A stretch of DNA of 30,141 bases from an uncultured Gammaproteobacteria bacterium. GTDB lineage: Bacteria > Patescibacteriota > Patescibacteriia > Magasanikbacterales > GCA-002688135. The notes beneath the pieces are model-generated. The model did no database searches and was not told the DNA's origin. It worked only from the letters and a program-made list of their open reading frames with translations. Position numbers and translations under genes: made by a program. The stretch lies in NCBI GenBank assembly GCA_964450455.1, contig CAYVCS010000127.1, forward strand, positions 1 to 30,141, given 5' to 3'. Below, piece after piece: positions 1 to 30,141 of this stretch (its first letter is position 1; every line of letters starts with the position of its first letter).

Positions 1-23
1 GCCGTTGTGGCCGTGTAAAGATG

Positions 24-1145
24 TTAGTGAACGTTTCTTTCATTGTGGAGTGGATTGCACATGAGTGTTTCTTCAATTTCTGACATACTTGTCTGAAAAG
101 CTATGTCACTTTGCGACGTTCTATCTGTAAGTAAATGAATATCCGCCGCACTAATTTGCAGTGGAATCGCATACGCTCTTTGAGTCATCGCGGAAATCAC
201 GCGATCCATCAATCCGAATTCATGACGGATGATTGTGAGTAGATGAGCATCAATACGCGAAATATCTGCATAGACTTCATCAGCGCCAGTCAAAAGTTGT
301 TGCGTTGCAATAACCAATTCACGTTCATCAAATCGTGGCATAACTGTTTGAATACGTGCTTCAACTTTGTTGAACAATTCACGTAATGCGTCAACACGAT
401 TTTGTAATATAGTACTCTTTGCTCGAAATTGACGAATACCTTCATCAATTTTTTCAATCATTTCTTCAGCGATAACACTGCCATGCGCAAGTGTTTCACG
501 AAACAACGATCGTTTTGATTCAAGATTCCAAATGACTTCATTATTTTTTTGAATTTCTGCAAGAAGTACACTTGATTCTCCAAGTAATAGCTCACGCGCT
601 GATTTCATACGTCGTTCAATAAATGTGAGAACATAATTTTTGAACGATATCTTTGAAGTCAGCGATTGTTTTTCGCGCAAATGAGGATGAAGACGAAATC
701 CAAATACGGAAGCGGCGATCGAGCCGATTGTAAAACTTGCGAGATGGATAGCGAGCATGAGGAGGAAGGCGGGTTCTATTTTCCAAAGTACTAGTGACCC
801 TAAACCACTTACCAAAAATATACAAAGATCCAACATAACGTAAATCGAAGCAACCACTCGTCTAAAAATTGCATATTCGTCTTTACTAACAGGCATGAGA
901 AGTATATCAGTTTCCTCCTTAGAGGAATATTTCATCAACGGATTCAAACCACAAAGAAGTGGTATCCATGCAACCGCGAGACCAAGTTTTGTTCTACCAC
1001 GAACTTCAATTCTATAGGGATCTTTTGTAAATCCATCAACTTGCTTTTCAATTGCTTCCAACAATTCGTCAGCCGTCTCACAATCTTCTATCCGTTTAGA
1101 ACTAGCAAACCATCTACTCGGCCACAAACGCTGAAACCATCTCAT
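24..1145 (-). CDS. Hypothetical membrane protein: two predicted TM helices (~aa 97-152) followed by a long coiled-coil-like region
   Basis: 373-aa ORF with a good SD (AAGGAG, 1153-1158) and its own promoter; hydrophobic stretch VVASIYVMLDLCIFLVSGLGSLVLW...FLLMLAIHLASFTIGSIAASVFGF; helical, charged C-terminal half. No family recognised. Confidence 0.75.
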   Translation of the reverse strand: MRWFQRLWPSRWFASSKRIEDCETADELLEAIEKQVDGFTKDPYRIEVRGRTKLGLAVAWIPLLCGLNPLMKYSSKEETDILLMPVSKDEYAIFRRVVASIYVMLDLCIFLVSGLGSLVLWKIEPAFLLMLAIHLASFTIGSIAASVFGFRLHPHLREKQSLTSKISFKNYVLTFIERRMKSARELLLGESSVLLAEIQKNNEVIWNLESKRSLFRETLAHGSVIAEEMIEKIDEGIRQFRAKSTILQNRVDALRELFNKVEARIQTVMPRFDERELVIATQQLLTGADEVYADISRIDAHLLTIIRHEFGLMDRVISAMTQRAYAIPLQISAADIHLLTDRTSQSDIAFQTSMSEIEETLMCNPLHNERNVH

Positions 1146-1181
1146 GTTGTTTCTCCTTTAATTGTAAAAGAACCTACCAAA

Positions 1182-1210
1182 ACAATAGCTTACTTTCAGA
1201 AAAAAGTCAA
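1182..1210 (-). promoter_or_regulatory. sigma70-type promoter for the 373-aa gene
   Basis: Minus strand TTGACT (1205-1210), 17 bp spacer, TATTGT (1182-1187), followed by the leader GTAGGTTCTTTTACAATTAAAGGAG. Confidence 0.6.
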
Positions 1211-1216
1211 GATTCG

Positions 1217-2362
1217 CTAGGTACTGCCGATAAGTTTCACCGCATCCGCGATAACGCGGGCGCTGTTGGCTTCAAAGAGGGATGGTAGAATACGATCTGG
1301 AGTTGGATTTTGTATCATTCCTGCGAGGGCGTATGCGGCAGAAAGATACATCTGTTTTGTGAATTTTGGTAAACGTGCTTCTAAAACTCCTAAAAATAAT
1401 CCTGGGTAGGCGAGAACGTTATTCACTTGGTTGGGAAAATCAGATCTGCCTGTGGCGACAATATATGCACCGCCTTTTTTTGCTTCGTCAGGCATAATTT
1501 CTGGTGTGGGATTTGCCATAGCCATCACAATAGATTTCGCGTTCATGGTACTGATATCTTCCGCAGTTACAATATTTCCTTTTGAAACACCTATAAATAC
1601 GTCGGATCCTCGCAATACATCTTTAAGAGATCCTCGTTCTGACGTTTTATTTGTTCGTCGCGCAATGGCACGTTTATAGATATTTGTTTCTTCTGTATCA
1701 CAAATCACTCCTTGTGAATCAACTACTTTCACGTGCTGAACCCCTGCATCAAGTAATAAATCTGCTATAGAAAGTCCTGCAGCTCCGGCTCCATTGATGA
1801 CAACTTTGACATCAGCAATATTTTTATCTGCTACCATAAGCGCGTTGATAAGCGCGGCTAACGTTACAACCGCTGTTCCGTATTGATCGTCTTGCATAAC
1901 AGGAATAGACAATTCTTTTTCAAGTCGTTCAATAATTTCATAACATTCAGGAGCTTTCACATCTTCAATATGAATTGCTCCAAACGTTGGTTGCAAACAT
2001 TTGACTGTTTGAACAAATTCGTCAACTGAACTGACCTTGAGACATAACGGAAATGCATCAAGTCCGGTAAATTTTTTATACAAAATGCATTTTCCTTCCA
2101 TCACAGGAAGTCCTGCTTCGGGACCAATATTTCCTAATCCCAAAACACTTGAGCCATCAGTAATTACGGCGACTGTATGCGATTTAATCGTCAGATTCCA
2201 CACTTCTTCCGGATGTTTTGCAATCACGCGACATGGTTCGGAAACTCCCGGAGTATACGCGATTGAAAGATCTTCTAGTGTTTCAAGGGGAAACGTTGAA
2301 ACAATGGACATTTTACCTTTTAACTCACGATGACGTCGTAGCGATTCATTTGAGTAGTCCAT
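1217..2362 (-). CDS. NAD(P)-dependent malic enzyme (short form, no PTA domain)
   Basis: Motifs AYTPGV, VITDGSSVLGLGNIGPEAGLPVMEGK, IEDVKAPEC, DDQYGTA, GAGAAG, ANPTPEI, TGRSDFPNQVNNVLAYPGLF. Confidence 0.95.
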   Translation of the reverse strand: MDYSNESLRRHRELKGKMSIVSTFPLETLEDLSIAYTPGVSEPCRVIAKHPEEVWNLTIKSHTVAVITDGSSVLGLGNIGPEAGLPVMEGKCILYKKFTGLDAFPLCLKVSSVDEFVQTVKCLQPTFGAIHIEDVKAPECYEIIERLEKELSIPVMQDDQYGTAVVTLAALINALMVADKNIADVKVVINGAGAAGLSIADLLLDAGVQHVKVVDSQGVICDTEETNIYKRAIARRTNKTSERGSLKDVLRGSDVFIGVSKGNIVTAEDISTMNAKSIVMAMANPTPEIMPDEAKKGGAYIVATGRSDFPNQVNNVLAYPGLFLGVLEARLPKFTKQMYLSAAYALAGMIQNPTPDRILPSLFEANSARVIADAVKLIGST

Positions 2363-2373
2363 ATTGTTTACAC

Positions 2374-2379
2374 ATTATA
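2374..2379 (-). promoter_or_regulatory. Candidate -10 element for the malic enzyme gene
   Basis: Perfect TATAAT on the minus strand 11 nt upstream of the ATG at 2362; no convincing -35. Confidence 0.4.
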
Positions 2380-2516
2380 ATGATGTTGATGATTATTAAA
2401 CGTCGTTTCTAATGAATCTTACGCAATAATTTTCTCACTCGCAAATGTTGGAATTTTTTTGTGAGCTGAAAATTAAATAATTTAAATTCTAACTCTTACT
2501 CATAATCAATCGCTTC

Positions 2517-2542
2517 TGGATCCCCGCTGCGGCGAGGATGAC
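2517..2542 (-). repeat. GTCAT-tagged REP-like palindrome
   Basis: Minus strand GTCATCCTCGCCGCAGCGGGGATCCA; stem ATCCTCGC/GCGGGGAT, 4-nt loop; intergenic just downstream of tatD. Confidence 0.7.
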
Positions 2543-2557
2543 ATGGACGGAATCATC

Positions 2558-3415
2558 TTAGGAAATTAAAAATAATACTTTAGCATTCTCTGTTGTTTGA
2601 TGCGCAACTTCATCTAAGGATACATGCTTAATGTCTGCAACTTGTTGCGCAATATAGGAAACATAGTGGGGTACATTTCTCTCTCCTCTAAAAGGAACTG
2701 GTGTGAGATACGGCGCGTCAGTTTCAATGAGCAAGTGCGTAAGGGGAACAGCGCGAACAGCATCATATAAGGTATCCATACTTGTTGCATCAGATTTTTT
2801 TGGAGGAAATGTGATAATTCCGGTAAATGAAACGTAAAAACCGAGAGCAATATATTCGCGAGCATGACTAGGCAGACTCGTAAAACAATGAATGACACCA
2901 CGACGTGCTAATTTTCCCTTTGATACATATTCTTTCAAAATTGCGATTGTTCTGTCATGTGCATCACGAATATGTAGAATGACAGGGAGATGTATTTCGT
3001 CGGCTAAATCAAGTTGCGCACGAAAAACTTGTTCTTGTTTTTCATGAACCATATTCTCGTCTAGGTCTTTTGGTATACGAAAATAATCTAATCCACATTC
3101 CCCTATCGCGACAACACGTTCAGATGAAAGGGCAAGTTGTTTATAATATGCATAATCAAAATCTTCTTCACGTGTCATAAATGGATGTTCATCTTCATCA
3201 ATATACACAGGAAACAAATGGTTCGGATGCAGACCAACACTACACCACAAACCATGTGGGTACTTTTCGGCAATCGCTATTCCATTATAACTTGTATCTT
3301 TTTGTGTTCCAACAGTTATCATCCATGTATCACGCGAAAGCGTGTCCACGATAACACTATCCATATCATTTTTGAAACTATTAAAGTGCACATGACAATG
3401 AGTATCAATCAACAT
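2558..3415 (-). CDS. tatD: TatD family metal-dependent DNase/hydrolase
   Basis: LIDTHCH, GLHP, IGECGLDY, LHIRDAH, VIHCF, ETDAPYL motifs. Start moved from 3526 to the ATG at 3415 (MLIDTHCH), overlapping the cvpA stop. Confidence 0.95.
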   Translation of the reverse strand: MLIDTHCHVHFNSFKNDMDSVIVDTLSRDTWMITVGTQKDTSYNGIAIAEKYPHGLWCSVGLHPNHLFPVYIDEDEHPFMTREEDFDYAYYKQLALSSERVVAIGECGLDYFRIPKDLDENMVHEKQEQVFRAQLDLADEIHLPVILHIRDAHDRTIAILKEYVSKGKLARRGVIHCFTSLPSHAREYIALGFYVSFTGIITFPPKKSDATSMDTLYDAVRAVPLTHLLIETDAPYLTPVPFRGERNVPHYVSYIAQQVADIKHVSLDEVAHQTTENAKVLFLIS

Positions 3416-3938
3416 ATTTTGGCAAATGGTCAGGAAGTCGGTCAAAAATAGTGATACTATTTTCAAGAACTGGCCATAAAATTTGTGAAGCAGTAATTGA
3501 TGATTGCGCAACTCGTGAATCATCAAATTGCGATGTCCAACCTTTGACGATAGGAAATTTTTGAGCGAATGAAAGAATTAGTCCTACAACAAGAAGACCT
3601 TCAATTAATCCAAGAACGCAGCCTGCCAAACGATTCAAAAGTCCAAAAAAAGGGACGATGTGTGTTGTGTCAAAAAATTTTTCTATAAGCATAAAAGCCA
3701 CGCCGCAAATTCTACTAAGTAGTATAAACACAATAATAAATCCTAGAATATGTGCTGTAGCATCTGATAGTTTAAATCGCGTGAGCAACCAATCTGCCAG
3801 AATAGAAAACCATTTACTTGCACCATATGCGCCAAGCATCGTTCCAAGAAGAGAGCCAAGCGTATGTAAAAAACCAAACCAAAAACCCAGTAGTGCAAAT
3901 AGTGCCAAAACGATTGCAAGTAGTAAATCAATGTTCAT
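3405..3938 (-). CDS. cvpA: CvpA family (colicin V production) membrane protein
   Basis: N-terminal D-hydrophobic helix then GFWFGFLHTLGSLLG; LNRLAGCVLGLIEG near the last helix; four hydrophobic segments; C-terminal SRVA..I motif. Confidence 0.9.
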   Translation of the reverse strand: MNIDLLLAIVLALFALLGFWFGFLHTLGSLLGTMLGAYGASKWFSILADWLLTRFKLSDATAHILGFIIVFILLSRICGVAFMLIEKFFDTTHIVPFFGLLNRLAGCVLGLIEGLLVVGLILSFAQKFPIVKGWTSQFDDSRVAQSSITASQILWPVLENSITIFDRLPDHLPKYVD

Positions 3939-3940
3939 AG

Positions 3941-5128
3941 TTATATATAACCAACGAGTGAAATTTTTAGGTGATGTATTTTAAAGCTTTCACGATACAT
4001 CAATGCTTGTAAAGCAAAAAAAGTTACCCACGCGTTGATATGTTTGTTAGGCAATACACCATCTATAGAATAAAAAAATCCTCCGCTATTCATGCTGTGA
4101 TGATACGCGCTACAAAGTCGTTGTTCTAAATGGTCAATTTTGTGCGGACTCGCTACACTATATCCGAGGGATTCTAGCGCACTCGACAATCGTAGTGTCT
4201 GCGCGATGACATCCATCCTCTGCAGTTGTGATGGTACACCATTGATAACAGACGCGGGAACTCCTCCATCTTCCGATTGATGAGACATACTCCATTGTAC
4301 AGCTTTTAAAATAGTGGGCAATAGTTCAGTCCGCTCTCGCGCTTGCGCATAATACAAGAGTCCTTCAGCGGTGTAGCTATGCGGGTGAAGTTCCACATGG
4401 TCACGATCTTTGAATGATACAAATGCGCCTGACGGCTGTTGAAAATTGAGTGAATAGGCAACTAATTTATCTAACGAAGCGTATAGCTCGCCATCATTAC
4501 GAACGCGGGCGTAATCAGATAATCCAATTAATGCTTTTGCGTGGTATGCTCCACTTTGTGTAGACCATTTTTCTGTATGATCAAACCAATCTTGTTTGAT
4601 AGCATCGTAATACGCATACATTGAACCATTAGATTTTTGTGATGAACATAAAAAACGAGCGAGAATATGAGCAGTATCTAAAAATGAATGATCGTTAAAT
4701 ACCTGAAAACACGCCATCAATCCATTTAAAACCATCGCGGTATCAAACACATATAATGTGTCTGCTGAAAAGTCAAAATGTTGATCATAGGTTGCGCTAT
4801 TTTGATAATATTTTCGAGTTCGCACTCCGCCTGAATTATGTAACGCAATTTCTTTAAGCCATTGATGCGCAATACGTGCTCGTTCGTGTAACATTGCTAG
4901 CTGTTGTGGTTGTTGACGTGCGAGATACGCAAAACATGAAAGTCCGTATCCAGTAATTTCACTATACATATACGGATATGTTCCATTTTCAAGGTCAAAC
5001 CATGCGTTAATAGCTCCGTTATGAGTAGGGTCAGACGAGTTATTTTGTATACCAGAATGTAAAATCCAATCTATGGTTGATGTTGCAAGTATCTCACGCG
5101 TGATTGGTTTTACGAGAGTTGTGTCCAT
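3941..5128 (-). CDS. (alpha/alpha)-toroid protein of unknown function (six-hairpin glycosidase / AGE-epimerase / prenyltransferase-repeat-like)
   Basis: YSEITGY motif and repeated helix-QxxxG(x)F/Y segments (QKSNGSMY, QQPSGAF, QSEDGGVP), HSYTAEGL, NAWVTFFALQAL. Fold assignment is by pattern recognition only. Confidence 0.6.
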   Translation of the reverse strand: MDTTLVKPITREILATSTIDWILHSGIQNNSSDPTHNGAINAWFDLENGTYPYMYSEITGYGLSCFAYLARQQPQQLAMLHERARIAHQWLKEIALHNSGGVRTRKYYQNSATYDQHFDFSADTLYVFDTAMVLNGLMACFQVFNDHSFLDTAHILARFLCSSQKSNGSMYAYYDAIKQDWFDHTEKWSTQSGAYHAKALIGLSDYARVRNDGELYASLDKLVAYSLNFQQPSGAFVSFKDRDHVELHPHSYTAEGLLYYAQARERTELLPTILKAVQWSMSHQSEDGGVPASVINGVPSQLQRMDVIAQTLRLSSALESLGYSVASPHKIDHLEQRLCSAYHHSMNSGGFFYSIDGVLPNKHINAWVTFFALQALMYRESFKIHHLKISLVGYI

Positions 5129-5140
5129 ACTTTCTAGGAT

Positions 5141-5507
5141 TTAGGAATTAGCTTGTTAGCTTCTTAGGACGTTGGCGGTCGCGACTTCTATTCGTGTCAT
5201 TCCCTTCAGCAGGACTAGCCCGACCGAGATCGGGAATCCACAACTCCGTCAACGTATACTAGGTTGTAGGAACTAGCTTCTTAGCTTATTAAGCGTTCAC
5301 GTTGGCGTTTCCTAAAAAGCTAACAAGCTAAATCCTAATATCTAGTTTAGCTAGCTTTTTAGCTTCTTAGGAAACTGTTACGTCAATCTCCTAAAAAGCT
5401 AATAAGCTAATTCCTAATGTCTAGCCTAGCTAGCTTCTTAGCTTATTAAGCGTTGACGTTCGTATTTCCTAAAAAGCTAATAAGCTAATTCCTAATACCT
5501 AGCTTAG
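5141..5507. repeat. Family A hairpin-repeat array (octamer CTAANAAG): three tandem 78/79-bp units plus a lone inverted arm
   Basis: Units 5273-5350, 5351-5429, 5430-5507 = 21-nt left arm + 17/18/17-nt variable loop + 29-nt right arm CCTAAAAAGCTAAYAAGCTAAWTCCTAAT + 11-nt linker; extra inverted arm at 5141-5168. Confidence 0.9.
5196..5240 (+). repeat. GTCAT-tagged REP-like palindrome, apparently interrupted
   Basis: GTCATTCCC...CCCGACCGAGATCGGGAATCCA; stems ATTCCC/GGGAAT and CCCGA/TCGGG; enclosed by a 9/10 inverted repeat (5169-5178 / 5246-5255). Confidence 0.6.
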
Positions 5508-5522
5508 CCTAGCTTAGTCGGA

Positions 5523-5552
5523 CAAAATAAAAAGTCACACTGTGTGTGACTT
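5523..5552 (-). terminator. Intrinsic terminator after the hexapeptide acyltransferase gene
   Basis: 9-bp stem AAGTCACAC/GTGTGACTT (5532-5540 / 5544-5552), 3-nt loop, running into TTTTTATTTT on the minus strand directly after the stop codon. Confidence 0.7.
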
Positions 5553-6174
5553 AAGAATACTTTATGATTTCATCATATGCAAGTATTGAAACTGTGATTA
5601 CCGCTTCGCATCCTTCACGAGTACACTGTAGGGTAAAAAATTCTTTTGTTTTGTCATCCATACTCACACGTTGAAATGCGATTCCACACTTACACACATA
5701 CTTAATAAATCGCGCGGGATGACCTTTTACAAGACAATAATCTGGAACAGAGTGTAATACTAATGAACGCATATGCACAAATGCATAACGACCAATGCTG
5801 ACACTTGGCGCAATTGATGACGCCATCCCAATTCTACATCCTTGTTGATATATGGTAGGTTTATCGTCCGAGATATCTCGGATACGATGCGATATCGGAG
5901 ATGGGTCATTAGCGTTTGCAACTTGCGGTCCGATAAATACATCGTCATAAACAATAAGTGGTCGATACAAGAGCGCGTGATTATGAATCATCACGTTGTT
6001 GCCAATTTTGACGTCGCGGTCAATATATACACCATTGCCAATCGTACAATTTTCTCCAATGACGGCTCCATCTCCAATTTGAACGAATGCCCAAATTTTT
6101 GTCCCTTTTCCTATTGTTACATTCTCACCAATGATAGAGGTCGCGTCACAGTACACACCTTCAGGAATGAGCAT
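5551..6174 (-). CDS. Hexapeptide-repeat (LbH) NDP-aminosugar N-acetyltransferase, WbpD-like, with C-terminal Cys cluster
   Basis: IGENVTIGKGTKIWAFVQIGDGAVIGENCTIGNGVYIDRDVKIG repeats, VFIGP, VPDYCLVKGHPAR, C-terminal CKC...CTREGC; SD GGGAG upstream. Confidence 0.85.
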   Translation of the reverse strand: MLIPEGVYCDATSIIGENVTIGKGTKIWAFVQIGDGAVIGENCTIGNGVYIDRDVKIGNNVMIHNHALLYRPLIVYDDVFIGPQVANANDPSPISHRIRDISDDKPTIYQQGCRIGMASSIAPSVSIGRYAFVHMRSLVLHSVPDYCLVKGHPARFIKYVCKCGIAFQRVSMDDKTKEFFTLQCTREGCEAVITVSILAYDEIIKYS

Positions 6175-7150
6175 GATGTTTCTCCCTTACAACTACTTTT
6201 TCAAAGAACCATTCAACATTCTTTCTTATTCCCTCTTTAATGTCAACAGACGTTGTATATCCAAACAATTCAAATGCAAGCGCAGGGTTACATCGCATGG
6301 TCTGTACTTCAGACATTCGCGCGTCTATATGCACAATATTTGAAGTTGAACGCGTGTACTCCTTAACCAAGTGGGCAACTTCATTGACTGTGACATCAAC
6401 ACCACTTCCAAAATTAACCGCGCGACCTATTGCTTTTTCATGTTCTCCCATAATAAGAAATCCACGAACTGTATCATCAACATAGGATAAATCACGTGTT
6501 TGGGTTCCATCACCATAAATCGTGATATCCTCTCCCGCGCACGCGAGTGCAATGAACTTCGGAATAACATCGTATGTGTGTCGTGGCCCATACGTATTGA
6601 ATGGACGAATAATCGCAACAGGCAATTTATAGGTAACATGATACGCAAACGCATATCGGTCGGCAGAAACTTTTGACGCTCCATACGGAGATGTTGGTCG
6701 TAATTCTGTGAGTTCATCAATCGCGCCAGAACAGTGTCCATATATTTCAGAACTTGAAGTAACCACAACTCTCTCCACGCCAGCATCCATTGCCGCTTGC
6801 AGAACATATAATGTACCTGTCGCGTTTGTTCTGTGAACTTCAAGTGGTTGCTTAAACGATTTGGGAACATACGCATCAGCCGCGAGATGAAAAATTATTT
6901 GTGGAGCAATATCTTTTATCATCATGACTGCATCAGGAGAACCAATGTCGCCTGCAATTATATGTTCAAGCTTTTCTTTGCAATGCAACAAATTTTTCAG
7001 TGTATTAACATGCGTTCCCGTAACAGAATTTCCGCGCACAAATATAGACACATACGCGCCTAATGCTATAAGTGCGTCCACGAGATGCGAACCCATAAAA
7101 CCGTCAGCACCGGTTACGAGAACGCGTTTTCCTTTATAGTAGTCGCTCAT
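6161..7150 (-). CDS. NAD-dependent NDP-sugar epimerase/dehydratase (extended SDR)
   Basis: VLVTGADGFMGSHL, HLAA, SSSEIYG, YGASK, RPFNTYGP, GDGTQTRD; SD AGGAG at 7156-7160. Confidence 0.93.
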   Translation of the reverse strand: MSDYYKGKRVLVTGADGFMGSHLVDALIALGAYVSIFVRGNSVTGTHVNTLKNLLHCKEKLEHIIAGDIGSPDAVMMIKDIAPQIIFHLAADAYVPKSFKQPLEVHRTNATGTLYVLQAAMDAGVERVVVTSSSEIYGHCSGAIDELTELRPTSPYGASKVSADRYAFAYHVTYKLPVAIIRPFNTYGPRHTYDVIPKFIALACAGEDITIYGDGTQTRDLSYVDDTVRGFLIMGEHEKAIGRAVNFGSGVDVTVNEVAHLVKEYTRSTSNIVHIDARMSEVQTMRCNPALAFELFGYTTSVDIKEGIRKNVEWFFEKVVVREKHHAHS

Positions 7151-7165
7151 AGCTTCTCCTTTTTG

Positions 7166-7822
7166 TTAGACAACACCGATTAATGCGGGAATTTCCCTTA
7201 ATGAACGTACTCCTAAATACGGAATTTGTAAAGCAGAGAATTCTTGCGCGGAAAATGTTCCTAAACGTGCGATGAATCCAAGTTGATTAGCATACGCCAT
7301 TCGCGCATCAGACAAAGAATCACCGACAAACAACATCGCATCAAAAGAAATATCAAATTGTTGCGTGATACTGTGTATATGATCTCGTCCCTTTTTAAAA
7401 CCTTTTCTAAATCCAAACGATGCATCAATCGGGAGCATATACCGACTGACATACTCACGAACATTTTCTTCCGCGTTATTACTTGAAATGATAGTTTTTA
7501 TCCCCTCATTTTGCAATTGCGTGAGCGTCTCTATAACGTCGTGAAATGGCGGCGTTCCAAACATTACCGACAATTTATTGTGTTCAAATTCTGACTCCGC
7601 AAAATTATTTCGCTGGTCTTTGCCTACAATAAGTTCAAGCTGTTCACAAAACGGCGCGCCTGATGTATCTATATATGCTTTCAATCCTTCACCCATTCTA
7701 ATGTCAAAAATTCTATAAAGCACATCTGCCGCAACTTCTGCATATCCATTCATCGTATCAGCAATCGTTCCATCAAAATCAAAGAGAATCGCTCGTGGTT
7801 TTTGAAAAACTTGAACACTCAT
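7166..7822 (-). CDS. HAD-superfamily hydrolase (phosphatase)
   Basis: Motif I LFDFDGTIADT, motif II ISSN, motif IV FVGDSLSD. Confidence 0.9.
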   Translation of the reverse strand: MSVQVFQKPRAILFDFDGTIADTMNGYAEVAADVLYRIFDIRMGEGLKAYIDTSGAPFCEQLELIVGKDQRNNFAESEFEHNKLSVMFGTPPFHDVIETLTQLQNEGIKTIISSNNAEENVREYVSRYMLPIDASFGFRKGFKKGRDHIHSITQQFDISFDAMLFVGDSLSDARMAYANQLGFIARLGTFSAQEFSALQIPYLGVRSLREIPALIGVV

Positions 7823-8565
7823 ATGTGTCGCGAAAGCGCGATTATGGTCGCTCTATTTTTCACATATTTATAAACAAGCAATAGAGTAAAAATACCTGCG
7901 TAAAAATATAGAAATATATCAACGCGATGTACAAGTACCGCAAAAAATAATAATGGCATCATTCCATTTACTGTTGAAACATTTCTGTATAATGAATAGA
8001 CGAATGTTTTTGGTGTTTCTGCTCCTTGTTTTTTCCAGCCATACGTAGTTCCTTTCACTTCATCAATATGTCGCATAACTGCCATTAAGCGAAATTCAGC
8101 CAAACGAAATGTTAATTTTGCGCATGTTGCTATCGCGCTTGCAAGAAGCGGAAATAATGTGGCAGATGCGAGAGTTGCGCCGATTCCTATGGGTAACAAC
8201 ATACATGCATATTGGATATCATGAGAAACTGGCTCAACATATACTCCACCAATATCATATTTTTTCATAACATTCCGAAAACGCGCTACTTCCCCATCAA
8301 CCGCATCAAGCCAATATGCTAACACCATCAACGCTAATCCATATAGTTGCATACGTGTTGTTTGGAATACAAAAAGCGAACAGCCAACAATAAACACAGA
8401 ACTCCCAAGTATCGTTATATGATTTGGAGTTAACGGCGTCTTGATAAAAAACCACGTCAAATAAATAGAAAAAAAACGGTTTGTTTTTCCCCATATAGTT
8501 TGTGACGCCTGCGACGGAGAATTTTTTGATGTTTGGCAAATTTTTCGCAATTCTGAAATTGTCAT
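7819..8565 (-). CDS. CDP-alcohol phosphatidyltransferase family protein
   Basis: TPNHIT, LDAVDGEVAR...GVYVEPVSHD, several TM helices. Start placed at the ATG at 8565 (MTISELRK) rather than the TTG at 8589; ATGA overlap with the HAD gene. Confidence 0.85.
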   Translation of the reverse strand: MTISELRKICQTSKNSPSQASQTIWGKTNRFFSIYLTWFFIKTPLTPNHITILGSSVFIVGCSLFVFQTTRMQLYGLALMVLAYWLDAVDGEVARFRNVMKKYDIGGVYVEPVSHDIQYACMLLPIGIGATLASATLFPLLASAIATCAKLTFRLAEFRLMAVMRHIDEVKGTTYGWKKQGAETPKTFVYSLYRNVSTVNGMMPLLFFAVLVHRVDIFLYFYAGIFTLLLVYKYVKNRATIIALSRHI

Positions 8566-8569
8566 ACGT

Positions 8570-9499
8570 TTAATGTAATGAGTGAACAATTCTATATAGC
8601 GTATCCCGCACAGATCTATAAAAAATATAGTATACGGTATACAGAAGATTAATTCTAGTGTTCGTCTGAAATGGAATTTCTTTGAGTTTACTTGTTTGAC
8701 GCACTGCTACAATCTGAATCCGTGTTGGTTTATTTTGATTATACAATATAGGTTTGAAACCAGCATAATGCAACGTCCAAAATAATGTTGCGGGAGAAAA
8801 ATTAATAGGATGCAACATATCAAAAAATTGTCCTACCGGTTTTTTGAAATCTATGACATTTGGTACTTCAATGTATATAACGCCGTCCTCGTGCAGATAG
8901 GTAGCAATAGTTGTGAGAATAGCAGTGGGATGAATAAAATGTTCAAGTACATGATGCAAAATAATAGCATGATACTGTTTTTTTGGTAATTCTGAATGAG
9001 AGAAAGTTTCAAAATCCATGGAATATACGCGTAGGCCATACTGTTTTCGCGCATATTCAGATTGTTCGTTTGACGGCTCTATCATTTCAGCTCTTACTCC
9101 TAATTGCTCTTTTAGATATGATGCTGTTGTCCCAAGTCCTCCGCCAATTTCAAGTGTACAATTTCCCTCGCGTACGAATGGACGCAGTGCATTCGCGATA
9201 GATATATTTTTTTGATCAGTATTTTTTTCAAATACGATTGCGTTATTTTTTGTGCCAACTTCTCCACGCTCTAACACATACATAGAATGATAAAACTTGC
9301 TGTACGAAAGAGCAGTTGGTCGAGGATTGATAAATACCAACGAACACGAATGACATATCACATTATTGACCGCGTACAAATCTCCATTCTTTTTAATAAT
9401 TCCTTCGCGAGCAATCGTAGTAAAAGAATCCTCTCCGCACAAAGGACAATACATCACATTCTCATATTCAAGATTTAAATGTGTTACGTTTTTTTTCAT
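8570..9499 (-). CDS. Class I SAM-dependent methyltransferase with N-terminal CxxC...CxxC
   Basis: CPLCG...CHSCSLVFINPRP, LEIGGGLG, HHVLEHFIHP, IYIEVPN. Confidence 0.9.
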   Translation of the reverse strand: MKKNVTHLNLEYENVMYCPLCGEDSFTTIAREGIIKKNGDLYAVNNVICHSCSLVFINPRPTALSYSKFYHSMYVLERGEVGTKNNAIVFEKNTDQKNISIANALRPFVREGNCTLEIGGGLGTTASYLKEQLGVRAEMIEPSNEQSEYARKQYGLRVYSMDFETFSHSELPKKQYHAIILHHVLEHFIHPTAILTTIATYLHEDGVIYIEVPNVIDFKKPVGQFFDMLHPINFSPATLFWTLHYAGFKPILYNQNKPTRIQIVAVRQTSKLKEIPFQTNTRINLLYTVYYIFYRSVRDTLYRIVHSLH

Positions 9500-9534
9500 A
9501 CGATTTAATTCAGAATTCTGATTTCACTACCTAT

Positions 9535-9653
9535 GACTGTAGAGAAATGCGATCTTCGGGCGCTTCGGTTTCAACCTCGTTCTACGTACTTTCGAGTACG
9601 TTTCACTTCGGTTCTCCCTCCAGCATCCCGAATCTCATCATTTCTCTACAGTC
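9535..9653. mobile_element. MITE-like non-autonomous element (119 bp)
   Basis: Perfect terminal inverted repeats GACTGTAGAGAAATG / CATTTCTCTACAGTC (15 bp, extendable to 16); flanking direct repeat ACTACCT-AT (9526-9534) / ACTACCTCAT (9654-9663); internal CTTCGG motifs and a CGTACT-TTCG-AGTACG hairpin; no coding capacity. Confidence 0.7.
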
Positions 9654-11563
9654 ACTACCTCATAAATTTGCACTCCTTCTGCATCATAAATTTTTTTAAT
9701 TCCTTTTAAATTTGAAACACCATACGATCCTAGTACTTTTTCGTAAGGTCCGTCGTACAAATAATCAACGTGATATTTTTGCAACAAATTTTCATTGCGT
9801 TCTATTTTTTTATATTCATCAAATAGATGTGACATCACCGCGCCAGAACTACCAAATGGCGTGCTGGATGCATATTCGTCGAGCGCATCACTTCTAAAAT
9901 AATTACCAAATAGTTGAAATCCAATTATATTTTCCGTGTATAGGGCATAGGAATCAGAACGACCACGTTGACCAGTTAAAGTATCATGTAATGTTGAATC
10001 AGCAATACTATATAATTTATTGATTGACAACCAGCGATCTATAATTTCTGAAAATGGAGCAGTTGACGAAAATGCTGAAGGGAGAACAGAGTATGAAGCT
10101 GTATAGACAGGAATTAAACCATTCATAACTGTAGAAGGAGTGCCGACGACACTACCTTTTGGAATATTTTTGTTCATAAACATGAGCGAGGAGCGAATTG
10201 AACGAGGCATTATGGAACGAGAGAAAAGTGCAGTGCCTTCACCATATTCAGCTTGAACTGACCTGAAGAGAATAACAGACGTTATACAAATCAATAAAAA
10301 ACTAACAAGAATTTTTACTTTTTGTTGAGAAACAACATGCCTAACGAAATATCGTAGAATAGTCACATATGCGAGTGACATACCAATATATATAGGTTCA
10401 AGCGAGGAGCTATAGAGAGGAAAATGAACGTCAAATATACGTTCCGCGTTCTTTATAATAAATCCAGAAAAAAGAAACGATACAATGAGCATGGCAAAGC
10501 GATGATGATTAGATTTTTTTCCCCACATAATAACTAATGCAATGAGCAGAGCAACTATCATGCCATATATCCAAAAATCATACAGAATTCCAGAAGATAT
10601 TGACGAGGGAAGGCGACGCCATAATTCTAGATTGTGTGGAAGTTTACTCAATGACCATATGTTGAGAAACAAGGGAATTGAGAAGACAAGAAAAAGTGGA
10701 ATCATTGCCATCAATGATTTTAATCCATCGGTATCGCGCATAATGAGCGACCACGCTACAAAAATTACAAGCGCTAATACCACATAGAGCGTAGCAGGAG
10801 GATAGATATACAGAAGTAATATAGAACAACCAGTAAAAATTCCAATCCATTTTTTGGTTTGTTGTTCGGTAAGTTTAAACAACGCATATACAGAACCTAT
10901 AAAAAGTGGCCACGCAGGAAATAGTGGGACTATCCCCTGTTTATCTAATAATAATTCTTTTGGATATTCTGCGGTAAAAAAAAGTGTTTTGAATAGCGCG
11001 CCAAGACCGATAACGTCATGAGGAATCAGATACAGTGCAAAATATGTTGCATTCGTAAATAAAAATGCAAATAGTATTGACCAAACAAACGATTGTATCA
11101 GCAGACGCGAAAGATGATATGAGAGAACAAACACCAAAATAGCAGATATAAATAATCCGCACACTAATTGAAAAGATAATGAACGAGTAATGAAAAATAA
11201 TGGAAACGAAAGAACTGGCGCAACCATATTCCACGAATATTGTAAACCATGTCCGAGCACTCTGCCATCACGTAAAAACCAATCCCCATCCACTACGTGA
11301 CGGAAAAATGGAGCGGAATTAATGAGATGTTCGGAATATAAAAATGAAAAAAAATCAATTGATACAGATTTTTGAACCTGTTGCATGCCGACAAAGATAT
11401 ACCGCACAATAAACAAAAATCCAGATATACTAGAGAATATTGCGATAAGTAGCGTCTCGCGACTACACGAAAAAGAAATTGAATGTTCTTTTTTGAATTG
11501 CTCAATAATTCGTTCTTTAGTTGAGCGAGAAACTGCATGGGGTGCGTTTGATTGTTCATCCAT
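9638..11563 (-). CDS. Polytopic membrane protein, GT-C-like glycosyltransferase
   Basis: About 12 hydrophobic segments plus a C-terminal soluble domain (...VGTPSTVMNGLIPVYT...YHVDYLYDGPYEK...GVQIYEV) paralogous to the C-terminal part of 15430-17991. Start moved to the ATG at 11563; the extension to 11662 runs through a repeat element. Confidence 0.65.
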   Translation of the reverse strand: MDEQSNAPHAVSRSTKERIIEQFKKEHSISFSCSRETLLIAIFSSISGFLFIVRYIFVGMQQVQKSVSIDFFSFLYSEHLINSAPFFRHVVDGDWFLRDGRVLGHGLQYSWNMVAPVLSFPLFFITRSLSFQLVCGLFISAILVFVLSYHLSRLLIQSFVWSILFAFLFTNATYFALYLIPHDVIGLGALFKTLFFTAEYPKELLLDKQGIVPLFPAWPLFIGSVYALFKLTEQQTKKWIGIFTGCSILLLYIYPPATLYVVLALVIFVAWSLIMRDTDGLKSLMAMIPLFLVFSIPLFLNIWSLSKLPHNLELWRRLPSSISSGILYDFWIYGMIVALLIALVIMWGKKSNHHRFAMLIVSFLFSGFIIKNAERIFDVHFPLYSSSLEPIYIGMSLAYVTILRYFVRHVVSQQKVKILVSFLLICITSVILFRSVQAEYGEGTALFSRSIMPRSIRSSLMFMNKNIPKGSVVGTPSTVMNGLIPVYTASYSVLPSAFSSTAPFSEIIDRWLSINKLYSIADSTLHDTLTGQRGRSDSYALYTENIIGFQLFGNYFRSDALDEYASSTPFGSSGAVMSHLFDEYKKIERNENLLQKYHVDYLYDGPYEKVLGSYGVSNLKGIKKIYDAEGVQIYEVVTVEK

Positions 11564-11600
11564 ATATAAGAATGTTTTATCATTAAACGTCAAATGAAGC

Positions 11601-11744
11601 CGTAGTGACAGAGTACTCCGAGGGGGTAGAGAACTCGTAGCACGTTCACTCCCAGCCAACACGTCATTTCGAGCCGAAGCGAGAAATCTCGTACACGTTC
11701 ATGTTCTCGAGATATCTACCCCTTCGGAGTACCATGTCACCACG
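11601..11744. repeat. REPIN-like composite palindrome with a central CGTC-tagged REP
   Basis: 30-bp arms 11601-11630 / 11715-11744 (4 mismatches; core GTACTCCGAGGGGGTAGA / TCTACCCCTTCGGAGTAC); central CGTCATTTCGAGCCGAAGCGAGAAATCT (11662-11689); internal direct repeat CTCGTA(G)CACGTTCA (11634-11648, 11688-11701). Confidence 0.7.
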
Positions 11745-11748
11745 ATTA

Positions 11749-11807
11749 GATATGACGTTGAAAGTGCGGTTTGATATGACGTTGAAAGTGCGGTTCGATA
11801 TGACGTT
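11749..11807 (+). repeat. 24-bp tandem repeat, about 2.5 copies
   Basis: GATATGACGTTGAAAGTGCGGTTY at 11749-11772 and 11773-11796, partial copy 11797-11807. Confidence 0.9.
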
Positions 11808-11819
11808 TAGATATATCAG

Positions 11820-12953
11820 TTAAGAACGTAATAAATTAATAATCTGTTGAGCTCGCTGTTCCCATGAATAGTTCAGTACAAATTCATATGCATGTTGAGG
11901 GCGAGAAAACGATGTATCGTTCATTGCCTCTTTAATTGCCTCCGCCAATGATGTTGGTTTGTCCGCTTCCGCAAAAAAAACTTTTTCTTCATCTACAATC
12001 TCACGAATACTTGGAATGTCGGTAACAACAACAGGTTTTTTTGTTGCCATATATTCAAACAATTTCAGTGGTGATGATTCATAATTTCCAATTGAAAATT
12101 GTGCAGATGTGGGCAAAACTAATACATCGGCACACGCGACATAGCGTAACATATCTTCTCTTTTTTTGAAACCACATAGTGTAACATTTGTGATGTGTTC
12201 ACGTGTCAGAAACTGACGCAGTACTACAACATCAGATTCTGTACCACCAATAAAAAGAAATTGCGTGGACTCGTCAAATAATTGAGCGCATCTCGCAAGC
12301 GAATACACACCTTTCCATGTATACAAATGTCCCGTATAGATAATATATTTTTTGTGTATATCTAATCCGAGTTGTTTCTTTGCGACGTCTTGAGACAACA
12401 ATTTAGAAAATACTTCACAATCAACTCCATGATGCGCTCTATGAATTTTTCGTGTTCTGCCAAATGTATTTTTAAGCAATTGTTCTTTAAAGTTATTGGT
12501 AACTACGACATACGGAAGTCCACGAATCATCATGGTATTCAACAGGGTCTTCGCTGGAGCATCGTGTATTTCATAACCAAAATGTGTAATGTATGGTCCT
12601 AACACAAACGAACTTATTGGGTCTCTTGAATATACTAAAGCCGACCTCATGGCAGGAATGTACGCTATAAGTCCAACGAGAAATGAGAATGCATGTAAGT
12701 AATACGCGATAGCGCGTGGAATATATTTGAAGGGAAATAAATCAATAGATCGTATTCTCGTAATTTTGAATGCGTTAGACGGGATTCCATAAAATTGAAA
12801 TGGATCTTCGGGATGATCAGTTTTGCGCATAGGAACTAACAGTTCAACATCCTCACCGTTGTTTGCAAACGCCAAACACATACGCATTATTTGCCACGAA
12901 TGTGCGCGTTCAGAGGGTAGTCGCATGTTAGCAATGTAAAATAGTTTTGACAT
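11820..12953 (-). CDS. Glycosyltransferase family 4
   Basis: N-terminal FYIANMRLPSERAHSWQIMRMC, YTGHLYTWKG, ESSPLKLFEYMA (EX7E), YSWEQRAQQI. Confidence 0.93.
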   Translation of the reverse strand: MSKLFYIANMRLPSERAHSWQIMRMCLAFANNGEDVELLVPMRKTDHPEDPFQFYGIPSNAFKITRIRSIDLFPFKYIPRAIAYYLHAFSFLVGLIAYIPAMRSALVYSRDPISSFVLGPYITHFGYEIHDAPAKTLLNTMMIRGLPYVVVTNNFKEQLLKNTFGRTRKIHRAHHGVDCEVFSKLLSQDVAKKQLGLDIHKKYIIYTGHLYTWKGVYSLARCAQLFDESTQFLFIGGTESDVVVLRQFLTREHITNVTLCGFKKREDMLRYVACADVLVLPTSAQFSIGNYESSPLKLFEYMATKKPVVVTDIPSIREIVDEEKVFFAEADKPTSLAEAIKEAMNDTSFSRPQHAYEFVLNYSWEQRAQQIINLLRS

Positions 12954-12974
12954 GAAAAAAAGCTGATTAGGAAT

Positions 12975-13607
12975 TTATATTCTCACTTTTTTTGAAAGAA
13001 TAAAAAAATGTTTTGTAGGAACATCTGCGGGAACAAAATGTTTTACGACAACAAATCCAGCGCGTTCAATTGCATGAATAAATCGTTTGAGCGAATATCC
13101 ACGCTTACCAATTTCCCAATAATGTTGACCATCAAACGTGTGAAATTTCCATGACGCTATTTTATAAAAAAAATCTTTCCATCCTACAGTTGGAATATGA
13201 AGTCCTGCTTTAAAAAGTGTTATTCGCGAATCAGGAACAGAAATAACCGCGCCATATTTCGCAACTCTATATATTTCTAAAAGTGCGCGCATAGTATTTT
13301 CATAGGGAAGATGTTCTAGAACTTGACTGCACAATACGACGTCATAAGAATTGCTAGCAGAGGGAATATCGGTTATTGAACCAACTAAATTCGGCTTCAA
13401 TTGTTCATCAATATCAAGTGTTGTGATTGCAATTCCCTGACGAGCAAGATAATTTCTAACCATATTATTTCCACATCCAATCTCAAGAACTGTTGTCGGC
13501 TTTAATGAACAAACGGATTGAATTTGATACCAATACGAAAGCCATCGCGCCTTGTGATCATAGTTGAGGTCGTAATGTTCTTTTGCAACTTGAATATCTG
13601 ATGACAT
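12975..13607 (-). CDS. Class I SAM-dependent methyltransferase
   Basis: VLEIGCGN, TLDID, YDVVLCSQVLEHLP, ISVPD. Confidence 0.9.
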   Translation of the reverse strand: MSSDIQVAKEHYDLNYDHKARWLSYWYQIQSVCSLKPTTVLEIGCGNNMVRNYLARQGIAITTLDIDEQLKPNLVGSITDIPSASNSYDVVLCSQVLEHLPYENTMRALLEIYRVAKYGAVISVPDSRITLFKAGLHIPTVGWKDFFYKIASWKFHTFDGQHYWEIGKRGYSLKRFIHAIERAGFVVVKHFVPADVPTKHFFILSKKVRI

Positions 13608-13615
13608 ATTTTTGG

Positions 13616-13668
13616 CGATTTTAGATTTATTTTACGATTTTAGATTTTAGATTGACGATTTTAGATTG
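13616..13668 (+). repeat. Family B heptamer repeat (TTTTAGA), single arm
   Basis: CGATTTTAGATT at 13616, 13635 and 13656; 13636-13658 is a 23/23 reverse-complement match to 18058-18080. Confidence 0.85.
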
Positions 13669-13679
13669 TGGAAAAAAAA

Positions 13680-14450
13680 TTAAATAAATTTATTTCCATT
13701 CTGGATAAATGCTTTGACATCTTGTTTTGATGGTAGGGAATAATATGATCCAAAATCAGGATTTTCCTCTTTCTTGCTTTCATTTCGTTCAAGAGTCGCG
13801 AGTACACTCCACAAATCCGTGGACATATCCCCATAAATCCTCTCATATGCGACAACCACGCTCTCAAAATGTTCATCATATTCTTTTTGAAATAAAATTT
13901 TTCCCTCATCAATCTTTGGGCTCATCAAATGATATGACACTCCAACCTTACGCTTTTTTTCTTTTAATGTCCAAAAAACTGGCAAAAGTCCTTTATAATG
14001 TGGTAAATATGCGCTATGTTTATTGATGAAACTGAATTTAGGAATGGATAATACATTTTTTTTTATAATAAATCCACACGTAGAAACAACAACATCAGCG
14101 CGATGCGCATTCAACAAATCTATCATCGCTTGAGTATGTGGCGACTCTAAACTATAGAATGTCGCGTTACTTTCTCTCGCTAATTCACGAAATGTGCGAG
14201 CGCCATTTTCCGAACTCAAAAAATTTTTGCATTGTTTCAGACATGAATACCACACAAGTTTACAAAAGGTTTTCAATCCAAAATGCGAAATATAATACCA
14301 ATAAATTTCACATCCTCGTAAACTTCCAAGTGTTGATGGAACAGTTACCATCGCCGAAATAGAATCTGATGATTTTTTTTGTTCAACAAATTTTTTCCAC
14401 ATCGGAAACAAAAATACAGTATCGTTTTCTGTTAAAATAACTATATTCAT
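13680..14450 (-). CDS. Formyltransferase-family protein (putative NDP-aminosugar N-formyltransferase)
   Basis: FINKHSAYLPHYKGLLPVFW, GVSYHLMSPKIDEGKILFQ (catalytic N/H/D retained); no Fmt C-terminal tRNA-binding domain. Confidence 0.85.
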   Translation of the reverse strand: MNIVILTENDTVFLFPMWKKFVEQKKSSDSISAMVTVPSTLGSLRGCEIYWYYISHFGLKTFCKLVWYSCLKQCKNFLSSENGARTFRELARESNATFYSLESPHTQAMIDLLNAHRADVVVSTCGFIIKKNVLSIPKFSFINKHSAYLPHYKGLLPVFWTLKEKKRKVGVSYHLMSPKIDEGKILFQKEYDEHFESVVVAYERIYGDMSTDLWSVLATLERNESKKEENPDFGSYYSLPSKQDVKAFIQNGNKFI

Positions 14451-15391
14451 ACAAGTTGCGTTTTAATAGTTGTCGCAATTTCATCAAGTCGTGCAAATGA
14501 ATGTTCTTTTGACAATTGTTCTATAATCCCGCGCATCAGAGCAATTTTTTTTGCGAGTGGTACATCCATTCGTTCAAATGGGGAAAATGAATTGCGATGA
14601 GTTTCAAGTATGTTGTGAGGAATATCAACTGATAAATCAGAAAGATCAGCAGGATGAGCAAGATAATAAAATCCAGCTTGCTCTGCGGCATACTTAACAA
14701 GAATATTAAACAAAAATTTTGGATAAAAAAATGCCATCGTGTGCCATACGGGTAAACGAAATATAGAGACAGTTGGCAAGGGTAACATGAGAATTCCCGT
14801 GTCATTGTGGGCATGCATATTTTCTGGCAAGGCAAGATATGGTTTACGATTTCCACATAAGGTAATTTTTTTGTCGTTACGGGAAAACATTCGTGTATCA
14901 AAATTACCATGAATACGAGAAATGAGCGCAAGTTTTGCTAACGCTCCATACAATATAGGACTTGGAAATGCTGACGTATCATATAGATAGTTCAAATCAA
15001 TAAGTGTTTGTAGAGTCGCGCGGCTTGTACTCCATGTTGGCGCAATATATCCACGTGGTTCAATTCCCGTAGTCATTGTAATCAATTCATGGGATCGTGT
15101 AATTTCGTCGCGCTGAAAATCATCAGACATTGCTCCCAAATTTTCATGATGCGTCCACGAATGATTTCCTATTTCATGTCCTTCACTTGACCAACTTTTT
15201 ACTCGCGCGGCAACTTCAGGATTTTCAAGGTCTCGCCCAATCATAAACAAAGTACATGAAATTCCGAATTCATTTGCAATTGCAAAAAAACGATCCGCAA
15301 TTTGAAAAAAAGATGGATCACGATGAAGTGTACGATCAATAGATAAAGGAAAATAAAGAGAATCAAAATTGATGTTCCATGCGATTTTCAT
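14447..15391 (-). CDS. NodB/CE4-type polysaccharide deacetylase (de-N-acylase)
   Basis: NFDS (TFDD-like), HEIGNHSWTH, GYIAPTW, YLYDTS, HPADL; ATGA overlap with the formyltransferase. Confidence 0.88.
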   Translation of the reverse strand: MKIAWNINFDSLYFPLSIDRTLHRDPSFFQIADRFFAIANEFGISCTLFMIGRDLENPEVAARVKSWSSEGHEIGNHSWTHHENLGAMSDDFQRDEITRSHELITMTTGIEPRGYIAPTWSTSRATLQTLIDLNYLYDTSAFPSPILYGALAKLALISRIHGNFDTRMFSRNDKKITLCGNRKPYLALPENMHAHNDTGILMLPLPTVSIFRLPVWHTMAFFYPKFLFNILVKYAAEQAGFYYLAHPADLSDLSVDIPHNILETHRNSFSPFERMDVPLAKKIALMRGIIEQLSKEHSFARLDEIATTIKTQLV

Positions 15392-15429
15392 AACAAAACT
15401 AGTATGACAAAATTAGTAATTTTGTACCG

Positions 15430-17991
15430 TTAATTAATTTTATAAATGGAAACTAAACCATGTTTGTACACCTCGTGTATATTGCTCAAACCAGACGAAT
15501 CAAAATGTCCCAGATATCTTTCATAGGGACCAACATACAAATAATCTGCGCGATACGGAAGTGCAATAATAGAGGATTTCAATACACGCGCGTCATTGAA
15601 TAATTTTTTAAGTCGTTCGTATTCATTTTGCGGAACTTTATATAATTCAGGATGAGAATAATCTGATTTCATACGACTCCTAAACGTATCGCAATACATT
15701 GTGTAGATAAGGTCAAAATCATAATTACGAATCATATTTTCAAATTTATTATATGAACCCCTAAATCCGCTGATAAACATTTTTTCGCTTACATCAAAAA
15801 TAGCGTACACATCAGCATATCTATGCTCCACTTCAGATTGTCTCGCGAGTGTGTAACATCCCAGTGGAACATACACATCCATATGGGTAAAAAACGGAAT
15901 ATACACATTCATACGAGTTGATGGAGTCACAATGACATCTCCATTCTCTGTATTCTCATTAATCCATCGAAAAGAATCTTGAATGTCAGTGGGAATTGTA
16001 TAAAGCGAAAATTCTCTTACACTCATCATGATAGTTAATGTTGTCGCACTCACTAAAAAAACAGCACAACTCAAAAGCATGATACGTTTTCCCCATCTAT
16101 GCATTGAGCGAGAATGATTCCAGAAAAAACGCTCTATCAATAATCCAACAATAACAAGAAGTGCAAATAATTTTGTATATACGGCAACTCTGCTTCCCCA
16201 ATGGTCTGGCTGTGGATTAAAGCCGATAAAAAGTTGCAAATTGATGACAATGTATGCGGGAATAAGTAATGAACCAAAAAAAAGTACTTTTTCTTTCTCA
16301 TGTTTCATGAAAAAAAAGTATAGTATTGCGCACATCACAACAACGAATATAAGCACATCAAACGATCCTTCTCGCACATATCTACCATACTCAATTCCTA
16401 CTCGTTCAACTAATTGCGGATATTCAGGAAGTGAGCGACTTTTCAGCATGTGGACAATATAGGGAATCGCGATAATCAAGGAAGTGGTGAAATACAACAT
16501 TATAGATTTCAAAAAAGTACGATAGAACAACAGCGTTCCTAGAAAAAGTATCAACGACATAACTGCCGCATATCCCGCATAAAAAAAATAAATATACGGT
16601 AATAATCCACACGAGATACCCGCAACAACTACTCGTATCCACGAAGGTTTCATCAGCATGCGAGCTGAACACAATAAAAAAATCAAGAAAAAAATAATTC
16701 CCGGCATAGGAATCATAAAACGCGTAACTGCGATATCAAATGAACGTTCAAAAAAATTAACTACACTAACGTCGTGAATATATGCGAGAGATGCAACAAT
16801 AATATTGGGGAAAAATAAAGTGATGATACTTATTAAACACGCACTTACTGTTGTCTTCAAAAAAACTTTGGCGAGATGATATAACACTAAAAATGCTAAC
16901 GCAGGAAACAATGCATCGCTCACACTATATACCCATGAAATATCAGTAACATTTAATAACCACAAAGGAAAACCGATAATTCGTGACAATAACATGTTTC
17001 CCCAAATATATAATCCCTGTTTATACTCATGTACATACGCATCCCCTTCTCTAAAATTACCGTCCACAACTTCACGAAGCCTTGAACCATACGCGGCCAT
17101 TTCGTCAAGCGTGGGAGCATTGAGAGAAAGTGGATGATATCCTTCTATGCCATACTGATGTTGCATATAGGGAATCAAGACATTAGGAATACTAAAAATA
17201 ATTGCAATGATACTTGCAATTACTAGAGCATACGTATGTTCAATAAAATAATTCTTCACCACACTCACACATCTTGGTGTAGACGAAAAAAAATACTCTA
17301 TTCTCCATCTCAATACTCTACATATCAATCGCAGATGACGTGGAATTTCTTTTTGATAACGTAATTTTGAATTACCAAATTCTCTATTTGCCAAGGGAGT
17401 TGGAATTTCCACAAATCTTGCTCCCGCAAAAAATAATTTAAAGAAAAATTCTATTGTTGTTTCAAATCCATTCGTCGTTAAACGTATTGATTTTGCAGAT
17501 TCAGTTTTTACCAAACGAAACAATGAGCTAATGCCATATACTCGTTTCCCACTCGCAAGTGAATACGCAATATTTGCAAGCCGACTAATCCAAATTCTCC
17601 ATTGAGGAATGTCGTCTCCGTAACCGGCAAGTCCATGTGAACCAATAACCATTTCAACATCACCCTCATTATAGCGGTCAAGTAAATTCTTAATGTAGCG
17701 TGGATGAAATGTCAAATCAGCATCCAAAAACACTAAAAGTTCAGAGCGACTATGCGCTATTCCCGTCCGCATTGCGGCACCCAGTCCTCCATTGCGCGCG
17801 TGTTGCACGACACGAAGATTGTCTAATCCACTCACATATAAACGTTGAAGCGTATCATCAGAACTTCCATCATTCACAGCTATAACTTCGTACGTTACAT
17901 TCAATTTTTTTAATTCTGGTTCAAGTATCTCCTTCAAACGAGGAATATTTCCGGATTCATTAAACGCGGGAATGATGATGCTTAAACGCAT
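15430..17991 (-). CDS. Fusion: polyprenol-phosphate glycosyltransferase (GT2, DPM1/ArnC-like) + GT-C-like membrane domain
   Basis: aa 1-~235 IIIPAFNE, NDGSSDDT, GLGAA, FLDADL, REFGNSK; then about 12 TM segments and a C-terminal domain ending YRADYLYVGPYER...VSIYKIN. Confidence 0.8.
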   Translation of the reverse strand: MRLSIIIPAFNESGNIPRLKEILEPELKKLNVTYEVIAVNDGSSDDTLQRLYVSGLDNLRVVQHARNGGLGAAMRTGIAHSRSELLVFLDADLTFHPRYIKNLLDRYNEGDVEMVIGSHGLAGYGDDIPQWRIWISRLANIAYSLASGKRVYGISSLFRLVKTESAKSIRLTTNGFETTIEFFFKLFFAGARFVEIPTPLANREFGNSKLRYQKEIPRHLRLICRVLRWRIEYFFSSTPRCVSVVKNYFIEHTYALVIASIIAIIFSIPNVLIPYMQHQYGIEGYHPLSLNAPTLDEMAAYGSRLREVVDGNFREGDAYVHEYKQGLYIWGNMLLSRIIGFPLWLLNVTDISWVYSVSDALFPALAFLVLYHLAKVFLKTTVSACLISIITLFFPNIIVASLAYIHDVSVVNFFERSFDIAVTRFMIPMPGIIFFLIFLLCSARMLMKPSWIRVVVAGISCGLLPYIYFFYAGYAAVMSLILFLGTLLFYRTFLKSIMLYFTTSLIIAIPYIVHMLKSRSLPEYPQLVERVGIEYGRYVREGSFDVLIFVVVMCAILYFFFMKHEKEKVLFFGSLLIPAYIVINLQLFIGFNPQPDHWGSRVAVYTKLFALLVIVGLLIERFFWNHSRSMHRWGKRIMLLSCAVFLVSATTLTIMMSVREFSLYTIPTDIQDSFRWINENTENGDVIVTPSTRMNVYIPFFTHMDVYVPLGCYTLARQSEVEHRYADVYAIFDVSEKMFISGFRGSYNKFENMIRNYDFDLIYTMYCDTFRSRMKSDYSHPELYKVPQNEYERLKKLFNDARVLKSSIIALPYRADYLYVGPYERYLGHFDSSGLSNIHEVYKHGLVSIYKIN

Positions 17992-18005
17992 AGGAGTCTT
18001 TTTAA

Positions 18006-18092
18006 TTTTTGATTGATGATTTTAGATTTTAGATTTACGACGACGAGCAACACGAAATCGTCAATCTAAAATCTAAAATCATCAATCTAAAA
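18006..18092. repeat. Family B heptamer hairpin, 35-bp arms with a 17-nt loop
   Basis: Left arm 18006-18040 and right arm 18058-18092 are 33/35 inverted; loop CGACGAGCAACACGAAA. Confidence 0.92.
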
Positions 18093-18100
18093 TCATCTTG

Positions 18101-18775
18101 CTAGAGTGAAATTTTAACTAAATCCGAATGTCGTTCACCTTTTTGATATACTCCACGACGAAGATATTGAACGGGTCCGATCCACGCTCCCGTTTGAATA
18201 AATGTTCCTGGTTCTAGCACTGTATTGCAACCAACTTTTACATCATCTCCAAGAACTGCTCCAAATTTAATCATCCCTGTTGACATAGTCCCAGCAGGAA
18301 TTGCCTTTGCGTCAAGACGATAATTTGCCAAAATCACTCCCGCGCCAATATTAGAATGCGAACCCAAAATACAATCGCCAATAAAATTAAAATGTGGCGC
18401 GGCGGCATGGTTCATCATAATTGTATTTTTTGCTTCGGTACAATGTCCAATGATACTTCTATTTCCTAAAATTGTATTTCCGCGAATATACGCTCCTGTG
18501 CCAATAATTGAATTTGGTCCGATATAACATGGCCCTTCAATATAGGCAGTCGGCTCTATTTTTGCCCCTTCTGCAACCATCACATCTCCTTTTAATATAG
18601 CTTGAGGATGAACAATTCCTTGAATCCACTGATCGCGAGGAGTTGCTGAAAATAATTTCTCAAGATATTTTTCAGAACGTTCAAACACTTGCCACACAAA
18701 CTCAACTCCTTCAAACAATTCCTTGTGCATGTACTCGTCTAAATTAAAGTAGCGTGATGGATGAAATTCATTCAT
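18101..18775 (-). CDS. Stand-alone hexapeptide-repeat protein resembling the acetyltransferase (LbH) half of GlmU
   Basis: IEGPCYIGPNSIIGTGAYIRGNTILG, EAKNTIMMNHAAAPHFNFIGDCILG, NIGAGVILANYRLD, KFGAVLGDDVKVGCNTVLEPG; no nucleotidyltransferase domain. Confidence 0.85.
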   Translation of the reverse strand: MNEFHPSRYFNLDEYMHKELFEGVEFVWQVFERSEKYLEKLFSATPRDQWIQGIVHPQAILKGDVMVAEGAKIEPTAYIEGPCYIGPNSIIGTGAYIRGNTILGNRSIIGHCTEAKNTIMMNHAAAPHFNFIGDCILGSHSNIGAGVILANYRLDAKAIPAGTMSTGMIKFGAVLGDDVKVGCNTVLEPGTFIQTGAWIGPVQYLRRGVYQKGERHSDLVKISL

Positions 18776-18817
18776 ATATTGTATAATGACATCAAGTAAA
18801 ATAAATTCTAATTCTAG

Positions 18818-19351
18818 TTATAGATGATATTTCGCAAGCGACCATGCCGCCAGTGTCATTCCATCATCAATTTTTTTGTCCCGAATCATTTGTTCAAATT
18901 CATCAATGGAAAATGAAACAACATTAATACGTTCTGTTTCTTCAAGCTGTTGTCCAGAATCCTTGAGACCCATCGCTACATATACATGACACAGTTCATT
19001 TGTTACACCATTCATCGGAATAAATTCACCAACTGAAATTAATTGTTCAGCTTCTATTCCAATTTCCTGCTTCAATTCCATTCGTGCCGCTTCTACAATA
19101 TCCATTCCTTCAGGAACTCCACCTCCCGGAAATTCATAACACATTCTATCAACTAAATAACGAAACTGGTGAGTCATTATAATTTTTTTTTCCAACGTAA
19201 TAGGCACAACAAATACTGAACCCGCAGAATGCACATACCAATAATTACCTCGTTTGCCATTTTCCATCACAAATTCATCATGCATGAATGTGTTCCATGG
19301 AGTTTTAAAAAATACTTCGCGAGATGTTGTTTTCCATTCAGGTTTTTTCAT
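18818..19351 (-). CDS. NUDIX hydrolase (ADP-ribose/NDP-sugar pyrophosphatase-like)
   Basis: Nudix box EFPGGGVPEGMDIVEAARMELKQEIG, HQFRY. Start placed at 19351 (MKKPEW) because the predicted promoter lies downstream of the alternative start at 19417. Confidence 0.9.
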   Translation of the reverse strand: MKKPEWKTTSREVFFKTPWNTFMHDEFVMENGKRGNYWYVHSAGSVFVVPITLEKKIIMTHQFRYLVDRMCYEFPGGGVPEGMDIVEAARMELKQEIGIEAEQLISVGEFIPMNGVTNELCHVYVAMGLKDSGQQLEETERINVVSFSIDEFEQMIRDKKIDDGMTLAAWSLAKYHL

Positions 19352-19368
19352 ATATATTTTCTTACGCA

Positions 19369-19397
19369 ATCCTAACAAGAAATCAGAAAATGAGCAA
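19369..19397 (-). promoter_or_regulatory. sigma70-type promoter (extended -10) for the NUDIX gene
   Basis: TTGCTC (19392-19397), 17 bp ending in TGT, TAGGAT (19369-19374). Confidence 0.55.
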
Positions 19398-19421
19398 CTA
19401 AAGGTACGGATCGTCATTTTT

Positions 19422-19450
19422 TTGACATGTTCTTAATTCAAACATATACT
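19422..19450 (+). promoter_or_regulatory. Near-consensus sigma70 promoter for the SGNH-MBOAT pair, predicted leaderless
   Basis: TTGACA (19422-19427), 17 bp, TATACT (19445-19450); ATG at 19459; no SD. Confidence 0.75.
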
Positions 19451-19458
19451 ATTTCCTT

Positions 19459-20493
19459 ATGAACGTGCGCGCGATTATTCAAAGCGTCAAAGTATACGCT
19501 ACATCCGAACAAGGACTTTTTTTTGCGATTTTTTTTGGCGCGACAATCATTTTTTCTTCTCTCATTATCATATGTGTAATTTTGATTGATCCACATGAGG
19601 ATTTTGGGACTGGTTTAATTGAACCAATTGTTCTTACCAACAGAACGCTCAAATTAAAATCCTTATCTTTAATGAATCCAAAACCAGAATTGCTTATTTT
19701 TGGATCATCGCGAACATTTACGTTTGATCCTGATATAATAATGCAACGTTTAGGCAAACAGACATTCAACGCTTCAGTCTCATATGCTCGTTCTGAGGAC
19801 TATTACGCACTTTTACGCTATAGTGTTGAAGAATTGCATATCACTCCGAAAACACTACTCATCGGTTTCATTCCCGCAGAATTTAATAACGATCCCTTTG
19901 AGAGACAATTGCTTAACAATAAGCAATTAGGAAAATACGTTGAAAATAATCCAGCATTCTCTCCTTTTTTTATCCTCAAAACAATTAAAGAAAAACTCAA
20001 TGCGCGTTTAGTGAATGACAGTATCAAATCATTTTTATTTCATACGACACGTACACAATTCAAACGAGTCGCTTTTCTTGAGAATGGAAAACAAGACACT
20101 ATTGACACCCCCTATTCTGAATCAGCAATTACTTCACAATATCAACATGCAAAAAAATTGTATCAAGGAATTTCAGAACCACCCATAAGTCGTTTGAATT
20201 ATTTCAAAAAAACGATTGATTACGCTTCTGACCATCATATCAAAATTATTCTCGCAATTTTACCAATCCATCCAGATATTGCTACAAAGCTAAAACTTGA
20301 AACTCCCTACAATGCATTTACCGCATCTCTCATGACGTATCTCAACTCATTTCCAAAAAATACATTTACGCTATATGATTTTTCCGATATTTCGTCGTTT
20401 AATGGAGAAAAAACTGGCTTTAACGATCCAACACATATGGATGTTGAAAATGTGCTGTTAATCACCAACAAACTATTTCCTGAAAAAAAGTAA
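19459..20493 (+). CDS. SGNH-like extracytoplasmic acyltransferase/esterase (AlgJ/DltD/PatB-like) with N-terminal membrane anchor
   Basis: TM helix at aa ~19-41, block I LIFGSSR, C-terminal DPTH (DxxH); adjacent to an MBOAT gene. Confidence 0.7.
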   Translation: MNVRAIIQSVKVYATSEQGLFFAIFFGATIIFSSLIIICVILIDPHEDFGTGLIEPIVLTNRTLKLKSLSLMNPKPELLIFGSSRTFTFDPDIIMQRLGKQTFNASVSYARSEDYYALLRYSVEELHITPKTLLIGFIPAEFNNDPFERQLLNNKQLGKYVENNPAFSPFFILKTIKEKLNARLVNDSIKSFLFHTTRTQFKRVAFLENGKQDTIDTPYSESAITSQYQHAKKLYQGISEPPISRLNYFKKTIDYASDHHIKIILAILPIHPDIATKLKLETPYNAFTASLMTYLNSFPKNTFTLYDFSDISSFNGEKTGFNDPTHMDVENVLLITNKLFPEKK

Positions 20494-20498
20494 CACGT

Positions 20499-21899
20499 AT
20501 GTTATTCAATTCATTCATCTTTATTTTCATTTTTTTGCCAATTACGTGGCTTGTATTTTGGATGCTTAAAGGAAAGCAGAATCGTTACACATGGCTTTCG
20601 TTCTCGAGTTATATTTTCTATGGTTATTGGGATTGGCGTTTTACCATACTCATGATGTTTTCTACTGTTGTAGATTTTACTATTGCAAAATGGATAGATG
20701 CTACGGACAACCAAACAAAACGTAAACTTCTCATTATGATGACGATTAGTATTAATTTGTTACTTCTTGGTTTTTTCAAATATTATACATTTGCCGCTGA
20801 ATCCGTATCATCACTATTACACATATTTTCTCTCAATTCTCCATTACCAACATTTTCAATCATTTTGCCTGTGGGAATTTCTTTCTACACATTTCAAACA
20901 ATGTCCTACACGATTGATGTATATCGCAGAAAATTAAAAGCAACACATAATTTTATGGAATTTAATTGTTTTGTTTCTTTATTTCCTCAACTAGTCGCAG
21001 GACCAATTGTGCGTTTTTCTGATATTGTTGACGATTTAAACAATATTGATTCAACTAACACGCAACAACAATTTCCTCGCGGACTTTCATTATTTATATT
21101 AGGACTATCAAAAAAAATGATCATCGCAGATACCATAGCTTTTTTTATCAATCCATTATTTTTAGATGTTAACTCACTTTCATCATTAACCGCATGGATC
21201 GCAATCATCGGATATACACTACAATTATATTTTGATTTTTCTGGCTATTCTGATATGGCAATAGGACTTGGATTAATGTTTGGTTTTCATTTTCCCGCAA
21301 ATTTCAATTCACCGTATAAAGCAGTAGATATTCAGGACTTTTGGCGACGATGGCATATTTCACTTTCCACATGGCTCAAAGATTACTTATATATTCCGTT
21401 AGGAGGGTCTAGGGGAAGCGAAATCAGAACATCCATCAATATGATGATTACGATGTTGTTAGGTGGACTATGGCATGGAGCAAATTGGAATTTTGTTGTG
21501 TGGGGAGGATATCAAGGGCTATTGCTGGGCATCACAAAACAAACCAAATCTCACTATGATACACTTCCCTATTTTCTACGTAGAATTATCACCTTACTAC
21601 TTGTCATTATCGGCTGGGTATTTTTTCGCACATTAACACTGCATGAATCAGGATTGATGCTTTCTAAAATGTTTAGTTTTAATAATTTACACATTCCTTC
21701 AACATGGACAGACGAATCATTGGTTATTCTTTATAGCGCACTCGCGATAGGAACCTACATCGCGCTTTTTTCAAAAAATACGAATGAAATTGAACATACA
21801 ACTTCCAAAAAAAGAGCGTTATTACTCGCATTACTTTTTGTCGTATGTCTCTTGTTGATGAATTACGGACAGCAAGCATTTTTGTACTATCAATTTTAA
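20499..21899 (+). CDS. algI: MBOAT family O-acyltransferase, AlgI-like
   Basis: MLFNS..F, LGFFKYY, LPVGISFYTFQTMSYTIDVYR, FPQLVAGPIVR, LYFDFSGYSDMAIG, FWRRWHISLSTWLKDYLYIPLGG, GLWHGANWNF. Confidence 0.93.
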   Translation: MLFNSFIFIFIFLPITWLVFWMLKGKQNRYTWLSFSSYIFYGYWDWRFTILMMFSTVVDFTIAKWIDATDNQTKRKLLIMMTISINLLLLGFFKYYTFAAESVSSLLHIFSLNSPLPTFSIILPVGISFYTFQTMSYTIDVYRRKLKATHNFMEFNCFVSLFPQLVAGPIVRFSDIVDDLNNIDSTNTQQQFPRGLSLFILGLSKKMIIADTIAFFINPLFLDVNSLSSLTAWIAIIGYTLQLYFDFSGYSDMAIGLGLMFGFHFPANFNSPYKAVDIQDFWRRWHISLSTWLKDYLYIPLGGSRGSEIRTSINMMITMLLGGLWHGANWNFVVWGGYQGLLLGITKQTKSHYDTLPYFLRRIITLLLVIIGWVFFRTLTLHESGLMLSKMFSFNNLHIPSTWTDESLVILYSALAIGTYIALFSKNTNEIEHTTSKKRALLLALLFVVCLLLMNYGQQAFLYYQF

Positions 21900-21911
21900 A
21901 ATACATCAATG

Positions 21912-22610
21912 CTAAAGTATTTTTTTTAATCGTATAATATCGCGAAGAATTTGGATTGAATGAGAAAAACGCATTTTTGTATGCGGATCATTTGTCCACG
22001 AAATAGGAACTTCTAAAACTGTATAGCCACTCTTTTGCGCTCTAACTATAAATTCTACATCAAAAATCCATCCTTTTGTGACGAGTTGTTCAAATATATG
22101 TTTAGTTTTTCTATGAAATACTTTAAATCCACATTGTGTATCATGAAACTGAAGATTGAATAGCATTCTCATCACACGATTAAATAATTTACCGTGTGTT
22201 TGTCGCAGTATGGATTGTCGTTTTACTAATTTTGAACCTTGCACCGCTCTGCTCCCCATATATATATCCGCACCATCTGCACGCTCTTCAATGGCGAGAA
22301 GCTCGTTGGGATGAGTGGATAAATCTGCATCTAAAAAAACTATCCACTCATATCTCGATGCCAAAACTCCTTTTTTTACCGCAGACCCTTTTCCTTGATT
22401 GTGTTTTAGATGAATACAACGAAGAAACGGATATTTTTTTTGTAACTCGCAGAGTTTTTGATACGTTTCATCTATAGAGCCATCATTCACCACAATAATT
22501 TCATATACTTTTTTATGCTCATATGCATATGCATCAACAACGCACACCACTTTTTCAATTGTTGCTGATTCATTATATGCCGGAATGACAAACGAAATAC
22601 TATTCATCAT
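21912..22610 (-). CDS. GT2 polyprenol/dolichyl-phosphate beta-glucosyltransferase-like
   Basis: VIPAYNE, NDGSIDET, NQGKGSAV, FLDADLST, DTQCGFK, GWIFDVE, EVPISW; ATGA overlap with the upstream gene. Confidence 0.9.
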   Translation of the reverse strand: MMNSISFVIPAYNESATIEKVVCVVDAYAYEHKKVYEIIVVNDGSIDETYQKLCELQKKYPFLRCIHLKHNQGKGSAVKKGVLASRYEWIVFLDADLSTHPNELLAIEERADGADIYMGSRAVQGSKLVKRQSILRQTHGKLFNRVMRMLFNLQFHDTQCGFKVFHRKTKHIFEQLVTKGWIFDVEFIVRAQKSGYTVLEVPISWTNDPHTKMRFSHSIQILRDIIRLKKIL

Positions 22611-24745
22611 ATTTTTTTACGTTTCAAACATTTCAAATTTGTCAAACCAAGAGATGCGAAAATAAATAGGAACGGCTCAATAGGATATCTAAAACGAGCA
22701 TAGCTTCCAAGACCTGAACCTATCCAAAAAAACGAAATTATCAATAATAAATAAAATGAAATTAGACGCGTTTTTGTATCAAGCAATCCTTTCACTAAAC
22801 CCCACAGCGCCAGAGTTGAAAATATCGCATACACAATTTTCGCAACAATAAATATTCCTGCACCTGTTTCATTATACATACGAACCAAATTCAAAAGTCC
22901 CTGCAATCCGCCAGACCATGTCTTATCAAATGCTCCTAATTCAAATTTTGGATTAAGAGAACGAATAATCGTAAACCATCCATCAGAGAAAAAAAACGGA
23001 ATTCCGCTCATCAAGGCAATGTGCGCTACAATGAGTGGATCTGAAACAACCATATCAATAGCTGTGTTCAACATAAAATGCGTATTGTCTTCTATAAAAA
23101 GTGGCATGGAGCCATATTTCTCACTAACACTTTGATGATATTTTATTCCAACATACGCTTCCACATATTTTCCGATAACTCCGCGCACAGCAAACGATGG
23201 TCCATAGGAAAAACTATCAAATACAATTTTATTTCGTACAAACCACGGTGAAATAACTAAAAATCCAATTGCCAATCCCGTAATAAAATATCTGCAACCT
23301 AATATGATTCCCTGACGCATAGTTGCCACACACGACAGTAGCGGTATCAGAAAAAGTAATGGATAAGAAACCTGACGAATCAACGTCGCAATTCCAAGAA
23401 TAAAAATTGACCAGAAATATACATGAAATTTTTTGTCATACAACCAAACGCATATACCATATATTGAAATAAACAACAAAAACGTAAACATAGATTCAGT
23501 TATGAGCTGAAGTGGCCAATAGATCATATTTGGTTCAAAGGCAACAAATCCTGCTGAAATAATTGCAACTGATTTATTAAAAAAACGTTGGGCAAATTTG
23601 AATACTACTAAAATTAATACAACACTACACAAAATTTGAAATAAAACAGCAAAAATATATACACCAGACCCGGCTCCGAACACTAATAAGATAAGCGGAT
23701 ACAGAGGGACACGAAAATTATTTGGTGAAAATGGTGGTTCTGAACTCAAAGAAAATTGCCCATTGTGAAGAATATTCTTCGCAAGCGTAACATATTCTAG
23801 CGCATCACCATTTGGTCCAAACACAAAACCATTTTGACCCATCGTCAGCAAAATGCCAAAAAAAAGAGCCAAACGCAACAATAATCCGAGAGTAAGAATA
23901 ATTCGCAATTGTAAAGGAATGCGTTTCCATGTCGCTCCTATAAGCGCTTTCCATTTTGTGACATCCCAAGCCATTTTTAGATTATACACCACAAAACGCA
24001 TATGATAACGAAACGGCAACACCTGCGAATTTTTGAAGCGTATTTGCAACCATAGTGCTGAACACAAAACTTTTACAGCCCGAACACTATTTTTGACCAT
24101 ACCCTTCAAAAAATATCTCCACTTCACATGTTCTATTTTTTCTATAAATTTATTTCTGCTTAACGAAAGATAATATGCATCTTTTTGTGCGCACACCGCA
24201 AGATCCGGCCAATGTGCGTATAATTCCCCCTTCAATTCTATTTTCTGAATATGCGATGGAATTATAAATGATTCATGTACGAAAGAATCGGGCTTAAAAT
24301 GAACACCCGATTGACGATTAATTAGCCGATCACACCAGTCTGGATAATAATAAGCGTGCTCAATTTTTTTTCCTTCAACAATTGCTCTACGCTTAAATCT
24401 CCCCACTGTGTTTGCATTGTTTATGGTCACTAATTTTTGAATTGATGTTTGTAGTTCTTCTTCACAATATTCATCAGAATCAACATAAAAAATCCAATCA
24501 TGTTTCGCGTAACTAAATGATTTAATTCGCATCTCTGTAAAGTTCTCAATTTTTATGTTTAACTCTGCCGCTTCACGTTGTGGATATACGCGCGCGCCAT
24601 ACTCCTTTGCAATTGCACGTGTTGCATCAGTACTATTTCCATCCAATATCACAATATCATCACAAAAAGAAACAGAATCCAAACATTTTCGCAGTGTTTT
24701 TTCCGAGTTTAAAGTAAGAATAGCAACCGAACAAGCCAATTTCAT
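22607..24745 (-). CDS. Fusion: GT2 (WaaE/LgtF-like beta-glycosyltransferase) + ArnT/PMT-like GT-C (GT39/GT83-like)
   Basis: aa 1-~270 AILTLNSE, LDGNSTDAT, WIFYVDSDE, VHE; then GDALEYVTLAKNI, RVPLYP, ITESMFTFL, LIRQ, PWFVRN, YARFRYPIEPFL with many TM helices. Confidence 0.82.
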   Translation of the reverse strand: MKLACSVAILTLNSEKTLRKCLDSVSFCDDIVILDGNSTDATRAIAKEYGARVYPQREAAELNIKIENFTEMRIKSFSYAKHDWIFYVDSDEYCEEELQTSIQKLVTINNANTVGRFKRRAIVEGKKIEHAYYYPDWCDRLINRQSGVHFKPDSFVHESFIIPSHIQKIELKGELYAHWPDLAVCAQKDAYYLSLSRNKFIEKIEHVKWRYFLKGMVKNSVRAVKVLCSALWLQIRFKNSQVLPFRYHMRFVVYNLKMAWDVTKWKALIGATWKRIPLQLRIILTLGLLLRLALFFGILLTMGQNGFVFGPNGDALEYVTLAKNILHNGQFSLSSEPPFSPNNFRVPLYPLILLVFGAGSGVYIFAVLFQILCSVVLILVVFKFAQRFFNKSVAIISAGFVAFEPNMIYWPLQLITESMFTFLLFISIYGICVWLYDKKFHVYFWSIFILGIATLIRQVSYPLLFLIPLLSCVATMRQGIILGCRYFITGLAIGFLVISPWFVRNKIVFDSFSYGPSFAVRGVIGKYVEAYVGIKYHQSVSEKYGSMPLFIEDNTHFMLNTAIDMVVSDPLIVAHIALMSGIPFFFSDGWFTIIRSLNPKFELGAFDKTWSGGLQGLLNLVRMYNETGAGIFIVAKIVYAIFSTLALWGLVKGLLDTKTRLISFYLLLIISFFWIGSGLGSYARFRYPIEPFLFIFASLGLTNLKCLKRKKI

Positions 24746-24764
24746 AGGTATTGTGTAAATGTAT

Positions 24765-24783
24765 ATAGGTGTCTGACACCTAT
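24765..24783. repeat. 19-bp odd palindrome ATAGGTGTC-T-GACACCTAT
   Basis: Perfect 9-bp arms around one central base, in the 37-bp gap between two GT genes. Confidence 0.75.
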
Positions 24784-25484
24784 TAGGAGTTTTTGTTGAG
24801 GTTAAAATAGATGATACACCATATCGCTTTGATTCCGTCTTTCCATCCTATTTTTTTCCCTTCTTCATATGTTCGTCCTTTATATGAAATTCCTACTTCA
24901 TATACGCGTGAACGCGCTCTCGCGACGCGAGCTGTTATTTCTGGTTCAAAACCAAAACGGTCAGATTTCAAATTCGGAACAATTTTTTTGATAACGTCAG
25001 CGCGAAAAACTTTGTAACACGTTTCCATATCAGTGAGGTTCAAATTGGTGAACATATTTGAAAGCATCGTCAAAAACTTATTTCCAATAGAATGCCAAAA
25101 ATATAACACGCGATGCGCGTCAGACCCGACAAATCGCGAACCATATACCACATCTGCCTCGTTATCAAGAATAGGTTTTAAAAGACGTGGATATTCTTGT
25201 GGGTCATATTCAAGATCAGCGTCTTGAATCAATATAATGTCGCCAGTTGCTTTTTCAAATCCACGACGAAGCGCCGCGCCTTTACCACCGTTATGCGACA
25301 TATATTCTATCACTATATTACTATCCGCTAGGGAGCGTAAAATTTCTCGTGTTCCGTCAGTTGAGCAATCATCAACAATAATAATTTCACGAGTCAATAA
25401 AATTGGACTCGCTTGCACGCGAGCAACAATTTCGCGAATTGTATTTTGTTCATTAAAACAAGGAATGATAATGGATAATTTCAT
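24783..25484 (-). CDS. GT2 polyprenol-phosphate mannose synthase (DPM1)-like
   Basis: [65 protein letters not shown]. Start is 25484 (MKLSII) or 25496. Confidence 0.92.
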
Positions 25485-25521
25485 ATCAATGTGCATATTG
25501 TTATGAGAAATTAATGGTTAG

Positions 25522-25550
25522 AGTATAGCAACTCAATAACTGTTTTACAA
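25522..25550 (-). promoter_or_regulatory. Internal sigma70-type promoter (extended -10) for the GT2 genes
   Basis: TTGTAA (25545-25550), 17 bp ending in TGC, TATACT (25522-25527). Confidence 0.65.
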
Positions 25551-25551
25551 T

Positions 25552-26658
25552 TCATGTAGAAACATGTGATTGCCATACAGAAAACATCTGTTCATAAGTT
25601 GTTTCTGCAGATGGTAGTTTTAAAAATGTCGCACGCGCTGACTTCTCTAAACGCGCTTTCAATTCTGGATGTGAGTACAGAGAAATCACAGCTCGCACAA
25701 GCGCGCTCACATCATCTATCGGAATTATCAAACCATTGTGTTCATGGATTAACACTTCGCCAGCTAATCCGACATCTGTCATTACAACTACTTTTGAAAA
25801 ACCCATAGCTTCAATCGCAACTCTTCCCCATCCTTCTGTACATGACGGAATTACCACAACATCTGCGTCTCTATAATAAGGCGTAACATCTTTTTGATGA
25901 CCAACAAGCGTAATTGATTCTCGCACTCCTAAACTTTTAGCGTTCGCGCGAATTTCTGCTGACTCACTACCTTCGCCTACTATGGTAACATGCGCGTGGG
26001 GAATAGTTCCTAATATATAGGGCAAAGCACGAGCAATGAGCGCTACATTTTTTTCTTTGGACAATCGCGCAACACATACAATGTTAAACGCGTCGGAATT
26101 CAAAACACGAGCACGAGTTTTCTCTTCATATATGTTGGTAGAGGAAATGGGAATTACATACATACGTTTCTCATCAAATCCACGTTGTATTAATGACTGT
26201 TTGATGCGATGTGAAACAACACGAATTGCGTGCGCGCGACGAAGAATGAAAATTCCAAAAAAACAACGCAGAGAATTCCACCATGACATTCGTCTAAAAT
26301 ACTCATTACCAAAAAAATCTCCATGCAATTGAACCTCTAACTTAGCTCGTGCGCGACGAGAAATTAAAAAACCTAACAATCCGCTTTCAAAAGGATCTTG
26401 TACGCTTACAAGATTGATATGTCTCTCATGTATCCACCGACATCCCAATATATACGCTTTTATAAAACGAACAATTCGCCATCCATCAAATCCGGTTGCG
26501 TAAAACGGTTCTAAAATACTAGGCAGATGCGTTTTCGTCATTACTAATATTGACAAGGTAAAAAGCTGGGTAGCATATGAGCTCATCCTACGATGCGAAT
26601 CAGAATTTTTGGATAGAATAGTTGAGTCCAAACTTATAAGTAGTAGATTGATATTCAT
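25552..26658 (-). CDS. Glycosyltransferase family 4
   Basis: VQDPFESG, QLHGD, VARLSKEKN, GEGSE, EGWGRVAIEAM (EX7E), MTDVG. Confidence 0.93.
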   Translation of the reverse strand: MNINLLLISLDSTILSKNSDSHRRMSSYATQLFTLSILVMTKTHLPSILEPFYATGFDGWRIVRFIKAYILGCRWIHERHINLVSVQDPFESGLLGFLISRRARAKLEVQLHGDFFGNEYFRRMSWWNSLRCFFGIFILRRAHAIRVVSHRIKQSLIQRGFDEKRMYVIPISSTNIYEEKTRARVLNSDAFNIVCVARLSKEKNVALIARALPYILGTIPHAHVTIVGEGSESAEIRANAKSLGVRESITLVGHQKDVTPYYRDADVVVIPSCTEGWGRVAIEAMGFSKVVVMTDVGLAGEVLIHEHNGLIIPIDDVSALVRAVISLYSHPELKARLEKSARATFLKLPSAETTYEQMFSVWQSHVST

Positions 26659-26670
26659 AGAATATACGAA

Positions 26671-28929
26671 CTACCTTCCAATATATTCAAATAATTCAAA
26701 CGTTTCATCCATCATTCTACTACGTGAAAAACGATCCGAACGTTCCTCGCCAGCACGCGCGAACATTTCTGCAATATCTGTTTCTGTCAACAACATCCGA
26801 ATGGATTTTTGCAATAACGCATAGTCGTGAAGTGGAACCAACAATCCGTTTTTTTTGTGTTCAATGACTTCACTGTTTCCGGGAATTGCTGACGCTACTG
26901 TTGGCAAACCAGAATATTGCGCCTCAATTAAGACATGCGATAATCCTTCATATTCACTAAACAAGACAAAGACGTTCGCATGTTTCATTGCCCATGCAAC
27001 TTGGGTCTGTGGACGAGCGCCAAAAAAATGTACCTGCGAAGATACGTCTAATTCTTTGACCAATTTTTGTAGTTCCTGCAATTCAGGTCCATCACCAATA
27101 ATAACCAGCGAAACATCTGTGATATCTTTTTGTAACTCACGTATGGTATGTACAAGTGTTAGAAGTCCCTTCCATTCCACAAGCCGTCCCACATACAGTA
27201 TGATTTTTCCCGTTGGCCATCCGTCAATTTCGGACATTGAATCGGAAAAATGGACAGCATTATAAATAAGACGAATTTTAGTGAGTGGAATTCCCCAACC
27301 CGCAATGATTCCTCTCAAATAATTACTTGGTGTAATCACTGCGTATGCTCCTCGTATCACCAGTCGTGATATAATGCGTATTAATTCAATTTTAAAATTA
27401 TATCGTTTGGTTTGAAATACTTCCAAAGAATCTTTGCATGCATGTTGGTCGCGAGCGCTCTCCCACGCAGGATCGCCGACAACTTTGATGAGCAATGGTT
27501 TATTCAATAATTTACTCACGATATATGCAGGCAATCCAACACAAAAAGAATCTTGAGCATAGATGAGATCATATTGCGAAGCAATATCCCACAGTGCCAT
27601 AAAATAACGAACATAACGCTGTATGACATTCCCATGTCTTGAAACACAATACAGCAGAATACCTTGAGGAGGCACTGAAACTGCTCTGTCGCCATACGTC
27701 AAAATTGCAACATCATACATTCTATCTCTACATTCTGACGCGAGTGACGCAACATATGTTGCGGGGCCTCCCGGATGAGGCGGATAAATGCCTGTTGCAA
27801 ATAAAATTCTAGGCACATTTATTTTGGTATAGATATCTCTGTATGCTTTCGCAATAGTATTCCAGTCAAATTGTTCAACAAATTGTTTTCCATTGTCTAT
27901 ACATCTATCCCGCAGTTCAACATCTTTCAACATTCGCGTTATGGATGACGCAAGATTATTTATATTTTTTGTTTCAAAAAGAAGTCCTGTGTGCTCATGA
28001 CTCACGACATCAGGAATTCCACCCACATTACTAGCTACAATTGGAACACGTAGCGCTAACGCTTCAAGCGCCGCAATTCCCAATCCCTCGCCATGCGACG
28101 GAAGAACGGCGCATGTTGCGCGCGCAAGTTCACTCATTGCTTGTAGATGAGGCAACTTTCCGCACAATACTACAAATTCTTGTAATTGCAACCGTTCAAT
28201 TTCTTGTTCTATCTCATGTCGCTCATTGCCATCGCCAATCAATTTTAATTGAGCTTCAGGAAACTCCTTATGGACAAGCGCAAACGCTCGAACTAAATCC
28301 ATCACTCCTTTTTCATATGAAAGTCGAGCAACACAAACAATAACAATTTTTTTTGTTTTTTCCGTAATCTGTTCAGCGAGATATTTTAATTTTCCAAGCG
28401 GAACGCCATTTGGAATAACTTGAACATGAGTAGCTCCAAGTGTAATCGCGCGAGAAGACAAAAAATTACTAATCGCGATGACGCGATCCGGAGATGTATG
28501 AATTTTTTTCCATAACCAATGAGGAATTTTTCCAAATTTTGCTTTTTCGTCTAAATCTCCACTTTGTAATGTGAGTAATCGTCGTGGACTTGCTCCAAAA
28601 AATCCCAATAACCACAGAGCAATTCCTGCATAACTTTCCATGACAGCATGAGCAATGTCAGCATGAATTCGCATGACAGTAAACGGCGCTAATAGTGGAT
28701 ACAACCATTTATCAATTTTGTGTCCAATACCAAGACGAATAATTATATATCGTCCACGATGTTCATAACGAGGAAGATAAAATGCCAATTTTGCGGTTAT
28801 CACCGTAAATGCATGTGCATCTTTTCTCCCCAAACGATTAACAATTTGTTCAACACATGTTTCTGCTCCTGACATGAACGGATCAAAAAAAGTGGATAAA
28901 ATGGCTATGTGAAGATGTTTTTTTGGCAT
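26671..28929 (-). CDS. Tandem GT4-GT4 fusion glycosyltransferase
   Basis: Two complete GT-B units: the first with ARLSYEKG/EGLGIAALE, the second starting at RILFATGIYPPHPGGPATY with GRLVEWKG/EGLSHVLIE. Confidence 0.92.
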   Translation of the reverse strand: MPKKHLHIAILSTFFDPFMSGAETCVEQIVNRLGRKDAHAFTVITAKLAFYLPRYEHRGRYIIIRLGIGHKIDKWLYPLLAPFTVMRIHADIAHAVMESYAGIALWLLGFFGASPRRLLTLQSGDLDEKAKFGKIPHWLWKKIHTSPDRVIAISNFLSSRAITLGATHVQVIPNGVPLGKLKYLAEQITEKTKKIVIVCVARLSYEKGVMDLVRAFALVHKEFPEAQLKLIGDGNERHEIEQEIERLQLQEFVVLCGKLPHLQAMSELARATCAVLPSHGEGLGIAALEALALRVPIVASNVGGIPDVVSHEHTGLLFETKNINNLASSITRMLKDVELRDRCIDNGKQFVEQFDWNTIAKAYRDIYTKINVPRILFATGIYPPHPGGPATYVASLASECRDRMYDVAILTYGDRAVSVPPQGILLYCVSRHGNVIQRYVRYFMALWDIASQYDLIYAQDSFCVGLPAYIVSKLLNKPLLIKVVGDPAWESARDQHACKDSLEVFQTKRYNFKIELIRIISRLVIRGAYAVITPSNYLRGIIAGWGIPLTKIRLIYNAVHFSDSMSEIDGWPTGKIILYVGRLVEWKGLLTLVHTIRELQKDITDVSLVIIGDGPELQELQKLVKELDVSSQVHFFGARPQTQVAWAMKHANVFVLFSEYEGLSHVLIEAQYSGLPTVASAIPGNSEVIEHKKNGLLVPLHDYALLQKSIRMLLTETDIAEMFARAGEERSDRFSRSRMMDETFELFEYIGR

Positions 28930-28937
28930 ATACTAAG

Positions 28938-28990
28938 TTGCGCGACTGAATGATATGTTGTAGTATGGATAAAAATCACAATTAAGTCAA
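28938..28990. promoter_or_regulatory. Bidirectional promoter with overlapping -10 elements
   Basis: Plus: TTGCGC (28938-28943), 17 bp, TAGTAT (28961-28966). Minus: TTGACT (28985-28990), 17 bp, CATACT (28962-28967). Confidence 0.55.
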
Positions 28991-29020
28991 TTCTTTTTAT
29001 TGTTCAACATATTACAAAAT

Positions 29021-29971
29021 ATGAAAGTTTTAATAACAGGTTCAAGTGGTGAAATCGGAACCAATCTTGGACTCACCTTGCAAGCAAGAGGAGATACGAT
29101 ATTTGGAGTGGATAAACGTCTAAATACATGGACTGACAAAATTCCAACACTTCTTCAAGATTTATCACAGCGATTTGAAAATTACAAAGGAGGAATTGGT
29201 TCTGCTCTTTATGATACGCCTGACGTTGTTGTTCATCTAGCGGCTAATGCAAAAGTTCATGAACTCGTAGAACACCCCCAACGAGCGCTTGATAACATTA
29301 TCATCACATTTAATGTTTTAGAATATTGTCGCATAAACAATATTCCGATAATCTATGCGAGCTCTAGGGAAGTGTACGGAGATATGCATCGTTTTGAAAC
29401 AGCAGAACATACGATTAACGAACCAACTGCGAATTTTGTATTTACCGAAAGCACCTATAGCGCAAGTAAAATTGCCGGAGAATCTCTGATTTATTCGTAC
29501 GCGCAATGTTATAAACTTCCCTACATTATTTTTCGTTTTTCAAATGTGTATGGTAGATATGACAATGACCTAGCGCGCATGGAGAGAGTGATTCCTTTAT
29601 TTATTGAAAAAATAAAATCAGGAAAACCAGTCGTCATTTTCGGTAAAGAAAAAAAACTTGATTTTACGTATGTTGATGATACAGTTCAAGGAATCGTAAA
29701 AGGAATTGACGCATTAACGTCAGCACGAGTTACAAATCAAACCATCAATCTTGCCTATGGCGAAGGACGGACACTTACTGAATTGGTTTCATACATTTCA
29801 GATACTCTGAATATGCCTACGACGCCGACATACGAGGAAGCGCGACCTGGAGAAATTACTTTTTTTGTCGCAGATATAACAAAAGCAAAAGAACTTTTAG
29901 GATATGAACCAACAACGTCATTACAAGCTGGTATTAAAAAAGCAATCGCATGGCAGAGTTTAGCTTTTTAG
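29021..29971 (+). CDS. NAD-dependent NDP-sugar epimerase/dehydratase (extended SDR)
   Basis: VLITGSSGEIGTNL, HLAANA, YASSREVYG, YSASK, FRFSNVYG, DFTYVDD. ATG at 29021 preferred over the TTG at 29000. Confidence 0.92.
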   Translation: MKVLITGSSGEIGTNLGLTLQARGDTIFGVDKRLNTWTDKIPTLLQDLSQRFENYKGGIGSALYDTPDVVVHLAANAKVHELVEHPQRALDNIIITFNVLEYCRINNIPIIYASSREVYGDMHRFETAEHTINEPTANFVFTESTYSASKIAGESLIYSYAQCYKLPYIIFRFSNVYGRYDNDLARMERVIPLFIEKIKSGKPVVIFGKEKKLDFTYVDDTVQGIVKGIDALTSARVTNQTINLAYGEGRTLTELVSYISDTLNMPTTPTYEEARPGEITFFVADITKAKELLGYEPTTSLQAGIKKAIAWQSLAF

Positions 29972-30085
29972 GAAATTAGCTTTTTAGCTTATTAGGACGC
30001 ACCCTAAAAAGCTAATAAGCTAGTTCCTAATACGGGTGTCGGTCATTCGCCTAAAAAGCTAAAAAGCTAGTTCCTAAAAGGCTAA
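29960..30085. repeat. Family A octamer repeats (second locus)
   Basis: Left arms 29960-29972 and 29976-29996, 6-nt loop, right arms CCTAAAAAGCTAAWAAGCTAGTTCCTAA at 30003-30030 and 30050-30077; nearly identical to the right arms at 5311, 5390 and 5468. Confidence 0.9.
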
Positions 30086-30091
30086 AGAGGT

Positions 30092-30141
30092 ATGTCTCAA
30101 CACAAGAAAAAAATTCTTCATCTGATTACACAAGCGGAATT
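30092..30141 (+). CDS. Partial CDS at the window edge, probably a GT4 N-terminus
   Basis: ATG at 30092 gives MSQHKKKILHLITQAE..., resembling the KILxxIT(Q/K)xxxGG start of GT4 enzymes; only 16 codons visible. Confidence 0.5.
   Translation, partial: MSQHKKKILHLITQAE

What the first reader, a model, noticed from the sequence alone, without database searches (positions are those of the whole stretch)
5141..5507. Array of 78/79-bp hairpin units built from a CTAANAAG octamer, each with a different 17-18-nt loop
Seen: three exact-period units (21-nt left arm, variable loop, 29-nt right arm, 11-nt CTAG-rich linker). Arms pair at 17-18/21, and the mismatches fall mostly at the octamer N position, 8 nt apart. 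Loops differ (CGTTCACGTTGGCGTTT, AAACTGTTACGTCAATCT, CGTTGACGTTCGTATTT) but all contain ACGT, and the lone arm at 5141-5168 is also followed by ACGTTGGCG. Inference: conserved arms, programmed mismatches and a semi-variable loop look more like a processed or recombined ssDNA/RNA substrate or a multi-site protein-binding array than a simple microsatellite. I do not recognise it as a named element.
Basis: partly seen in the sequence, partly recalled or inferred. Interest (0 to 1): 0.7.

Follow-up and report, generated by a model that had tools for sequence, protein, structure and literature searches.

The report
Intergenic hairpin-repeat cluster, widespread in Patescibacteria
A 420-base gap between two sugar-pathway genes holds three tandem copies of a hairpin-forming repeat whose arms are strings of the 8-letter unit TAGCTTNT. 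The same hairpins sit between genes in many lineages of the ultra-small Patescibacteria (CPR), which looks like an undescribed REP-like repeat family of unknown function.

Summary
Positions 5134-5517 hold one full 36-nt left arm, a 90-nt foreign insert, then three 78/79-bp hairpin units. Arm mismatches fall at the octamer N.

It is not a local oddity. A second site lies at 29959-30092. In the source metagenome the repeat is 20-100 times deeper than its flanks.

The motif CTAANAAGCTAANAAGCTA hit at least 119 genome loci. 75 carry Patescibacteria (CPR) names, from at least ten named CPR lineages.

- 94% of arm clusters are non-coding.
- The order is TAGCTT-arm, loop, AAGCTA-arm (43 cases against 7 for the reverse order).
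- Stems start at the upstream stop codon and end about 6 nt before the next start.
- Hairpins sit inside ribosomal-protein operons.

Hits in 16 clearly non-CPR genomes and 44 viral contigs are one-way tandem arrays, essentially without partner arms.

N is a nearly free position, not a programmed mismatch. Compensatory changes are rare, and folding shows no sense-strand advantage.

The hairpins are not canonical terminators, CRISPR, uptake sequences or any Rfam family.

Best reading (about 0.45): a REP/BIME-like extragenic palindrome family, co-transcribed and acting as intercistronic stem-loops read by an unknown sequence-specific factor. A purely selfish repeat is the main rival.

I found no prior description.

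The parts
5134..5169 (.). Full-length left arm L1 (CTAGGATTTAGGAATTAGCTTGTTAGCTTCTTAGGA). It has no adjacent right arm and ends 5 nt from the start codon (5128) of the minus-strand gene 3941-5128.
   Evidence: inverted-repeat pairs I1-I3 show 82-89% complementarity to each of the three right arms.
5170..5259 (.). G+C-rich insert of about 90 nt. Its ends are inverted (ACGTTGGCGG ... CCGTCAACGT). It sits where a loop would be and is followed by another left arm instead of a right arm.
   Evidence: for the sequence; word depth is up to about 1000 in run X1 at 5220-5244, against 4.5-11.6 in the flanking genes. It is absent from the other loci and from JGI metagenome contigs. It has no Rfam match, and its fold is no better than shuffles.
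5260..5345 (.). Hairpin unit A: left arm 5260-5293, loop CGTTCACGTTGGCGTTT at 5294-5310, right arm 5310-5345.
   Evidence: minimum free energy -30.8 kcal/mol on the minus strand and -28.1 on the plus strand, z -5.5 and -4.8.
5346..5424 (.). Hairpin unit B: left arm 5346-5372, loop about 5373-5388, right arm 5389-5424. Its loop is the reverse complement of the loop type in units A and C.
   Evidence: -33.7 kcal/mol on the minus strand and -22.5 on the plus strand. Loop comparison by direct reading of the sequence.
5425..5502 (.). Hairpin unit C: left arm 5425-5450, loop CGTTGACGTTCGTATTT at 5451-5467, right arm 5467-5502. It is 90% identical to unit A over 79 nt at a spacing of 157 bp.
   Evidence: (direct-repeat family D2).
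5503..5517 (.). CTAG-rich tail (CTTAGCCTAGCTTAG), a degenerate partial left arm.
   Evidence: period 10, two copies, at 5498-5517.
5532..5552 (-). Canonical intrinsic terminator of the hexapeptide-acyltransferase gene 5551-6174. It has a 9-bp stem followed by TTTTTATTTT and lies between that gene and the array.
   Evidence: The two nearest homologous operons have a comparable small hairpin plus T-tract in this spacer, but no array.
29959..30092 (.). Second site of the same family: left arms 29959-29996, right arm 30003-30030, second right arm 30050-30086. The first TAG units supply the stop codon of the epimerase gene 29000-29971, and an ATG follows at about 30092.
   Evidence: -30.4 kcal/mol, z -5.4.

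Best explanation
**What it is (high confidence).** The locus is a cluster of a dispersed, high-copy family of extragenic inverted repeats.
- Each element is a 5' arm made of 2-5 tandem TAGCTTNT units, a variable loop, and a 3' arm made of ANAAGCTA units.
- The family is found across Patescibacteria (CPR).
- The window's triple array most likely grew by tandem duplication of a 78/79-bp unit (or a 157-bp double unit), as BIME clusters of REP elements do. It grew inside an otherwise tight operon junction.

**How it most likely works (inferred, moderate confidence).**
- The elements are co-transcribed with their flanking cistrons.
- They fold into imperfect RNA stems of 20-40 bp, with a frequent 1x1 mismatch every 8 nt, that fill the gap between a stop codon and the next start codon.
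- They act as intercistronic punctuation: a double-stranded handle for processing or 3'-end protection (an RNase III-type cut or an exonuclease barrier).
- As a by-product or extra function, they act as a stop barrier in all three reading frames. UAG recurs every 8 nt in the 5' arm and UAA in the 3' arm, on either strand.
- The 6-nt core TAGCTT is conserved across classes while N is free and pairing is not maintained by compensatory change. An unknown sequence-specific factor, protein or nuclease, is therefore inferred to read the units.
For: **Family and copy number**
- 13 motif matches in the window against 0.02 expected, at two separate intergenic sites.
- The repeat region is 200-1000 deep against 4.5-11.6 for its flanks in the source metagenome. 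Many contigs join the same arms through different loops.
- The genome scan was cut at 119 loci. 75 carry CPR names spanning at least ten named CPR lineages, and 20 genomes were hit on two or three contigs.
- Loci with at least one hairpin: 39 of the 75 CPR-named and 7 of the 14 unnamed-bacterium loci.
- Controls with a partner arm: 0 of 16 loci from clearly non-CPR taxa and 2 of 44 viral hits.

**Placement**
- 94% of 196 arm clusters are non-coding, against 16% non-coding DNA overall. The order left-arm then right-arm occurs 43 times against 7.
- The median distance from stop codon to stem edge is -2 nt, and from stem edge to start codon +6 nt.
- Hairpins lie inside conserved operons: L23|L2, L22|S3, after S3 and after L14 in L021; S10|L3 in L074; and directly downstream of the S12 gene in five loci, with S7 confirmed as the next gene by reading in L087.
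- An orthologous hairpin is retained in two Peribacteria species whose flanking proteins are 79-84% identical.

**Transcription**
- Contigs from an aquifer metatranscriptome cover the left arm, the loop and most of the right arm, and run on into rplC in L074.

**Window context**
- The two flanking genes are fused into one protein in other organisms (P0032, P0103).
- In the nearest syntenic operons these two genes are separated by only 39-47 nt. The array therefore sits inside a functional unit.

**Stability**
- Five of the six single-unit folds have z from -4.4 to -8.2.
Against: - **No sense-strand bias.** Among 34 hairpins between same-direction genes, the sense-strand RNA fold is more stable in 11 and less stable in 23 (p = 0.19). 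There is therefore no G-U signature of selection on RNA pairing.
- **Few compensatory changes.** At unit position 6 there are 6 compensated changes against 40 one-sided ones.
- **Symmetry.** Conservation is symmetric on both strands, which suits a DNA-level reader equally well.
- **Terminators inside loops.** In several loci a canonical terminator sits inside the loop (L110, L032, L050, L046, L009, L004). In those loci the two arms may end up on different transcripts.
- **Terminator ahead of the array.** In the window a terminator precedes the array, and no sigma-70-like promoter was found. Transcription of this particular array is therefore unproven.
- **Weak RNA evidence.** It consists of assembled contigs without strand information, which may include contaminating DNA.
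- **Ribosomal RNA leader.** The one 16S leader available (L043) has no such arms.
- **Other hairpin families.** Other tandem-unit hairpins in the same genomes have 9-nt units or no stop codons. This weakens the all-frame stop idea.
Confidence: 0.45

Rival explanations
1. It is a selfish REP/MITE-like mobile palindrome. The tandem octamers would be multiple binding sites for a transposase or REP-associated tyrosine transposase (RAYT)-type enzyme at the two ends of a minimal element. Copies would spread into tolerated intergenic sites and have no host function.
For: - Copy number is high, and the same arms are joined through different internal sequences.
- The loop carries variable cargo: short loops, genome-specific inserts of 90-135 nt (the window; L072), and small four-helix-bundle genes.
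- About 40% of arm clusters are lone arms.
- The window shows nested and tandem clustering.
- The window's full-length arms end in CTAG on the outside.
- The orthologous operon junction in the nearest relatives is only 39-47 nt and lacks the array.
- Conservation is of sequence, not of pairing.
Against: - No transposase was found in the window.
- Termini are not fixed, and the number of units per arm varies from 2 to 5.
- No target-site duplication could be shown.
- The same 6-nt core in at least ten named CPR lineages is unlike REPs, which are species-specific (my knowledge).
- Hairpins are retained at orthologous sites across species and recur downstream of the S12 gene in five loci.
- The empty sites come from relatives only 45-47% identical, so they do not show recent insertion.
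Confidence: 0.27
2. It is a DNA-level array of binding sites for a conserved CPR DNA-binding protein, such as a nucleoid, insulator or boundary factor. The hairpin potential would be a side effect of the sites being arranged as inverted arrays.
For: - The core is conserved while N is free.
- There is almost no compensatory change.
- Folding shows no sense-strand advantage.
- The elements occur in tandem, convergent and divergent gene contexts in roughly background proportions.
Against: - An 8-bp period is out of phase with the DNA helix (my knowledge).
- No candidate protein is known.
- The strict order of left arm then right arm, and the tight fit between stop and start codons, are more easily explained at the transcript level.
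- RNA contigs span the element.
Confidence: 0.13
3. They are transcription terminators or attenuators of an unusual CPR type.
For: - The stems begin at stop codons.
- Convergent gene pairs are slightly over-represented: 19% against 14% background.
Against: - No T-tract follows the stems and no A-tract precedes them.
- The stems are A+T-rich.
- They sit between cistrons of the S10 and str ribosomal operons.
- The same genomes contain ordinary G+C-rich terminators with T-tracts, sometimes inside the loop of these hairpins.
- In the window a canonical terminator already precedes the array.
Confidence: 0.06
4. It is neutral slippage-derived DNA. Alternatively, it is a CRISPR-like or uptake-signal array.
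For: - Arm length varies by whole units.
- One-way arrays of the same octamer do arise by chance or slippage in unrelated genomes and viruses.
- The three units are tandem duplicates.
Against: - **Slippage:** it does not explain inverted pairing, the fixed arm order, conservation across phyla, or retention at orthologous sites.
- **CRISPR:** the units are inverted rather than direct, the 'spacers' are 17-18 nt and related to one another, and no cas domains are present.
- **Uptake signals:** TAGCTT is not enriched in coding DNA, ranking 93 of 120 permutations.
Confidence: 0.04

Closest known systems
REP elements and their BIME clusters (Enterobacteria, Pseudomonas)
   Same: - Imperfect extragenic palindromes of 20-40 nt in many copies.
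- They occur between cistrons and at gene ends.
- They cluster in alternating orientation with two kinds of short spacer, as in this window.
- They are known to be co-transcribed and to stabilise upstream mRNA (my knowledge).
   Different: - Here the arms are tandem arrays of an 8-nt unit with a free position.
- The number of units per arm varies.
- The same core recurs across at least ten named CPR lineages, whereas REPs are species-specific.
- No RAYT gene or defined GTAG end was shown.
Palindromic MITEs processed in mRNA: Correia/nemis elements of Neisseria, and ERIC elements
   Same: - Terminal inverted repeats flank a short, variable interior.
- They are inserted next to genes and co-transcribed.
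- Their long hairpins are cut by RNase III or RNase E, which changes the level of neighbouring genes' transcripts (my knowledge).
   Different: - Those elements have fixed length, fixed termini and a TA target duplication.
- None of these features was demonstrable here.
- Here the loop ranges from 0 to about 700 nt and the arms are modular.
Intervening sequences of 23S rRNA that carry the 23S_rRNA_IVP (four-helix-bundle) gene
   Same: - In four loci (L085, L088, L109, and L084 where the gene is interrupted) a left arm and a right arm bracket a small gene of this Pfam family. In L003 a complete hairpin lies upstream of the gene and a right arm downstream.
- The family's first described members sit in the loop of an RNase III-cleaved stem (my knowledge).
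   Different: - The genes here are not inside rRNA.
- The one 16S leader seen has no such arms.
- The association may simply reflect that many genes are bracketed by these arms.
UAG/GAG-repeat RNA sites of HutP and TRAP (Bacillus)
   Same: - A 5' arm carries UAG triplets at regular short spacing. The 7-nt variant gives UAG-N4-UAG, as in HutP sites.
- In HutP and TRAP a ring-shaped protein binds such repeats and decides whether a hairpin forms (my knowledge).
   Different: - Here six bases are conserved, not three.
- The main period is 8 nt.
- There are many sites per genome, not one operon.
- No HutP or TRAP homologue was looked for or found.
DNA uptake sequences (the DUS of Neisseria and the USS of Haemophilus)
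   Same: - A short, lineage-wide motif in high copy number.
- It often occurs as inverted pairs between genes.
- At least some Saccharibacteria, a CPR lineage, are naturally competent (abstract of PMC10187176, listed).
   Different: - The single unit is not over-represented in coding DNA.
- The units come as tandem arrays.

Membership tests
REP/BIME | Short imperfect palindromes, extragenic, in many copies per genome. | tested here: met
   94% of arm clusters are non-coding. Several sites fall within single 8-kb loci. Depth in the source metagenome is 20-100 times that of the flanks. True per-genome counts were not obtainable.
REP/BIME | Clusters of units in alternating orientation separated by short spacers of fixed type. 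| tested here: met
   The window has four left arms and three right arms alternating, with loops of 16-18 nt and CTAG-rich linkers between a right arm and the next left arm.
REP/BIME | An associated RAYT (IS200/IS605-type Y1 transposase) and a conserved GTAG end. | tested here: inconclusive
   The window has no such domain among the proteins scanned. The rest of the genome is unavailable. GTAG occurs only in the 7-nt unit variant.
REP/BIME | The sequence is specific to a species or genus. | tested here: not met
   The same core occurs in at least ten named CPR lineages.
MITE | Terminal inverted repeats with fixed termini and a target-site duplication. | tested here: inconclusive
   Inverted arms are present. 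However, the number of units varies and the outer ends are not conserved between genomes. CTAG at both outer ends is seen only in the window.
MITE | A parent insertion sequence with the same ends, and insertion polymorphism. | tested here: not met
   No transposase was found between arms in any locus examined. The only 'empty' sites are in relatives 45-47% identical. Orthologous hairpins are retained between species.
Intrinsic terminator | A G+C-rich stem followed by a U-tract. | tested here: not met
   Base composition shows no T-tract or A-tract around 63 hairpins. The stems are A+T-rich. The promoter/terminator scan called only the separate hairpin at 5532-5552.
CRISPR array | Direct repeats of 23-55 nt, unique spacers of similar length, and cas genes nearby. 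| tested here: not met
   The arms are inverted, the loops are 17-18 nt and related to one another, and no cas domains were found.
Any Rfam family | A match at the family's gathering score. | tested here: not met
   No match at gathering score over the whole window. In the permissive search only far sub-threshold hits to generic microRNA-hairpin models appeared.
DNA uptake sequence | Genome-wide over-representation of the unit, including in coding DNA. | tested here: not met
   TAGCTT/AAGCTA occurs 185 times in 607 kb of coding DNA, against a median of 250 for its 120 permutations (rank 93).
RNase III processing stem | About 20 bp or more of double-stranded RNA, with cleavage leaving 2-nt 3' overhangs. 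| not testable with these tools
   Stem length is adequate, at 18-60 nt with a median of 32. No read-level RNA data were available. Only unstranded RNA contigs span one hairpin.

The most novel reading that the evidence does not exclude
Patescibacteria may share a lineage-wide, sequence-specific gene-boundary code.
- Cistrons would be bracketed by (ANAAGCUA)n on the 5' side and (UAGCUUNU)n on the 3' side.
- Neighbouring brackets would pair into hairpins, or the two ends of one mRNA would pair with each other.
- A conserved, still unknown factor would read the units, for example a repeat-binding ring protein or a dedicated double-strand nuclease.
- This would punctuate, stabilise and translationally insulate transcripts in organisms with few classical regulators.
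Probability: 0.15. Interest if true: 0.85.

Novelty: new variant of a known kind. Interest (0 to 1): 0.6.

Why it matters
Patescibacteria are a very large, mostly uncultured part of bacterial diversity. How they organise gene expression is almost unknown.

**Biological interest**
- A single short unit, TAGCTTNT, builds hairpins between genes in at least ten named CPR lineages.
- These hairpins occur even inside ribosomal-protein operons.
- This points either to a conserved post-transcriptional or boundary mechanism with an unidentified reader, or to an unusually ancient and successful selfish repeat.
- Either outcome can be tested in the few Saccharibacteria that can now be manipulated genetically.

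**Practical uses**
- The family is a likely contributor to contig breaks in CPR assemblies.
- It may serve as a taxonomic marker for CPR contigs.
- It offers a ready set of natural insulator or stem-loop parts for CPR genetics.

Tried and rejected
- **Rfam.** The gathering-score search of the whole window found nothing. The permissive search of 5050-5620 found only far sub-threshold hits to generic microRNA hairpins.
- **tRNA and tmRNA.** None in the window. No tRNA lies within 120 nt of any element in the loci, and no rRNA lies next to one.
- **Promoter in the array.** No sigma-70-like site at 4900-5800. Reading by hand found TTGACG in some loops, but in inconsistent orientation and without a usable -10 element.
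- **RNA evidence for the window.** Only DNA metagenome runs hold it. No RNA run was found for L048. The run for L107 did not cover the hairpin. Only L074 gave RNA contigs.
- **Source contig and organism.** Three exact-protein look-ups failed. The window's taxon is not established. CPR origin is inferred only from where the repeat family occurs.
- **The 90-nt insert.** No relatives among the loci. Two scans of JGI metagenome contigs were empty.
- **Viral contigs.** 44 hits, all simple one-way arrays, so they served as a negative control.
- **Sense-strand G-U test.** Negative.
- **Compensatory-change test.** Weak.
- **Uptake-sequence test.** Negative.
- **All-frame stop idea as a general rule.** Weakened, because other tandem-unit hairpin families have 9-nt periods or no stop codons.
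- **Literature.** Five searches and two papers read found no description of these repeats. This is not proof of novelty, because the library is incomplete.
Full report
**1. What is at the coordinates**

The finding lies in a 422-bp spacer (5129-5550) between two minus-strand genes.
- The upstream gene is a hexapeptide-repeat acyltransferase (5551-6174). The downstream gene is a 395-aa protein with a weak alpha/alpha-barrel match (3941-5128).
- The window as a whole is a polysaccharide-biosynthesis locus at 37% G+C. It holds glycosyltransferases, methyltransferases, epimerases, an MBOAT acyltransferase and a polysaccharide deacetylase.

Read on the plus strand, the spacer contains the following:

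| Coordinates | Element |
|---|---|
| 5134-5169 | full 36-nt left arm |
| 5170-5259 | G+C-rich insert with inverted ends |
| 5260-5345 | hairpin unit A |
| 5346-5424 | hairpin unit B |
| 5425-5502 | hairpin unit C |
| 5503-5517 | CTAG-rich tail |
| 5532-5552 | canonical terminator of the acyltransferase gene (minus strand) |

- Tandem Repeats Finder gives a 79-bp period with 3.1 copies.
- The repeat finder gives spacings of 79 and 78 bp, 90% identity between units A and C at a 157-bp spacing, and 36-nt inverted arms that are 82-89% complementary.
- The motif CTAANAAGCTAANAAGCTA occurs 13 times in the window against 0.02 expected.
- Five of the six single-unit folds have z from -4.4 to -8.2, and the whole spacer has z -9.8.
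- Loops 1 and 3 are related, matching at 13 of 17 positions. Loop 2 matches them only as a reverse complement, at 10 of 17 against 2 of 17 forward. Unit B is therefore flipped relative to A and C (my count on the sequence).

**2. It is one locus of a dispersed family**

- A second site lies at 29959-30092. The first TAG units there supply the stop codon of an epimerase gene, and the last right arm ends just before an ATG.
- In the metagenome runs that hold the window, the repeat region has a word depth of 200-1000 against 4.5-11.6 for the flanking genes.
- Many contigs in those runs join the same arms through different internal sequences.

**3. Distribution across genomes**

By my arithmetic about 70 chance hits are expected in 596 Gb at equal base frequencies.
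- 75 loci carry CPR names: Saccharibacteria, Peribacteria/Peregrinibacteria, Altimarinota, Parcubacteria/Paceibacteria, and the Nomura-, Moran-, Kerfeld-, Buchanan-, Colwell-, Wildermuth-, Nealson-, Doudna-, Berkel- and Dojkabacteria.
- A further 14 are unnamed bacteria and 30 carry other names. 20 genomes were hit on two or three contigs.

| Source of the hits | Number of hits | With a partner arm forming a hairpin |
|---|---|---|
| CPR-named loci | 75 | 39 |
| Unnamed bacteria | 14 | 7 |
| MAGs labelled Gamma/Deltaproteobacteria and similar | 14 | 5 |
| Clearly non-CPR taxa (Nostoc, Vibrio, Shewanella and others) | 16 | 0 |
| Viral contigs | 44 | 2 |

The last two rows are a useful control. 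They show what unrelated occurrences look like, namely one-way tandem arrays.

**4. Anatomy of the family (119 genome loci plus the window)**

- There are 196 clusters of two or more units. 94% are non-coding, although 84% of the DNA is coding.
- The order TAGCTT-arm then AAGCTA-arm occurs 43 times against 7. Three of those 7 are the junctions inside the window's own array.
- 63 non-redundant hairpins have stems of 18-60 nt and loops of 0-142 nt. Loop sequence is unrelated between genomes.
- Unit spacing is 8 nt in 71% of cases, 7 nt in 12% and 9 nt in 8%. Arms most often have 3 units.
- Arm-arm mismatch rates by unit position are T 5%, A 0.5%, G 1%, C 8%, T 4%, T 20%, N 60% and T 21%.
- N is Watson-Crick in 40% of cases, against 26% expected if the arms were independent.
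- Changes elsewhere are seldom compensated.
It reflects a free position in a conserved unit, not a designed mismatch.
- No A-tract or T-tract flanks the stems.

**5. Position relative to genes**

- Gene-orientation contexts are close to background: tandem 71%, convergent 19%, divergent 10%.
- Stems abut or overlap the upstream stop codon (median -2 nt) and end a few nucleotides before the next start codon (median +6). They often fill the whole gap.
- They lie inside operons that are conserved throughout bacteria. Examples are L23|L2, L22|S3, after S3 and after L14 in L021, and S10|L3 in L074.
- They also lie directly downstream of the S12 gene in L087, L094, L105, L028 and L085. In L087 the next gene reads as S7. 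Others lie upstream of genes that read as fusA, tuf, groEL, rpmJ and rplU.
- Two Peribacteria species keep a hairpin at the same junction, with flanking proteins 79-84% identical. N positions and loops differ between them.
- Ordinary terminators (G+C-rich stem plus T-tract) exist in the same genomes, sometimes inside the loop of these hairpins.
- Genes of the 23S_rRNA_IVP family are associated with arms in five loci.

**6. The window's junction compared with relatives**

- The 395-aa protein's nearest relatives are 45-47% identical and sit in the same gene order: HAD hydrolase, epimerase, hexapeptide transferase, barrel protein.
- In those relatives the two genes are separated by only 39-47 nt, which hold a small hairpin plus T-tract. 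No TAGCTT clusters occur anywhere in those loci.
- In two other organisms the two genes are fused into one protein (P0032, P0103).
- The array is therefore a lineage-specific addition inside a functional unit, placed between a conserved attenuator-like terminator and the next start codon.

**7. Tests bearing on mechanism**

- *Transcription.* Contigs from an aquifer metatranscriptome cover L074 at 7046-7145 (left arm, loop and 17 nt of the right arm) and at 7117-7240 into rplC. This is weak evidence, because the contigs are unstranded and may include DNA.
- *RNA-specific pairing.* The window's three units fold better on the sense strand. Across 34 hairpins between same-direction genes there is no such bias (11 against 23, p = 0.19).
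- *Uptake-signal model.* The unit is not enriched in coding DNA.
- *Stop codons.* The 8-nt period puts TAG (5' arm) and TAA (3' arm) in all three frames on either strand, as the sequence shows directly. Other tandem-unit hairpin families in the same genomes use 9-nt units or lack stop codons, so this cannot be the general rule.
- *Promoters.* None of sigma-70 type were found in the spacer.

**8. Interpretation**

Shown:
- A dispersed, high-copy, intergenic, hairpin-forming repeat family with a conserved 6-nt core and modular arms.
- The family is largely confined to CPR genomes among the hits examined.
- The window's array is a tandemly duplicated cluster of this family.

Inferred:
- The elements are co-transcribed and act as intercistronic RNA stem-loops for processing, 3'-end protection and translational insulation.
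- An unknown sequence-specific factor reads the units. This follows from the core being conserved while N is free and pairing is not maintained by compensation.

I put this reading at about 0.45.

The main rival, at about 0.27, is a selfish REP/MITE-like element with no host function. A DNA-level protein-binding array is at about 0.13. Terminators, slippage, CRISPR-like arrays and uptake signals are largely excluded.

**9. Comparison with known systems**

- The closest analogues are REP/BIME clusters and the palindromic MITEs that are processed in mRNA (Correia/nemis, ERIC).
- The locus passes the descriptive criteria for REP/BIME: extragenic, palindromic, multi-copy, with alternating clusters.
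- It fails species-specificity, and no RAYT could be shown.
- It fails or leaves open the MITE criteria of fixed ends, target duplication and a parent insertion sequence.
- I therefore file it as a new variant of a known kind, not as a member of any named family.
- Five literature searches and two CPR genome papers gave no description of it. One of those papers notes only that short repeats left a few regions of CPR assemblies not completely resolved (PMC3812714).

**10. Limits**

- The window's organism is not identified.
- The genome scan was truncated, so prevalence among CPR species is unknown.
- The loci were chosen by the motif. Statistics on unit period and arm length are therefore biased toward well-formed copies.
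- Gene calls in the loci are simple ORF calls using genetic code 11.
- No read-level RNA data were available.

Noticed in passing
window 5170-5259 (core 5195-5254): A G+C-rich insert of about 90 nt with inverted ends (ACGTTGGCGG / CCGTCAACGT) is itself the most repeated sequence here. Depth reaches about 1000 in run X1 at 5220-5244, against 4.5-11.6 for the genes. Other copies have different flanks, and 'empty' hairpins with the loop ACGTTGGCGGTCATTT also exist. It has no Rfam match, no relatives in the other loci or in JGI metagenome contigs, and a fold no better than shuffles.
   Followed up: partly
window 17998-18100 and 13610-13667: A second family of hairpins with tandem-unit arms. At 17998-18100, (GATTTTA)n arms form a 50-nt stem (-44.3 kcal/mol, z -10.8) that fills the gap between genes 18101-18775 and 15430-17991. 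A one-way array of the same unit lies at 13610-13667.
   Followed up: partly
window 5381-5389, 13649-13657, 18059-18067: AGATTGACG occurs exactly three times, against about 0.2 expected by my arithmetic. Each copy lies at or beside the arm units of an intergenic repeat, in both repeat families. Orientation relative to the genes is not consistent.
   Followed up: partly
window 11583-11807: A 55-nt inverted repeat (11583-11637 and 11708-11762, 78% complementary) overlaps 2.5 copies of a 24-bp tandem repeat (GATATGACGTTGAAAGTGCGGTTC, 11749-11807). It lies at the junction between genes 9638-11662 and 11820-12953.
   Followed up: no
window 3941-6174; proteins P0032 and P0103; loci L164-L167: The hexapeptide acyltransferase and the alpha/alpha-barrel protein that flank the array are fused into single proteins of 562 and 526 aa in other organisms. 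In the nearest syntenic operons they are only 39-47 nt apart. This suggests a functional pair in an unidentified sugar-modification pathway.
   Followed up: partly
L085 1467-2184, L088 1878-2383, L109 6640-7062, L084 3825-4556, L003 4073-4958: Small genes of the 23S_rRNA_IVP (four-helix-bundle) family are associated with arms. A left arm and a right arm bracket the gene in L085, L088, L109 and L084. In L003 a complete hairpin lies upstream and a right arm downstream. In L084 the gene appears interrupted by an insertion whose translation looks like a GIY-YIG nuclease (read by eye, not tested).
   Followed up: partly
L077 719-791: Read in one frame, a right arm made partly of 7-nt units has no stop codon. 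It appears to encode the basic N-terminal leader (KKLKSYKLQAS-RGFTLVELLV) of a type IV pilin-like gene (hand translation).
   Followed up: no
genome loci, e.g. L004 5382-5493, L011 5813-5950, L023 6309-6373, L070 3291-3400, L075 2430-2487 and 3217-3284, L083 1116-1192: CPR intergenic regions hold many other hairpins whose arms are tandem arrays of different 7-9-nt units (AAGTCCATA, AACTCTA, TATAAAGTC, CGATACA, TTAGGAG, CGTTAACT, AAGGGTTGT). Hairpins with tandem-unit arms may be a general feature of CPR genomes.
   Followed up: partly
L039/L085, L050, L055/L080, L063/L070, L047: Metagenome-assembled genomes deposited as Gammaproteobacteria or Deltaproteobacteria carry multiple TAGCTT sites. Typical hairpins were detected in L047, L050, L063, L070 and L080. 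L063 and L085 also encode proteins most similar to those of the CPR loci. Their taxonomic labels may be wrong.
   Followed up: no
L072 3414-3620 and 5052-5256: In one marine-biofilm Patescibacteria genome, two hairpins carry near-identical 117- and 135-nt internal sequences. This is a genome-specific 'cargo' analogous to the window's insert, but unrelated to it in sequence.
   Followed up: no
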